Assembly (NCBI GenBank): GCA_026401035.1
Contig: JAPLNR010000069.1
Coordinates: 44-64,043, forward strand
DNA length: 64,000 nt
Origin: Planctomycetia bacterium
GTDB lineage: Bacteria > Planctomycetota > Planctomycetia > Pirellulales > UBA1268
Direction of reading: 5' to 3'
In this document: one piece after another, positions 1-64,000 of the stretch
Numbering within the stretch: position 1 is the first letter of the stretch
Layout of the letters: every line of letters starts with the position of its first letter
Program-made: the position numbers and the translations under genes
Notes under the pieces: generated by a model
The model's database searches: none
What the model was told of the DNA's origin: nothing
The model's input: the letters and a program-made list of their open reading frames with translations, nothing else

Positions 1-2
1 CC

Positions 3-2444
3 CTCGACGGGATCGTGGGCATTCGTTTTCCGCAGCCCGAGAAGCGCCGTCTCCCCGAGGCGGCCGGGGACTGGCTGATCGAACTGGTCAGCGGCGATCA
101 GTTCGCGGGCGGCATCGAGTCGATCGATGAGCAGCATGTCGTCGCGACGATCGGCTCGGCAGCGTCGCCTGTCAGGCTGGTGGTGCGGCGGGATGCCGTG
201 AAGAGCGTGTTCCGTAGCGAGCTTGGAGCGACCTTTATTGGGAGTGACGGGCTGGCCTCATGGCAACAGGGCAAGCCTGGCACGTGGCGGCAGGAGGACG
301 GCCGGCTGATCAGTGCCGCGCCAGGGGCGAAGCTCTTTCGCGAGTTTAAGGCGGGCGCTCGCACGCGGTACGACCTCTCGCTCTCCTGGCGGCAGCGGCC
401 GACCGTGCAGATTGCGCTGGGAATGGGCGGGGCCCAGGAGGTGCCGGGAGCTTACCGGCTCGAGCTCGGTCCCGGCGGCATGGTGGCGGTGCGTGAAGAG
501 AAGGGTTCCGCCGACGGCGACAGTGCCGCCGACCTCGAGCCGTGCGGCGATCTGCCGGAGAACGGCCTGACACTGACGGTCTTCATCGATCAGGATGCCG
601 GCAGGCTTGCCGTGATGCTGCCCGACGCAGACAAGCCGATCGCTGATCTGGCGATTCCGTCGACCGGTGGAAAGACCGGCGGCGGCGTCCAGTTCACGGT
701 CGTCACGGGAACCGCCGCCCTCGACTCACTCCGGGTTTCCCCGTGGCGGGGCGGCTCACTCTCGCTTGATGACACGCGCGCGGGAGCGATCCGGCTTCGC
801 GACGGCGAGTCGCTGGCGGCGGTCGTGGTGGGGGTGGAAAAGGGCTCGGCAGTGGCGTTGGTGCGTGCCGCGGCCGACGCGGCGGGCGGAGAGCCGCGGC
901 GGATTCCGCTCGACACGATTGAAGAGATGCTGTTTCCGTCTGCCGCGGACGTGGCAGGCGAGCGGAAGGTCGCCGGTCGGCGAGGCATGCAGGCCACCGA
1001 CGTGTATGGATCCCGTCTGAGTGGGAAACTCCTGCGGGTGGAGGAGGGGGCCGTGTGGCTCGCGCATCCGGCCATCGAGGGCCCGGTGTCCATGCCGATC
1101 GCGACGCTGGCAACGCTGGTCAGCTTCGAGCAGCCCGCGAAAGAACAGCAACTTCCCGGCAGGCTCGGCCAACTCGCCTGCCAGGCAGGCACGCTCTGGG
1201 GCTGCCTTGCGAAGGACGACGGGGCGACGGGCGGCGATCCCCCCGCCGCTGTGGCGATTGCCTGGCAGCCGCTGGGAAGCCTGAATGCGAGTCTGTTCGT
1301 GATGCCGGAGGATGGCAGCCAGCCGCAGGCGACGATCACGTATGTCGAGACACGGCAGAAAGGGACGTCGTCAACTGCGAGGGCGATCATTGGGGGCATC
1401 GGCGGCGCGATCGAAACCGTCGATAACCGGCCCGCCGTGCTTGGACTGATCGCCGGCTCTCCCGCCGAGAGGGCTGGAGTCAAATCGGGCGAGATCATCC
1501 TCGCCATCGCGCCCCGCGGGGACGGACGGTTCGTGGACACCGCCAAGCTGTCGATGGAAGACACGCAGCATCTGCTGCGGGGCAGGGTGGGGAGCAAACT
1601 GCAGCTGCGGCTGCAGATGAACGGGCAGGAACAGCCGCGGGAGGTCGGCCTGGTGCGTCAGTCGATCCCGCAACCTGGCGGGAATCCGCAGCTGCTGCAG
1701 CAGGCACTGCAGGCTCAGGACCGGCTGCTCCCGCTGGAGGTGGTGCAGGTCGATCAGAATGCTCCCGACTGGTTCGGCTCCCGGTTGATCCTGCGGACCG
1801 GAGAGACGCTGCCCTGCCGGGTCGAGGCGATCGACGACGCGGTGGTGCGGGTGCTGCTGCAAGGGGGCGAGCCGGCCACGGTGGCGGCCGACCAGGTGCA
1901 GGCCGTGGAGTTGGTGCCCGCGGTGACACGGCCGTTGACGGCAGAAAAAATCCGCAGTCTGACGATGCTTCCCCGGTCGCAGCGGCAGCAGCCGCCGACG
2001 CATGTGCTGCGGTCGGTGCAGGGGGATTACCTTCGCGGCCGGCTCGTCTCGATGGATACCCAGACCGTTCGCATCGCCGTCGAGGCCAATCCCAAGGGCA
2101 AGCCGCTGTCCATTCCGAGAAGCGATGTTTCCAGGCTGATCTGGCTTCATCCGGAGAATCTGGAAACGCCGTGGACGCCGCCGCAGCCGCAGGGTGGCCA
2201 GGGGCTGTTCGTGGAGAGCGTGAGCGGCAGCAACCAGCGGCTGCGGATGATGGCCACGGGCGTCGAGGGAAATCTGCTCGTTGGCACGAGCCCCGTGGTT
2301 GGTCCCTGTCGAATCGACCTGGAGAAAATCGAGCGGCTGATGATCGGACGGGCCATCGACAACACGCCGCGGAGCCCGCCCTATGCGCAGTGGAAGCTGC
2401 AGCCCGCTCCCGAGCCGAGGAATCTGCCGCCTCGTGGCCGCTGA
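3..2444 (+). CDS. Large PDZ-domain protein with repeated GD/E-x-L-x-G beta modules (5' end outside window)
   Basis: Frame is open from position 3. PDZ-like segment GGIGGAI...GSPAERAGVKSGEIILAI...LRGRVGSKLQLRL; recurring motifs SGDQFAG, DGESLAA, YGSRLSG, TGETLPC, QGDYLRG. Confidence 0.7.
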   Translation, partial: LDGIVGIRFPQPEKRRLPEAAGDWLIELVSGDQFAGGIESIDEQHVVATIGSAASPVRLVVRRDAVKSVFRSELGATFIGSDGLASWQQGKPGTWRQEDGRLISAAPGAKLFREFKAGARTRYDLSLSWRQRPTVQIALGMGGAQEVPGAYRLELGPGGMVAVREEKGSADGDSAADLEPCGDLPENGLTLTVFIDQDAGRLAVMLPDADKPIADLAIPSTGGKTGGGVQFTVVTGTAALDSLRVSPWRGGSLSLDDTRAGAIRLRDGESLAAVVVGVEKGSAVALVRAAADAAGGEPRRIPLDTIEEMLFPSAADVAGERKVAGRRGMQATDVYGSRLSGKLLRVEEGAVWLAHPAIEGPVSMPIATLATLVSFEQPAKEQQLPGRLGQLACQAGTLWGCLAKDDGATGGDPPAAVAIAWQPLGSLNASLFVMPEDGSQPQATITYVETRQKGTSSTARAIIGGIGGAIETVDNRPAVLGLIAGSPAERAGVKSGEIILAIAPRGDGRFVDTAKLSMEDTQHLLRGRVGSKLQLRLQMNGQEQPREVGLVRQSIPQPGGNPQLLQQALQAQDRLLPLEVVQVDQNAPDWFGSRLILRTGETLPCRVEAIDDAVVRVLLQGGEPATVAADQVQAVELVPAVTRPLTAEKIRSLTMLPRSQRQQPPTHVLRSVQGDYLRGRLVSMDTQTVRIAVEANPKGKPLSIPRSDVSRLIWLHPENLETPWTPPQPQGGQGLFVESVSGSNQRLRMMATGVEGNLLVGTSPVVGPCRIDLEKIERLMIGRAIDNTPRSPPYAQWKLQPAPEPRNLPPRGR

Positions 2445-2496
2445 GGTTTCGGCGACCGTTGGGGGCCGTGGGAGGGAATGTTGCCGCTGCGGAGGG

Positions 2497-3738
2497 CTAC
2501 TGCAGCCGGGCGAGGACCAGCGATGCGTTGTGGCCGCCGAAGCCGAAGTTGTTCGACATGACGACGTTGGTTCTCACCTCGCGGGCGATCTTGGGCGTGT
2601 AGTCGAGGTCGCAGTCCGGGTCGGGGTTTTCCAGGTTGATCGTCGGGGCGATCACGCCGCGATCGAGGGTCAGCGCACAGATCACGAGTTCGATGCCGCC
2701 GCTCGCGCCGAGTGTGTGGCCGAGCTGGCTTTTCGTGCTGGAGATCATCAGCCGCTTCGCATGGTCGCCAAAGACCCGTTTCACGGCGCCGGTTTCAGCC
2801 TTGTCGCCGAGCGGGGTGCTCGTGCCGTGGGCATTGATGTAGTCGACCGCAGTGGTATCGATGCCGGCATCGCGCAGGGCCATGGTCATCGCGTGCGAGG
2901 CGCCCGATCCCTCTTCGTCGGGCTGCGTGATGTGGCCGGCGTCGCCGCTGGCACCGTAGCCCTTCAATTCCCCATAGATGCGGGCCCCACGGCTGCGGGC
3001 ATGCTCCAACTCCTCGATCACCACCACGCCCGCCCCCTCGGCGAGCACAAACCCGTCGCGGTCGACGTCGAAGGGCCGGCTGGCCTGCTGGGGGGCTTCG
3101 GTGCGGAAGGAGAGGGCCCGCATGTTCTGAAAGCCGGCCAGGCCCATCGGCGTCAGCGCCGCCTCGCTGCCGCCGGTCAGCATCACGTCGGCATCGCCGT
3201 ATTGGATCGCCCGCAACGCGCTGCCGATGGAGTTGGCTGCGCTGGCGCAGGCGGTCGCGGTGGCGATATTCATCCCCTTGACGCCGAACATCGTCGACAC
3301 GTGGCCGCTGGCGGTGTTTAGCAACAGCTTCGGAATGAAGAAGGGGGAAACCTTGTCGATGCCCTTGGTGAGGAGCCGCTCGTGCTGGGACTCAAACTCG
3401 AAGAGCCCGCCGATGCCGGAACCGATCGCCACGCCGCAGCGGTAAGGGTCTTCCTTCTGGAACTCGATGCCGGAGTCGGCGACCGCGTCGATGGCGGAGG
3501 CGAGGGCAAATTGGGCAAACCGGTCGAGCCGGCGGAGTTCCTTGGGATTGGTGATGTTCTCCTTTTCCGGCTCCCACGGCACCTGACCGCCGAACTGGAC
3601 GCGAAAACCCGACACGTCGAACAGCGTGATCGGCCCCACGCCGCTGTCTCCGCGGACGAGCCGCTCCCAGAATCCGTTCACGTTCCTGCCCAGCGAGGTG
3701 ACGACACCCAACCCGGTTATCACGGCCCTGCGTTTCAT
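2497..3738 (-). CDS. fabF: Beta-ketoacyl-ACP synthase II
   Basis: RAVITGLG N-terminus; catalytic Cys in TACASA, His in NAHGTST and His in KSQLGHTLGASG; NNFGFGGHN C-terminus. Confidence 0.95.
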   Translation of the reverse strand: MKRRAVITGLGVVTSLGRNVNGFWERLVRGDSGVGPITLFDVSGFRVQFGGQVPWEPEKENITNPKELRRLDRFAQFALASAIDAVADSGIEFQKEDPYRCGVAIGSGIGGLFEFESQHERLLTKGIDKVSPFFIPKLLLNTASGHVSTMFGVKGMNIATATACASAANSIGSALRAIQYGDADVMLTGGSEAALTPMGLAGFQNMRALSFRTEAPQQASRPFDVDRDGFVLAEGAGVVVIEELEHARSRGARIYGELKGYGASGDAGHITQPDEEGSGASHAMTMALRDAGIDTTAVDYINAHGTSTPLGDKAETGAVKRVFGDHAKRLMISSTKSQLGHTLGASGGIELVICALTLDRGVIAPTINLENPDPDCDLDYTPKIAREVRTNVVMSNNFGFGGHNASLVLARLQ

Positions 3739-3889
3739 GCTGTCCCTGCAACGGAAAAGCCTCCCACGAAATCAGTGCGGGTGGCAGAAATGCGAAGATA
3801 GAGGGGCTCTCGCGGGAAATGCAACCGCGCCCGGGTCTACCGCGTTTGGACGGCTGTTGAAGCCCTGCGGGCGGCGGGAAAGCCGGCTA

Positions 3890-4570
3890 TCAGCGAGACG
3901 TGCCGGCCCGCCCGATGAAGAGGGAGTTTCGGCTGCCCCCGGTGGCGTGCGTGCGAACCCGCTCGACGCTGACATCGAAGCCGCACTGGCTCATCCGCTC
4001 GACGAAGGCCGGGTCGCCGCCGACCGACCAGATTGCCAAACAGCCGCCGGGCTTCAGTGCGGCCCGGGCCAGCGTCAGCCCGGCCACCGTGTAGAGCCCG
4101 CTGTTGGACGCCGCGCTCAGGCCGCTCGCCCCGTTGTCGATATCGAGAATGACCGCGTCGAATCGGCGGCGGCCGGCGCGGAGCAGGTCGGTGACATCCC
4201 CCTCGACGAGCTGCACACGCGGGTCGGCCAGGGCATCTCCGCCCAGCTTGTATTCCGGTGTCAGGTTCCAGCGGATCACGGCCGGCATGAGTTCGGCGAC
4301 GACGACGGTGGCGTCGGGGCCGAGCTGCTTCAGGGCCGCCCGCAGGGTGAAGCCCATGCCCAGGCCACCGATCAGTACCCGCACGCCGGAGGATTCCCGC
4401 CGGATGTGCCCGCAGGCCAGTTCGGCAAGCCGCTCCTCGGAATGGTGCTGCCGGCTCGACATCAATTCCACGCCGGCAACGCGGATCGTGAATGCGCCGT
4501 CATGCTCGTGCAACGTCATGAGGTTGCCGTCGACGGTCGTTGTCTGGTCGCGAAGAACGGTCGGTTTCAT
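3890..4570 (-). CDS. Spermidine synthase-like / class I SAM-dependent transferase
   Basis: VLIGGLGMGFT SAM-binding motif, FDAVILDIDNG, ELMSSRQHHSE. Start placed at ATG 4570 because the longer ORF overlaps the divergent DTW gene. Confidence 0.8.
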   Translation of the reverse strand: MKPTVLRDQTTTVDGNLMTLHEHDGAFTIRVAGVELMSSRQHHSEERLAELACGHIRRESSGVRVLIGGLGMGFTLRAALKQLGPDATVVVAELMPAVIRWNLTPEYKLGGDALADPRVQLVEGDVTDLLRAGRRRFDAVILDIDNGASGLSAASNSGLYTVAGLTLARAALKPGGCLAIWSVGGDPAFVERMSQCGFDVSVERVRTHATGGSRNSLFIGRAGTSR

Positions 4571-4675
4571 GGAGCCTCGATGCGGAAGGAAACCAATATA
4601 CTGTGGCCGAGTTGGCGGAGCCCGGATTCGTCGTCGCGAGCCAGCGGCGGCGAGTGCACCACTGGATGATGGCCC

Positions 4676-5404
4676 ATGGGACGCAGCGTCGTTCTCGCCG
4701 GTGCAGCGCGTTGCGAAGGCTGCCGGCTGCCGCCGCGGTGGTGCGTCTGTCTCGCGATGCCTCCGGCCGTCAGCGGCATTCAGGTCGATGTGCTGATGCA
4801 CCGGCGGGAGCAGTGGAAGCCCTCGAGCACTGGAAAGCTCATCCAACGCACCGTGGCGGGGGCCCGCTGCCATATTTACGGACACGACTCCCGCTCGGGG
4901 GATCGTCCCGGGTTGCCGGCGGACGTTTTGCTTCCGGACCGGGAACTGTGGATTCTCCATCCGCGTGGCGAGCCCATTCCCGTCACCGGATCGGCGGCCG
5001 GCGGCCCCTCGCCCCTGCAGGTGCTGCTGCTCGACGGCAACTGGCCCGAGGCCGGGCAGATGCTCCGGGCCGTCGAGGGCCGGGGAAGATGTGTCCGGCT
5101 GACCGGAGCCCTGCGAAGCCGATACTGGCTGCGGGATCAACAGGAGCCGACCCATCGGTCCACCGCGGAGGCGCTCCTCGGGATCTTTCAGGCCGTGGGT
5201 GATGCCACTGCGGAGGCGTGCTTCCGTCTGCACTTCGAATTGCATGTCTATGCCACGCTGCGTGCCCGTGGCCGCCGGCAGTTGGCGGAGGAGTATCTCC
5301 AAGACTCCCCGCTCGGAGCCGCGATCCCCGAGTTTCTCGAACGGCTTAACACGAGGCGGCCGGAGCGACTCGACGGGCAGACGCTACCGGGCGAACCTTC
5401 TTGA
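4676..5404 (+). CDS. DTW-domain protein (tRNA-uridine aminocarboxypropyltransferase-like)
   Basis: N-terminal RCxxCxLxxxxCxC, SSTGKL, LLDGNW (DTW-like motif), YWLR and STAEA. Confidence 0.8.
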   Translation: MGRSVVLAGAARCEGCRLPPRWCVCLAMPPAVSGIQVDVLMHRREQWKPSSTGKLIQRTVAGARCHIYGHDSRSGDRPGLPADVLLPDRELWILHPRGEPIPVTGSAAGGPSPLQVLLLDGNWPEAGQMLRAVEGRGRCVRLTGALRSRYWLRDQQEPTHRSTAEALLGIFQAVGDATAEACFRLHFELHVYATLRARGRRQLAEEYLQDSPLGAAIPEFLERLNTRRPERLDGQTLPGEPS

Positions 5405-5438
5405 ATCGCGAACAGCGGCGATGGGAGCGCGAGAGCGT

Positions 5439-5472
5439 GTGAAAATTCTCAAGCAGAGCGTGAGAATACTCA
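5439..5472 (+). promoter_or_regulatory. Tandem direct repeat with 21-bp period, candidate XylR/AraC operator
   Basis: GTGAAAATTCTCA (5439-5451) and GTGAGAATACTCA (5460-5472), 11/13 identical, upstream of the operon that is followed by an XylR-like gene. Confidence 0.55.
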
Positions 5473-5522
5473 TGGACGCCAAAGAATTTCGGCGACAGAC
5501 TCTCATGAAAGGAGTTTTGCTC

Positions 5523-6659
5523 ATGAAGTCATCGTCGCGGCCCGTTCGCACCGCCATCGTCGGTCTCGGCTTTGGCGCCGAGTTCATCCCGATTCACCAG
5601 CGGCATCCGCACGTGGAGCTCGTGGCCATCTGCCAGCGGTCGCAGGACAAGCTCGACCAGATCGGCGGAGCCCATGGTGTTGCCCGCCGGTATCAACACT
5701 ACGCCGACGTGCTCAAGGATGCCAACGTCGACGCCGTCCACATTAACTCGCCCATCCCGGATCATGCGGCGATGTCGATCGCCGCGCTCGAGGCGGGCAA
5801 GCACGTGATGTGCACGGTGCCGATGGCCACGAGCATCGAAGACTGCAAAAAAATCGTCGACCTTACCGAAAAGACCGGCCTGCGGTACATGATGGCCGAG
5901 ACGGTCGTCTATGCGCGGGAGTTTCTCTTCATCAAGCAGATGGCCGACCGGGGCGAGCTGGGGAAGATCCAGTTCGTGCAGGCGAGCCACCAGCAGGACA
6001 TGGACGGCTGGCCGAACTATTGGCCCGGGCTGCCGCCGATGCACTACGCAACCCATTGCGTCGGCCCCTGCCTGGCGCTCGAGCGGAAGGACGCCGAGGA
6101 GGTGAGCTGCTTCGGCTCGGGCCGGATCCGCGAGGAATTGATCAGGCACTACAATTCTCCCTTTGCGATCGAGAGCGCCCACGTGAAGCTGCACAAGAGC
6201 GACGTCGTCGCCCGGGTCATTCGCTCGCTCTTCGACACGGCGCGGCAGTATCGCGAGAGCTTCGACGTGTATGGCTCGAAAAAGAGTTTCGAGTGGCAGC
6301 TGGTCGAAGGGGAGGAGCCCGTGCTCCATACCGCCAAGCTCCCAGAGCCGGAGATCCCGAGCCGCGTGCCGGTGCCCGACTTCGCGCACCTGCTCCCGGA
6401 GCCGATCCAATGCTTCACGACCGGCGGTGTCTACGATGCCGGTGACCATCAGCACCTGTCGTTCACCCAGGGCGGCGGCCACGGCGGCAGCCACCCGCAC
6501 CTCGTCCACGAGTTTGTGACCGCCCTCGTGGAGGGCCGCGAGCCTTATCCCAACGCCCGCCAGAGCGCTAACTGGACGTGCACGGGAATCCTGGCACACG
6601 AGTCGGCCCTGCAGGGGGGCAGGATCATGAAACTACCTGAATGGAGTTTTTCAACATGA
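5523..6659 (+). CDS. Gfo/Idh/MocA family oxidoreductase
   Basis: RTAIVGLGFG Rossmann motif, ALEAGKHVMCTVPMA; AAAGGAG RBS before ATG 5523. Confidence 0.9.
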   Translation: MKSSSRPVRTAIVGLGFGAEFIPIHQRHPHVELVAICQRSQDKLDQIGGAHGVARRYQHYADVLKDANVDAVHINSPIPDHAAMSIAALEAGKHVMCTVPMATSIEDCKKIVDLTEKTGLRYMMAETVVYAREFLFIKQMADRGELGKIQFVQASHQQDMDGWPNYWPGLPPMHYATHCVGPCLALERKDAEEVSCFGSGRIREELIRHYNSPFAIESAHVKLHKSDVVARVIRSLFDTARQYRESFDVYGSKKSFEWQLVEGEEPVLHTAKLPEPEIPSRVPVPDFAHLLPEPIQCFTTGGVYDAGDHQHLSFTQGGGHGGSHPHLVHEFVTALVEGREPYPNARQSANWTCTGILAHESALQGGRIMKLPEWSFST

Positions 6660-9600
6660 AACCTTTCCTGATCACGTGCACGATGCTCGCCGCCATGGCG
6701 TCGGCAGTCCCGGCGGCCGAGCCGCCCGTCAGGGTGCTCTTCCTCGGCGACAAGGGGCACCATCAGCCCTCTCAGCGGTTCGCGCAACTGCAGCCAGTGC
6801 TCGCCCCGCGCGGCATCGAGCTGGTCTATACCGACCGGATTGGTGACATCACGCCAGAGACGCTCGCGGCCTACGACGCGCTCGCCGTCTACGCCAACAC
6901 CGACAACCTGCCCCCCGCCGGCGAAGCCGCCATTCTCGACTTTGTCCGCAACGGCAAGGGACTCGTGCCGCTGCACTGCGCGAGTTTCTGCTTTCGCAAT
7001 TCGCCTGCGTGGATCGATCTCGTGGGGGCGCAGTTTCAAAAGCATGGCACGGGTGAATTCCGCACGGTGATTCTCACCCCCGGACACCCGGTCATGCAGG
7101 GCTTCGCTGGCTTCAAGAGCTGGGACGAAACCTACGTCCACACGAAGCACAACGACCGCGGCCGAACGATTCTCGAGGAGCGGGTGGAGGGAGAGCACCA
7201 CGAACCGTGGACCTGGGTTCGCACCGAGGGACAGGGCCGCGTCTTCTACACGGCCTGGGGCCACGACAAGCGCACGTGGAGCCATCCGGGCTTTCATAAC
7301 CTCGTCGAGCGCGGCATCCGTTTTGCGGCGGGCCGCGATCCTCAGGCTGCCGGGCCGTATGTCGATCATCCCGTGATGACGAAGCCGCCGGCGGGGCTGA
7401 AAGCCTTCGAATACCAGCCGGCGAAGGTCGCCTTCTATTCGCCGCCGGGTCACGATCCCGCGAAGAGGAACGAGCCGCTTGGCCAGATGCAAACGGCCCT
7501 CGACGCGGAGGAATCGCGGAAGCATGCGATCACGCCTACGGGTTTTCGTGTGGAACTGTTCGCAGCGGAGCCGCTGCTCGCCGGCAAGCCGCTGGCTTTC
7601 GCATTCGACGGTGACGGCGCTGTCTACGTGGCCGAAAGCGTCGACTACCCGAATGATTTGGTCGAGCCGCCGAAGGAAGACCCGACGGCGCCGGTCGACG
7701 GCCATGACCGGATCGTGAAGCTCCTCGACACCGATGGCGACGGCAAGGCCGACCGCCGCGACGTGTTCGCCGAGCAACTCTCGATCCCCACGAGCCTGCT
7801 CCCCCACGATGGCGGCCTCATCGTCGCGCAGGCGCCGCACATGCTCTATCTCAAGGACACCGACGGCGACGGCAAGGCCGACGTGCGGAAGGTGCTCTTC
7901 AGCGGTTGGGGCACGGGCGACACGCACGCCGGCCCGAGCAACCTGAACTGGGGCCTCGATGGCTGGGTCTACGGCATCGTTGGCTACTCGGGCTTCGGCG
8001 GAAAAGTCGGCGGCGAAGAACTCCGGTTCCCGGCGGGTTTCTATCGCTTCAAGCCCGACGGCTCGAAGCTCGAATATCTCCGCAGCACCAACAACAATTC
8101 GTGGGGCTTTGGCTTCAGCGAGCACGCTTCGCGGCATCGCCGGCAGCCCGCACATGGAACTGGCCCCCACCGCCACCGGTGGAAAGGTGGCGATCCGCCA
8201 GGTCGATCACCACGGCAAATTCACCGCCGCGGCCGGCCATCGGCTCTACACGGCGCGGGCCTATCCCAAGGAATACTGGAACCGCACGGCGTTCGTCTGC
8301 GAACCGACCGGCCACATCGTGGCCGCGTTCGAACTCCTGCCCAAGGGGGCGGCCTTCACCAGCCGGATGGCCTGGGATCTCATCGCCAGCGACGACGAAT
8401 GGACGGCGCCGATCCAAGCCGATGTTGGCCCCGACGGGCAGGTGTGGGTGATCGACTGGTACAACTACATCATCCAGCACAATCCCACGCCCGCCGGCTT
8501 CGAGACCGGCAAGCGGGGTGCCTACGTCACGCCGCTCCGCGACAAGACGCACGGCAGGATTTGGCGAGTCGTGCATGAAAAGGCTCCGACCGCGGCCCGG
8601 AAGTCGCTCGCGAGCGCCTCGCCCGACGAACTCGTCGCCGCCCTCGGCGACGACAACATGTTTTGGCGGGAGCGTGCCCAGCGGAAACTCATCGAGCGCG
8701 GCACGGACCGCGCCGACGGCGGCCGCGACGTGGTGCCCGCCCTCATCTGGCTCGTCGAGAATTCATCGGTCGACGCGATCGGCCTGAATCCCGGCGCGAT
8801 CCATGCGATCTGGACGCTCCACCAGCTCGGCGCCCTCGAAGGTTCCACGGCTGACTCGCTGGCCCTCGCGCGGGTGCAGTCGGCCCTCGCGCATCCGTCC
8901 GCGGGCGTCCGCATGAATGCCGTGAAGGCGCTGCCGCGCGACTCGGGCACGCTCGTGAAGCTTTCCGGCTCGACGGTGAGCGACGATCCCGCGCCGCTCG
9001 TGCGGCTGGCCGTGCTCGAGGCGCTTGGCGAGTGGCCGTCGTCGCCGGAGGCGGCGGCGATCGTCGCGACGATGCTCGCCGATCCGCGAACGCTCGCCGA
9101 CCCGGTGCTCGCCGACGCCGCGACGAGTGCGGCCGCGGTGCAGGCGGCGGGCGTGCTGCCGGCCCTCCTCGCGGCCAAGCCGGGTGAAGAAAAGGCGTCG
9201 CCCGCCCGGCTCGCACTCGTCGAACGTGTGGCCGAGCACGTCGCCCGCGGCGCCGACGGCCCCGCGGTGGCCGCCGTGCTCGTGCGGCTGCCCGACGCGC
9301 CGCACTCGGTCGCGGTCGCCGCCCTCGCGGGCCTCGCCCGGGGCTGGCCCAAGGGCACACCCGCGGCGCTCGGGCCGGAAGCTGACACGGCCCTCGTGAA
9401 GCTCGTCGACACTCTCCCCGCAAACATCCAAGGCCAAGTCGTCACGCTCGCGCAGCACACCGGCAGCACGGCTCTCGACTCGCGGATCGGCCGGATCAGC
9501 GAGGCATTGATCGCGACGATCGACGATGCGAAGGCATCCGATGAAGACAGGATCGCCGCCGCGGAGCGGCTCGTGCAGCTGCGGCCCGCTGACTCGGCGA

Positions 9601-10961
9601 TCGTCGAAATCCTTATGCAGCGGGTCGGCGGCCGCGCGAGCCCGGAGATTTCAGCAGGCCTGATCGGTGCCCTGGGCAAGTCGACAGCAGCCGACGCGCC
9701 GGCCGCCGTCCTCGACCGTCTCGGCTCGTTCACGCCGCCGGTCCGCGAGGCAGCTGTTCGGACGGTGCTCGCCAACCGCGACTGGGCGGCGGCGCTCGTC
9801 GAGCGGCTGGAGAAAAAGCTGGTGTCGCTCGGCGACATCCCGATCGTGGAGCGCGCCAAGCTGACGACGCATCCGGATCGCCAGATCCAAGCGCGCGCGA
9901 AGCGGGTGATCGCCGCGGGCGGCGGTCTCCCGAACGCCGACCGCCAGAAGGTGATCGACGAGGTGCTGCCCGTTGTGCTCGCCGGCGGCGATGCCACGCG
10001 CGGCAAGGCGCTCTTTAAGGAGCAGTGCGGCAAGTGTCACATGCATTCCGGGGAAGGCGGCAAGGTCGGTCCGGAACTCACCGGCATGGCTGTGCACCCG
10101 GCCAAGGAACTTCTGATCCACATCCTCGATCCCAACCGCTCCGTCGAGGGCAACTACCGCGCCTACACCGTCACGACCGACGACGGCCGCGTGGTCACCG
10201 GCCTGTTGGCGGCCGAGAGCAAGACGGCAATCGAGCTGGTCGATGCCGAGGGCAAGCGCGTGGCGATCCAGCGGAGCGAGATCGACGAATTCCAGCCGTC
10301 GCCCAATTCGCTGATGCCGGTCGGGTTCGAAAAGCAGATCAAGCCGGAGGGCTTCGCCGATCTACTGACATTCCTGACGAAGCGGGGCAGGTTCGTGCCG
10401 CTGTCGCTCGAGAAGGTGGCCACGGCCGTGAGCACGAAGGGCTTGTTCCACGGGCCGGAAAGCCAGGGAGATCGGCTCGTGTTTCCTGACTGGGGGCCGA
10501 AGCAGTTCCAGGGCGTGCCATTCCAGCTGATCGATCCGCAGGGGCAGACCGTGCCAAACATCGTCATGCTCCACGGGCCGCAGGGCTATCTGCCTCCGAA
10601 AATGCCGAAGAGCGTCGCGCTCTCCGTCGGCTCACCCATCCGTGCACTCCACGTGCTCGGCGGCATCGCCGGCTGGGGTTTTCCCGCGATTGGCCAAGGC
10701 TCGACCTCGATGGTCGTGCGATTCACCTACGACGACGGCAAGACCGAGGACCACAAGCTCGTCAACGGCGAGCACGTCGCCGACTACATCAGCAGAACCG
10801 ATGTGCCACAGAGCGAGTTTGCCTTCGACCTCGGCGGCCGCCAGCTCCGCTACCTGCGGATTCAGCCCGCCCGGCCGAACCCGATCGTGTCGGTCGAACT
10901 CGTGAAGGGCGACGACGCCACGGCGCCGATCGTGATGGCGATCACGGCCGAGATGCCCTGA
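6656..10961 (+). pseudogene. PVC-type heme-binding (CxxCH) membrane-bound dehydrogenase with ThuA domain, split by frame change near 8115-8125
   Basis: Frame 1: signal peptide, ThuA-like domain (GRVFYTAWGH), DTDGDGKAD propeller repeats up to NNNSWGFGFSE. A different frame continues RQVDHHG...DWYN, HEAT-like repeats and CGKCH...GPELTG. ATG overlaps the upstream TGA. Could be an assembly artefact. Confidence 0.8.
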
Positions 10962-11002
10962 TCCCGGCAGAGCCTCGTCCCGCGGCATGATACAACGAAG
11001 GC

Positions 11003-12187
11003 ATGGCCGCATCGCCCACCACGCCCCGCCGGGTCGCCGTCGTCATCGAGGCCTCCAACGCCTACGCCCGCGGACTGCTTGCGGGCATTCATCGCCATGT
11101 GCGGGAGCACGAGCCCTGGACGATCTTCCTGCCCGAGCACGGCCGCGGAACGCCGCCGCTGGAGTCGCTCGCGCGGTGGCGGGGCGACGGCGTGATCGCG
11201 AGAATCGAGACCGGGGCGATCGCGGAGGTTGTCACCCGCCTGCGCAAGCAGCAGCGGATTCCCGTGGTCGACGTGAGCGCCGCGCGGCTCATGGCCGGCA
11301 TTCCCTACGTCGAAACAGACGACCGGACCATCGCCGGGCTCGCCACAGCGCACTTTCTCGAACGGAATTTCCGCAGCTTCGGGTTTCTGGGCGACGCCCG
11401 TTTTCGCTGGAGCGACCACCGACGGCGGGCCTTCGTGGACAGCCTCGCGTCGAGCGGGCATTCGGTCGCCGTCTTCGAGCAGCCGGCGGCCGCCGGGGAG
11501 GCAGGCGACGACGAGGCCGTGCAGGCCTGGCTCGAGCAGTTGCCGAAGCCGGCGGCGATCTTCGCCTGTTATGACATCCGCGGCCGGCAGGCGCTCGATG
11601 CCTGTCGGCGGGCCGGGATCGCCGTGCCCGATCAGGTGGCGGTGCTCGGCGTCGACGACGACGAACTGCTCTGCGGCCTGGCGAACCCGCCGCTGTCGAG
11701 CGTGATTCCCGATGCCGCCGGTGCAGGGCAGCTGGCGGCCGGGGTGCTCGAGCAGCTCATGCACGGCGCAGTTCTCGAACGCGACGAATGGCTGCTGCCA
11801 CCGCTGGGAATTTCGACGCGACAGAGCACCGACGTGCTGGCGATCGACGACGAGCTGGTCGTGGCCGCGGTGCGGCAGATTCGCGCGCAGGCCTGCAAGG
11901 GCGTGAAGGTGCCCGACATCGCCCGGGCGGTCGGCACCACCCGCCGAACGCTCGAATCGCGGTTCGTCAAATGCCTGGGCCGCACGCCCCACGCCGAGAT
12001 CGCGAGGGTGCAGTTTCGCCGCGTCGAGCAACTGCTGCGGGAGACGGCCCTGCCGCTGGCCGTGATCGCCGAACGGGCCGGATTCCGGCATACCGAATAC
12101 ATGACCGTGGCGTTTTCCCGACACTACGGCCTGCCGCCCAGCCGCTGGCGGAAGCAGCACCAGCAACCGACGGCTGCCCGTCAGTAG
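11003..12187 (+). CDS. xylR: XylR-type transcriptional regulator (periplasmic-binding-protein fold plus AraC HTH)
   Basis: YARGLLAGI, DGVIARIE, VPDQVAVLGVDD...PPLSSV, RQSTD linker and C-terminal AraC HTH (IAERAGF...PSRWR). Confidence 0.85.
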   Translation: MAASPTTPRRVAVVIEASNAYARGLLAGIHRHVREHEPWTIFLPEHGRGTPPLESLARWRGDGVIARIETGAIAEVVTRLRKQQRIPVVDVSAARLMAGIPYVETDDRTIAGLATAHFLERNFRSFGFLGDARFRWSDHRRRAFVDSLASSGHSVAVFEQPAAAGEAGDDEAVQAWLEQLPKPAAIFACYDIRGRQALDACRRAGIAVPDQVAVLGVDDDELLCGLANPPLSSVIPDAAGAGQLAAGVLEQLMHGAVLERDEWLLPPLGISTRQSTDVLAIDDELVVAAVRQIRAQACKGVKVPDIARAVGTTRRTLESRFVKCLGRTPHAEIARVQFRRVEQLLRETALPLAVIAERAGFRHTEYMTVAFSRHYGLPPSRWRKQHQQPTAARQ

Positions 12188-12207
12188 ACAACGGAGACTC
12201 TAGTCCG

Positions 12208-12303
12208 ATGGATTTCCCCGATCTGGCCCCCTGGTTCGACAATGAATCCGACGAATATGTCGAACTCGTGACAGCGGACCACGAGCTGCCCTACGACGAG
12301 TGA
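12208..12303 (+). CDS. Possible 31-aa acidic small protein
   Basis: ATG...TGA with GGAG upstream; MDFPDLAPWFDNESDEYVELVTADHELPYDE; mostly G/C-ending codons. Confidence 0.35.
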   Translation: MDFPDLAPWFDNESDEYVELVTADHELPYDE

Positions 12304-12424
12304 CGGCCGGCCCACCTTTCGCAGGGGCCGCAGTTTCCCGGGGCGGTTGGCGTTACCGCGGCGGGCTCGAAACGCTACATATCCGCGGGCGGCGCTGCCC
12401 CCCCACGGTGTCTGGAGCGGATGT

Positions 12425-13558
12425 GTGTTATCGCGACTGACATCGCGGTTGGTGACGAGCGTGATCTGTGCTGCGCTCGCAGTGCGGATTGTGTGCGGGC
12501 AGGAGCCGGCGGGGCAGGATGCGGTGACGGCGACGCCCGCCGCCGATGCAGCACCGCGAATCGCCCTTCTGCCGCCGATCGACTTCAATCTCGAGCAGGA
12601 GTTTTTCGCTAACGAGCCGATGTCGGATCTCGATCCCGAGGTGGCGGAGCCCAAGCGGAAACGCGAGTCCCCGTACGGCTCGTCGGCGCCCTTCACGATG
12701 GGCGGTTTCTGGGCGCCCGAGGTCGACGTCGCGGGACAGGCGTCGAAACTCGGCATCAACGCCGAGTTTGCCCGGCTGGCGGTTCCGCTCGGTATCCCTG
12801 TGGCAGGGGAGCCAATCTGGATCGGCATCGCCAAGTTCGGACGGCTGGAACTGGCGACCGACGCGATCCTGCCCGATTCCGGCCAGCCGATCCCCAACCA
12901 GCTCTGGCTCGTGGAAACCGGCTTCATGCACATCCGCCCGCTTGCCAACGGCGGCACTCTTGGCGGCACGTTTCTCTTCGGATCGGCCAGCGACCGGCCT
13001 TACGCCGCGGGCCGCGACCTGACCCTCGTGACGATCGGTTTCTACAACCGGCCGGCGAAAAACGAACGTGACGAATGGAGCTACAGCATTTTCTATTCGC
13101 CGACATCGCAGCTGCCTTACCCGCTACCCGGCATGGCATACGTCTGGCGGCCGAGCGAAACCTTCGAGGCAAAGATCGGCGTGCCGCCGGCCGTCGAGTA
13201 TCGGCCGACCGAGGATTGGACCTTTTCGGTCAACTATTTTCCGCTCGTCAATTTCAACGCCACGGCACGCCGCCGGCTCAGCGACCAGTTGTCGCTGCTG
13301 GCCTACTATCGGACCGACACCGAAATCTACTTCCTTGCCGATCGTGCCCAGGACAACGAGCGGTTCTATGTGTTCGATCAGCGGGCTGCCGTGGGGCTGG
13401 AGCAGTCGCTCGCCAGGGGGTTCGCCCTAGAACTCACGGCGTCGTATCTGTTCGACCGGAAGCTCTTTCAGGGAGAGAATTTCACGTCCGGCCGCACCGA
13501 CGTGGTCCAATTCGATCCCGGGTTGGGCCTCTCGCTCCAGCTGCTCTGGCGTCGATAA
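12425..13558 (+). CDS. Putative outer-membrane beta-barrel protein (DUF6268-like)
   Basis: GTG start with GGAG RBS, signal-like N-terminus, alternating aromatic beta-strands, terminal GLSLQLLWRR strand. Confidence 0.6.
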   Translation: MLSRLTSRLVTSVICAALAVRIVCGQEPAGQDAVTATPAADAAPRIALLPPIDFNLEQEFFANEPMSDLDPEVAEPKRKRESPYGSSAPFTMGGFWAPEVDVAGQASKLGINAEFARLAVPLGIPVAGEPIWIGIAKFGRLELATDAILPDSGQPIPNQLWLVETGFMHIRPLANGGTLGGTFLFGSASDRPYAAGRDLTLVTIGFYNRPAKNERDEWSYSIFYSPTSQLPYPLPGMAYVWRPSETFEAKIGVPPAVEYRPTEDWTFSVNYFPLVNFNATARRRLSDQLSLLAYYRTDTEIYFLADRAQDNERFYVFDQRAAVGLEQSLARGFALELTASYLFDRKLFQGENFTSGRTDVVQFDPGLGLSLQLLWRR

Positions 13559-13852
13559 TGGCCGTTTTTAAGGTTTTCGAGGGCAAAAAGCCCGCCCCTG
13601 CTCACCCGCCGAGCGATTCCGGGGAGTCGCTTCCGGCTTGCCAAAGAACCGCTTGAAAAAGAGATTGTGTTTCCCCCCGCAATTGTTTAATCTTCATCGG
13701 CTGGTTTGAGACGAAGTTATGCGTTGTGCGGTGGCCGTTGGCCGTGCCGCAACTCCCTATCCTCGCCCTTACCGTCTGGCGGGCCGCCAATCTCTGGCCC
13801 TTTCGACGTGACCCCGAAAGCATATTTGGGTCACCGGTAGGAGTGTTATTTG

Positions 13853-14182
13853 ATGGGGAAGAAACTTTACGTCGGGAACCTTGCTTACAGCGTCACCAAT
13901 GACGTGCTCGAGCAGCTGTTCTCGGAATTCGGGACCGTTGTGAGTGCACAGGTCATTCAGGATCGCGACACGGGCCGCAGCAAGGGCTTCGGCTTTGTCG
14001 AGATGCAGGCGGATGACGCCGCCCAGCGGGCGATCAGCGCCATGAACGACAAGGAGCACGACGGCCGGCCTCTGACGGTCAACGAAGCCAAGCCCCGCGA
14101 AAGCAGTGGCGGTGGCGGCGGCGGCGGTCGGGGTGGCTACCGTGGCGGTGGCGGTGGTGGCGGCGGCGGCGGCCGCTACTAA
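13853..14182 (+). CDS. RRM RNA-binding protein with Gly-rich tail
   Basis: RNP2 LYVGNL, RNP1 KGFGFVEM, LTVNEAKPR, GGGGRGGY tail; AGGAG RBS. Confidence 0.95.
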   Translation: MGKKLYVGNLAYSVTNDVLEQLFSEFGTVVSAQVIQDRDTGRSKGFGFVEMQADDAAQRAISAMNDKEHDGRPLTVNEAKPRESSGGGGGGGRGGYRGGGGGGGGGGRY

Positions 14183-14206
14183 GCCCTGACGGCTTGATAA
14201 CGAATC

Positions 14207-14252
14207 AAGGCCGGAGGCGTCGGAAACGACACCTCCGGCCTTCTTCGTTTTG
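14207..14252 (+). terminator. Intrinsic terminator hairpin
   Basis: AAGGCCGGAGG-C-GTCG-GAAA-CGAC-A-CCTCCGGCCTT followed by CTTCGTTTTG, just after the RRM stop. Confidence 0.75.
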
Positions 14253-14303
14253 TCACAGTTTTCGGTTGCTGGCCCAAGCCCGGCCCGTGTCCTCGGAAAG
14301 CAT

Positions 14304-14325
14304 GACAGGCTGAAGCCTGTCCTAC
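14304..14325 (-). repeat. GTAG-family REP element, copy 1
   Basis: Reverse complement of GTAGGACAGGCTTCAGCCTGTC; identical copies at 25203, 39050 and 39118. Confidence 0.85.
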
Positions 14326-14354
14326 TCCGGGTGCAAGGGCTGTGACGAACAGGG

Positions 14355-15269
14355 TCAGGCCCGTGCCGCTTTCCGCAGATGCCGCGGCTGAATGACGTCG
14401 GTGGCCAGGCCCAGGCGTTCGAGCAGCAGGATCACGTAGTAGGTGACGTCGAATTCCCACCACTTGTGCTGCACGCTCGCGCTGGCCGGATCGTGATGAT
14501 GGTTGTTGTGCCAGCCCTCACCCATGGCCAGCAGGGCCACAAGCCAGTTGTTCCGACTATCCTCGTCCGTTGCATACGTGCGGTAGCCGAAGAGATGGGT
14601 CAGTGAGTTCACGCTCCACGTGATGTGCCAGACCAGCACGGTGCGGAGATACACGCCCCATACGAGCCAACTAACGGCCAGCTGCACCCCATGCGACCAG
14701 TCGCCACCCGTCCAGCGGCCGACAAGCAGCCCCGCGACCGCAAACAGGGCCGCATGTACGAGATAGATCACCAGCGGTGCCGTGGGATGGCGTTCCAGGT
14801 AGCGGTAGTAGTCGTCGGCGAGGATATCCCGGGCGTATTTGTCAAAAAACGCGAACGATTTGCGGTCGGGGGAGCGGCGGAACAGCCAGCCGATGTGCGA
14901 CCAGGCGATCCCGTTGCGGGGCGAGTGTGGGTCGGGGATTTCGTCGGAGTGCTTGTGATGCAGCCGGTGGTTTCCCACCCAGCGGGCCGGCGTGTCCTCG
15001 AGCGAGCAGAGGGCGATCGTGGCCAGCGTGCGTTCCAGCCAGCGGGGCACCTTCAGGCTGCGGTGCGCGAGGAGCCGGTGGTAGCAGAGGTTGATTCCCA
15101 GCGTGCCGAACACGTTGGTGCCGATCGCCGCAAGCGCCAGCCCCGACCAGCTGAAGCACCAGGGCAGAAATGCGAAGCAGGCCAGCAGGTGCACCACCGT
15201 GATGGGCACCAGGTATTCCCAGTGGATACCGGCGCCCGCGGGCGCCCGGGAAACGGTCGACGTAGCCAA
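14355..15269 (-). CDS. Delta-9 type fatty acid (acyl-lipid/acyl-CoA) desaturase
   Basis: Three His boxes HRLLAH, HRLHHKHSD and GEGWHNNHH; hydrophobic segments; TTG start is uncertain. Confidence 0.92.
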   Translation of the reverse strand: MATSTVSRAPAGAGIHWEYLVPITVVHLLACFAFLPWCFSWSGLALAAIGTNVFGTLGINLCYHRLLAHRSLKVPRWLERTLATIALCSLEDTPARWVGNHRLHHKHSDEIPDPHSPRNGIAWSHIGWLFRRSPDRKSFAFFDKYARDILADDYYRYLERHPTAPLVIYLVHAALFAVAGLLVGRWTGGDWSHGVQLAVSWLVWGVYLRTVLVWHITWSVNSLTHLFGYRTYATDEDSRNNWLVALLAMGEGWHNNHHHDPASASVQHKWWEFDVTYYVILLLERLGLATDVIQPRHLRKAARA

Positions 15270-15439
15270 AGGAGCGTCTCTGCGTAAGGGCGGGTGTCTA
15301 TGGTGTCATTGCGTCGCGGTGTCAGGCTCGAGGCCGAAGCCACGACGATGGGGTAATTGTCGGGGTCTCCGCGGAAACCGCAATCCCCGGACCGGCAGAT
15401 TCGTGCGGCGGCACCGCCCCGGACTGCTGGTCAAGCCGG

Positions 15440-16936
15440 TTACGAAAAGCCTGCGGACGGCACTGCGCCACCGGGCCGGTCGAACGGCGGTTCCATCGCA
15501 TCGAGCACGTCCGCGAGCGGCACCGTGGCAAACGTGGTGGCGTAATCGCTCATCGAGTAGGGAATGACGAGCAGACCGTTATGCAGCAGCGAACCGCAAC
15601 TGTAGACGACGTTGGGAACGTAGCCGGCCCGTTCGTTCTCGTTGGGGGAGAGGAGCGGTGTTCGCAGCCGGCCGATCACCTGTGACGGATCCTCGAGGTC
15701 GAGGAGCACCGCACCGATCGAATATTTCCGCATTGGTCCGACCCCATGCGTGAGCACGAGCCAGCCCGCGGGCGTCTCGATCGGCGACCCGCAGTTGCCG
15801 ATCTGCACGTATTCCCAAGGATAGGTGGGCCGGAGGATGAGCCGCTTGGAGTGCCAGAAATGGAGCATGTCGGACTCCATGAGGTAGATGTTTTCGCCGT
15901 CCTGCCGGGAGAGCATCACGTAGACGCCGTTGATGCGGCGCGGAAACAGGGCCAGGCCCTTGTTGGTGATTTCGGGGCCGTTGAGCGTGCTCACGCGAAA
16001 GCGGACGAAGTCGTCGGTTTCGACGAACTGCGGCAGGAAAACGTTGCCGTCGAAGGCCGTGTAGGTGGCGAAATAGTGGACCGTGCCGTCGTCCTCCACG
16101 AACCGCACGAATCGGGCGTCCTCGATGCCATTGGTCTCGGCCGGCGAATAGGGAAAGATCACCCGCTCGGAGATGTCGGAATCGGGCTCGCACTCGATCT
16201 CGTAGTTGGCCCGCGCGAGCGCCACGATCGCGGCCGCAAACGGCTCCCACTCCCGCCGCCGGGCGCGGTGCTGGCGGGAGGTATGGGCCAGCGAGGCTTC
16301 CAGGTCGCCGAGTGTGAAGAAGTCGTCGAGGCTTCCGAACACCAGATCCACGAACGCATCCGTGATCCCGAGCTCGACCAGCTTCTTGAGAAACAGGCTC
16401 TTGTCGTACTGGCTGTTGGCCACGACGTGCGGGGATGTCACGAAGCCCGTCGGGCTTGCGATCGTGATCGCGCCGGCCGCATCGATGGTGCCCGATCGGA
16501 AGCCGACACTCGAGACATGTCCCTCGCCGATTGCCCGAAGGCTCACGATGAAGCGGCGGGTGCCCGGCGGCAGGTTGCCTTGCTCCGGATGCCAGATGAG
16601 CGAGGGATTGAAGAGCGCGGCGCTTTCGAGCGCGTATTCCTGCGTGAAGAAGGAGCCGAGGAGCAGCCGCCGCGAGTCGCTGAGCGGCCGGTCGGTCAGC
16701 AGGTGATGCTTGACCGCCTCGTAGCGTTCCTGGAAGAAGTTCAAAAGCCGCTGGTGCCGGCCGTGAAACTCGGAGAGGACACCCCCCAGGAGCGTTTCCA
16801 CCTCGGCGTCGGAAAGCTCCATGACACGGCTGGTGATCTTCATGCCGCGCTGGGGATGGGGCGGCTCGAACGGGCGGTAGAGCACCCGTGCGTTGTTCGG
16901 TCGGAGCAGGATGCCCGTGCGGTTCACGTTCAGCAT
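15440..16936 (-). CDS. Glycoside hydrolase family 130-like protein
   Basis: EYALESAALFNPS, NGIEDARF, NKGLALFPR, QIGNCGSP, GYVPNVVYSCG. Confidence 0.88.
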   Translation of the reverse strand: MLNVNRTGILLRPNNARVLYRPFEPPHPQRGMKITSRVMELSDAEVETLLGGVLSEFHGRHQRLLNFFQERYEAVKHHLLTDRPLSDSRRLLLGSFFTQEYALESAALFNPSLIWHPEQGNLPPGTRRFIVSLRAIGEGHVSSVGFRSGTIDAAGAITIASPTGFVTSPHVVANSQYDKSLFLKKLVELGITDAFVDLVFGSLDDFFTLGDLEASLAHTSRQHRARRREWEPFAAAIVALARANYEIECEPDSDISERVIFPYSPAETNGIEDARFVRFVEDDGTVHYFATYTAFDGNVFLPQFVETDDFVRFRVSTLNGPEITNKGLALFPRRINGVYVMLSRQDGENIYLMESDMLHFWHSKRLILRPTYPWEYVQIGNCGSPIETPAGWLVLTHGVGPMRKYSIGAVLLDLEDPSQVIGRLRTPLLSPNENERAGYVPNVVYSCGSLLHNGLLVIPYSMSDYATTFATVPLADVLDAMEPPFDRPGGAVPSAGFS

Positions 16937-19278
16937 GTGGTTTTCGCCGCCGGGTGGACCCGCCGCGGCCGTTGGGCGGTCGCACCGGCCGCGAGGAGTT
17001 TCATTTCGACGACGGCGGCCAGATAGGCGAGCGTCGACTCGGCGCCCTGATTCTCGTTGGCCCTGTCTTCGAGCAGTCCGTCGCGGCAGCCGCCGGTCCG
17101 CGGGTCGCAGAGGGCCACGCCGAGAACGTTGTGGCCATGAAACCAGTCAAACGCAGTCCAGGCCCTGTCGAGCCAGGCCGAGTCGCCCGTGGCATGGAAG
17201 GCCTCGATGCAGGCTGCGATCGTGGCCTGGGCCTCGATCGGCTGCTGGTCGAAGACGGCTGCCGCTCCGTCGCGGGGCAGGAACCCGTGGCAGCCGACCG
17301 GGGAAAAACGGCCCGTCGGTGAGAGCTGGATCGCCGCGAGCCAGTCGAGCATTGCCAGGCCGGTCTGCAGGGCGTCCTCGTTGCCCGTCCAGCGTCCGCT
17401 GAGGATCAGGGCTTGGCAGGGGCGGGCATTTTCGTAGGCGACGATGTCTTCGAACCACGGCCAGTCGGCAGCCGCATTCCTGCGGTGGAGGTCGAGAAGC
17501 CGCTCGGTGAGTTGTCGACGGATCGTCTCCACGAGCCGGTCGCCGTGCAGGCGGCGGAGGTATTCCTGGATGCCGATGATCGCCAGAGCCCAGGCTCGCG
17601 GGCTCGTGCTGGCGGTGACGGAACGGATCGCCGGCTCGAAATAGTTCATGGCCCAGCGGCTCAGGCTCGGCTGCCGCGAGCGGCCGATGCAGGTGCCGAG
17701 CGCGACGACGGCCCGGCCCAGGCAGTCGTCGGTGCCGCCGTCGTCGAGCCAGCGGCGGTCAAACCCGAGGAAATTCCGAAACCGGCCGCTCGACGGCACG
17801 AAGGCATGGCCGAGAAACGCGGCATAGACCGCCGCCGCCCGGCTGGTCGGCTGTGATTCCAGGCCAAGCTCCTCGAGCAGCACCATGAGCGTGAGGGCCC
17901 GGGCGTTGTCGTCGGTGCAGTAGCCCTCGGAGCGATTGGGAACATCGTGGGCCGCATGCTGCAGAATTCCGGTTGAGTCGGTGAGCCGCCAGAGGTGGTC
18001 AAGCGCGAGCGGCGGCAGAGGTTGCCGGTGGGGCCGCGAGGACTGCGGGGAATGGCCCGACGATCCCTTGCCGACGGACTGTGCCGTGCCGGAACGCCGC
18101 AGTTTCACCGTCGTCGATCGTCGTGTCTGGGCAAATGCCTCGGCATACCGCTCGGCGACGCGGCTCCAGATCATGTCGCGGCCAAGGAGATACCCGCGCT
18201 TCCGCATGGCGTGATGCCGCACGGGGTCGGCGAGCAGACCGCAGACCTCGCGGGCGATCGCCTCGGCGTTCCGGAACGGCACGAGGATGCCGCGGCTGTC
18301 GTCGAGCAGTTCGCGGGCATGCCAGTAGGGTGTCGATAGCACCGCCTTGCCGCAGCCGAAGGCATAGGCCAGCGTGCCCGACGTGATCTGGTCTTCGTTG
18401 AGGTACGGCGTGACGTAGATGTCGGCGGCGCCGATGAAAGTGAGCAGTTCCGGCATGTCGACGAAGCGGTTGTGAAAGACCACGTGCTTCTCCACGCCGA
18501 GATCCACGGCCATCTGCTCGAGCTGCTCCCGGTAGCCTTCGCCCTGCTCGCGGAGCAGATGTGGGTGGGTGGCTCCCAGCACCACGTACCGCGTGGCGGG
18601 ATGCTGCTCCACCACGGCGGGCAGCGCCCTGATCACGTGCTCGATGCCCTTGTTGGGCGAGAGCAGGCCGAACGTGAGGAGCACGTTGTCGCCTTCCATA
18701 CCGAAGCGGTCCTTGTGGAAATTCGGATCGACGAACTCCACGTCGGGAATGCCGTGGGGAATCACGTCGATCCGGTCGTCGGCAACGCCGTAGACCTCGC
18801 GGAGCAGCCCGCGGCCACGCTGCGTCATGACGGCCAGCCGGGCCGAGAGATGAAGCACATCGCTCATGACCCGCCGCTGATCGGGCGTGGGGTGGGCGAG
18901 AACGGTATGGAGCGTGGTGTGGATCGGCGCCCGGACGTTCCGCATCAGTTCGAGCACGTGCCCGCCGGCGTCGCCGCCGAAGATGCCGTACTCGTGCTGG
19001 AGGGAGACGACGTCGACGTTCGAGAGATTCAGGAACTCGGCGGCCCGTTGGTAGGCCGTCACGTCGGCGTCGGCGCACTCGAACCGCACCTCGGCGGGAT
19101 ACTCGTAGGATCGTCCACCGTCGTTCATCGGCACGACGAGACAATCGGCCTGCGGGAGGTGGGCAGCGACGGCGTTGCGCACGTCGCGGGTGAACGTGGC
19201 GATGCCGCAACGGCGCGGGGCGTAGTTGCCGATGAAGGCGATGCGGTTGAGAACGCTGCCGGTGGAGGAGGGAGTCAT
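16930..19278 (-). CDS. Glycosyltransferase family 4 with C-terminal alpha/alpha-barrel domain
   Basis: PRRCGIATFT, QHEYGIFGG, FGLLSPNKGIE, SGTLAYA, STPYWHARE; C-terminal GYCTDDNARAL, FDQQPIEA, NQGAESTL. Confidence 0.9.
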   Translation of the reverse strand: MTPSSTGSVLNRIAFIGNYAPRRCGIATFTRDVRNAVAAHLPQADCLVVPMNDGGRSYEYPAEVRFECADADVTAYQRAAEFLNLSNVDVVSLQHEYGIFGGDAGGHVLELMRNVRAPIHTTLHTVLAHPTPDQRRVMSDVLHLSARLAVMTQRGRGLLREVYGVADDRIDVIPHGIPDVEFVDPNFHKDRFGMEGDNVLLTFGLLSPNKGIEHVIRALPAVVEQHPATRYVVLGATHPHLLREQGEGYREQLEQMAVDLGVEKHVVFHNRFVDMPELLTFIGAADIYVTPYLNEDQITSGTLAYAFGCGKAVLSTPYWHARELLDDSRGILVPFRNAEAIAREVCGLLADPVRHHAMRKRGYLLGRDMIWSRVAERYAEAFAQTRRSTTVKLRRSGTAQSVGKGSSGHSPQSSRPHRQPLPPLALDHLWRLTDSTGILQHAAHDVPNRSEGYCTDDNARALTLMVLLEELGLESQPTSRAAAVYAAFLGHAFVPSSGRFRNFLGFDRRWLDDGGTDDCLGRAVVALGTCIGRSRQPSLSRWAMNYFEPAIRSVTASTSPRAWALAIIGIQEYLRRLHGDRLVETIRRQLTERLLDLHRRNAAADWPWFEDIVAYENARPCQALILSGRWTGNEDALQTGLAMLDWLAAIQLSPTGRFSPVGCHGFLPRDGAAAVFDQQPIEAQATIAACIEAFHATGDSAWLDRAWTAFDWFHGHNVLGVALCDPRTGGCRDGLLEDRANENQGAESTLAYLAAVVEMKLLAAGATAQRPRRVHPAAKTTC

Positions 19279-19746
19279 GGGGCCTCGGGGAGCAAGCAAC
19301 CAGCATGCCTGCCGCGGAACCCGGCGAAAAAGTGAACCATTCGCCAGACGCGGATCGGACGCCCGGCGAATTGCCGAGCGCGATCCCTCCCTGCGTTGCC
19401 AGGATTATACCCACGCCGGCGCCGGCGGTGAATGATGATGCCTGCTCAAAGGCGGTTAGCCGCAAGACACATCCGCCCCGAGGCAACTGGTTGCGTGGGG
19501 TCTGATAGCGCGTAAGAAGGCCGTCTCAATCCTGTTCGGCCCGGCCTGTGTCAACAACCCGCATTGGTCGCCGGCGGCAGAAGTCTCCTTCGCGCTACAT
19601 TTTCTCCTTTGACGACCTACGGAGCTGCCGACCTCAGAAGGTCGAAAATGCAGACGCTCGTCGAGCTTCCGCCGACCGACTCCCCAGCATCGGGAGTCGC
19701 AGGTGTTGGAAAGTGAAACAGCAGAGATCGCTGGTTCCACAGTCTG

Positions 19747-20727
19747 TTAGCAGGACTGCATGGCGCCGTCGATCCGCTCGAGGATGGTGGCGATGATCTC
19801 GCGATCGGAGCCGGGACGGCGCGGGCTCTGCGGATGCGGCTCGTCGCTGGCGATCAGGCCCTTGAGGTGCAATGCCTGGGCCATTGAATGCTTGTAGGCC
19901 GGCACTGGGCGGCGGAAGGCGAAGTCGCCGAGAGCCTGCAGGGCGTCGTCGAGTTCGTCGCAGCGGGAGTCGCCCGCGGCCCACCAGTGATCCCGCCGCG
20001 CAAACGCCTCGGGAGCGGCGGTCGAAAGGCCGAGCAGCCAATCGCTGCCGTATCGCACCATGTCGATCGCCAGATCGTTGCCGGTGAAGACGTGAAACTC
20101 GGGCCGCACCCGGTCGCGGAGGGCGAGCCGTTGCCATTCGAGCCGTCGCGACAGCGACGAGTGCTTGGCACCGATGCAGTTGGGAATCTGCATCAGCTCC
20201 GCGTAGGCGTCGAGGCCGAGCACGCGGCCGCTGGGCACGAACTCAGTCGAGAGCTCGAAGCCGATGAACCGCTCGCAGCGGCCGGCGAGCGCCCGGGTGC
20301 GGGCGATCATGTCGGCATCGCTGCCGGCCGTGAGTCCAAACGACGGAAAGATGACGGGCGTGGCCCCGACTGCCGCGATCATGTCGAGCTGCCGGCCGTA
20401 GGCCGCCTCGTCGAATGCCGCGCCGGGGGCATCGACGACGCAGGCGCCCGCCACGAGTTCGCCCGAGCCGAGCGTGGCCCGCGCCAGCCGGAGCGCCTCC
20501 CCACGGGTGGCGTCGTCGAGAAGGTGGACGTAGCCAGTGTCCATGTTCACGGCGGGCGTGATCCCAGCCGCGGCCGTGCGGCCGACGTGGGCCGCGAAGT
20601 TGGACCAGTCGATCCGCTTGTCGGCAGTGAACGGGAGGAGAATCGCGGAGATCCCGGTGACCTTCCGCCGCGGCCGCAGCAGCGTGAAGGGATCGGCGGA
20701 CAGCAGGGGTGTGTGTGTGGTGCTCAT
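19747..20727 (-). CDS. Dihydrodipicolinate synthase-family (class I aldolase fold) protein
   Basis: GISAILLPF, PAVNMDTGY, Schiff-base Lys in IGAKHSS, TGNDLAID. Confidence 0.8.
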   Translation of the reverse strand: MSTTHTPLLSADPFTLLRPRRKVTGISAILLPFTADKRIDWSNFAAHVGRTAAAGITPAVNMDTGYVHLLDDATRGEALRLARATLGSGELVAGACVVDAPGAAFDEAAYGRQLDMIAAVGATPVIFPSFGLTAGSDADMIARTRALAGRCERFIGFELSTEFVPSGRVLGLDAYAELMQIPNCIGAKHSSLSRRLEWQRLALRDRVRPEFHVFTGNDLAIDMVRYGSDWLLGLSTAAPEAFARRDHWWAAGDSRCDELDDALQALGDFAFRRPVPAYKHSMAQALHLKGLIASDEPHPQSPRRPGSDREIIATILERIDGAMQSC

Positions 20728-20888
20728 GCCGCGGAGTATCGACGAGATGCCGCCATGATTCCAGTCAGGGCTCCCGCCGACTCCCGCCGAATAGATGCGG
20801 CACTGATGGTTTTAGGACACGAAGATGATGCTTCTGCGCAGGCTCGACGACCGCCGGACTGCGGTAGACTGTGGCGAGGAGCCCAGCC

Positions 20889-22328
20889 ATGAACTTTCCC
20901 CGCATCGCCCGCTTTCGCACGGTCGACGACCTGCGGTCGCACTGCACGGCGATCGCAGCGCCGATTCCGCTTGACGACGTAGTGCTCGACGCGGCCGAGG
21001 GCTCGCCGCTGGCCGCGCCGATCGCCATCGGCGGCCGCCGCGCCGGCAACCGCTGGTGCATCCATCCGATGGAGGGCTGGGATGCCACCGCCGACGGCCT
21101 GCCGACCGACACGCTCCTCCGCCGCTGGAGAAACTTCGGCTTGAGCGGCGCAAAACTGATCTGGGGGGGCGAGGCCGTGGCCGTCCTTCCGGAAGGCCGC
21201 GCGAACCCGAACCAGCTCTGCGCCCCGGCACTCGGCCGCGGCGGGTTCGGCACGCTCGTGGCCACCGTTCGCGAGGCCCATCGGGCGCGGTATGGAGCGG
21301 ACGATGATTTCGTGGTGGCGATCCAGCTCACGCACTCGGGACGGTTTTCCAAGCCGACGAAGGCCGGCTGGCAGCCGCGGATCGCGTATCACCATCCGCT
21401 GCTCGACGCACGGCACCACGTCGACCCGCAGGACGCCGGCTGTGTGCTGTCAGACGACGATGTCGAACGGCTCATCGACTGCTACGTGGCGGCCGCCCGC
21501 GATGCCGAGGCGGCCGGGTTCGACATGGTCGACCTCAAGGCCTGCCATGGCTATCTCGTGCATGAGTTTCTTTCCGCCCGCCGGCGACCGGGCCGCTTCG
21601 GCGGCGACTTCGCTGGCCGCACGCGACTCTTGCGAACGCTCGTGGCACGGGTGCGGGCGGAGGCGCCGAGCCTCGCGATCGGCGTCCGGCTCTCGCTCTT
21701 CGACAGCGTGCCGTGGCACAAGGTGGGAGATCACGGCGAGCCGTGGCCCTTCGCGGATGCGCTCCCCTATGACTGCGGGTTTGGCGTCGACGCAGACGAC
21801 CCCACGCGGATCGATCTTGCGGAGCCGATCCGATTGCTCGAGGAGCTTCGCGACGCCGGTGTGGCCGCGGTCAATCTCTCCGCCGGCTCGCCCTATACCG
21901 TGCCGCATGTCACCCGTCCGGCGGCGTTTCCGCCGTCGGACGGCTATCCGCCGCCGGAGGATCCGCTCGTCGGCGTGTGGCGGCAGATCGAGGCCGCCGC
22001 CCGGGCGAAAGCGGCGGTGCCCGGGCTTGTGATGGTGGGCTCGGGCTACACCTACCTGCAGGAGTATGTTGCCCATGCCGCGCAGGCGGCGGTTCGCACG
22101 GGGATGATCGACATTGTGGGCCTCGGTCGGATGGTGCTTTCCTATCCGGAACTGCCGGCCGATGCGCTCGCCGGTAAAACGCTCACGCGAAACCGGATCT
22201 GCCGGACGTTCAGCGACTGTACGACCGCCCCGCGCAACGGACTCCGTAGCGGCTGCTATCCGCTCGACGACTTTTACAAGCAGCTCGAGCCGGAGGCATC
22301 CCGGCTGAAGTCGATCAAAAACGCCTGA
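20889..22328 (+). CDS. NADH:flavin oxidoreductase (Old Yellow Enzyme-like)
   Basis: NRWCIHPMEGWD, QLTHSGR, AGFDMVDLKACHGYL, FGGDFAGRTR, DIVGLGR. Confidence 0.88.
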   Translation: MNFPRIARFRTVDDLRSHCTAIAAPIPLDDVVLDAAEGSPLAAPIAIGGRRAGNRWCIHPMEGWDATADGLPTDTLLRRWRNFGLSGAKLIWGGEAVAVLPEGRANPNQLCAPALGRGGFGTLVATVREAHRARYGADDDFVVAIQLTHSGRFSKPTKAGWQPRIAYHHPLLDARHHVDPQDAGCVLSDDDVERLIDCYVAAARDAEAAGFDMVDLKACHGYLVHEFLSARRRPGRFGGDFAGRTRLLRTLVARVRAEAPSLAIGVRLSLFDSVPWHKVGDHGEPWPFADALPYDCGFGVDADDPTRIDLAEPIRLLEELRDAGVAAVNLSAGSPYTVPHVTRPAAFPPSDGYPPPEDPLVGVWRQIEAAARAKAAVPGLVMVGSGYTYLQEYVAHAAQAAVRTGMIDIVGLGRMVLSYPELPADALAGKTLTRNRICRTFSDCTTAPRNGLRSGCYPLDDFYKQLEPEASRLKSIKNA

Positions 22329-22332
22329 GCCG

Positions 22333-22400
22333 GATCCGGGCAGCGCCGCCTGCGCCAGATCCGGGCAGCGCTGCCTGCGCTGGGCCCGGGCAGCGGTGGC
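22333..22400. repeat. 25-bp tandem repeat, about 2.7 units
   Basis: GATCCGGGCAGCGCCGCCTGCGCCA / GATCCGGGCAGCGCTGCCTGCGCTG / GGCCCGGGCAGCGG..., with no spacers. Confidence 0.7.
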
Positions 22401-22514
22401 AAGCCGGTGTAGGCGATCCCGGCCAGAAGCGGCTGCAGGCTCCTGGAATCGATGGCATTCATGGTGTGCCTCCGGTGGATTACCATGATCGCCCCCAAGG
22501 AGAGGACGCCATTC

Positions 22515-23342
22515 ATGACGATGCGCTACGCAATTTGTAACGAGACCTATGTCGACTGGCCGTTCGCCAAGGCCTGCGACCATGCGGCCGCCTGCGGCTA
22601 CACGGGTCTCGAGATCGCGCCCTTCACGCTCGGACCACTCGCCACCGATGTCTCGCCGCAGCAGCGGCGGACCCTCGCCCGCACGATCGAGGAGGCGGGG
22701 CTTGCGTGCGTCGGCCTGCATTGGCTCCTCGCCAAGACGACGGGATTTCACGTCACGCATCCCGATCCGGCCGTCAGGCAGCGAACGGTCGACTACCTCG
22801 GCGACCTGGCGCGGCTCGGCGCCGATCTCGGCGGTCGTGTGCTCGTCTTCGGGTCGCCCCTGCAGCGGAGCCTGATGCCCGGCGTGTCGCCGGCCGAGGC
22901 CCTCGACCATCTCGATGAGGTGTTTGGAAAACTGGTGCCGGTGCTCGAGCAGACGAACATGGTCGTGGCGCTCGAGCCGCTCGCACCGGCCGAGACGAAT
23001 GTGCTCAACACGGCCGCGGAAACCTGCGGCCTGATCGAGCGGATCGGTTCGCCGCACGTGCGGCTGCTCCTCGACGTGAAGGCGATGTCGAGCGAGCCGA
23101 AGCCGATTCCCGAGATCATCCGGGCGAGTGCCAAACACATCGAGCATTTCCATGCCAACGATGCGAACCTCCAGGGACCGGGATTCGGCGCCGTCGACTT
23201 CGTGCCGATCTTCAACGCCCTGGAGGAGATCCGTTACGGCGGCTGGGTGAGCGTGGAGGTATTCGACTACGCTCCCGGCGTCGAGCGGCTCGCGAAGGAG
23301 AGCATCGACTACATGCACCGCGTCGCCGGGGCCCGCGAATGA
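22515..23342 (+). CDS. Sugar phosphate isomerase/epimerase (xylose-isomerase-like TIM barrel)
   Basis: GLEIAPF, ALEPL, LLLDVKAM, HFHAND, GPGFG, WVSVEVF metal-binding pattern; AAGGAGAGG RBS. Confidence 0.88.
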   Translation: MTMRYAICNETYVDWPFAKACDHAAACGYTGLEIAPFTLGPLATDVSPQQRRTLARTIEEAGLACVGLHWLLAKTTGFHVTHPDPAVRQRTVDYLGDLARLGADLGGRVLVFGSPLQRSLMPGVSPAEALDHLDEVFGKLVPVLEQTNMVVALEPLAPAETNVLNTAAETCGLIERIGSPHVRLLLDVKAMSSEPKPIPEIIRASAKHIEHFHANDANLQGPGFGAVDFVPIFNALEEIRYGGWVSVEVFDYAPGVERLAKESIDYMHRVAGARE

Positions 23343-24619
23343 ACCGACCTTGTGCGGCCTTTGTGATGCGTGCTGCCCTCGCGATAGTGCTTGCGTATCT
23401 CGCGGGGGACGGTGTCTGGGCCGCGGAAAGTGGTGCGGCTGCGGCCCAGGTGAGCGGAGTGAGCGTGGCGGCGTGGGGGAGGATCACCGAGCAGGCTGCG
23501 GGGCTGGGCCGGTTCCGATTCGAGATCGACCGCTGGCCTGCGGATGGACGGCTGCCGGTGCCGGCCGGCTTTCCGCAGATCGTGCGAGCGGGTCTTGTTG
23601 GCCGGTCAGACGGCGTCGGGATAGACGGGACAGGCACTCGCATCGAGCTCAATGCCGCGGCGACGGAGGTTGTTCTCCTCGTGCCGGCGCTTCCCGCGGG
23701 CGTGACGTCGGGCACGGTCGCCGTCGAGACCGCCGAGGAGACGCGGCAGTTTGACGATGGTCGCATCGTGTTGACGGCCCGCAATGCGAAAATCCTCCCG
23801 GGCAGCCGGACGGCCGATGCGAAAGCGACCGCGAAGCTGGAACAGCAGCCAGGCAACTCCCGAATCGGCTTCTGGACGAATCCCGACGAGGCCGTGAGCT
23901 GGGCGTACCAGGCGTCGCGTTGGGGCAGGTATGACGTCGTGCTGACGTACTCGACAGGCGGACCGGACGGCACGGAAATCGAAGTCGAGATTGGCGATGC
24001 GAAACTGACCGGGCGGCTGGCTGCGACCGGCAGCTGGTACCGCTATGCCGTGCTACCGCTCGGCGGCGTGTATCTGTCCGCGGCCGGCGAGCAGGTGCTC
24101 ACGGTGCGGTGCACAAAAAAGACAGGCGGGGCCGTGATGAATCTCAAGAGCATCACGCTCCTGCCGGCCTGCGAAGGTACGAACCCGGTGCAGGCGGATG
24201 ACGGCGTCGTCACGCTGCACGGCCGGGATGCGACGGTGCTCGGCACCGCGCTCCGCTACGAGCCCGCCGAGAAAAAACAGACGCTCGGCTTTTGGACCCG
24301 TGCCACGGATGCCGCCCGGTGGGAGTTTACCGTCCACACGCCGGGGGAATTCGACGTGGAGGTGCTGCAGGGCTGCGGTGCGGGGCAGGGGGGCAGCACG
24401 ATGGCCGTGGAGTTTGACGCCGGGCGACTGCCCGCGGTCGCGCCGGTCGAGTTCGTGGTGGAGGACACCGGCGGATTCCAGCAGTTTCGCCCGCGGGTGG
24501 TCGGCCGCGTCGTGCTCACGGCCGCCGGAGCGCATGAAGTGCGGATCGTGCCGCGAAAGATCGCCAAGACCGCCGCCTGCGATGTCAGACAGATCCGGCT
24601 CGTGCCCGTGAAGCCGTGA
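23339..24619 (+). CDS. Secreted protein with two carbohydrate-binding-like beta-sandwich domains
   Basis: Signal-like N-terminus; two homologous repeats (DDGRIVLTARNA...IGFWT...W and DDGVVTLHGRDA...LGFWT...W); ATG overlaps the upstream stop. Confidence 0.65.
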   Translation: MNRPCAAFVMRAALAIVLAYLAGDGVWAAESGAAAAQVSGVSVAAWGRITEQAAGLGRFRFEIDRWPADGRLPVPAGFPQIVRAGLVGRSDGVGIDGTGTRIELNAAATEVVLLVPALPAGVTSGTVAVETAEETRQFDDGRIVLTARNAKILPGSRTADAKATAKLEQQPGNSRIGFWTNPDEAVSWAYQASRWGRYDVVLTYSTGGPDGTEIEVEIGDAKLTGRLAATGSWYRYAVLPLGGVYLSAAGEQVLTVRCTKKTGGAVMNLKSITLLPACEGTNPVQADDGVVTLHGRDATVLGTALRYEPAEKKQTLGFWTRATDAARWEFTVHTPGEFDVEVLQGCGAGQGGSTMAVEFDAGRLPAVAPVEFVVEDTGGFQQFRPRVVGRVVLTAAGAHEVRIVPRKIAKTAACDVRQIRLVPVKP

Positions 24620-24680
24620 TTGCCTGCGCCTGTTTGATTCATTGTGATTCGTCCGTATCCACAAAAAGGCATTCAGCATC

Positions 24681-25154
24681 ATGACGCCCGCTCCCTCGGC
24701 CCAGACACGCTTCGAAGCTCTTGGTCTCACGCTGCCGCCGGCTCCGAAGCCGATCGGGGCCTACAAGCCGTTCCTGCAGGTTGGCTCCCATGTCTATGTG
24801 TCGGGGCACCTGCCGATGCTCGCCGATGGGGCGTTGCTGCGTGGCCGGGTGGGGGGCGATCTCGACGCAGATGCAGGCAAGGCCGCGGCCCGGCAGGTGG
24901 CGCTCACGATCCTCGCGACGCTGCTGACGAATCTCGACAGCCTCGACCGTGTCGGCCGGGTGCTCAAGGTGCTCGGCGTGGTGAGTTGCACGCCCGACTT
25001 CGAGAAGCACCCGCATGTGATCAACGGCTGCAGCGAACTCTTCGCGGAGATCTGGGGGGCCGATCACGGCGTCGGTGTGCGGAGCGCCATCGGCGTGACT
25101 TCGCTGCCGAGCGGTGTACCAGTCGAGATCGAGGCAATGTTCGAACTGGCGTAG
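24681..25154 (+). CDS. RidA/YjgF family protein
   Basis: LGLTLPPAPKP, VYVSGHLP, INGCSELF, RSAIGVTSLP, PVEIE. Confidence 0.92.
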   Translation: MTPAPSAQTRFEALGLTLPPAPKPIGAYKPFLQVGSHVYVSGHLPMLADGALLRGRVGGDLDADAGKAAARQVALTILATLLTNLDSLDRVGRVLKVLGVVSCTPDFEKHPHVINGCSELFAEIWGADHGVGVRSAIGVTSLPSGVPVEIEAMFELA

Positions 25155-25202
25155 GCCCGCCCCCCGAGGCAGGCGAAGCCTCCCCTTCAATCCGCGCAGA
25201 AA

Positions 25203-25224
25203 GTAGGACAGGCTTCAGCCTGTC
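25203..25224 (+). repeat. GTAG-family REP element, copy 2
   Basis: GTAGGACAGGCTTCAGCCTGTC; the match to copy 1 extends to 27 nt. Confidence 0.85.
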
Positions 25225-25225
25225 A

Positions 25226-25309
25226 TGCCCCGTCATCAAGGCGGGCATCACGCCCAGCCAGTTCGTCGCCAACATCGATATCGCCCCGCCGTTCCTCGAG
25301 CTGGCCGGT
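25226..25309 (+). pseudogene. Short sulfatase-like gene fragment
   Basis: Translates PVIKAGITPSQFVANIDIAPPFLELAG, resembling the sulfatase NIDIAPTxLELAG motif; no start codon or rest of gene. Confidence 0.55.
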
Positions 25310-25341
25310 GAGGTCGTTGACAGTCACCTTTCCTCTTTCCA

Positions 25342-25755
25342 TCAGGGGCGGATCGCCACTCCAAGGGCCTCCCCCAGGCGAATCCAATCCCGGTGCCCAG
25401 AATCGACGACCCATCGCAGCACGCTCATGTCGAGCCGATCGTACTGGTGGATGGCAACGTTGCGGAAACCCACCATCCCGTGGAGCGATTTCGCCAGCGA
25501 TTCGTCGATAAGACCTGCCCGCTGCAAAAGAGAGAAGGCGTCAGACTTGCTCTGCGGAACGCCGAGGTGTCGTTCCGCAACGACGTGCATCGCCATGTCG
25601 ATCGCGGCCTGACAGCCCCGTTCAATGTTGAGCGTGAGAGCGTCGACGTGCGTGAAGTTGTCGAGACCCGGGCAGGATCGCACCTCTTCGGCAATCCGTC
25701 GCACGCACCTCTCGATGATCGCTGCCTTATTGAGCAGGATGTCGTCAGGCGGCAT
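25342..25755 (-). CDS. hepT: HEPN (DUF86) RNase toxin, HepT type
   Basis: RX4HXY motif GFRNVAIHQY; LNIERGCQAAIDMAMH; lies directly downstream of an MNT gene. Confidence 0.88.
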   Translation of the reverse strand: MPPDDILLNKAAIIERCVRRIAEEVRSCPGLDNFTHVDALTLNIERGCQAAIDMAMHVVAERHLGVPQSKSDAFSLLQRAGLIDESLAKSLHGMVGFRNVAIHQYDRLDMSVLRWVVDSGHRDWIRLGEALGVAIRP

Positions 25756-26149
25756 ACGCGTGAAGCACCTCTCGCCGCGCTTCCTGGAGCGACGCATACA
25801 TGGAGAGGGTGTACATCTCAAACTGCGCCGTGACGAGATGGTCCCGTTCAAAGACGAGCCTGCCGCCAGCCACTGCCTCCTTGGCATACACGAGGTTGGC
25901 CAAGGACAAGCTGCCAAGATCCACATGACGCCCCACGATCGAGGCGAGTTCCGCAGCCAAGGCCAACCTTTCCTGGGCTGCAAGAGGCCGGCCAGGATGG
26001 GGCAGCACAGCGATGTCCACGTCACTGTCCAAACGCAAGCGGCCTTCGACCGCAGAACCGAGAAGGTAAGCGGCAGACACGAAGGGCCGGCTGCGCAGAT
26101 GCGCCGCAACGGCTGACAACACGTTTTCCGCAATCGCCGGCTCGCTCAT
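25745..26149 (-). CDS. mntA: Minimal nucleotidyltransferase antitoxin, MntA type
   Basis: GSX10DXD motif LGSAVEGRLRLDSDVDIAV; GRHVDL; overlaps the HEPN start. Confidence 0.88.
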   Translation of the reverse strand: MSEPAIAENVLSAVAAHLRSRPFVSAAYLLGSAVEGRLRLDSDVDIAVLPHPGRPLAAQERLALAAELASIVGRHVDLGSLSLANLVYAKEAVAGGRLVFERDHLVTAQFEMYTLSMYASLQEARREVLHAYAA

Positions 26150-26514
26150 GGATCCACGCATGTTCCACAGGTCACGGGTTCCCTCAAGGATACTCTGATG
26201 GCACCCACCCCGTGAAGAAACGTCAGCCAAAAAGGTGACCGCCACCAAAAACAGGCACCCTGCGTAGGTCGATCCGTCACAGTACCCACAGCTTGTGGCG
26301 GGCACCGCCTTCCCCCTGGCCAATTCGACCTGCAACTGGCGGCGAAGAAGGAGCCCAGGAAGTCGCGTGATTGACGGCCCGCCCGGCCTGCCTTTCGGGA
26401 TGCTGTCCATGCGTGCCATGCCTGTCATGCGTGTCGCCGCCGCTGGGTCGGTCGTCGCTCCCAACATGCCTGATTACGAGCTCGAGGTGTGGCTGCTGAT
26501 CCGACGGTGACGTG

Positions 26515-29500
26515 TCAGGGAGGGGCATCGCCAAAACTGTACGTCGGCAGGTGCCGGTAGGGCACTTCCAACGTGAGCAGATGGAGCGCGGTCACGTAGA
26601 GTCGCCCGCCGTAGGGGCCCCAGCGATCGGGCGTCGGTCCCAGTGGATCCCAGCTGCCAGCCCGCGGTCCCGCCGTTTCCTGGTGGGTGGCGAGGGTCTT
26701 GCCCAGGCTGTCGTACCAGCTGTCCCATTCCTCTCCGCCGGTGTGCACGAGCACCTGGGACATGTAGTACCAAAGATAGCAGTCGCGGATTTTTTCATTC
26801 GGGCTGCCGTAGGTCGGCCGCATGGCGGCCAGGGCATGTCCATTCTCGACGACGCGGTCATCGGTGCTCTTCCAGCCGGTGTGCAGCCGCATCAGGGTGC
26901 CGAGCGCGGTCATGCAGGCCGTCGACATTTCAGACGGACGCTGCTCGGGCTTGCGGGCGTTGTAATGAAACCGGGCCAGTTTGTTTTTCACGGCGGCGGA
27001 CGGCGGCGCGATCAGCGACGCATCGAGCAGCGACCGCACGCCGTCGAGCGTGCGCTGTTCGACCGGCACCCTGGCCAGTTGCCCCGACCGCAGCGCCACG
27101 AGCATCCAGCCGCTCACCGAGAGATCGGCATCGCTGCGCGGCGTGTACCGCCAGCCGCCACGTTCCGGGTGCTGGCTGTCGGAGATGAAGCCGCAGGCGC
27201 GGGCGGCAGCCGGGCGGATGAGGTCGTCGCCCGTCATGCCGACGGCCTCGCACAGCGCCATCGTCGCGATCCCGTGGCTGTAGAGCCAGGCGCAACTGTT
27301 GGAAAGTTGGTCGGCGGGAGCATAGAGATCGCCATCGGCTTTCTGCACCGCCAGCAGGAATTCAAGTCCGCGGCGGACGGTGTCGCGGTGTTTGCCGGCA
27401 AAATGGTCGTGGCCCGCGCCGAGAAAGCTCAAGAGGGCGAGGCCCGTCGCGGCCGTGTCGGAGGCCAGTTTGGGGGCGGCCTCGCCGGCGGCGCCGGGAT
27501 AGGCGGCGAGGCTCCAGCGTCCGTCCGGCTGCTGGGCCCGCCGGAGGAAATCGAGGCCGCGGTCGACCATGCCATCGGTCTTCTCCGTCTCCGCGGTGCG
27601 GCGCTCCTTCGAACGTTTGACGAATGGCTCGGCAATCTCCCGCACACGGCCCTCGACGGGCAGCACGAACGCCGTCGCGCGGGGCAAGGTGGCGGCTGGC
27701 GCGAGGGGAACGTCGTCCGTGGAGGGGGACAGGCCGCGGCGCGATCCCGCCGAGGTCATGGCGACCGCCGGGGCGACGGCGATCATGCCGTCGGTGGAAA
27801 GGGTGTCGTCCGCTTCGCTCTGGGCATTCGTCGCGGCAGCTTCTGCACCGCCCCGCGCATCGGCCAGCCCGCGGGCACCACGCGAGGCGAGCGACCGCGG
27901 TTGCGGGCTCACGCGGGCGGTCGTGTCAGCGGCATCGCCGTTCTCCGGACCGCGTCCATCGGCTGCCGATCCCCCGCCATCGTTGGCACCCGCAGTGTCG
28001 GCGAGGAGCTCGGCTCGACCGTTTTCGGTGCCGCCGTCGGCGGTGGTGATCGCGGCCCGGATCGGCGCGGCGGGTGCACCACCGACTCCCGCATCCGCCT
28101 CGCTTCCTGCTCCGTCTTCTTCCTCGCTTGCGTTCAGGGAAGCGGAGTCATCCCGCTGAGGCCGCGTTCCCCGCTCGAGTCCGATCGCTGCACCGGCCGG
28201 CCGACCAGCCGCAATCATGCTGCCAGCACTCTCCACCGCTCCTTCCATGGCCTCGGCATCGTGGCCGCTGTCGGTCGACGGGCGGCTGCCCACGGAGGCT
28301 GAACCAGCCGCACGACCGCGGGCTGGGCGGCCACCACGCGGGCCGGGCCGCAGGTTCGTGAGTCCGGCGCCGTCAGCGGCCGTCTCTCCTGGCACAAAGC
28401 CGCCTGTACCCCCTGGCCCGGCAGGCAGCGGAACAGCGTCGGTTGCGCCGGCCGCCATGCCCGCGGATGCCACGCTCGATCTGGCCAGCGCTGTGGGAGA
28501 GCCGCCGAACAGGGCCGATGCGCCGGACAACGGTGCGACCTTCGGAACGCGGCTGACCGCTGCGACGGCCTGCGGCGTGGGAGCCAACGGAGGTGCATCC
28601 GCATCATTATCATTGTCAGCCACGGCATCGGCGGGGCGGGCGGATGTTGCAGCCTGCGCTGAAGCTTTGGCGGAAGCGAGCCGCCGTTCGCTTGGCTGTC
28701 GCGTGGGCCGCACCTGCGGCTGCGTCGGGGCGTTGGCCGCCTGCGTTGGCGCTGTGGTGATCATCTCGGCCAGCACGGTCGGCGTGGCTCCGGCATCGAG
28801 CGTTGTCTGCCGTCGGGCGAGATTCGTGACTCGTGGAGCCGAGATGGGCCGGGACGGTTCACGGCGGGGCGTGGGCGTGGTGCCTGGTCCGATCGTCCGC
28901 GGCGGTGCTGTCTCCAGCATGGCCACCTCCCTGGGCACGCCCGCGCTTGCTGACCTCGTGACACGTTCGCCCGCGCCGGCCCGGGGCGGCTTGCCCTTCG
29001 ACGCCGCCGGCCGTGGCGATTTGGCCGCCGGGTCCGCTATCGGCTTGGCGGCCAGCAGATCTGCCTTCGCCTGCTGATCCACTTTGAGGGCGGGCTGCGT
29101 GTCGAGCTCTCGGCGATCGAGCTGCTCTGCGGCAGCGAGGCTTTTGTCGCGGGGAGCGGAGGATCGTTTGGGCAACTGTGCTACGGGCTTTGCCTGCTCC
29201 GTCGCTTCCGCCCCCTGTGCCGGCGAGACAGTCCGCGAGGCCTTGGCTGTGTCCGGTTTTCGGCTGTCGGCCGGCGGCCGCCTGACGGGAATCTCGAGCG
29301 CGAGCGGTTTTTCGTGCGCCGGCGCGTCGTCCCCGGACTTTGACACTTCCAGAGGAAAGTCGGCGGCCAGCTTCGGCTTGAAGATGTTCTTCATGCCGGA
29401 GGGGTTGCCGGGGGACGGCGCGGGAAGGATGCCGAGGCTCGTCGTGGCGAGGCCGCCCGCGAGCAGCGCATGCAGCAGCAGGCTCAGGAGCGTGGCGACC

Positions 29501-29577
29501 TGCAGGCTCACCCGCTGTTTACGGCGCACCTCGAGCCCGTCGGAAGAAGAGGCGGCGGGTGTCGGGAGCCTAGTCAT
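26515..29577 (-). CDS. TonB/TolA-like membrane-anchored protein with C-terminal prenyltransferase/squalene-oxidase-repeat (alpha/alpha barrel) domain
   Basis: Single N-terminal TM with SLLLHALLAGGLATTS, roughly 600-aa Pro/Ala-rich linker, then QW-type repeats (GLDFLRRAQQPDGRW, GLEFLLAVQKADG, SQHPERGGWRY, GSWDP). Start at 29577 or 29628. Confidence 0.75.
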   Translation of the reverse strand: MTRLPTPAASSSDGLEVRRKQRVSLQVATLLSLLLHALLAGGLATTSLGILPAPSPGNPSGMKNIFKPKLAADFPLEVSKSGDDAPAHEKPLALEIPVRRPPADSRKPDTAKASRTVSPAQGAEATEQAKPVAQLPKRSSAPRDKSLAAAEQLDRRELDTQPALKVDQQAKADLLAAKPIADPAAKSPRPAASKGKPPRAGAGERVTRSASAGVPREVAMLETAPPRTIGPGTTPTPRREPSRPISAPRVTNLARRQTTLDAGATPTVLAEMITTAPTQAANAPTQPQVRPTRQPSERRLASAKASAQAATSARPADAVADNDNDADAPPLAPTPQAVAAVSRVPKVAPLSGASALFGGSPTALARSSVASAGMAAGATDAVPLPAGPGGTGGFVPGETAADGAGLTNLRPGPRGGRPARGRAAGSASVGSRPSTDSGHDAEAMEGAVESAGSMIAAGRPAGAAIGLERGTRPQRDDSASLNASEEEDGAGSEADAGVGGAPAAPIRAAITTADGGTENGRAELLADTAGANDGGGSAADGRGPENGDAADTTARVSPQPRSLASRGARGLADARGGAEAAATNAQSEADDTLSTDGMIAVAPAVAMTSAGSRRGLSPSTDDVPLAPAATLPRATAFVLPVEGRVREIAEPFVKRSKERRTAETEKTDGMVDRGLDFLRRAQQPDGRWSLAAYPGAAGEAAPKLASDTAATGLALLSFLGAGHDHFAGKHRDTVRRGLEFLLAVQKADGDLYAPADQLSNSCAWLYSHGIATMALCEAVGMTGDDLIRPAAARACGFISDSQHPERGGWRYTPRSDADLSVSGWMLVALRSGQLARVPVEQRTLDGVRSLLDASLIAPPSAAVKNKLARFHYNARKPEQRPSEMSTACMTALGTLMRLHTGWKSTDDRVVENGHALAAMRPTYGSPNEKIRDCYLWYYMSQVLVHTGGEEWDSWYDSLGKTLATHQETAGPRAGSWDPLGPTPDRWGPYGGRLYVTALHLLTLEVPYRHLPTYSFGDAPP

Positions 29578-29986
29578 CGCTGGCGGATTGAACCTGGTAG
29601 TCGTCGATGCCCGCCTGAACACAGGCATTCATTGCGCCGACGACGAACTTGTGCTGCACGTTCTCATCGGCCCGCACGATCACCTTCTGTCCCTGTGGAT
29701 TGTCGGCTGCCGCCTGCTTGAGCCGGGACGTCAGGTCTACCAGGGTGATCGGCTTGGCGCCGGCGAAGTAGGACCCCTGGCGGTCGATGCTGATGATGAA
29801 CTCGGCGGGCTGGCTCGTGAGCGGCTTGGCGGCGCTCGCCTTGGGAAGGACCACGTCGATGGAGCGGTCGGCTTCCTCGAGCTTGCTGGCCACGAGAAAG
29901 AAGATCATCAGTAAAAAGACGATGTCGATCATGGGCGTCAGCTCGAGCCCGCTGCCGAGCCGTCCCTTGTCGATCCGCACGCTCAT
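29570..29986 (-). CDS. exbD: ExbD/TolR family protein
   Basis: LTPMIDIVFLLMIFF with the conserved TM Asp; VIVRADENV. Confidence 0.92.
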   Translation of the reverse strand: MSVRIDKGRLGSGLELTPMIDIVFLLMIFFLVASKLEEADRSIDVVLPKASAAKPLTSQPAEFIISIDRQGSYFAGAKPITLVDLTSRLKQAAADNPQGQKVIVRADENVQHKFVVGAMNACVQAGIDDYQVQSASDD

Positions 29987-30699
29987 GGCTTTCGTCCCTG
30001 GGCCGGGTGCGCGGGCGTGACCGGTGGCTCGGCGGCTAGCTGCGCGGGCGTGACCCGGCCCTTGTTTTCGTATCGCTCCAACTGCGGCAGCAGTCCACCG
30101 ACGACCTCATCGACGCGGCGAAAGCCGGCGAGGATGCGGCCCTCGAGGAAGTGGGCGATCATCGATGCCGGGATCGCGACGCACAGCCCGGCGAAGGTCG
30201 TGATCAGGGCCACGTAAATCCCCTGTGCGAGTTCGGCGGCGCGGTTGGCTCCGGCCTGGAGATTGGCCGTGGTGTAGAAAGCGAGAATCATGCCCTGCAC
30301 CGTGCCGAGCAGCCCCAACAGCGGCGTCACCGAGACGGCGAGGCTGATTGGCCGGATGTTGGCGTAGAGCTTCGAGGCCTCCCGCTCTTTGGCGGCGTCG
30401 ACGGCATGCTCCACCTCCGGCAGCGGTCGGCCAAGTTTTTCCAGCATCGCCTTGATCACGTCGGACAGGACCGACGGATGCTCCTGGGCAAGGCGATAGA
30501 CCTTGCGCGGGTCGAACGGTCCCTCCGGGGGAAGTTTGCCCAGGGCATCGAGAAGCGGACGGGGCACGAACCGGCTGCGCCGCAGCGCCCAGAGCCGCTC
30601 GATGCCGAACGCAACCACCACCACCGACATGGCCACGATCGGCCACATCAGGAAACCGCCGGCGAGGAAAAGTTCCCACAGCGATTGGATATTGTTCAT
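29983..30699 (-). CDS. exbB: MotA/TolQ/ExbB proton channel protein
   Basis: GGFLMWPI, PLLGLLGTVQGMI, GIYVALITTFAGLCVAIP; ATG overlaps the TPR stop. Confidence 0.92.
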   Translation of the reverse strand: MNNIQSLWELFLAGGFLMWPIVAMSVVVVAFGIERLWALRRSRFVPRPLLDALGKLPPEGPFDPRKVYRLAQEHPSVLSDVIKAMLEKLGRPLPEVEHAVDAAKEREASKLYANIRPISLAVSVTPLLGLLGTVQGMILAFYTTANLQAGANRAAELAQGIYVALITTFAGLCVAIPASMIAHFLEGRILAGFRRVDEVVGGLLPQLERYENKGRVTPAQLAAEPPVTPAHPAQGRKP

Positions 30700-33600
30700 G
30701 AGGCCTGTTTTCGTGAAGGTGCGTCGGCTGGCTCGAGGGCTTCGAGTCGTTTCCGCGCCGCGGGGGTCTGCTGGGAATCGGGATAGCGGTCCACCATCTC
30801 GGCGTAGAGTTTCGCCGCCTGCTCCGGCTTGCCGAGCACCTCGAAGCACCGTGCCGCCTCAAACGTGGCCTGCGCCTGCCAGGGATGGAATGCGATTGGG
30901 GCCTGCTGCTCGCCGAAACCGTAGGCCACCTTGAAGAAGGCTTTGATCGCATCCTTGTGATTGCCCTGCTCGAAGAGCACCTCGCCCTCCATGAGGCGGC
31001 TGCGGGCCGCCAGTTCCGAGCGGCCGCTGTCGGCCAACGCCCGGTATGCCGCCAGCGCCCGGTCGAGTTGCCCGAGGTTCTGCTGCGCCCAGGCGGCCGC
31101 ATAACGCGCCTGGCCGGCGTAGGGCGACTGCGGCTGTGTCGTTGCCAGTTGTTCGGCAAACGTCAGGCTCTCCTGCCACTGCTTTGTCTTGGCCGCGCAC
31201 TCGCTGGCCCGGATCAGAGCGAGCCCGCGCAGATCGTCCGATGACAGGGCAGCGGGCGTGGCGAGGGCGGCAGCCAGCGCCTTGGCTGCCTCGGCATGCT
31301 GTCCGGTCTGGAACAGCGATTCGCCGAGCATCGCCCGCGCGTCGGCGGCGAGGGCGCCTGTCGGATCCGCAGCCACCTGTTCGGCAAAGGCCTTGGCTGC
31401 TGCGGCATGATCCTTCCGCATCGAGTGGGACCAGCCGAGCTTGTGACGGGCCTGTTCGAGAAGTTCCCGCGAATCCTTCCGGCTGGTCGCAGCTGCGACC
31501 GCCGCAGCATAAGCCTGCGCGGCCTCATCCCAGGCCTTGGCATCGAACCGGGCTTCGCCGATTTCCAGCCAGGCCGCGCCCACGCGGCTGCTTCCGGGGA
31601 ATTTCTCCACCAGCCGGCGAAATGTTTTTTCGGCATCGTCCCGCGTGCCGGCGAGCGACTGGGCCAGCGCCATTTCGAACACTGCGCGGTCGGCCGCTGG
31701 AAACGACGGCTGCTCATCGAGCAGCGTCTGAAACGTCCGCACGGCGTCGGGATAGCGCTGCGCACCGACGAGGCAGAGTCCCGCCAACATGCGGGCCTCG
31801 CCGGCTGCCGTCTCGTTGCCTTTGGCTGCGGCGGGCTTCGCGACTTTCAGAAACTGCTCCGCGTCGGCCAGCCCCCCGGAAAAATCCCCACGCCGTTGCC
31901 GGGCGTCGCCGCGGGCCAAGAGCGCCGAGGAGGCAGCGGTCGAGTCGGGGTAGGAGTCGATGAGATCGGTCCAGGCCGCAATCGCCTCCGGCAGTCGTCC
32001 TTTGGCCTCATGGCACCAGCCCGTTGCCAGAACCGCCCACGGCGCGCGCGTGCCCTTCGGTTTCGTAACGCGGGCCTTGGCATAGGCCGTGATCGCCTCG
32101 TCGAAGCGGCCGGCATCCTGACGGAGTTGGCCGAGCCGATACCAGGCCACGTCGGCCAGCGGCCACTCCGGAAACTCCTTGACCAGTTTCTCCGCCAGCT
32201 CGAGCGCGGCCGCTTTGTCGCCCGCCTCGCGGCGGGCACGCACGCCCAGCAGCAGCGCCTCGTTGCGACGCGGCCACGCGGCATGCTGTTGCTCCAGGAC
32301 CGCGAGCACCTTGACCGCCGCTGGCTGTTGGTTGAGCTCCACGAGCGCGGTGGCGTCGAGGAGCAGGGCCTCGGCCGCAGCATCACCCTTGAGCAAGGGG
32401 GCCGAGGCGGAGAGCACGTCGTGCGTTTTCTGCCACTGCCTGGCGGCGGCGAGCGCCACTCCCTCGCGCAGTTGCCACGTGGCCCGCTGCGGTGCGGTGG
32501 CATGGCCTGCGATCAACTCGCGATAGGCCTCCGCCGCGGCGGCAGGCTTGCCCTGCGCGAGCAGGGCTTCGGCGCGGATCGCCTTGACATCGAGAAGCCG
32601 CTGGCCCACTTCCGCATCGCCGCAGGTCTGCAAAAACGCCTCGGCCGTGGCGAACGCTTCGGCGGGCTTGCCCTGCTCGAGGAGGGCAAGCGCCGTCATC
32701 GAGCGGGCCGCGAGCACGGTTTGCTTTTCATTCGGGTAGCGTTCGATGATCGCCGCGTAGGCGGCCGCCGCCTCTCCCTTGCGGGCCGGGATTTCCCACA
32801 GCGCATCGGCGCGGTCGAGTTCCAGTCTCGCGAGTCGGGTGTCGTCGCGGTCGGGCTTGCCAGTGAGCGCGGCGATCGCCCGGGTCGTGATATCGACCGC
32901 CCGTGCCGGCTGTTTGGCGTCGAGTTCGAGGAGGGCGAGGCTGTGGGCGGCATCGGCGGCCACGGCACCGCCTGCCGCGGCGGCCTGTTCGAGCAGTGGC
33001 CGTGCCTTGTCGAGGTTTCCTGCCTCCACGTAGGCGCGGCCGGCGGATGCAGCGGCCCGGCCTGCCTGCGGTGCGGCTGGATGCCGCGTGGCGAGCGTAC
33101 CGAAGGCCTCGGCTGCGCCCACCCAGTTTTTCTGAGACCAGCGGGCGGAGCCGAGCCGCTCCAGCGCGTCCACGGCGCGCGGTCCCTTGCCCGCCGCCAG
33201 CGGCACGAGGATCCGTTCGGCGTCGGCCGGAGCACCGGCGGCGAGCGCCGCGTCGGCCCGCCAGACCGCCACGTCGTCGGTGAGTTTGTGATTGGGAAAC
33301 GATTCGGCAAATCGCCTGAGCGTGACTGCGGCTGCGGCGGGCTGCTTGAGCTCCGCCTGCCCGACGCCTAACGCGTAGAGCACTTCCGGTAGCCGCGGTG
33401 AGGAGGCGTGGTCACGGACAAACCGCTGCCAGGCCTCGATGGCGGGCTCGCGCTTGCCCGCCTGCCACAGCGATTCGCCGAGGAAGAAGAGCGCGTCGGC
33501 CGTCTGCGGCTGACCGGGGCTCTTCTCCAGGAATTCGCGGAGGCTGTCTGCCGCCGCCTCGTAGGCGGCCGGCGCCGGCTGATTCTGGGCCGCCTGGAAG

Positions 33601-33971
33601 GCGCCGCGGCCGAGTTCCCATCTGGCCAGCGCGATAGTGGCGGCGTCGGACTTGCTATCGACGACCGCACGAAACGTCTGTGCGGCGGCGGGCCAATCGC
33701 CGTTCTTCAACTGGCAGATCCCGAGGTAGTAGCGGCCTTTGAGGGCAAGCGGGTCGGCGGGGTGATCGGTGACGAGGGCGGCCCACTCCTCGCCGGCCAA
33801 ATCCCAGGCCTCGCGATTCTGCAGCGCCGCGGCCGACGCATAAGCCGCCCGGGCGGCGTCACTCGATCCGGGAGTTTCGGCAGCCGGTGCGATCATCGCT
33901 GCGGCGGCATGCAGCGCAAAGACGGAGGCTGCCGCCACTGACCAGCGGGGCATCGTGGTTCGTATGATCAT
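30696..33971 (-). CDS. Large secreted tetratricopeptide-repeat protein
   Basis: Signal peptide, many TPR pairs ending in F/YP-x-S; CpoB-like C-terminus (YAEMVDRYPDSQQTPAARKRL). Start uncertain (33953-33977). Confidence 0.88.
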   Translation of the reverse strand: MIIRTTMPRWSVAAASVFALHAAAAMIAPAAETPGSSDAARAAYASAAALQNREAWDLAGEEWAALVTDHPADPLALKGRYYLGICQLKNGDWPAAAQTFRAVVDSKSDAATIALARWELGRGAFQAAQNQPAPAAYEAAADSLREFLEKSPGQPQTADALFFLGESLWQAGKREPAIEAWQRFVRDHASSPRLPEVLYALGVGQAELKQPAAAAVTLRRFAESFPNHKLTDDVAVWRADAALAAGAPADAERILVPLAAGKGPRAVDALERLGSARWSQKNWVGAAEAFGTLATRHPAAPQAGRAAASAGRAYVEAGNLDKARPLLEQAAAAGGAVAADAAHSLALLELDAKQPARAVDITTRAIAALTGKPDRDDTRLARLELDRADALWEIPARKGEAAAAYAAIIERYPNEKQTVLAARSMTALALLEQGKPAEAFATAEAFLQTCGDAEVGQRLLDVKAIRAEALLAQGKPAAAAEAYRELIAGHATAPQRATWQLREGVALAAARQWQKTHDVLSASAPLLKGDAAAEALLLDATALVELNQQPAAVKVLAVLEQQHAAWPRRNEALLLGVRARREAGDKAAALELAEKLVKEFPEWPLADVAWYRLGQLRQDAGRFDEAITAYAKARVTKPKGTRAPWAVLATGWCHEAKGRLPEAIAAWTDLIDSYPDSTAASSALLARGDARQRRGDFSGGLADAEQFLKVAKPAAAKGNETAAGEARMLAGLCLVGAQRYPDAVRTFQTLLDEQPSFPAADRAVFEMALAQSLAGTRDDAEKTFRRLVEKFPGSSRVGAAWLEIGEARFDAKAWDEAAQAYAAAVAAATSRKDSRELLEQARHKLGWSHSMRKDHAAAAKAFAEQVAADPTGALAADARAMLGESLFQTGQHAEAAKALAAALATPAALSSDDLRGLALIRASECAAKTKQWQESLTFAEQLATTQPQSPYAGQARYAAAWAQQNLGQLDRALAAYRALADSGRSELAARSRLMEGEVLFEQGNHKDAIKAFFKVAYGFGEQQAPIAFHPWQAQATFEAARCFEVLGKPEQAAKLYAEMVDRYPDSQQTPAARKRLEALEPADAPSRKQAS

Positions 33972-34029
33972 GCCCAATCGCTCCCGCAGGTTGCGTGGAC
34001 CGTCTGTCCACGCAGTTCACCACCGCTCG

Positions 34030-36768
34030 TCAGAATATAGCGGCTTGGCGGCGAAAAGGCCCGAGCTTGCCGAGTTCGATCACACTGACGGGAATCAGGG
34101 CCAGCAGCAGGACAGTGCCCCATTCCTGTCCCAATTGGCTGCCGATCTCGAAGACCGGCTGGGCAAAGGGCAGCATCACCACCGACACCTGCAGCAGGGA
34201 CGAGATCAGGATCGCGCCGAGCAAGGAGGGGTTGGTCAGCCAGCCGCGCTCCCAAAACGTCAGCCGGTCGCTGCGGCAGCCGAGGGCAAAAAACAGCTGT
34301 GCGAACGCCGCCACGCAGAAGGTGAACGTCCGCGCATGCGGCATGTTCGCCGGGTCGCCCCGATAACTCATCCAGAAGGCGCCGATGCAGACGGCGGCGA
34401 CGAGCGCGCCGTGAAAGAGAATCAGCAGCCCGCGCGACCAGTTGATGACGGCCTCCCTGGGGGGCCGCGGCGGCCGGTTCATGATGTCTGGTTCCGGCGG
34501 CTCAAGCCCCAACGCCAACGCTGGCATGCCGTCGGTGACGAGATTGAGCCAGAGGATCTGGATCGGCGCCAGCGGCGGCGGCCAGCCGAGCACCGCGGCC
34601 GCGAGCATCAGGAGCACTTCGCCGGCGTTGCACGACAGCAGATAGTGAATGAACTTCTGGATGTTGTCGTAGATGCCGCGGCCCTCCTCGATGGCATTCA
34701 CGATCGACGCGAAGTTGTCGTCGGTGAGCACCATGTCCGACGCCTCCTTCGTGACGTCGGTGCCGGTGATGCCCATGGCGATACCGATGTCGGCGGCCTT
34801 CACGGCGGGCGCATCATTGACGCCGTCGCCGGTCATCGCCACGACCTCGCCACGCGACTTCCAGCCGCGGATGACCCGCAGTTTGTGTGCCGCCGATACG
34901 CGGGCATAGACGTGGATGTTGGGCACCTCGCGGGCCAACGCCTCGTCCGACAGTTGGTCGAGCTCGAGGCCGCTCACCGCGCGCCCCGCACCATCTGCCA
35001 TGCCGAGCTCCCGCGCGATCGCCAAGGCCGTGGCCGGATGGTCGCCGGTGATCATCACGGGGCGGATGCCCGCCGTCCGGCAGCGGGCCACCGCCTCGCG
35101 GGCCTCGTCACGCGGCGGATCGATCATGCCCGCCAGTCCGCTGAAGACGAGATCGCGTTCTTGGGATGCCGAATCACCGCCGTCGTCCGGCCGCGAGCCG
35201 TGCTCGCGCCAGGCCATTGCCAGGACCCGCATCGCCCGCTCCGCCATCCCGGCCGCAGCGGCAAGGATTGCCTGGCGGCGGACGTCGGTGAGAGGGATCA
35301 CCTCCCCGGCCACCTGCTCGGCCGCGCACTTGAGGAGAAGCATCTCCGGCGCCCCCTTGGAATACATGAGCCGCGTACCATCGCGCTGGCCGGCCACGAC
35401 CGACATCGTCTTCCGCTCGGAATCAAAGGGGATCTCGAGGAGAATCCGCGTGCCTGGCTCATCCCGCTCGATGCCCGCCTTGAGGGCCGCGACGACCAGC
35501 GCCCCTTCCGTCGGGTCGCCGATCACCTGCCACGATTCACCGCCGTCGCCGCGCGGCTGCACGGCTGCGTTGTTGCACCGGGCCGCGATCGTCAGCAGCC
35601 GCTCGAGGTCGGGGTCGGCGCGGGCGTTGACCGCGGCCTGGGAGTCGTCCACCGCGAGAAAGTCGCCACGCGGCGCGTAGCCCGTGCCGGTCACCTGGTA
35701 GGACCGGCCACCGGCATGGATTTCGCGGACCGTCATCTCGTTGCGGGTGAGCGTGCCAGTCTTGTCGGAGCACACGACGGTCACCGACCCGAGCGTTTCG
35801 ACGCTGGGCAGCCGGCGGACCAGCGCGTTGCGGGCCGCCATCCGCTGCAGGCCGATGGCGAGCACGAGCGTGACCACGGCCGGCAGGCCTTCGGGTACGG
35901 CCGCCACGGCAAGGCTCACGGATGACAGCATCACTTCCCAGAGATCGCCACCGCGGCGAATCTCCAGCACAAAGATCAGGCCGACCAGGGCGAGGCAGAT
36001 GACGATCAGCAGCCGGCCCAGTTCGGCCAGGCGCCGCTGCAGCGGTGTCGTCTCCGGCTCGGCGCGTTCGAGCAGGCCGGCGATGTGGCCGAGTTCGGTC
36101 TGCATCCCGGTGGCCACGACGAGCGCCTCGCCACGGCCCGCCGCGACGACCGTTCCTGCATAGACCATCGTGCGACGGTCGCCCAGCGGCGTGTCGGCCG
36201 CGAGCGTGTGGTCGACGTGCTTTTCCAATGGCACGGATTCGCCTGTCAGTGCGGCCTCCTGCACGTGGAGCGCATAGGCGGTGATCAGCCGCGCATCGGC
36301 CGGCACGTAATCCCCCGCCGCCAGTTCGACTCGATCGCCGGGAACGATTTCCCGGGCGGGTATGGCCGTGATCGTGCCGTCGCGGATCACGCGGGCCAGC
36401 GGCGCGGCGAGCCGCTCGAGGGCGGCCAGCGCCCGCAGCGCCCGCTCCTCCTGCAGAAAGCCGATGATCGCGTTGACGCCGACGATGGCGCAGATCGCGG
36501 CGGTGTCGGCCCATTCCCCCAGCACGGCCGAGATCACGGCGGCCGCGATCAGGATCCAGATCACCAGTTCGGCGAATTGGCGGGCCACTTTCCGCCACAG
36601 CGGTTCCGGTGCTGCTTCGACCAGTGCATTGTCGCCGAGGATCCGCCGCCGTTCCGCGGCCTCCGTGGCGGAGAGCCCTCTGGCGGGATCGACCTGCAGG
36701 GCGGCGGCCACTGCGGCAGCGGGAAGGGCGTGCCAGGGTTGTGGGGCAAAGGAGGGACCGTCTGCCAT
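34030..36768 (-). CDS. P-type ATPase, type IIA (Ca2+-like)
   Basis: LTGES, PEGLP, DKTGTLT, KGAPE, TGDGVNDAPA, LSCNAGE, NLVTDG. Confidence 0.95.
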   Translation of the reverse strand: MADGPSFAPQPWHALPAAAVAAALQVDPARGLSATEAAERRRILGDNALVEAAPEPLWRKVARQFAELVIWILIAAAVISAVLGEWADTAAICAIVGVNAIIGFLQEERALRALAALERLAAPLARVIRDGTITAIPAREIVPGDRVELAAGDYVPADARLITAYALHVQEAALTGESVPLEKHVDHTLAADTPLGDRRTMVYAGTVVAAGRGEALVVATGMQTELGHIAGLLERAEPETTPLQRRLAELGRLLIVICLALVGLIFVLEIRRGGDLWEVMLSSVSLAVAAVPEGLPAVVTLVLAIGLQRMAARNALVRRLPSVETLGSVTVVCSDKTGTLTRNEMTVREIHAGGRSYQVTGTGYAPRGDFLAVDDSQAAVNARADPDLERLLTIAARCNNAAVQPRGDGGESWQVIGDPTEGALVVAALKAGIERDEPGTRILLEIPFDSERKTMSVVAGQRDGTRLMYSKGAPEMLLLKCAAEQVAGEVIPLTDVRRQAILAAAAGMAERAMRVLAMAWREHGSRPDDGGDSASQERDLVFSGLAGMIDPPRDEAREAVARCRTAGIRPVMITGDHPATALAIARELGMADGAGRAVSGLELDQLSDEALAREVPNIHVYARVSAAHKLRVIRGWKSRGEVVAMTGDGVNDAPAVKAADIGIAMGITGTDVTKEASDMVLTDDNFASIVNAIEEGRGIYDNIQKFIHYLLSCNAGEVLLMLAAAVLGWPPPLAPIQILWLNLVTDGMPALALGLEPPEPDIMNRPPRPPREAVINWSRGLLILFHGALVAAVCIGAFWMSYRGDPANMPHARTFTFCVAAFAQLFFALGCRSDRLTFWERGWLTNPSLLGAILISSLLQVSVVMLPFAQPVFEIGSQLGQEWGTVLLLALIPVSVIELGKLGPFRRQAAIF

Positions 36769-36935
36769 CGAATGGCCTCCGGCATGCGGCTGCCAGTGGC
36801 GCAGCGGCACGATGTGTCTGATGGGGGCGGGATCGCAGAGCCCAGAGATCATACGAAAGAACGATGTGCCGCTGCCTTTTTTCCACCGCACGGCGTACAC
36901 TGTCGGGTTTCCGGCGGGCATTCCTGGCTGGGCCG

Positions 36936-38083
36936 ATGGCACAGAGTGTGAAACAAGTCGCTGCAGCGATCGCCTTGGCGTTTCTGCTGATTGCCACGGC
37001 CGGCCCGGCTGTCCGCGGTGTGCCGCAGCGAAGGCCTGGATTCCGGCCGTCGCAGCGCGGCACCCGGGCTTCGAGGTGGAGTATGTCGACCTTGCACAGG
37101 ATGCCGGCGGCCGTGCGGTCTTGAGTGAGATCGTGAAGCGGCACGGCGTCGGGGCCGCGAGCGTGCCGGTGATCCACGTCTGCAACTCCGTCGTCGTGGG
37201 GTTCGATCAGGCCGACACGACCGGCAAGCGTGTCGAGGCGCTGCTGGCCCGCTGGACGAGCGAGTGCCCGGGAGCGGTCGGGGAAACGAGCGCAGGCGAC
37301 GGCTTCGAAGGGGGAGTGATCGTCGAGCCGACGGTCATCGACGTGCCGATGCTGCGGTGGCTCAACGGCCGGCTCGATCCCTCCAAACTGGGCATGCCGC
37401 TGTTCACGATCGCCGTGGGCCTCGTCGACGGATTCAACCCCTGTGCGATGTGGGTGCTGCTGCTCCTGCTCTCGATCCTCGTGAACCTCAAGGACCGCCT
37501 GAAGATCGTCGCGATCGCCGGCACGTTTGTGTTCGTGAGTGGGGTGGCCTACTTTGCGTTCATGGCGGCTTGGCTCAACGTCTTCGAATGGATCGGCTAT
37601 CTTCGCCCTGTGCAGGTGGCGCTTGGGCTGCTGGCGGTCACGATCGGGCTGATCCACGTCAAGGATTTCTTCGCGTTCAAGCAGGGCCCGTCGCTCTCGA
37701 TTCCCGAGGCGGCCAAGCCCGGCATCTACGATCGCATCCGCCGGATCGTGAACGCGGAGAACCTGCCCGCCGCCATCGCGGGGGCTTTTGTTCTGGCCGT
37801 GCTCGTGAACGTTGTCGAGCTGCTCTGCACGGCGGGTCTGCCGGCGCTCTACACAAACATTCTCTCGCAGCAGGGCTACGGCCCGGCGGGCCGCTACGGC
37901 TATCTGCTGCTCTACATTTTGGCCTACATGTTTGACGACGCGCTGATGGTCGCGGGCGTCGTGGCGTCGCTCAGCCGGTTCAAGCTCCAGGAGACGGCGG
38001 GCCGCTGGCTGAAGCTTGTCAGCGGGGCGGTGATCCTGCTGCTCGGGCTCGTGATGCTTTTGCGGCCCGAGTGGCTCGGGTGA
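36936..38083 (+). pseudogene. Glutaredoxin-like CxxC domain plus CcdA/DsbD-like membrane domain; signal peptide out of frame
   Basis: GCPRC, SVPVI, GLVDGFNPCAMWVL, VELLCTAG. The signal peptide (MAQSVKQVAAAIALAFLLIATAGPA) is in a different frame from CPRC, with the switch at about 37000. Confidence 0.7.
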
Positions 38084-38096
38084 TACAACGTGCGGC

Positions 38097-39053
38097 ATGC
38101 GCATTGTTGTTCTTGACGGCTACACGGCCAACCCCGGCGACCTCGACTGGTCTGCGATCGAGTCGCTTGCCCAGCTGACCGTCTACGACCGCACCGATGA
38201 TGCCGACATCGTCGCCCGCGCCCAGGGTGCCGAGATCCTGCTCACCAACAAGACCACGCTCTCCCGGGCGGTGATCGAGAGCCTGCCGCAGCTCAAGTTC
38301 ATCGGCGTGCTCGCGACGGGGGTGAACGTGGTCGATCTCGAGGCTGCCAAGGCCCGCGGCATTCCCGTCTGCAACGTGCCGGAATACAGCACGCCCAATG
38401 TGGCCCAGGCCGTCTTTGCGCTTGTGCTCGAACTGACGAACCATACCGGCCATCACGACCGCACCGTGCACGAGGGCCGCTGGAGCCGCTGTGCAGACTT
38501 CTGCTACTGGGATGGGGAGCTCGTGGAGCTGGCCGGACTCACGCTCGGGCTCGTCGGCTACGGCCGGATCGGCGCGGCGGTGGCCCGCGTCGGCCAGGCA
38601 TTCGACATGCAGATCCTCGCCCACCGCCGCAGTGGCTTCGGCAGCATCGAGGGGGGCGGCGCATACACCGATCTCGACACGCTTTTTCGCGAGAGCGATG
38701 TTGTGAGTCTGCACTGCCCGCTCACGCCCGAGACGAAGGAGATGGTGAATGCGCCGCGGCTGAGGCAGATGAAGCCGACGGCGTTGCTGATCAACACGGC
38801 CCGCGGCGGGCTCGTCAACGAGGCCGACCTGGCGGCCGCGCTCAATGCCGGCACGATCGCCGGTGCCGGCCTCGACGTGCTGTCGGTCGAGCCGCCAGCG
38901 GCGACGAATCCCCTGCTGACGGCGAAAAACTGCATCATCACGCCGCACATCGCCTGGGCCACCCGCAACGCGCGGCGGCGGCTGCTCGACGTCACGGCGG
39001 CGAATGTCCGGGCGTTTCTGGCTGGCACGCCGCAGAATTGCGTGACGAAGTAG
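38097..39053 (+). CDS. D-2-hydroxyacid dehydrogenase (glycerate dehydrogenase-like)
   Basis: IVVLDGYTANPGDL, GLVGYGRIG, SLHCPLT, LINTARG, AGLDVL, TPHIAW. Confidence 0.95.
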   Translation: MRIVVLDGYTANPGDLDWSAIESLAQLTVYDRTDDADIVARAQGAEILLTNKTTLSRAVIESLPQLKFIGVLATGVNVVDLEAAKARGIPVCNVPEYSTPNVAQAVFALVLELTNHTGHHDRTVHEGRWSRCADFCYWDGELVELAGLTLGLVGYGRIGAAVARVGQAFDMQILAHRRSGFGSIEGGGAYTDLDTLFRESDVVSLHCPLTPETKEMVNAPRLRQMKPTALLINTARGGLVNEADLAAALNAGTIAGAGLDVLSVEPPAATNPLLTAKNCIITPHIAWATRNARRRLLDVTAANVRAFLAGTPQNCVTK

Positions 39054-39139
39054 GACAGGCTTCAGCCTGTCGATTCCAGTCGGCGCTCCCTATGGCAGAC
39101 TGACGGATGGGCCGGCTGACAGGCTGAAGCCTGTCCTAC
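39050..39139. repeat. Inverted REP doublet (REPIN-like), copies 3 and 4
   Basis: GTAGGACAGGCTTCAGCCTGTC at 39050-39071 and its reverse complement at 39118-39139, 46-nt spacer, between convergent genes. Confidence 0.9.
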
Positions 39140-42100
39140 TCTTCCGGCTTGGGTTCCACGATTGTCTTGCCGCGGCGGGTGGCCTGCACGGCGATCGCGC
39201 CGCCGATGGGCACCTCCTGGCCTTCCGCCACGAGCGCGGCGGTGAGCGTGAGCGGAACAGCGTCGCCGTCGGCGGCGAGTTGCCCCTGGGCGAGCAGGTG
39301 GTCGAGATAGGGCTTGACCGCGCCGCGGAGCGTCTTGTCGGTGGCGGGGCGGGAGGTATCGCCGATGAAATTCCGCAGGTCGCCCCCCGCGATCATGTAG
39401 CGGGAGTTGCGGGCGTCGAAGGCGAGTCCATCGAAGGAAAACGTCGCCGCGGTCGCGCCGGTCGCGTCGTCCCGCATGAGCAGTTGCAGCACGGCCTTCG
39501 GCGGCGGGATGAAAACCGGCGGCACGCGGATCACGAGGCTGTCGCTCGTGGCGGCGAAGAATTCGTCCACCCGCGCGGCCTCCGTCCGCGTGCCGGCCGT
39601 CTTTGTGGCCGTGAAGGTGAGGCTCAGGCCGGTGTCTTCCGCGAAGACGGCTGCGCATGAGCCCGTGCCGGCATCGGCACGTCGGGCGACGGGCACGAGC
39701 AGGTGGCTGCTCACGCCGTAGGGCGTGGCGAGATGGATGTCGACACATGCGCGGTCGTTGCAGGAGGGGAGCCCGCAGCCTTCGGTGGGTGGGGCCACGG
39801 GGTCGATGACGAGCGCCGCGGCGGGGGCGGGCAGGGGTTCGACGTTGCTGGCGAGGGTCACGGCCCGCGCATCCACGCCGGCGCAGGGCGACTGCTCGAG
39901 CGGCTGTGCACCGGGCGGAATCTCCACGCGGAGCACTTCACGGGAGAGGAGCGAAAACTTCGCCGGCTTCCCGCCGGCGATGATCCGCGTGTCGTGAACG
40001 CTGAATCCCTTGCCGATCAGGAAGAGCGTCGTCGTGCCCTGCGGGTCGATGCCCGGCGCTCCATACCAGCCGATGAGTTCCGGCGCGAGATCGGTCACGC
40101 CGGTATTGAAGAGCTCGAAGCCGCCGCAGTTGTTTTCATAGGGGATCAGCGCTTCGAGCGTCTGCAGCGGCAGCTTGCCGTCGAGTTTGTCGACCTCGCG
40201 CATGAGCCGGGCCAGTTCGCCCTCCCGATAGAGATGGCTGCAGCGCTGGCAGTTGTCCACGCTCTGCTGCATCGCCTTGACCGCCCGCGAGAGGTGCAGG
40301 GTCTGCCGCATGCTCGTGTCGGTCGCGAGTGGATGCACCAGCGAGAACCAGCTGGTGGAGACGTCGAGCGTCACCAGCGGCACGAACGACGGCATCACGA
40401 CGATCGCCGTGCACTCGCGGATGCCCGGCTCGAGCTGCCGCTGCATGAGGTCGGCATCGGTCGTCGGCCCGCCGCAGAGGGTTTCGGTAAAGGCGGCAAG
40501 GTGGCCGCGGGTCGGGGGCGACTGCACGCGGGGCATAAACCGCCAACCAAACGTGTCGTCGCCGTGCGCGAAACCGACCGCAGTTTTATTGAGTGCGATC
40601 GTCGCCATGTCGGTCTCGAGCCGACGGGTGTAGCGGGTGAGCCCCTGAGCGCTCATCCGGCCGCTGGCGAAGGCCATCGCCAACGCGATCTGTTGTTCCC
40701 GGCGCCGCGCGAAGGCATCGGCGACGTTCTGCTCCTCGGCGACGGGGTCGAGGGCGAAGATGCGGATCGGCCAGCGGCAGCGAACGTAGTCGTTGAAGGC
40801 GTGCCGTGCCTCGGGCGATGGGCAGGGGCCGTAAAACGGGCCCGCACAGACACTGGCGCCGCTGCGGCCGCGGGCACTGGCCGATTCGCGGATGTCCTCG
40901 ACGAGCCGGTCGTTGAGCAGCGCCGATTCAACGAGGATTCCCCAGGCGAGCACGGCGGTCGTCGTCCGGCAGAGGGGCGGCCCCGACAGCCGCTCGGCGC
41001 AGCAGATGCCGGCGGTCTCGGCGGGGAGCGAGAAACCGCCTGCGGCGGGGAGCGGGGGCCCGCCCTCGGCGGTCAGCGGCTCCGGGTCGCTGCCGGTGCC
41101 CAGCGTCGACAACACGTGGCAGCGGATCCGCGCGAGCTCGTCGATCCGACGGCCGCGGACGAGCGGGGCAATGCCCCAGCCGGGCATCTGCTCCCAGAGC
41201 GGCTGCTGGCGGTCCAGCGCGAGAAAGTCGGCGGCCGCGTCGAGCTCTTCGGCGAGATAGCCGCGAACCGCGACGTGCTGGATGCAGGGCTGGTTCGTCG
41301 GATGGCCGGCCAGCGCCGCGTGGGTGTCGCGGATCAGGATCGCGATCTGGCTGATCCCTGCAACGTCGGCCAGTTGCGAGATCGGGATCGGCATCCGGGC
41401 GCGGCGGGTTTTGACGCTTGGCGCCGCCGACGGGGAAATCGTCGGCAGCCGCGCGGAGAGCGACTGCATTGCCGCGAGCACGCCCTGCCGCGGCTCCCCG
41501 GCATGCTGCGGGGCAGCCATGGCGCCCAAGGCTTCCGAAGCTCCCAAGTGGGGCGCGGTGACGATCGTGGCCGCCCAGGCAAGGCACTCGGGATCGTTCA
41601 CGCAGTGGGTGAGGGCCGGGGCGATGAGATCGACGAGATCGTTGCTCACGAGGCTGCGGAACGTCGTCGGCAGAAGGTCGTCGCCGAGCAGCGGCTCGGC
41701 CGTGATCGAGATCTCGGCGCCGTACCCCTTTTGCGTGTGGGCGCCCGTCTGGATGGAGACCGGGATGCGGACGAGGTTGAGCGCGTAGCCCGGCGAGTCG
41801 GCCGAATCATCCCCCTCGTTCACGCGGCGGAGTTCGTTGAGATGGTTGAGATAGCGGGAGAGGTGATCGAGCTGGATCGTGGGCTCGAGCGCGAGAGGGG
41901 CGTCGGCAAACTGGAATTCGCCCGACAGCGGCGGTGCACCGAAGGGCGCAGTGCGAGAGATCACCACGGGGTCGGTGCGGCCGAGCTGTTCGTTTGTGGT
42001 GGGCAGGAGCGCTTGAATCGAGTTGATGACGCTGTTGCCGCCGGTGGCGTCGGGCACCGGCACATACTCCGGGCCACGGCGGCGGCCCGAGGCGGCTTGC

Positions 42101-42513
42101 AGGGCCAGCGCCATTCCGAGAAACGCCTGGTCGCTCCGCCGGAGGGCGGCCTGGTTGGTCGGTGTGAAGAGCGGTAGTTGCTGCCGCATCTGCTCCTCGT
42201 ATTCGTGACGATGCCGCATGAGCCGGTTCTGTCCCCAGACATCGGGCTGTTTGGCGACGATCGAGCCGTAGGCATTGATGTGTTTGTTGAGCCAGTCGAT
42301 CTCGTTGGCGAGCCCGACCATGGGATCGTCGCAGCCCCGAGGGGTGCGGCGGGCCACGGGTGGCTCGCGGTGGGCCGCCTTGAAAGGAGCGGCAAGGCCT
42401 TGGAATACTCGGCTCAAGTCACCCGCGTCTGCGGGCCGGGCCGTGGCAGCGCCCCCGATCAGGAGAGTGCAGACAATCGTGACGCGTGAAATGGTTCGCT
42501 GGCTCGAGATCAC
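39136..42513 (-). CDS. Large secreted hypothetical protein
   Basis: 1125-aa ORF with signal-like N-terminus and host-like codon usage; possible Ig/IPT-like segment (TTTLFLIGKGFSVHDTRIIAGG); no catalytic motif recognised. Confidence 0.75.
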   Translation of the reverse strand: MISSQRTISRVTIVCTLLIGGAATARPADAGDLSRVFQGLAAPFKAAHREPPVARRTPRGCDDPMVGLANEIDWLNKHINAYGSIVAKQPDVWGQNRLMRHRHEYEEQMRQQLPLFTPTNQAALRRSDQAFLGMALALQAASGRRRGPEYVPVPDATGGNSVINSIQALLPTTNEQLGRTDPVVISRTAPFGAPPLSGEFQFADAPLALEPTIQLDHLSRYLNHLNELRRVNEGDDSADSPGYALNLVRIPVSIQTGAHTQKGYGAEISITAEPLLGDDLLPTTFRSLVSNDLVDLIAPALTHCVNDPECLAWAATIVTAPHLGASEALGAMAAPQHAGEPRQGVLAAMQSLSARLPTISPSAAPSVKTRRARMPIPISQLADVAGISQIAILIRDTHAALAGHPTNQPCIQHVAVRGYLAEELDAAADFLALDRQQPLWEQMPGWGIAPLVRGRRIDELARIRCHVLSTLGTGSDPEPLTAEGGPPLPAAGGFSLPAETAGICCAERLSGPPLCRTTTAVLAWGILVESALLNDRLVEDIRESASARGRSGASVCAGPFYGPCPSPEARHAFNDYVRCRWPIRIFALDPVAEEQNVADAFARRREQQIALAMAFASGRMSAQGLTRYTRRLETDMATIALNKTAVGFAHGDDTFGWRFMPRVQSPPTRGHLAAFTETLCGGPTTDADLMQRQLEPGIRECTAIVVMPSFVPLVTLDVSTSWFSLVHPLATDTSMRQTLHLSRAVKAMQQSVDNCQRCSHLYREGELARLMREVDKLDGKLPLQTLEALIPYENNCGGFELFNTGVTDLAPELIGWYGAPGIDPQGTTTLFLIGKGFSVHDTRIIAGGKPAKFSLLSREVLRVEIPPGAQPLEQSPCAGVDARAVTLASNVEPLPAPAAALVIDPVAPPTEGCGLPSCNDRACVDIHLATPYGVSSHLLVPVARRADAGTGSCAAVFAEDTGLSLTFTATKTAGTRTEAARVDEFFAATSDSLVIRVPPVFIPPPKAVLQLLMRDDATGATAATFSFDGLAFDARNSRYMIAGGDLRNFIGDTSRPATDKTLRGAVKPYLDHLLAQGQLAADGDAVPLTLTAALVAEGQEVPIGGAIAVQATRRGKTIVEPKPEE

Positions 42514-42860
42514 GGTTCTTTTTTTGGTGGGTGGTGAAAACGCTGCCGTCTTCCGTGCGGGCCGTCCTGGCAGCGATCGCTCATACAGGGGAGGCCATCC
42601 CCCGTATGAGGATCGGTCGGAACAGCAGGCATTGTGAGGAGGAGCGGCACGACCGTGGAGGTCGGGCCAGGTTGCCTGATTTCACAATCACCCCCCCCGG
42701 TTCCTAGCAAGCAGATGACAGCCATGGCTATGGGGTCGAGCACATGGTCCGGTCGGACGACCCGCGGGGGCGCGAGCGGGCGATCGCGGGGCCTCGTGCT
42801 TTCGGCATGGCTGGAAGCAGTGGCCATGCTGGTTTCGTGTCCGTCTCCAGGCCGTTCGGA

Positions 42861-42890
42861 TTGCAGCCTGCCGGGGACATGCGTTACAAT
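42861..42890 (+). promoter_or_regulatory. Sigma70-like promoter, probably leaderless
   Basis: TTGCAG-18 nt-TACAAT; ATG follows 7 nt later with no RBS. Confidence 0.5.
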
Positions 42891-42897
42891 GTGGTAC

Positions 42898-43116
42898 ATG
42901 GATACCACGCTCAATGTTCGGATTCCCGCTGCCCTCAAAAAACAGCTCGACGCCCTGAGCCGCCGGCAACACAGGCCATCAAGTGAGCTCGTCCGCGAAT
43001 CCCTCCGGCGCTACATCGCAGCCGAGCAGATTGCCAGGCTTCGCAAAATGACGGTGCCACTGGCGGAGGCGCAAGGGTTCATCACGGACGACGACATCTT
43101 CAAGGCGGTTTCGTGA
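42898..43116 (+). CDS. Ribbon-helix-helix (CopG-like) antitoxin
   Basis: MDTTLNVRIPAALKKQLDALS...SELVRESLRRY; stop overlaps the PIN start (GTGA). Confidence 0.85.
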   Translation: MDTTLNVRIPAALKKQLDALSRRQHRPSSELVRESLRRYIAAEQIARLRKMTVPLAEAQGFITDDDIFKAVS

Positions 43117-43514
43117 GGGTTGTCCTCGACACGAATGTCCTCCTGGCCGGTCTCGCCACCCATGGTCTTTGCGACGCCTTGGTGACGCTGATCTACCGGG
43201 ATCACGTCGTCATCCTGTCGGAGCACATTCTCGGTGAGGTGGCGAGGCACTACCGTGGCAAGTTCAAGGCCACCAAGAGTCAGGCAGATGCAGCCGTTGC
43301 TATCCTCCGTTCGGCCAGCGAGATCGTGGAGCCCGCGGCAGTGCCACCGAGGACAGTCCGCGACAAAGACGATCTGCCCGTACTGGGAACGGCTATCGCA
43401 GGCGAAGCCACGTGTATCGTGACTGGTGACCAGGATCTTCTGACCCTGGGCCACTTTCGCGGAATCGATATCATCACCCCGCGCACGTTCTACGACCGGC
43501 TGCGCGGCTCGTGA
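43113..43514 (+). CDS. PIN-domain toxin (VapC-like)
   Basis: MRVVLDTNVL, RDKDDLPVL, IVTGDQDLL. Confidence 0.92.
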   Translation: MRVVLDTNVLLAGLATHGLCDALVTLIYRDHVVILSEHILGEVARHYRGKFKATKSQADAAVAILRSASEIVEPAAVPPRTVRDKDDLPVLGTAIAGEATCIVTGDQDLLTLGHFRGIDIITPRTFYDRLRGS

Positions 43515-43768
43515 GCCTCGCGCCTGGACGCGGTCACAGGCTGCGGATCGGGGGTGTGCCTTTCTGAGGTCGGAAGCGGGGGCCTTGCGGCAGCACCACC
43601 GTCAGGGGAAACTCTCCCCCCTACGGGAGATCGGCCGGAAAAGCGACTAAATCCACGGGCAGCGGCGGCCTGCGGGCGGTCGGGCCCAGATTACCCGGCT
43701 TATTATCGCCTGCGACGGAGGCGTCGGTGGAGTGCCCGTCACGCAGTTTTTATAGAGAAGGGATCAGG

Positions 43769-44824
43769 ATGAGCCGTCAACCCATTCAGTGCATCGTTCC
43801 GCCCTACATGGTCGAGCATCTGGCCCGGTCGGAGAATCCGCGGATTCGCGAGCGGGCAATCGTCGGGCTCACGCACGCCGCCGCCGTCCGCGCGGTGCGG
43901 GCGTTTTCCCAGCGGATGCCCACGATGATGGCCACCGCGTCACCGTCCGGGCGGAGGCATCGGCTCGTGTACGATGCGCGGAAGAAGGACCGGCTTCCAG
44001 GGAAGCTCGCCCGCAGCGAGGGGGATGGAAAAACCCTCGATCCGGCCGTCAACGAGGCCTACGACTTCTCGGGCGCCACGTACGACTTCTTTCACGAGAT
44101 CTTCGGCCGCAATTCGCTCGACGATGCCGGGATGTCGCTGATTTCGAGCGTGCATGTCGGCGAAACCGACGGCCTGGGCGGGTTTCAGCCGATGAGCAAC
44201 GCCTTCTGGGATGGCGGGCAGATGGCCTATGGCGATGGCGACGGGGAGATCTTCCAGCGGTTCACGCGGTCGCTCGACGTCGTCGCCCACGAACTCACGC
44301 ATGGCGTGCAGGCCTATGCGAGCAACCTTGTCTACCGCGGGCAGTCGGGCGCCCTCAACGAGCATTTTTCCGACGTGTTTGGCGCGCTCGTGCAGCAGTG
44401 GCAGCGGGGGGAGACCGCGGACAAGGCCGACTGGCTCATCGGCACGGAGGTGCTCGTGCCCGCGCAGACCCGCCGGGGCATCCGCGACATGGAGCATCCG
44501 GGCACGGCCTACGAAAACGATCCGGCGCTCGGCACCGACCCGCAGCCGGATCACATGAAGCAGATCTATACGGGCCCGTCGGATGCCGGTGGCGTGCACA
44601 TTAATTCAGGGATCCCCAACCGGGCCTTCGTGATCTTCGCCAAGTCGCTCGGCGGCAGGGCCTGGGAGACGGCCGGGAAGATCTGGTACGAGACGTTGCT
44701 GCAGCTCTCGCGGACGAGCCAGTTTGGCGACATGGCAAAGCTCACCGCCCAGATCGCGGGCGACCAGTTCGACGCCGCGACGAAGAAGGCTGTGAAGGCG
44801 GCGTGGAAAAAGGTCGGGCTCTGA
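43769..44824 (+). CDS. M4 family metallopeptidase, protealysin-like
   Basis: Short propeptide with CIVPPY, NAFWDG, HELTH zinc motif, GALNEHFSD, GGVHINSGIPN; no signal peptide. Confidence 0.93.
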   Translation: MSRQPIQCIVPPYMVEHLARSENPRIRERAIVGLTHAAAVRAVRAFSQRMPTMMATASPSGRRHRLVYDARKKDRLPGKLARSEGDGKTLDPAVNEAYDFSGATYDFFHEIFGRNSLDDAGMSLISSVHVGETDGLGGFQPMSNAFWDGGQMAYGDGDGEIFQRFTRSLDVVAHELTHGVQAYASNLVYRGQSGALNEHFSDVFGALVQQWQRGETADKADWLIGTEVLVPAQTRRGIRDMEHPGTAYENDPALGTDPQPDHMKQIYTGPSDAGGVHINSGIPNRAFVIFAKSLGGRAWETAGKIWYETLLQLSRTSQFGDMAKLTAQIAGDQFDAATKKAVKAAWKKVGL

Positions 44825-44841
44825 CGCTCGCGGCCCCTCAC

Positions 44842-45549
44842 CTACGCCATCGGCTTGCCGAGGCGATCAACGATCTCGCGGCGGCTCGAGACATGGAGCT
44901 TCTCGTAGATCCGCTGCACGTAGGTGCCGACGGTGCTCGTGGAGATGCCCAGCTCCTTGGACACGTCCTTGTAGCTGTAGCCCTTCACGAGCAGTTCGAG
45001 CACCTGCTGCTCCCGCGGAGCGAGCGTTTCGGCGTCGGGTTCGGCAGGAGCCTTTTCTGCCGCGAAGGTCAGCCGGCCGGCTGGTGCTGCGGCTCCGTTC
45101 GGGGGCAGCCTCGGCTCCTGGCGGCGGAATGTCTGGATCACCTTCCGCGCGATCGTGGGGCTCATCGGCACGCCGCCACTGCGAAGCTCGCGGATCGCCG
45201 CGAGCAGCTGGTCCCGCATGACCGGCTTCACGAGATAGCCGTGGGCTCCGGCGGCGAGCGCCTCGAACGTCGTCTCGGGATCCTGGTAGACCGTCACCAT
45301 CAGGATCTGCGTGTCGGGCAGCTGCGGCGACAGGGCGGCCACGCATTCGACGCCGCTGGAATCCGGCAGGTTGACATCCATGATCAGCACGTCGGGCGCG
45401 AGGGGCGGGATGCCGCGAATGGCCTGCTGTCCGGTGGCAAATACGCCCACGCACTCGCAGTCGTCGGCGTCGTCGAGAATATCGGTGAACGTGCGGCGTA
45501 GACGGGAGTCGTCCTCGACCACGGCGACGCGGATGATCTGCTTATTCAT
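44842..45549 (-). CDS. NarL/LuxR family response regulator
   Basis: VAVVEDD, DVLIMDVNLP, GAHGYLVK, REQQVLELLVKGYSYK...IYEKLHV. Confidence 0.93.
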   Translation of the reverse strand: MNKQIIRVAVVEDDSRLRRTFTDILDDADDCECVGVFATGQQAIRGIPPLAPDVLIMDVNLPDSSGVECVAALSPQLPDTQILMVTVYQDPETTFEALAAGAHGYLVKPVMRDQLLAAIRELRSGGVPMSPTIARKVIQTFRRQEPRLPPNGAAAPAGRLTFAAEKAPAEPDAETLAPREQQVLELLVKGYSYKDVSKELGISTSTVGTYVQRIYEKLHVSSRREIVDRLGKPMA

Positions 45550-45964
45550 GCTGGATGTTGGTGCGGAGGCCTGTCGGGCTCGATCCCCATGTCGCACTTC
45601 TTTACCCGGTTTTGGCATACACCACCCGCTGTGGACAAAACTACGACGGCCTTGGGCGTGTGCCACGCGGCCCCTCCGCATTATCCAGAAATATGCCGAC
45701 CCGCGTGGGGCCGTTCCGCGCCGTGGCGGCTCAAGCCGTCCGCCGACTCGACATCTGCCAGCAACCCGGCGACGCTACGCGGCGACATACAAGGGCACCC
45801 GCGTTTCCGCGAGCTCGGCTTGGAAATGAATGTTCTTCACGCCGTCGGATTGTGAGCGAGGGCTTCACGGATCACAGCGCTCCTATTTGGAAGCGAGTGG
45901 CTCGCTGCATACGCTTCGGTCGCCTCGACAACCGGCTTTTCATCGGCAGAAACAATCGCACCAC

Positions 45965-46318
45965 TTACCCAGCTCCCACCGCCTCAGTGCGGTGGACGAC
46001 GAAGCGAACTTCAACATCATAACCGAGCGCCTCTGCGATGCGGCGCAGCATCGTCAGCGAATGGCCGTCGTAGTCAGCGTCCTCGAGCCTCGCGATGACC
46101 GATTGTGTTGTCCCCACCATGGCCGCGAGTTTGGCCTGAGAAAGACCGCGGTCCTTTCTGGCCTCGCAAATCTGGCGAGCAACAGCGGCGCTGAGCCTTT
46201 CGCGATCAAGAAGTACGCGCATCTTCTCGCTCCGACCAGTCACACGGCGGAGGATCGCGGTGGCGGAAGAAGTTACCTGCCGTTTAGTCGTCATCATCTT
46301 CTTCTTGCTTGTGCCCAT
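45965..46318 (-). CDS. XRE-family HTH antitoxin (HigA-like)
   Basis: ARKDRGLSQAKLAAMVGTTQSVIARLE; GAGGTG RBS; downstream of a RelE-type toxin. Confidence 0.85.
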   Translation of the reverse strand: MGTSKKKMMTTKRQVTSSATAILRRVTGRSEKMRVLLDRERLSAAVARQICEARKDRGLSQAKLAAMVGTTQSVIARLEDADYDGHSLTMLRRIAEALGYDVEVRFVVHRTEAVGAG

Positions 46319-46700
46319 CGTTCACCTCTTCTGCGTACCTATGCTCAGTGGGATTCATCTCATAAAGCTTCTTGCGGCTCGATGCCCGATCGATGTCCAC
46401 GTCGGGAACCTTGCCCTCCTTCGTCAGGGCGTGGGTGAGAATCGCCACATTCTTTCCATGAAAGAAGTAAAGGATGCGGTACTGCACCCGTCCGTGCTTT
46501 GCCCGAAGTTCATAGATCCCAGCCCGGAGCATATCCGCCTCGGGCCTCCGCAGTTCGTGGCCTGCTTCTTCGAGTCGTTCCACACGGACCACGCACTTTG
46601 CGAACGCCTTATCGTTCGTTTGGCGAAGGATCGCGAGCCACTCCAAAACCGGGACATAGCCGTCCGAATCCTTGAAAAACACCACGAGTGTCTTCGGCAC
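46284..46700 (-). CDS. RelE/ParE-family toxin (HigB/Gp49-like)
   Basis: PVLEWL, GHELRRPEAD, GIYELR, YRILYFF, LTHALTK; toxin-first order; TGCTATAAT extended -10 at 46713-46721. Confidence 0.87.
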   Translation of the reverse strand: MPKTLVVFFKDSDGYVPVLEWLAILRQTNDKAFAKCVVRVERLEEAGHELRRPEADMLRAGIYELRAKHGRVQYRILYFFHGKNVAILTHALTKEGKVPDVDIDRASSRKKLYEMNPTEHRYAEEVNDGHKQEEDDDD

Positions 46701-46840
46701 AACAACACCCCGATTATAGCATTTTTGCGATTGCCGCCAGGGCCGGGCCTTTCGGCCGAAAGAAGGTGTACATGCGTTCCGTATTGTTGTCAAATCGCAG
46801 GAAGCTTTTGAGGCACCCGGTTAAAGCGCCGAGGAAGGCA

Positions 46841-46885
46841 TGGCTACGGCTCAGCGAGGCGCTCGGCGTTGTGATTCGCCCGTGA
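46841..46885 (+). pseudogene. 3'-terminal stub of a HepT-like gene
   Basis: WLRLSEALGVVIRP* aligns with the C-terminus WIRLGEALGVAIRP* of the HEPN gene ending at 25342; both are followed by TGG. Confidence 0.65.
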
Positions 46886-46910
46886 TGGCGGATGCGGCTA
46901 GTCCGTCTCA

Positions 46911-47732
46911 TCACGCCAGCGGGGCGGTGATTTCCACGCGGGTGCCGCTGCCGAGGTGGCTCGTTATGGCAGAGCGGCTCGTGATGGAGAGGCGGCCGCC
47001 GATGTCGTCGGCGCGGCGGCGCATGTTGGCGAGGCCTGAATGGCGGCCGTCGTCGGCGGGCTCGTTTGGATCGAAGCCGCGGCCGTCGTCCTCCACCGTG
47101 ATCCGCAAGGTATCGCGGTCGATGCTCACGTGCAGCGCGATCGCCGTGGCGTGGGCATGTTTCACCGCGTTGTTGATCGCCTCACGAACGATCAGGTAGA
47201 GGTCGTGCCGCGTGCGGCCCGCCAGCGGCAGCGGGGGAATCTCCTCGGGCACTTCGAATCTTGCGCGGATGCCGGCGGCCCCGGCGAGCTGTTCGGCCGA
47301 AATCGTGAGATAGCCGACGAAGCGGTCGAGCGTGTCGTTCTTCGGGTTCACGGCCCAGACGATCGCATCGACCGAGCGGATCAGCTCGACGGCCGACTGG
47401 CAGACGCGCTCCGACCTCGAGAGCATCTCGGCCTCCCGACCGTCACGTGGCGACACCTCCGTGAGCCGCTCCATGTCGCGGCGGATCCAGTCGGTCTGCA
47501 CGGCAATTTCCGTGAGGCCGGCACCGACGTCATCGTGGAGGTCGCGGGCGATGCGGGCCCGCTCCTGCTCGAGGGCATGCTCCCGCTCGATCTCGGCGAG
47601 TCTCCGCTTGATGCGGCGCACGTTGGCCGCTCGCGCAGCTGTGAGGGCCCCAACAAGAACGATCGCCGCGGCCCCAGGCGGCGGCCCACGACACGGTCAC
47701 ACGGTCGCCCGGCTCGACGTCGATCTCGGGCG
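46911..47732 (-). pseudogene. Truncated, internally deleted paralog of the sensor histidine kinase at 56939
   Basis: 46901-47675 aligns with 56929-57685, and 47674-47732 with 57854-57912. The sensor domain is absent; an 18-nt insertion lies near the C-terminus. Confidence 0.9.
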
Positions 47733-47734
47733 GC

Positions 47735-47874
47735 CCTTTCGCGATCGAGAAGGGCCCGCATCTTCGCGCTCCGGCCAGCCACACGGCGGAGGATCGCGGT
47801 GGCGGAAGAAGGTGGCTGTCGCTTAGTCGTCATCATCTTCTTGCTTGTGCCCATCGCTCACCTCTTCCGCGTAC
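47735..47874 (-). pseudogene. Fragment of a second higBA-like locus (toxin end plus antitoxin start)
   Basis: Aligns with 46196-46338 (MGTSKKMMTTKRQ...SATAILRRV). Confidence 0.85.
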
Positions 47875-47964
47875 GCGAGCGTCGCCTTCCGGCCGGCATA
47901 GAGGGCACATGCTTTTCTTCAAGAAGCACACGGTCCAAACCCCGCCCGAGTACCGGCGGGACGC

Positions 47965-48003
47965 TTGACCAGCATGCGCGAGAAACGTACAGTAAAATGT
48001 ACA
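47965..48003 (+). promoter_or_regulatory. yefM-yoeB promoter/operator
   Basis: TTGACC-17 nt-TACAGT; CGTACA (47986) and TGTACA (47998) cores 12 bp apart; AAGGAGG RBS follows. Confidence 0.7.
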
Positions 48004-48019
48004 TGTCGAAGGAGGCTCC

Positions 48020-48271
48020 ATGGACGCCATTACCTACACGGCCGCCCGCGCAAACCTGGCCCGCACGATGGACCGCGTGTGCGAAGACCATGAGCCGTTG
48101 ATCATCACCCGAAACGGGGAGCAGTCCGTGGTGATGATGTCGCTGGAGGACTTTAAGTCCCTCGAGGAAACTGCGTATTTGCTCCGCGCTCCAAAAAATG
48201 CCAAGCGTCTCCTCGAAGCCATTTCCAGTCTGGAGGGCGGCCGCGGGAAGGAGCGGAGACTTGCGGAATGA
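48020..48271 (+). CDS. yefM: Phd/YefM antitoxin
   Basis: ITYTAARANLA...DHEPLIITR...SLEETAYLLRAPKNAKRL. Confidence 0.95.
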   Translation: MDAITYTAARANLARTMDRVCEDHEPLIITRNGEQSVVMMSLEDFKSLEETAYLLRAPKNAKRLLEAISSLEGGRGKERRLAE

Positions 48272-48525
48272 AGCTGGTCTTCGCGGAGCAGGCGTGGGAG
48301 GACTACCTCCACTGGCAAAGAGTGGACCGAAAATTGCTCAAACGCATCAATGCGCTGATCAAGGAAACCGCGCGGAGCCCTTTCGAAGGCACCGGCAAGC
48401 CAGAAGCCCTGAAACACGCGCTGGCTGGATATTGGTCGCGCCGGATCACCGACGAGCACCGCTTCGTCTACAAGGTCGATGGTGATTCGCTGCTCATCGC
48501 GCAGTTGCGATATCACTACCGGTGA
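48268..48525 (+). CDS. yoeB: Txe/YoeB toxin
   Basis: AWEDYLHWQ, PFEGTGKPEALK, WSRRITDEHR, RYHY. Confidence 0.95.
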   Translation: MKLVFAEQAWEDYLHWQRVDRKLLKRINALIKETARSPFEGTGKPEALKHALAGYWSRRITDEHRFVYKVDGDSLLIAQLRYHYR

Positions 48526-48544
48526 AAAATGGATCGCGGCAATC

Positions 48545-49040
48545 TTGTAAGGATAAGGAAAGGAGAGCCCGGCCAATGGCACTTCCGCAACGATGTTCAA
48601 GCCGATGAGCGGCTCGTGAGCCTGGTGCCCCGTTTTCGGGCCTGAAACAGCGGGTCCCGGAACGGCTGCCGTCCCCCCTGCAGTGGCGTTTTTTCTGCCG
48701 TCGGCGTAGAGACTTTTTGAGTCCGGCCGCTGGTCGGCTTCGTGGATGCCTCGCGCCCGGCTGGGGGCAGAGGCTGTGGATGTCGATCACGGGCAGTTCG
48801 TCTATCCGTCGCTTGAAAGACGTCGCGATCGTCATGGATCTGCACGAACTCGCCCCAGTCGGTGGGCGGACCACGAGCGGGAGACACCGGAGGCGGCTCG
48901 AGTGGTTCGCCGAGGTGTGTGAGAATCTTCCGTGGCGCGACCGTCGTTCCCATGCCCGCCGTTCGTGGCCTCCCGTTGCTTGCCGACGTTCCCGATCGCG
49001 AGCGCCGCATTGGGCGATCCTGCCGCCTGCCCATCGCGGC
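48545..49040 (-). mobile_element. IS91-family-like remnant, probably internally deleted and non-autonomous
   Basis: KILTHLGEPLEPPPVSPARGPP resembles IS91/ISCR transposase C-termini; frameshifted; 48662-48833 is repeated at 56760-56931. Boundaries approximate. Confidence 0.6.
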
Positions 49041-49044
49041 CGCG

Positions 49045-49164
49045 GTGGACTACACCGAGACCGAGCCGAGCCTGCCGACCACAGGCGTGATCGCCCTGCA
49101 AATCCACGGTAACGCCGTGTCGGAAGTCTGCTTCAAGGAATTTGAGATTGAAGAGTTGCCGTAA
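49045..49164 (+). pseudogene. C-terminal fragment of a DUF1080-like gene
   Basis: VDYTE...GVIALQIHG...EVCFKEFEIEELP* resembles the DUF1080 C-terminus; the 5' part is replaced by the IS-like sequence. Confidence 0.65.
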
Positions 49165-49208
49165 ACGCGTTGCCTTGAGCTCGATGGCCGCTCACTGGTC
49201 GCCCGCGG

Positions 49209-52004
49209 TTACCGGGCTGGCAAGACCTCGATCATGGCCGGCGACGAGGCCTGGCCGCCGTCTGGGACCGCACGGAGATGAAAGAGCCGGCGGCCGGGCC
49301 GGGCCTTCGGGGCCGCGGTGATGAAGAACTCGCGCTCGCTCTCCCCCTCCACGATCAACAACCCGTTCAAGCCCGTGTTGTCGATAAACACGCCATGCGG
49401 AAAATTGCGGTCGGCCTCACCGTCGCGGCCGAACTCGATCCGGTCCTTGAAGTCGTGCCGCTCGGCCCGCACCTTGGCCGTGATCGTCTCCCCCGGCCGG
49501 ATCGTGAACAGGAGCGGCTCCCCCTCGCGGACCGCCACCGACGAATTCGCCGCGGGCATGATCGCCACGGTGTACTTTGGCACTTCGCCGAGTTTGACGT
49601 CGCCAAGCGTGCCCAGATCCTGAGCCACCTCGCGGCCGCCGATCATGGCCACGGCCCGCACACGCACCGCCTTGTCGGGCGCCTCGTCGGGCGCAGCGGC
49701 GTCGGCGGAAGCGGAGAGCACACCCCGGGCCCACTCCTGGCCCGCCTCGATCTCGATGGGCCCGTGAAACGTGAACCCCGCTGGCAGGTTCTCTACCTCG
49801 ATCCGCACCGGCCCGTCGAACCCCTCCCTCCGGGTGACGCCAAATGACAGCTCGCGGCCGCTGCCGGGGCTGACGCTCGGGTTCTTGCCTTCCACCCGCA
49901 CGGTGAACGACGGCCGCGGCCTGCGGATGCCGAGTGTGTAGTGGAAGTCAGCCGGGCCGCCGAAGCCGCGGACGTCGGTGACCCGGGCCACATACGCGCC
50001 GTCGGACGGAGGCGTGAACAGGATGTGGGAGTCGGTGCCGAGCCGGCGGGTCGATTCGTCGTCATTTTCATAGGCGATGCGAAACACGGGCAGGCCGTTG
50101 GGCACGGGCGTCGCGCCCGGCGGCAGCGGCTCCACGATCCAGGCGGGCTCGTTGAGGGCATGCACGATCGACGAGGTGTGGAAGAACGCATGGCGATTGC
50201 CGCGCCCCGGATAGACGAGGAATCCCGAGTCGGGGCCGCGCGGATAGAGCCAGAGCTTCACCACCTCGCCCCCCGCATAGAAATATTCGTCGAGCTCCAT
50301 CTCCTCCCAGTTGTGCACGCGAAAGTCATTCGACTGCATCGAATCCTTGCCGCGGAACGTGAACCACGAGTCGCGGACGGCCTGCAACACCACCTGCTCC
50401 ACCGCCCGCCCCTCGGCGTCCAGAATCTCGAGCCGCGAATCGAGCTTCGACTTTGGCTTGCCCGAGGCAGCGATCACCTCCACGACGAGCGGCACGCCAG
50501 CCCGCGCGGTGAACCGGAAGCAGTCGGCATCTCCGGCAGCCTGGATCGCGCCAGAGACTGCAGCGGGCACAGGCACCGCCTGCGCCTGCGCGGCCGCGTC
50601 GTCAGGCTCTGCTTCGGCAAGCGCGACGGCCTCGGCCGCGAGAGCCGCCTCTGGCTGCGGGACGGCGGTCGGCAGGGCTGCCGCCGCCGCGCCACCGGCG
50701 AACCCGGCCGGCCCGGAGGCCTCGACAAGGTCAAGCGACCCGTTCATGCGACCGACGAAAAACTGGCCGCCAGCCACAGGCACGAGGGCCGACACGAGAT
50801 CCGGCTGTCGCGGCAGGTCGTGCTCGAGCACGAGGTCGGGCACGCTCCAGAACTTGAGCGACCGGTCTTCGGCCGTCGTGGCGATCCGGCGGCCATCGGC
50901 CGCGAGCCCCAATGCCACGATCGGTGTCTCGTGGGCAAACCGGGCGAGCACGGCCGGATTGATCGCCGGAGCGTCGAGCGACACGAACTTCCAGAGATGG
51001 ATTCGCTTGTCGCGGCCCACGCCGATCACATGGCCGCCGTCCGGCGTGAAGGCCACGCCCGTCATCTCCCCCTGCGGCTGGCTGAGCGTATCGAGCCGCA
51101 CGCCATCGCTTGCCCGCCAGAGCTTGATCGTCTCGTCGGCGCTCGCGGAGCCGAACACCTTTCCTGAGGGATGCCATGCCAGGTCGTAGACAGCGCCGTT
51201 GTGGACGTCGATCGACCGCAGAATCGCCCCATCGGACACGTTCCAGAGCTTGATCGATCGGTCGTAGCCCGCGGTGGCGAGCGTTTTTTCATCGGGCGAG
51301 AGTTCGGCGTCGTAGAGCAGATCGCGGTGGCCGGCGAACGACTGCACGACCTTGCCCGTGGCCGCGTCGCGGATTTCGGCCACGCCGCGGAGCCCCACGA
51401 TGCCCGCTGCGATCACGAGCCGTGAGCCGTCGCGGCTGAAGTGCACGGCCGCCACCGTGCCCGGCAGATCGGCGCATGTGATCAGCGGTTGTCCGGCCGG
51501 GCAGCCGTTTTCGATGGCCACCATCTCGACGGTGCGCCCGCGGGCCACCGCCATCCGGCCACCGTCGGGGGAGAGGGCCGCGGCGGTGACGGGCTTCGTG
51601 CCGGCGAAGGGCGCGAGCGACGGCACGGCGAGCGTTTCGAGAATCGAGGCGTCGTGCGCCGGCCCCGGCGCGCCCGCGGCGATCCAGGCCTCGAGCGTGG
51701 CGAGATCGGCGGGGGGCACCTGTGGCTCATCGGCCGGCGGCATGTGATCGGCATCGTGGCTCTTGATGCGTTTGATGAGGATCGAGGCCGCGGCATCGCC
51801 GGCCGCCACGGGATCGCCCGCACCGTCGCCACCCTTGCGGAGCGACGCGAATCGTTCCACTGAGAAACCCGACTCCGCCTCGCGGTCGTTGTGGCAACCG
51901 GAGCAGTAGGTGCGCAAGATCGGCGCGATGTCACGATCATACGCCGGCGCCGCCAGTGCAGCCGCCGGAACGAGACACACCATCCAAGCCAACGTGCGGT
52001 TCAT
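49209..52004 (-). CDS. Planctomycete cytochrome c / WD40-repeat / PPC-domain protein
   Basis: Signal peptide, YCSGCH...MPP, WD40 repeats (GHRD...ATAGYDRSIKLWN), GDADCFRF...LDSRLEILD. Confidence 0.88.
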   Translation of the reverse strand: MNRTLAWMVCLVPAAALAAPAYDRDIAPILRTYCSGCHNDREAESGFSVERFASLRKGGDGAGDPVAAGDAAASILIKRIKSHDADHMPPADEPQVPPADLATLEAWIAAGAPGPAHDASILETLAVPSLAPFAGTKPVTAAALSPDGGRMAVARGRTVEMVAIENGCPAGQPLITCADLPGTVAAVHFSRDGSRLVIAAGIVGLRGVAEIRDAATGKVVQSFAGHRDLLYDAELSPDEKTLATAGYDRSIKLWNVSDGAILRSIDVHNGAVYDLAWHPSGKVFGSASADETIKLWRASDGVRLDTLSQPQGEMTGVAFTPDGGHVIGVGRDKRIHLWKFVSLDAPAINPAVLARFAHETPIVALGLAADGRRIATTAEDRSLKFWSVPDLVLEHDLPRQPDLVSALVPVAGGQFFVGRMNGSLDLVEASGPAGFAGGAAAAALPTAVPQPEAALAAEAVALAEAEPDDAAAQAQAVPVPAAVSGAIQAAGDADCFRFTARAGVPLVVEVIAASGKPKSKLDSRLEILDAEGRAVEQVVLQAVRDSWFTFRGKDSMQSNDFRVHNWEEMELDEYFYAGGEVVKLWLYPRGPDSGFLVYPGRGNRHAFFHTSSIVHALNEPAWIVEPLPPGATPVPNGLPVFRIAYENDDESTRRLGTDSHILFTPPSDGAYVARVTDVRGFGGPADFHYTLGIRRPRPSFTVRVEGKNPSVSPGSGRELSFGVTRREGFDGPVRIEVENLPAGFTFHGPIEIEAGQEWARGVLSASADAAAPDEAPDKAVRVRAVAMIGGREVAQDLGTLGDVKLGEVPKYTVAIMPAANSSVAVREGEPLLFTIRPGETITAKVRAERHDFKDRIEFGRDGEADRNFPHGVFIDNTGLNGLLIVEGESEREFFITAAPKARPGRRLFHLRAVPDGGQASSPAMIEVLPAR

Positions 52005-52007
52005 CGC

Positions 52008-54215
52008 TCAATGCCTGAAGAGGAATTCGCGGCTCGTGAGCAGCGACCAATACATGTCTTCCACGATTTGCCGCTTCTCCTCGGCAGGCGCCTTCGTGAG
52101 CATTTCCTCGATCGGCTTCCGCTCGGCGTCGGTGGGCTTCCGCGAGAGGGCGACGAGCCATGCGTCTTCCACCAGCTGCGCGGGCGCGGGGTCGGTGGCG
52201 AGGATCTGCGTCACCCGCCCCTCCTTCGCCGCGAGCTTGTCGTTGAGCGTGGAGCCGTTCGAGAGATGCAGCACCTGCACCAGGCTCGGCTGGCTCGACC
52301 GCTCGCACTCGCAGGTGATCTCGCGGGCGTTGCGGCCAAACGTCTTGAGGAAGTAGTTCTTCACCGTCGAGTCGCGCAGCTCCAGCGCCCGCGTGCCGGC
52401 GTCGTATGCAACGATCTTCTCAGTCGAGCCGTCGGCCAGCATCGTCTCCGTGTAGCGATCGCGGACGCCCGTCACGTCAGAGATCGCGTCGGAGAGCACC
52501 TCTGCCATCAGCCGCTTCGGATAGGCCCGGGCAAACCAGCGGCGGTCGTCGCGATTCTCCGGGAGAGGCACGCTCGAGCGGGCGTAGGTTTCGGAGAGCA
52601 GAATCAGCCGCATCAGGGCCTTGAGATCGTAGCCGTGCTCGATCGTGAAGCCGCTGAGCGCCGCGAGCAGCTTCTCGTTGCTTGCCGGATTGGTCGAGCG
52701 CAGGTCATCCACCGGCTCCACGAGGCCGATGCCGAAGAAATTGGCCCACACGCGGTTGACGATCGCCCGCGTGAAGTAGGGATTGTCGGGCGAGGTCAGC
52801 CAGGTGGCGAGCGGCTCACGGCGGTCGCCGGCGTCGTCCATCGGCAGCGGCTCGCCGTCGAGCGGCGCCGGCGGCTGCGGCTTGCCGGTCTTCGGCTGGA
52901 GCAGGTCTCCCTTGGCCTCAACGAACAGCGTTCGCTGGCCGTCGCCGGACCGCGCCTCGCCCCCCCAGCCCTTGGCCCGCACCCGGGCAAAGAGGTTGGC
53001 GAAGGCGTAGTATTGGTCGTTGGTCCACTTTTCCAGCGGATGGTTGTGGCACTTCGCGCAGTTGATCGAGAGCGCGAGGAAGGCTTGGGCCACGTTTTCC
53101 GCCACCGTCTCCGGATCCTGGTGCACGGCGAAGAAATTGGTGGCCCCGTTTTCGATGCTCGACCCCCGCGCCGCCACCACCTCGCGGACAAACCGGTCCC
53201 ACGGCACGTTTTCGGCCACACGGTCGCGGATCCATCGCGAGTAGGCATCGACCGCCGCAGGCCGCAGCTTCGCCCCCGTCACGAGCAGGACGTCGGACCA
53301 TTTATAGGCCCAGTAGTCGACGAACTCCGGCCGGGCGAGCAGCAGGCTCACGAGCCGCTCTTTCTTCGCGGGCGAACGATCGGCCAGATACTCGCGCACC
53401 TCCTCGGGCGTGGGCAGGCGGCCGATCGTGTCGAGGAATGCACGCCGCAGGAACGTGGCCTCGTCGCACGGCGGCGACGGCTTGAGGTGCAATTGCTCGA
53501 GCTGGGCGAGGTTGAGCTCGTCGATCACGTTGGCCCGCGGGGCGGCGGCGTAGTCGGCGGGCGAGACGGAATGCGGAAACGGCGCGATCAGGTTCGCAAC
53601 GGCGATCTTCGAGGAAAACCAGGCCGTTACGGCCCCCGCGCCGTGGCCAACGACCGTGGCGTTTCCGTTCGTATCGACCGTGGCCACAGTCTCGTCGGCC
53701 GACGTGAACCGGGCCCAGCGGGTGACGTCGCGTGTGGAGCCGTCGGAGTAGCGGGCCGTGACCGTGAATGTCACCTTCTGCCCGGGCGCCGCGGCGGTCT
53801 CCACCGGCGCGAGGTCGACCCCCGCGAGTTTTTTCTCGTCGGCCTTGGGGCCGGGGCAGCCGGCCTCGATCCAGGCGGCAAGGAGCTTGTAGTCGTCGCC
53901 GCCCACGTCGAGCCGCTTGCCGCCCTTGTGGGGCAGGGCCATCGTAGGCTTCGTGAGCAGGAGACTCGTGCCGGGGTCGGCGAAGTCGATGCGCCGGCCC
54001 CGGGCATCGCGGGTGATCGTGCGGTAGTCGCTCTCTGGATCGTAACCGAAAAGTGAGAGCCGGAAGCCGGCCTTGCCGGCGATCGCGCCGTGGCAGCCGC
54101 CGCCGTTGCAGCCGGCCTTCGAAAGGATCGGCATCACGTCGAGCTCGAAGCTCGGCTCATCGGCCCGCCCGACCGCGCAGCAGATCAGCATCATCGCGCA
54201 GATCAATCGCCTCAT
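52008..54215 (-). CDS. DUF1549/DUF1553 protein with Ig-like domain
   Basis: GCNGGGCHG, FLRRAFLDTIGRLPT, CAKCHNHP, NRVWANFFGIGLVEPVDD, CECER, LLTSREFLFRH. Confidence 0.92.
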   Translation of the reverse strand: MRRLICAMMLICCAVGRADEPSFELDVMPILSKAGCNGGGCHGAIAGKAGFRLSLFGYDPESDYRTITRDARGRRIDFADPGTSLLLTKPTMALPHKGGKRLDVGGDDYKLLAAWIEAGCPGPKADEKKLAGVDLAPVETAAAPGQKVTFTVTARYSDGSTRDVTRWARFTSADETVATVDTNGNATVVGHGAGAVTAWFSSKIAVANLIAPFPHSVSPADYAAAPRANVIDELNLAQLEQLHLKPSPPCDEATFLRRAFLDTIGRLPTPEEVREYLADRSPAKKERLVSLLLARPEFVDYWAYKWSDVLLVTGAKLRPAAVDAYSRWIRDRVAENVPWDRFVREVVAARGSSIENGATNFFAVHQDPETVAENVAQAFLALSINCAKCHNHPLEKWTNDQYYAFANLFARVRAKGWGGEARSGDGQRTLFVEAKGDLLQPKTGKPQPPAPLDGEPLPMDDAGDRREPLATWLTSPDNPYFTRAIVNRVWANFFGIGLVEPVDDLRSTNPASNEKLLAALSGFTIEHGYDLKALMRLILLSETYARSSVPLPENRDDRRWFARAYPKRLMAEVLSDAISDVTGVRDRYTETMLADGSTEKIVAYDAGTRALELRDSTVKNYFLKTFGRNAREITCECERSSQPSLVQVLHLSNGSTLNDKLAAKEGRVTQILATDPAPAQLVEDAWLVALSRKPTDAERKPIEEMLTKAPAEEKRQIVEDMYWSLLTSREFLFRH

Positions 54216-55603
54216 GCGAACAGTTCCTTGATCGGGTCGGTGCCGAAGTCGGTGAGGGCGAACGGCCGGCCGGCTGGGCCAGGAAGGTGCATCTCGTGGT
54301 CGAGGCCGAGCGAATGGAAGATCGTGGCGACCATGTCGCCCGGGTTGACGGGCCGCTCGGCGGGGAACGCACCGATCGGGTCGCTCGCTCCCACCACGCG
54401 GCCCCCCTTCACGCCGCCACCGGCGAACGAGCAGGTGAAGCACTGCGGCCAATGGTCGCGGCCGCCGGCCGGGTTCACCTTCGGGGTGCGGCCGAATTCG
54501 GAGAGCCCGGCGACGAGCGTGTCGTCGAGCAGGCCGCGCCGGTGGAGGTCTTCGATCAGCGCGGAGTAGCCCTGGTCGTACATCGGGCAGACCACGTTTT
54601 TCATGCCCTCGATCGACGTGAACGGCTTCGAACCGTGGATGTCCCACGACGTCTCGTCGAACACTGTTAGGAACGTGTTGATCGTCACGAACCGCACGCC
54701 GTTTTCCACGAGCCGCCGGGCGAGCAGGCAGCACTGGCCGAAGCGGTTCATGCCATACCGCTCACGCACGGCCTGCGGCTCCTTGGAAAGATCGAAGGCC
54801 TCACGGGCCTGCGGGCTCGTCATCAGCCGGTAGGCGGCGTGGAAGTTGTCATCGAGCAGCCGCGCGTCTTCGCTGGCCTCGAATTGCTTGGCCGCCCCTT
54901 CCACGATCTCGCGCATCTTGCGGCGCCGGTCGAGCCGGGCCACCGAGATCTGGTCGGGGGGCAGGAGATCGGGCACGCGGAAGTTGGGCTTCGACGGGTC
55001 GGCCATGAGCGCGAACGGATCGTGCGCCTTGCCAAGAAAACCTCCCGCCTGGCCGTTGGGAAGATTCCCGCCGCCACGGCCCATGAGCTGCGGCAACACC
55101 ACGAACGGGGGCAGGTCGGTGCGCCGCCCCAGCAGATACGAGGCCACGCTGCCGGCGTGGGGCGTCTGGATGCCGCCGGTGAACCGCCGGCCGGTCTGCA
55201 TGATCTGCCAGCCCGCGTCGTGCACCGCGGCGCCACCGTGATGGCAGGAACGCACGAGCGAAAACTTGTCGGCCACCTCGGCGTGCTTCGGCAGCAGTTC
55301 CGACACCTCGAAGGCGTCGCTCTTCGTGCGAATCGGCTTGAAGGGGCCGCGGATCTCGGCCGGGGCGTCGGGCTTCATGTCCCAGAGGTCCATGTTCGAC
55401 GGGCCGCCAAGGTTGAAGATCATGATGCACGACCGCTTCTCGCAGCCGGGCCGCACCTTCCCCTCGCTCGCCGCCCGCACATACTGCGGCAGCGAGAGGC
55501 CGACGGCGGCGAGGGCGCCCACGTGGAGAAAATCCCGGCGGCTTGGCCCTGCCCCGCAGAGGAGCGCCCGCTCACCGGGCCGGGCGGCGTGAAATTCAAA
55601 CAT
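54212..55603 (-). CDS. DUF1501 protein (Tat-exported)
   Basis: SRRDFL twin-arginine motif, GGPSNMDLWDMKP, LLARRLVENGV, EFGRTP, GRDHW. Confidence 0.93.
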   Translation of the reverse strand: MFEFHAARPGERALLCGAGPSRRDFLHVGALAAVGLSLPQYVRAASEGKVRPGCEKRSCIMIFNLGGPSNMDLWDMKPDAPAEIRGPFKPIRTKSDAFEVSELLPKHAEVADKFSLVRSCHHGGAAVHDAGWQIMQTGRRFTGGIQTPHAGSVASYLLGRRTDLPPFVVLPQLMGRGGGNLPNGQAGGFLGKAHDPFALMADPSKPNFRVPDLLPPDQISVARLDRRRKMREIVEGAAKQFEASEDARLLDDNFHAAYRLMTSPQAREAFDLSKEPQAVRERYGMNRFGQCCLLARRLVENGVRFVTINTFLTVFDETSWDIHGSKPFTSIEGMKNVVCPMYDQGYSALIEDLHRRGLLDDTLVAGLSEFGRTPKVNPAGGRDHWPQCFTCSFAGGGVKGGRVVGASDPIGAFPAERPVNPGDMVATIFHSLGLDHEMHLPGPAGRPFALTDFGTDPIKELFA

Positions 55604-55706
55604 GGCCTGCACTCCCTTCCACAACGCAATGGATACCGGTGAATCGTAGCTTTTGCGGAACCTCGCGTCATTTGACAGGGACCGCGTTTCTTTGTATTAA
55701 CGAAGC

Positions 55707-56513
55707 ATGGCTGTTCAGGATTCGCCGCTGCAGCTTTCAGATTTTGCGGCAACGCAGGCGCTCGGCCTCTTCGACGCCCTGCCCGACGTCTACTTCTACG
55801 TCAAGGATCGTGACAGCCGGTTCGTGAAGGCCAACGAGGCGTGGCTCACGCTCCATGGGTGCTCATCGCCGCAGGATCCGGTCGGCAAGAGCGACTACGA
55901 CTACCATCCGCCCGCGCTCGCCGCGCAATACGTGGCAGAAGACAAGCAGGTGATGCGGTCCGGCAAGCCGCTCCGTGATCAGGCCTGGCTCGTGGGCGAT
56001 TACACCGGAATGCCACAGTGGTATCTGAGCACGAAACTGCCGCTCCACGACGAGCACGGTCGCATCTCCGGAATCGCCGGGATCCTGCGGCCCTTCGATC
56101 ACGCCGGCAATGCGCCCGAGGAATACAAACGGCTCATGCCGGTGCTCGAGCATGTGGTCAACAGCTACGGGCGGCGACTGGCCGTGAACGATCTGGCCCG
56201 GCGGGCCGGCCTGTCGCCGAGCCAACTGCAGCGCGAGTTTCGCCGACTCTTTAACCTGACGGTGGGAGACTACATCCTGCGGCTTCGGCTCCTCATGGCC
56301 CAGCGCCGACTTCGGGCGACGACCGACCCAGTTGGCCGGATCGCCACCGGCTGCGGCTTCTACGACCAAGCCCACTTTGCGCGGGCCTTCAAGCAGCACA
56401 CCGGCCAAACCCCACTGGAATACCGCCGGGGACGGAGTTCGGCCACGGGCGGACGGCCATCTCTTCGAGCCGGACGCGGGCTCGAGCGTCGTCGAATTGA
56501 TGCTCATGAATGA
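55707..56513 (+). CDS. AraC-family regulator with N-terminal PAS domain
   Basis: FDALPDVYFYVKDRDSRF, GKSDYD, C-terminal IATGCGFYDQAHFARAFK; divergent from the DUF1501 operon. Confidence 0.92.
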   Translation: MAVQDSPLQLSDFAATQALGLFDALPDVYFYVKDRDSRFVKANEAWLTLHGCSSPQDPVGKSDYDYHPPALAAQYVAEDKQVMRSGKPLRDQAWLVGDYTGMPQWYLSTKLPLHDEHGRISGIAGILRPFDHAGNAPEEYKRLMPVLEHVVNSYGRRLAVNDLARRAGLSPSQLQREFRRLFNLTVGDYILRLRLLMAQRRLRATTDPVGRIATGCGFYDQAHFARAFKQHTGQTPLEYRRGRSSATGGRPSLRAGRGLERRRIDAHE

Positions 56514-56559
56514 GTTCGACCTGCCCAAGCTGAAAGCCGCTGGTTGATCAGTTCGCGCG

Positions 56560-56931
56560 GCCCGCCGGTGGCGGCTGCCGAGCATTCACTCAACGGTGCG
56601 GGAGCGGCCGTGTGCGAACGTGAACTGGGCGCCGCCCCGGCGGTACGACGAAAACCTGCGGGCCTTGATGCTTTTGGCATACGCGATGAGCATGCTTGGC
56701 TCGTTGACCCCGGCCTGTGCCGACGAAACCACGTCGCGGATGCCGTGGCTGCTCCGCTCACGGCTGCCGTCCCCTCCTGCAGTGGCGTTTTTTCTGCCGT
56801 CGGCGTAGCGTCTTTTTGAGTCCGGCCGCTGGTCGGCTTCGTGGATGCCTTGCGCCCGGCTGGGGTCAGAGGCTGTGGATGTCGATCCCGGGCAGTTCGT
56901 CGGGCGAGGCTTGAAAGACGTCGCGATCGTC
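56560..56931 (-). mobile_element. Second IS91-like 3' tail remnant
   Basis: 56760-56931 is a near-identical direct repeat of 48662-48833, encoding DDRDVFQASPDELPGIDIHSL* and then non-coding tail. Left boundary approximate. Confidence 0.55.
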
Positions 56932-56938
56932 CGTCTCA

Positions 56939-58684
56939 TCACGCCAGCGGGGCGGTGATTTCCACGCGGGTGCCGTTGCCGGGGCGGCTCGTGAGCGTGA
57001 GCGTGCCGCCGATGTCGTCGGCGCGGCGGCGCATGTTGTCGAGGCCCGAATGGCGGCCGTCGTCGGCGGGCTCATTTGGATCGAAGCCCCGGCCGTCGTC
57101 CTCGACCGTGATCCGCAAGGTATCGCGGTCGATGGTCACTCGCAGCGCGATCACCGAGGCATGGGCGTGCTTCACGGCGTTGTTGATCGCCTCACGAACG
57201 ATCAGGTAGAGGTCGTGCCGCGTCCGGCCCGCCAGCGGCAGCGGGGGAATCTCCTCGGGCACTTCGAATCTTGCGCGGATGCTGGCGGCCCCGGCGAGCT
57301 GTTCGGCCGAAATCGTGAGATAGCCCACGAAACGGTCGAGCGTGTCATTCTTCGGGTTCACGGCCCAGACGATCGCATCGACCGAGCGGATCAGTTCGAC
57401 GGCCGACTGGCAGACACGCTCCGACCGCGAGAGCATCTCGGCCTCCCGATTGCCACGTGGCGACACCCCCGTGAGCCGCTCCATGTCGCGGCGGATCCAG
57501 TCGGTCTGCACGGCAATTTCCGTGAGGCCGGCACCGACGTCGTCGTGCAGGTCGCGGGCGATGCGGGCCCGCTCCTGCTCGAGGGCATGCTCCCGCTCGA
57601 TCTCGGCGAGTCGCCGCTTGATGCGGCGCAGGTTCGCCGCGCGCGCAGCTGTGAGGGCCCCAACAAGAACGATCGCCGCGGCCCCCGCCCACACGTCCCG
57701 CCGCAGGTGGAAGGGCACGTAGACCTCGACGGGCACGACCGTCTCGACACCGGTCGGGTCACCGTTGGGATAAAAAGCGGCGATCCGGAAGAAATAAGTT
57801 CCTGGCTTGAGATCTCGATACTCGGCTTCAGACTCCCCGCCGACGCCGAGGCTCCAGGCGGCGGCCCACGACACGGTCACACGGTCGCCCGGTTCGACAT
57901 CGATCTCGGGCGATTGGTACCAGCCCCCGTAGCGCATCGGGTCTTCGTCGACGACGAGGAGCATCGGATGCGGCTCCGGGTTGCGGCGAATCCGAAGCTG
58001 GCTCATCGACATTCTCGTTCCGGATCGCACCCACGGCTTCGGCACGGACATTGCGGAAAATGGCTCGGGGCCGATATCGATCGACACGGGATGCTCCGAG
58101 GTGCTGCCGTCCGAGGGCCGTTTCACCACAACGTTCACGGCGTCGATGCCGATGACGCCGACGGCCGGCCCCGGATAGTGTGATACGAAGTTGATCCGGA
58201 GCGTTTTCGTGAGCGGCGGCACGACCGCCGTGACCGACTGGCGGACGAAGGTGGATTCCTCGGCGACGCCCGTCCAGCCTGGTGATTCACCAACGAACGC
58301 GGCTTCAGCGCCACCGATGATGCCCCCCTCATTGTCCTCGAAAGCCAACACGGCTCGGCCCGAGGCGGCGGTGTCGTGCCAGGCGGGTTCGACGCCATCG
58401 AGGCGGTATCGCAGCCGTGCGCCGACGGGCCGCGGCGGGTCGGCTTCCGAGGGCTCACCCTGGGGTGAGGTCGGCTCCGCCGTGCCCCCGAACTCGAACA
58501 AGATTTTGCCGGCCGTCGACGGGATTCGCAGCGGCTCTGGAGTGCCGGAGCCTGTTCCTGATCCAGTGGGGATCGGGATGGCCTTGCCGTCGACGATTAC
58601 GGCGTTGATCGACAAGCCGGCCTGCGCGACTGTCGTCGCGACGACGGTCGCCACCATGCCCACAACCGCGAAAAGCCTTGCCAT
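56939..58684 (-). CDS. Sensor histidine kinase (HisKA_3) with extracytoplasmic domain
   Basis: Signal-like N-terminus, Y_Y_Y-like motifs, TM, ERARIARDLHDDVG, REAINNAVKHA, DDGRGF, GLDNMRRRA. Confidence 0.92.
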   Translation of the reverse strand: MARLFAVVGMVATVVATTVAQAGLSINAVIVDGKAIPIPTGSGTGSGTPEPLRIPSTAGKILFEFGGTAEPTSPQGEPSEADPPRPVGARLRYRLDGVEPAWHDTAASGRAVLAFEDNEGGIIGGAEAAFVGESPGWTGVAEESTFVRQSVTAVVPPLTKTLRINFVSHYPGPAVGVIGIDAVNVVVKRPSDGSTSEHPVSIDIGPEPFSAMSVPKPWVRSGTRMSMSQLRIRRNPEPHPMLLVVDEDPMRYGGWYQSPEIDVEPGDRVTVSWAAAWSLGVGGESEAEYRDLKPGTYFFRIAAFYPNGDPTGVETVVPVEVYVPFHLRRDVWAGAAAIVLVGALTAARAANLRRIKRRLAEIEREHALEQERARIARDLHDDVGAGLTEIAVQTDWIRRDMERLTGVSPRGNREAEMLSRSERVCQSAVELIRSVDAIVWAVNPKNDTLDRFVGYLTISAEQLAGAASIRARFEVPEEIPPLPLAGRTRHDLYLIVREAINNAVKHAHASVIALRVTIDRDTLRITVEDDGRGFDPNEPADDGRHSGLDNMRRRADDIGGTLTLTSRPGNGTRVEITAPLA

Positions 58685-58846
58685 GGTCGCGACCGGCCAG
58701 ATGGAAAATGCTCCGCACACTTCTGTCATTCTAACACTTGGGCGGCGCGACCGCATCGGTCTTTGGAACCGCTGTCGGTCCATCGCGAAAGGGCGTGAGC
58801 GCCCAGATTGATCCCGCCTTGGAGTGAAGGACTGCCGACGGCCAGA

Positions 58847-59296
58847 TCACTTCCGCGGTGCGGGCACATCGATGTTGTACTCGACGGCGGAGCGGGCGTC
58901 CTTGGGCACTTCAAGCGGCGGCGCGTTGAAGCTGGCCGGAACGTAACTGATCGCGGCGGCCGTCTCGGGGTCGCCGCCCGGCGGCAGGGTCTCGCAGATC
59001 ACCCGCACGTCGTACGTTCCCGGACGCAGGCCGTCCGCGTCGCGAAACGTGGCCGCCTTGTACTTTCCGTCGGCGTCGAATATCGCCCGGCCGGGCCGCG
59101 GATCGTGGCCTGTGTCGACTCGCCTTGCGGGCATGTCATTTGGCACGAACGCCAGGAGGCCGGAGGCCGGGGGCTTGCCGCCTCCGAAGCTCACGCGTCC
59201 GTGCACGGGAACCAGGTTCCGAGACTCGCCGCAGCCAACGGCTCCAACGAGCACCAGAAACACGAGAAGACCGGTGTGCATGCGAGAGGCTGTCAT
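58847..59296 (-). CDS. Small lipoprotein (carboxypeptidase-regulatory-like fold) of the type that accompanies DUF1559 genes
   Basis: Lipobox VLVGAVGC, VPVHGRVSF, DGLRPGTYDVRV; ATG overlaps the DUF1559 stop. Confidence 0.85.
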   Translation of the reverse strand: MTASRMHTGLLVFLVLVGAVGCGESRNLVPVHGRVSFGGGKPPASGLLAFVPNDMPARRVDTGHDPRPGRAIFDADGKYKAATFRDADGLRPGTYDVRVICETLPPGGDPETAAAISYVPASFNAPPLEVPKDARSAVEYNIDVPAPRK

Positions 59297-60357
59297 TCGA
59301 CGATCGCGATTACTTTGTCGATGGCCGAGAGTCGTCGCGTGCCCAATGCCTGAAGGAGGTCGTAGGTAATTGTTTCGCTTAAAAAACGGACGGACCCGTC
59401 CCCCATGGCGACCTGCGCGCCCCCGGCATGGCGGCTCTTGATTCCAGAATATGAGGCCTCTTGGCAGAGGTTCGTGCACGTGGTGCCGATTGCCCCTGCC
59501 GGGGCGATCCAATTGAGCGGAATGTTCGACACGAGGTGCCTGGTCAGCATGAATACGCCGTTGCTTTGGAAGTCGCCAGGCAGGAATTCACCGACCATGA
59601 TCGTGTTGGACAGGCCGTCAAGCACGCTATCAAACGTGATCCGGGTGATCGTTCCGCTGAAAAAACCGACGGCAGAAAGACCATTGATTCCATTTGAGTC
59701 GCAATTGCAGCAGGAACTCGTCAGAGAAGCTGCCGACGAAGGCTTGCAGAAGGTACAGCTCCACGGTTGACGAAGCGAAGCGGGCCCCATCGAGCCGCAA
59801 TACCAGAGCCCCTGCATGGTTCCCGTGCCCGACGAGGACCAGTAACCGCTGCCGCGATCGGTCAGGAGCGGTTGGGCGGCATTGGGGTCGGACGGGCAGA
59901 TGTAGGAGTCGATTCGCTTCGTGGTGAGGATTGTGGCGTTCGCCACGGGATAGGAGGTTGACGTCGTCGTGTCCCCCGCCTTTTTCGTGAAATCGATCGA
60001 GCTGAAGAGCGGCATCTGTTCCAATTGCGGGAGGATCGCCGCCGACCACGTATCTGGCGTGCCCCACTGATAGATGTTCTTGAAATTGATGCTGATGCCG
60101 GTGCCGCTGTAGGCGAGCTGTCTCCAGGCGCTGGACCGGTTGTTCATGCTGATCAACGGCATTGCGCCATTCGTGTCGTGGTATGTGTGCAGTGCCAGGG
60201 CCACCTGCTTCAGATTGCCGGCGCACGTGTTCCGTCGCGCCGCTTCGCGTGCCGTCTGGACGGCCGGCAGCAGCAACCCGACGAGCAGACCGACGATGGC
60301 CACGGTTGCCAAAAGTTCGATGAGCGTAAAACCGCGGTGTCGTTTCTGTCGTTTCAT
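59293..60357 (-). CDS. DUF1559 prepilin-type N-terminal cleavage protein
   Basis: RGFTLIELL, LLPAVQTAREAARR..C..NLKQ, CPSD, DGLSNTIMVGE, H-X9-DG (SRHAGGAQVAMGDGSV). Confidence 0.95.
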   Translation of the reverse strand: MKRQKRHRGFTLIELLATVAIVGLLVGLLLPAVQTAREAARRNTCAGNLKQVALALHTYHDTNGAMPLISMNNRSSAWRQLAYSGTGISINFKNIYQWGTPDTWSAAILPQLEQMPLFSSIDFTKKAGDTTTSTSYPVANATILTTKRIDSYICPSDPNAAQPLLTDRGSGYWSSSGTGTMQGLWYCGSMGPASLRQPWSCTFCKPSSAASLTSSCCNCDSNGINGLSAVGFFSGTITRITFDSVLDGLSNTIMVGEFLPGDFQSNGVFMLTRHLVSNIPLNWIAPAGAIGTTCTNLCQEASYSGIKSRHAGGAQVAMGDGSVRFLSETITYDLLQALGTRRLSAIDKVIAIVE

Positions 60358-63300
60358 GGCGTGTGGGCCCCGCGGCGCCGCTTCCAGAGCGACCAGCCGG
60401 CCATGACGATGCCGAAGCCAGCGAACACGACCGTACCCGGCTCGGGCACGATCACGAGCTGAATTCCATTGCCAGCGGCATTCACCTTCACCGAGATGTC
60501 GCTCAGGCTCGGCTGCGGGCCCTGCCAGCCCGTGAGGCTGATGTTGAAGAGGCTCGTGAGATTGCTGTTGGCGCCAAAGTTGTTGGTGCCGGACCCGAGC
60601 GTTGCGAAGCTCGTGATCAGGAACTCATAGCTCGAGCCCGCCACGTAGCCACTGTCCAGCGGGCCAGCCGCATTGCTGCCATTCAGCGTGACGAGGTTGA
60701 GATTGAACTTGCCGCCCGTCGAAAGGCCCGAGATGTCCAACGCGCCGCCCGAAACGGCGAGCAGATCCCAGTTGGTGCCAGCCGTGCCGGAAAGCGAATT
60801 CAGCTCCCACACATAGGTGCCGCCAGGGTTCCACGCGAGGCCGCTGGTAAAGGCCTGCGTGCCCGGCGAGTTGCCCGGGGAGAGAACCGCATTCGTGCCG
60901 ACGGTCACGGCCGAGCCGATCGTGCCGGTGCCGGAGAGCGTGCCACCGGCGCCTGCGAACGTGATCGCGGGCGCAAGTGCCGTTGCCGAGTTGTACTTGA
61001 AATCACCGCCGTTCAGAGTGATGCCGCTCGTGCCGTTGAGCGAGCCGGCGGATTCGACCGTGAGCCGGCCACCGGAAATCGCGGTGGCGCCCGTATAGCC
61101 GTTGCTGCCGGAGAGCGTGACGGTGCCCGCGGTAGACTTCGTGAGGCTGGCCGAGCCTGCCAGGTTGGCGAGCACACTGCCCGACCGGACATCAAAGGCG
61201 GCGGCACTCGTCAGCGCCCCGCCGCTGCCGCCGAGGATGCCGCCGGTGAGCGTGAAGCCAGAGACCGACTCGTTGCCGCCGAGCGTGAGCTGGCCGCTGG
61301 AGATCGTCAGGACCGAATTCGAGTTGAACCGCCCGGCAGAACCGAGCGAAGTCGTACCGTTCGAGACCGTGATCGCACCCGAGCCGAGGCCCGCATTGAC
61401 CGCTCCGCCCTGCAGGGCGTACCCGTTGGTTGCCGTAAGGGTGCCGGTGCCGACGAGCGAGCCGCTCGTGATCGTGAATCCGGCGACTGACGGGGCGTAG
61501 GTGGAAATGTTGAGCACGCCGCCGTTCACGGTGGATGTTCCCGTGCCGATGGCACTCGCCCGCCCGAGGGCCAATTCGCCGGCGCTGACGGTTGTGCTGC
61601 CGGAATACGAGTTGGAGCCGGAGAGCGTCTGCGTGCCGGTCCCGATCTTCGTGAGGTTGAGGATCGCGCTCGAGCCGCTGTTTTGGATCCTGCCGGCGAA
61701 GGTGCTCGTAGCGTTGTTGCCACCGAGTGTGAGCGTGGACGTCGAACTGGCGAGCATGTTATCGACGACGCTGTTGGTCGAGTACGTGCCCGAGGTGGGG
61801 TTCAGGCTAGAGAGGCCGTTGATTGTCTCACTGAAACCGTTCAGGTCGAACGTGACGGCGGAACCCATTGCAGATGTAGAAAGCGTGCCGCTATAGACGA
61901 GCACGGTTCCTTTGCCTTCACCATCGGGAATCACCTCCGAGGCGCCGAGGCGAACGCCGGCACCAGTTGCCGATGGAGTGGAAGGACCCCGTACAACAAA
62001 CTGAAAGTCACCGACGTACGAATTCGCGGTGTTCGAGATCGTCACGTAGGCAGTCTGACCATTAGCAGCTAGGTTTGGTCCGATCTGCAAAGCGGAGGCA
62101 CTGTTCGTTCCCGACAGCTTTGCAGCAATAGTCGACGAACCGCCGCCGGTTGGGGTGAGATAGTTCGTCCCAGTCCCGACAGTGATCCCTTGTGTAGCGC
62201 TGCCGAATGTGGCGCCAAAGGCTGCCAGGGCCGCGTTATTGGTCACAGTGAGGGCGTCATCGCCTGTAGTTCTGAACGCGGCATAATCCCACTTCGCATT
62301 ATTGATTACGGTCTTGCCGGTCCCACCGAGCCCCGAAGCCGTCCGAAATCCGTTGCCCGATGATCCACCAAGGACCGTCAGTGTACCGCCGCCAAAATTG
62401 GTATTAGCTTGCCAGATCTGGGTGTTGGAATTGGACAAAAGCAGCGTACCACCGTTTGCCCCGACCTGGATCGCCCAGTTGGACGACTGCGCGTTGCTCC
62501 ACGCGAGGTCGATGGTGCCGCCGTTGAGAAGGACCACGCCGCCCGTGCCGTTGCCCAGCGAGTTGGTGGCGCTCGTCACCCGGACCGTGCCCTGCAGGAT
62601 CGCCGTTGTGCCGGTATAGGTGTTGCCCGTGCCGAGCACGAGCGTGCCGAGTCCCGACTTCGTCAGGCCAGTGGCCGTAGAATTATTGGCAATCGCAGAA
62701 TTGAGCGTGAGCGTGTTGGCGGTGTTGTTCTGGATCACCACGAGATCGCCGCCGCTTGAGCCGGCGATCGTGCCGCCGGTGATCGTCGAGCCGTTGTTGC
62801 CCACGTTGGCGGTCACCAGGATGCCGTTGGAGACCGTGCTCAGGGCGGCGGGCAGCGTGAACGTGGTGGCACCGGCCGTGTTGAACCGCAGGCTGTTTGG
62901 CGTGATCGCCGCCGCGGGGCTCTGGGAGTTGTCGATGTCGATATTGGCGTTCGTGTAGCTCGCGGCCGTCGATCCGGCAGTAGAAGCGAGCGTGTAGCTC
63001 GAAAGGCCGGTGATCGCGCTGCTCCCGTTGGCGACCGCCCACGTCGTGCCGCCATAGGTGATGCCGCTGCCGAGGATGCTGTTGGTGTTGCCCGTGGACG
63101 TGATGAACGATCCGGTCGTGGGAATGTCGAGCGCCGAGCCCAGGTTTCGGGTGATTGCCCCGAAGTTGATCGTGTTCGAGGCGCCCGCGGCTACGGTGGA
63201 CCGGCCGGCGTTGAGCGTGGTGCTTGCGAACGATTGAGTGGCGGAGTCGCTGCGGCTCATGACCAGGCCGGCATTGCCGAGCGTCAGGGCGCTCGAACTG

Positions 63301-63998
63301 CTGATCGACCCGGCTGTGCCGCCGTTGCCGATCTGGAGCATGCCGGAGGTGATGCTCGTCGAGCCGGTGTAGGTGTTGGCATTCGTGAGCGTGAGCGTGC
63401 CCAGTCCGGACTTGACAAGCGAGAGCGAGGTGGCGCCGCCGTTGGAAATCGTGCCGCTGATCGCGGTCGCGCCAGCCCCGCCGACGGTGAGCGTCTTTGC
63501 CCCCGCGGTGCCACCGCTCCCGCCCGTGATGCCGCCTGCGAACGTGAGATTGTTGGTGAGGCTGTTGTTGGAGAGCGTGAAACTTCCGGCCGCGGCGTTC
63601 GTGCCGAGCACGAGCAGGGCGTTGATCAACTGGTCGTTCGCGACCGTCGAGGTCATCGCCACGGTTCCCGAACTCGCCAATCGCAGCGTCTGGTTGGCCG
63701 CGCCGCCGGAGCCGATCGTGTAGCCCGCCGCGGTGGCAGTGTCGAAGAGTACCGAGAGCACCGTCGACGTGCCGCTCAGGTCGATGGTCGTATTTCCGTT
63801 GCCCGCGGCGTTGAAGACGGCGCCGTCAGCCACGCCGGGCGTGCCGCTTGTCGGGTTCCAGTTGGTGGTGTTCGTCCACAGGGCGCTCGTCGTGCCCGTC
63901 CACGTGTACGTCGCCGCCGCGGCGGGCGACACGGAGACCGCGGCCGTCGCAAGCAGGCTGCCGAGGAACCGTCGCAGTGATGCGGTCAGCCGGCCGGT
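60354..63998 (-). CDS. PEP-CTERM surface protein with autotransporter-associated beta-strand repeats (5' end outside window)
   Basis: Repeats L-x-K-x-G-x-G-T-L-x-L...N-x-Y-x-G-x-T; LSPGNSPG; C-terminal VPEP, TM and KRRR. Frame is open to the window edge. Confidence 0.93.
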   Translation of the reverse strand, partial: TGRLTASLRRFLGSLLATAAVSVSPAAAATYTWTGTTSALWTNTTNWNPTSGTPGVADGAVFNAAGNGNTTIDLSGTSTVLSVLFDTATAAGYTIGSGGAANQTLRLASSGTVAMTSTVANDQLINALLVLGTNAAAGSFTLSNNSLTNNLTFAGGITGGSGGTAGAKTLTVGGAGATAISGTISNGGATSLSLVKSGLGTLTLTNANTYTGSTSITSGMLQIGNGGTAGSISSSSALTLGNAGLVMSRSDSATQSFASTTLNAGRSTVAAGASNTINFGAITRNLGSALDIPTTGSFITSTGNTNSILGSGITYGGTTWAVANGSSAITGLSSYTLASTAGSTAASYTNANIDIDNSQSPAAAITPNSLRFNTAGATTFTLPAALSTVSNGILVTANVGNNGSTITGGTIAGSSGGDLVVIQNNTANTLTLNSAIANNSTATGLTKSGLGTLVLGTGNTYTGTTAILQGTVRVTSATNSLGNGTGGVVLLNGGTIDLAWSNAQSSNWAIQVGANGGTLLLSNSNTQIWQANTNFGGGTLTVLGGSSGNGFRTASGLGGTGKTVINNAKWDYAAFRTTGDDALTVTNNAALAAFGATFGSATQGITVGTGTNYLTPTGGGSSTIAAKLSGTNSASALQIGPNLAANGQTAYVTISNTANSYVGDFQFVVRGPSTPSATGAGVRLGASEVIPDGEGKGTVLVYSGTLSTSAMGSAVTFDLNGFSETINGLSSLNPTSGTYSTNSVVDNMLASSTSTLTLGGNNATSTFAGRIQNSGSSAILNLTKIGTGTQTLSGSNSYSGSTTVSAGELALGRASAIGTGTSTVNGGVLNISTYAPSVAGFTITSGSLVGTGTLTATNGYALQGGAVNAGLGSGAITVSNGTTSLGSAGRFNSNSVLTISSGQLTLGGNESVSGFTLTGGILGGSGGALTSAAAFDVRSGSVLANLAGSASLTKSTAGTVTLSGSNGYTGATAISGGRLTVESAGSLNGTSGITLNGGDFKYNSATALAPAITFAGAGGTLSGTGTIGSAVTVGTNAVLSPGNSPGTQAFTSGLAWNPGGTYVWELNSLSGTAGTNWDLLAVSGGALDISGLSTGGKFNLNLVTLNGSNAAGPLDSGYVAGSSYEFLITSFATLGSGTNNFGANSNLTSLFNISLTGWQGPQPSLSDISVKVNAAGNGIQLVIVPEPGTVVFAGFGIVMAGWSLWKRRRGAHTP

Positions 63999-64000
63999 TA

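Follow-up and report, generated by a model that had tools for sequence, protein, structure and literature searches.

The closest described relatives of the system reported here carry vWA heads; they were proposed in 2025 as 'motor-driven force transducers' and occur in PVC bacteria and other groups (Williams-Jones et al., Mol Biol Evol, PMC12204202). Planctomycetes possess many ExbB/ExbD motors, but TonB proteins and TonB-dependent transporters are few or absent in them. In the window, a 64,000-nt stretch of DNA from a Planctomycetia bacterium, an earlier note had recognized a motor operon driven by the proton motive force, with a TonB-like subunit bearing a barrel in the place of TonB_C, a description that is well supported by the comparison with related loci and genomes presented here. 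Judged from sequence, the operon probably encodes a Ton/Tol-type machine driven by the proton motive force, in which a 1020-aa protein would act as force transducer with a swapped head. By analogy with the available text of the 2025 paper, the best reading of the system would be that of a variant of the vWA-headed transducers.

Gene order and motor proteins

According to the ORF listing the operon comprises four translationally coupled genes on the minus strand, encoding a TPR protein, ExbB, ExbD and the 1020-aa protein. The features are as follows.

30696-33977, minus strand: TPR-protein gene, first of the operon (ORF; 1093 aa)
29983-30699, minus strand: exbB/tolQ-like gene (238 aa from ATG, 'MNNIQ'; Pfam PF01618 at 1.6e-23)
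29570-29986, minus strand: exbD/tolR-like gene (138 aa; PF02472 at 1.6e-27)
26515-29577, minus strand: TonB/TolA-like transducer gene with barrel head (1020 aa from ATG, 'MTRLPT')
29437-29484, minus strand: S-x3-H-x6-L-x3-S stretch of the single TM helix (S32, H36, L43, S47 of the 1020-aa protein)
29287-29379, minus strand: conserved post-helix segment (KPKLAADFPLEVSKS...AHEKPLALEIP), candidate 'motor box', kept in close orthologues
27679-29427, minus strand: low-complexity linker, 583 aa (Ala 21%, Pro 11%, Gly 10%)
26551-27630, minus strand: C-terminal (alpha/alpha)6 barrel (toroid) with QW-type repeats (AlphaFold model, structure matches, profile)

All four open reading frames that had been described as having overlapping stop and start codons were found on this strand. 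From the coordinates, the TPR stop and the exbB start overlap by 4 nt, an overlap of equal length joins the stop of exbB to the start of exbD, and the last codons of exbD contain the ATG of the 1020-aa gene, as ATGACTAG. The TPR-protein gene starts with TTG at 33977; position 33971, taken as its start in the earlier reading, is an in-frame ATG two codons downstream. The operon is flanked by a P-type ATPase gene and an MNT/HepT pair.

The gene order was compared over 80 related public loci, of which 71 were assessable since in nine the barrel gene runs off the 5' end. In 65 of the 71 an exbD gene lies directly upstream of the barrel gene on the same strand, and the gap between the two, counted from the open frame, ranges from -465 to +297 nt in 63 of these 65. 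With exbB detected in 58 of the related barrel loci and a TPR homologue in the equivalent position in 52 of the 80, the proposed TPR-exbB-exbD synteny is retained in most relatives. An exbD gene is absent nearby in the other six assessable loci (L023, L027, L033, L057, L074 and L083), and L027 has kept the TPR gene without exbBD. When the neighbours in 81 loci were clustered, only the four genes of the operon exceeded 24 loci and no gene for a partner of the head was found nearby. The conservation of the gene order and of the S-x3-H helix described below over dozens of loci is beyond chance.

The residues characteristic of the motor are largely retained. The transmembrane Asp of ExbD, within 'TPMIDIVF', is kept in at least 90% of 66 aligned sequences, and the GG..M.P...S pattern in the first transmembrane helix of ExbB is kept together with a Thr and a Pro of a later helix across 59 aligned sequences. 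In the first helix the Ser is present, but four residues further a Val replaces the Trp, so that the contact pair Ser34/Trp38 given for E. coli ExbB in the available text of 10.1101/2024.10.08.617233 is only half present. Against the NCBIfam models the ExbB protein scores 51 bits for TolQ and 34 bits for ExbB, each time under the cut-off.

Motors, barrel proteins and TonB in the genome and its class

The genome, with a completeness of 94.5%, gave no match to TonB_C (PF03544) or to Plug. It encodes three motor loci along with seven barrel proteins that carry an anchor. A second exbB-exbD pair precedes one of the seven, and a separate locus has the order TPR-exbB-exbD-exbD without an adjacent transducer. 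Two further observations concern other genes: the three VWA genes of the genome do not adjoin the motor loci, and two barrel paralogues carry just a signal peptide, which suggests that the barrel domain works outside the cytoplasm. The earlier note had found no TonB-dependent receptor, tolB or pal adjacent to the operon, and this extends to the whole genome, where neither Plug nor TolB_N gave a match and no Pal-like small lipoprotein was seen; the only OmpA-family match is a 468-aa frame elsewhere, which is not Pal-sized.

In a sample of 61 genomes of the class, ExbD occurs in all 61 (4-14 matches each) and the barrel family in 59, compared with 15 for TonB_C and 20 for Plug. Phylum-wide, 121 genomes were sampled and the barrel family was found in 103 of them, at up to 15 copies in a genome. 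At least 45 of the 150 barrel matches listed adjoin an exbD, with 150 of the 444 ExbD matches being listed, and most short barrel paralogues do not adjoin one among these matches. The barrel-headed protein is a candidate for the usual stand-in for TonB in planctomycetes.

Another explanation is that the operon is a planctomycetal equivalent of Tol-Pal in which ExbB and ExbD correspond to TolQ and TolR, the barrel protein to a TolA-like arm and the TPR protein to CpoB. Its task would then be to tether the outer membrane and to remodel the envelope as cells bud or divide, and not to serve uptake. We consider this possible, though on balance doubtful. The TPR protein, putatively secreted as judged solely from its hydrophobic N-terminus, matches 16 TPR-type Pfam families as well as BamD and other TPR models in NCBIfam, and nine of its stretches match the CpoB/YbgF model tol_pal_ybgF (234 bits, cut-off 90.1). 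For both ExbB and ExbD the TolQ/TolR models give slightly higher scores than the ExbB/ExbD models do. Furthermore, 13 genomes of the same order each have one long TPR-linked copy of the barrel gene, always behind exbD among the matches listed, and this copy occurs irrespective of whether TonB_C or Plug is present. However, the TolQ/TolR scores are all far beneath the equivalog cut-offs, the gene order is unlike that of tol-pal, Pfam reports no TolA C-terminal domain, and the missing TolB_N match and the size of the sole OmpA-family frame in the genome also argue against a Tol-Pal system.

Membrane helix, linker and barrel head

The transmembrane helix of the 1020-aa protein reads LLSLLLHALLAGGLATTSL. 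Its S, H, L and S are at offsets 0, +4, +11 and +15 and the S-to-S extent is exactly 29484-29437, which confirms on the minus strand the SHLS spacing that had been noticed at this position. The corresponding Ser16 and His20 of TonB touch ExbB in a cryo-EM structure, according to the available text of 10.1101/2024.10.08.617233. The His is retained in 67 of 69 scored loci and replaced by Asn in the remaining two, a count that is biased toward His, since segments containing His served as the seed of the helix model. Thus the position of TonB His20 holds His or Asn in all 69 scored loci, and it does so in 116 of 120 scored representatives. Asn is reported to suffice at this position in E. coli TonB, according to the title of Swayne and Postle (2011) as cited in PMC8928145. 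Four residues before the His, the 69 loci have Ser (54), Cys (9), Ala (3) or Gly (3), and both S and H are present in the helices of all seven paralogues of the genome. Of the four-residue motif, only S and H, whose conservation the earlier note had proposed to check, are conserved family-wide: the Leu position is L, A or M, and the last Ser is variable beyond close orthologues. More distant orthologues have three transmembrane helices with S-x3-H on the third, leaving the N-in/C-out topology unchanged. In 192 aligned sequences of the family, the segment behind the helix has the consensus 'vPDY..(12)..pDfErPVET'. Following the motor-box concept in the available text of PMC12204202, it is a candidate 'motor box' that may contact ExbD.

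The low-complexity linker is 327-1794 aa long in the related loci, with a median of 614 aa. The barrel behind it was modeled by AlphaFold with high confidence (pLDDT 92.2, pTM 0.92) as a single barrel of twelve main helices, which is predicted from the topology to reside in the periplasm. Pfam matched the whole 1020-aa protein to SQHop_cyclase_C alone, weakly (29.3 bits, cut-off 26.1), and reported no TonB_C, in agreement with the description of the head as a QW-repeat alpha/alpha barrel in the place of TonB_C. A barrel profile matches the QW region of the cyclase with an E-value of 3e-12. The best structural matches found with VIA-align are (alpha/alpha)6 barrels, the first being 8paj_A (Z 25.5, rmsd 3.1, 288 residues aligned), with squalene-hopene cyclase 1gsz at Z 24.1. 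The expectation that such genes would be miscalled squalene cyclases fits the names of Atlas clusters, which include 'Squalene--hopene cyclase family protein' and 'prenyltransferase/squalene oxidase repeat-containing protein'.

This fold could also be taken to indicate a membrane-anchored periplasmic enzyme, with a barrel acting on a glycan or an isoprenoid lipid (hopanoid, polyprenol) and a motor that at most positions or gates it. We regard this as improbable. The fold is common to terpene cyclases (Z 22.8-25.5) and to many sugar-acting enzymes, which score close to the cyclases (Z 20-22.6), some Atlas clusters have Pec_lyase matches in 18-26% of their members, and 24 of 81 loci have a gene for a sugar-nucleotide epimerase/dehydratase on the upstream side. 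Among the 23 columns that are invariant in 45 barrel sequences are E155, D162, E382, R370, R386 and several Tyr and Trp, and these conserved Glu, Asp, Arg and aromatic residues could mark an active site instead of a binding site; many of the invariant positions, however, sit in the QW-type structural repeats. The DxDD cyclase motif, which the earlier note had described as lacking in this protein, is indeed absent, and searches for DxDD (D.DD), DDxxD (DD..D) and DxD[DTE] found none anywhere in the 1020 aa. There is one barrel compared to two in squalene cyclases, the squalene cyclase families score far under their cut-offs (TIGR01787, 37.1 vs 322.7 bits; TIGR01507, 22.9 vs 431.1 bits), and a plain anchor would need neither a conserved Ser/His face nor a fixed spot behind exbD.

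It is very unlikely that the Ser/His helix and the adjacency to exbD are inherited leftovers in an uncoupled protein serving as passive periplasmic tether or spacer: the great length and variability of the linker and the loss of exbD near six barrel genes, including L027 with its TPR gene, would fit this, but the Ser/His face, the post-helix segment and the overlapping codons are kept at just 40-50% barrel identity, and their upkeep in diverged relatives points to selection on coupling.

Proposed mechanism and comparison with described systems

In the preferred reading, that of a motor with a force transducer, ExbB and ExbD would form the inner-membrane motor and the single helix of the transducer would dock on the exterior of ExbB via its Ser/His face, comparable to the helices of TonB and TolA. 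The conserved post-helix segment may engage the periplasmic part of ExbD, while the disordered linker of ~580 aa would span the periplasm. The barrel, probably periplasmic, would replace the TonB/TolA C-terminal domain and grip a conserved partner in the envelope; this partner, pulled on by the motor, would be a glycan or else a segment of an outer-membrane protein. The co-transcribed CpoB-like TPR protein may serve as a periplasmic adaptor or scaffold.

At the level of sequences and models, the comparison supports the gene order, the Ser/His helix, the motor residues, the head fold and the scarcity of TonB in the class. The motor reading is favored because the module is conserved with its Ser/His helix, the ExbD Asp and the ExbB Thr and Pro; because the genome lacks matches to TonB_C, Plug and TolB_N yet has three motor loci and seven barrel proteins; and because the cassette logic with vWA heads is already published (available text of PMC12204202). 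It is weakened by the six of 71 loci without exbD nearby, the absent ExbB Trp and the lack of a head partner encoded nearby. The earlier note had named three points on which its interpretation might fail, namely loss of the helix Ser/His, homologues mostly without exbBD, and a cytoplasmic barrel with intact catalytic residues; the helix residues are kept, exbBD are mostly present, and cyclase motifs are missing from the barrel, for which a periplasmic location is predicted.

As to its role, the system may supply the energy for outer-membrane transport or uptake in these TonB-poor bacteria, to which we would give a little less than an even chance. Tol-like envelope maintenance or division is a lesser but serious possibility, and a role of another kind is less probable again. 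Energy-dependent polysaccharide uptake is seen in planctomycetes. It is conceivable, if rather unlikely, that toroid-headed S-x3-H proteins are a general replacement of TonB in Planctomycetota, with several heads sharing few ExbBD motors and driving macromolecule import, for example such polysaccharide uptake, without TonB-dependent transporters, and with the barrel, operated by force, clamping a glycan or an outer-membrane gate or acting on it as an enzyme. The barrel family offers a concrete, phylum-wide candidate for what the planctomycete motors drive, and its recognition would put right the squalene cyclase or prenyltransferase label that such genes commonly receive. It also presents the TonB/TolA anchor as a movable unit, which has become fused to unrelated heads in evolution.

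Compared to described proteins, the head shares the (alpha/alpha)6 barrel and the QW-type repeats with class II terpene cyclases (squalene-hopene cyclase; single-domain forms such as PDB 8paj). Squalene cyclases have DxDD and two barrels, whereas the head described here has a single barrel without DxDD and is tethered and predicted to be periplasmic. With E. coli TonB the transducer has in common a single N-in helix with Ser-x3-His and a Pro-rich periplasmic linker, and with the Ton system the exbB-exbD linkage and several paralogues sharing fewer motors. The Ton system uses a TonB_C head and Plug transporters; here neither is found, and the head is larger by a factor of about four. TolA and the Tol-Pal system with CpoB resemble the operon in the SHLS helix, in having a long domain II and perhaps in the TPR partner of CpoB type that the operon encodes. 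The TolA C-terminal domain, tolB and pal that belong to Tol-Pal were not found here by the Pfam scan and in the genome, and the TPR protein differs from CpoB in its 1093 aa, its nine CpoB-like stretches and its first place in the operon.

Whether the system is undescribed, which the earlier note could not confirm, can be answered in two parts. The cassette logic was published with vWA heads in 2025, as far as the available text of PMC12204202 goes; for the barrel-headed form no describing paper was found in the literature, and the words prenyl, squalene, toroid, cyclase and terpen are absent from the main text of PMC12204202. In its available text, the vWA-headed transducers differ from the protein described here by a vWA-fold head in the place of the (alpha/alpha)6 barrel, by a heterologous exbD pair where this operon has one exbD with the TPR gene and exbB, and by a linker of ~100 aa compared to ~580 aa. 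According to the same text they share with it a transmembrane helix with an SHLS-type His, a disordered linker, a conserved post-helix segment and a globular head unrelated to TonB_C, and in PVC bacteria their genes, of putative function, lie downstream of TPR and tolQ/tolR-like genes.

The operon and the helix of its proposed transducer

The findings are consistent with a machine of the Ton/Tol type in which the head of the transducer has been swapped. The open reading frames and junctions read in the window bear out the four genes with overlapping stop and start codons that the earlier note had described.

Genes of the operon in the window
30696-33977, minus strand: 1093-aa TPR protein (ORF; 16 TPR-type Pfam families)
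29983-30699, minus strand: ExbB, 238 aa from the ATG giving MNNIQ (Pfam MotA_ExbB, 1.6e-23)
29570-29986, minus strand: ExbD (Pfam ExbD, 1.6e-27)
26515-29577, minus strand: 1020-aa transducer (ORF; in Pfam only a weak SQHop_cyclase_C match)

The TPR/exbB and exbB/exbD junctions both overlap by 4 nt and the transducer ATG lies within the final codons of exbD, as ATGACTAG; the four genes are translationally coupled. Searches against NCBIfam placed both ExbB and ExbD below every equivalog cut-off, slightly closer to TolQ/TolR than to ExbB/ExbD. The TPR protein gave nine matches to the CpoB/YbgF model (234 bits). Complex prediction of its residues 500-1093 with the barrel returned a score of 0.00, which is uninformative in either direction. 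The flanking genes on both sides are unrelated to the operon. Upstream is a P-type cation ATPase. Directly 3' of the operon, at 25342-26467 on the minus strand, a toxin-antitoxin module of the MNT/HepT type consists of two overlapping genes, one for a nucleotidyltransferase (Polbeta/NTP_transf_2) and one for a HepT-like ribonuclease; the pair is not conserved at the other related loci.

The sole hydrophobic helix of the transducer is LLSLLLHALLAGGLATTSL. Because RRKQR stands just ahead of it, the N-terminus is predicted to be inside and the remainder of the protein outside. The residues S, H, L and S occur at offsets 0, +4, +11 and +15 from 29484 to 29437, exactly the SHLS spacing and the S-to-S coordinates first reported. 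Close relatives (54-79% identity) also have a single helix with S-x3-H, and remoter ones have three helices with RRxxQLAxxLSLxxH on the third, which leaves the orientation unchanged. A helix model seeded with family segments chosen for a His, and thus biased towards His in its counts, scored 69 of the 80 public related loci and gave His in 67 and Asn in 2. Four residues before this position the same loci have S (54), C (9), A (3) or G (3). Conservation of the motif held for the Ser/His pair but not for the other half: the Leu may be replaced by A or M, and the last Ser is variable beyond close orthologues. Among the 150 listed representatives of a search with the barrel domain, the model scored 120 (His 106, Asn 10, other 4). 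Of the 30 unscored proteins, 21 lack a hydrophobic helix in the first 300 residues and are fragments or have lost their N-termini; nine have such a helix, and six of these show S-x3-[HN] in a plain pattern search. The sub-lineage with Asn for the helix His (S-L-I-I-N) includes loci L030 and L036 and, for example, representatives P0051, P0052, P0057 and P0066.

A cryo-EM study of E. coli TonB-ExbBD (10.1101/2024.10.08.617233) names Ser16 and His20 as the contacts to ExbB and describes lower conservation of the Leu and the second Ser. The title of Swayne and Postle 2011 (cited in PMC8928145) states that Asn fully replaces TonB His20. The sole natural replacement of the His among the 69 loci is therefore the one reported, in that title, to work. 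Between 20 and 60 residues past the helix a conserved segment was found (ADFPLEV...AHEKPLALEIP in the window; family consensus vPDY..pDfErPVET), which may correspond to the motor box described for TolA and TonB in PMC12204202.

The linker and the barrel head

The linker was measured at 583 aa with 21% Ala, 11% Pro and 10% Gly, close to the earlier estimate of a Pro/Ala-rich stretch of some 600 aa. An apparent TolA homology of the N-terminal part of the family profile (E 1e-5 to 9e-4) was rejected as compositional, reflecting Ala/Pro/Lys-rich linkers. The last ~360 residues of the transducer were modeled from a 45-sequence alignment as twelve main helices (pLDDT 92.2, pTM 0.92), and on this predicted model the (alpha/alpha)6 barrel fold of the head is certain. 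That alignment has 23 invariant columns, with E155, D162, R370 and E382 (numbered on the 398-aa domain query) among them. At E 3e-12 the family profile also finds the QW repeats of squalene-hopene cyclase. The C-terminal QW-repeat barrel recognized in the earlier note was recovered both as a fold and as a profile match.

All Foldseek matches of the model are (alpha/alpha)6 barrels, at a TM of about 0.55. The top VIA-align match was the single-domain cyclase 8paj_A (Z 25.5, rmsd 3.1, 288 aligned), followed by squalene-hopene cyclase (Z 24.1) and a drimenyl diphosphate synthase (Z 22.8). Sugar-acting barrels scored Z 20-22.6, among them cellobiose 2-epimerases, a mannose-polysaccharide hydrolase and GH76 mannanases. 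Since terpene-cyclase-like and sugar-acting barrels differ by 1-3 Z units, the fold gives no function. SQHop_cyclase_C is the only Pfam match in the protein, at 29.3 bits against a cut-off of 26.1, and the NCBIfam scores for cyclase families are about one tenth of their cut-offs. A motif search of the whole transducer found no DxDD, DDxxD or DxD[DTE], which extends the absence of DxDD noted before.

Of 1.84 billion representatives, 11,668 matched the barrel domain at E <= 0.001, and 3,201 still did so at E <= 1e-30. All 150 listed matches, 268-2177 aa long, have the barrel at the extreme C-terminus. One of them, P0040 (1100 aa), gave three separate matches to the barrel query. A hydrophobic helix is absent from its first 300 residues, and the protein is probably secreted and carries several barrels.

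Gene order and distribution

The 80 related loci come from a search in which each species was represented by a single genome, and 79 of them are from Planctomycetota. The exception, L018, is a 3.2-kb contig of a bin labelled Chitinophagaceae; no public match is closer (72% identity in the barrel), and it is probably a binning stray. Nine barrel genes are cut off at their 5' end by the edge of the contig. In 65 of the other 71, assessable, loci exbD lies upstream on the same strand, with a gap of -465 to +297 nt, measured from the open frame, in 63 cases and two outliers with broken or shortened frames. Together with exbB in 58 and a TPR homologue in 52 of the related loci, this confirms the TPR-exbB-exbD synteny. 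No exbD was found near the barrel gene in six of the 71; in one of these, L027, the TPR gene directly precedes the transducer gene with no exbB or exbD between, as if the motor genes had been deleted naturally from the module.

Clustering of neighbours over 81 loci, the window included, gave the four module genes in 81, 66, 59 and 53 loci as the only widely recurrent ones. The next commonest was a divergently oriented NAD-dependent sugar epimerase/dehydratase gene (24 loci), and a second TPR gene follows the module in 11; the module includes no gene for an outer-membrane partner at these loci. Alignment of the motor proteins shows conservation of the Asp in ExbD and of the Thr and Pro in ExbB. 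The first TM helix of the family ExbB keeps a Ser but has Val in place of Trp four residues on, unlike the contact pair of E. coli ExbB.

ExbD occurs in all 61 sampled genomes of the class Planctomycetia (4-14 matches each). Of these genomes, 59 have the barrel family (E <= 1e-20), in at most 7 copies; TonB_C was present in 15 and Plug in 20. In a phylum sample of 121 genomes, 89 have TonB_C and 103 have the barrel family, the latter in at most 15 copies. A phylum search returned five loci from other genomes, four with S-x3-H helices ahead of the barrel and the fifth a secreted form. The class table of barrel versus ExbD positions covers 150 of the 188 barrel matches and 150 of the 444 ExbD matches, which makes its counts lower bounds. 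Among the matches listed, exbD lies within 6 kb upstream of all 15 barrel copies longer than 1000 aa, and most copies of 500-600 aa have no listed exbD within that distance, again as a lower bound.

Motors and heads in the own genome and in known systems

In the assembly that contains the window (3.77 Mb, 82 contigs, 94.5% complete), TonB_C, Plug and TolB_N gave no match and the OmpA family gave one. Four exbD genes lie in three loci. Of nine barrel homologues, seven have the S-x3-H helix and two only a signal peptide.

Further motor and barrel loci of the same genome (C36 and C47 are its contigs)
C47:30615-38431 (L013): second motor-transducer operon; exbB (351 aa), exbD, barrel protein (548 aa)
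C47:143072-149494 (L014): third motor locus; 1122-aa protein, 399-aa TPR protein, exbB, exbD, exbD
C36:20167-25038 (L015): three tandem barrel-headed S-x3-H paralogues of ~525 aa each

A scan of 11,205 frames with the helix model gave no credible transducer beyond the seven barrel proteins, which come out on top by construction as they were among the model seeds. The only other candidate, C47:50864-53017, was discarded as an Arg-rich antisense frame.

In L013 the short 548-aa paralogue stands directly behind the second exbB-exbD pair. Three frames stand ahead of this operon: a small lipoprotein-like one, one for a BON-domain protein and one for a 678-aa protein with TPR and thioredoxin-fold domains. 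The linkers of the short paralogues, at ~80-130 aa, are similar in length to that of TonB. Two of the three L015 paralogues have nearly identical N-terminal halves, and tandem pairs of barrel genes occur in further genomes of the class. There is no transducer gene beside the L014 motor genes, and the 1122-aa protein matches no Pfam family. This locus resembles the published PVC vWA-transducer cassette, minus its head protein, and the orphan barrel paralogues may serve its motor.

The machine could serve to take up material across the outer membrane, do Tol-like work on the envelope or have another role; neither the fold nor the acidic and aromatic residues conserved in the barrel nor the CpoB-like partner singles out one of these. 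A possible further lead is the MUL1 locus of Akkermansia, for which published work describes mul1A as a mucin transport gene and compares MUL1 with Sus. The class of vWA-headed transducers described by Williams-Jones et al. 2025 (PMC12204202) is the closest published system, and the main text of that paper does not mention a cyclase-like or toroid head. Our literature search found no paper on a toroid head with TonB, TolQ or ExbD. Several heads sharing fewer motors is a known pattern for TonB paralogues, and the several barrel heads on fewer motors in this genome match it.
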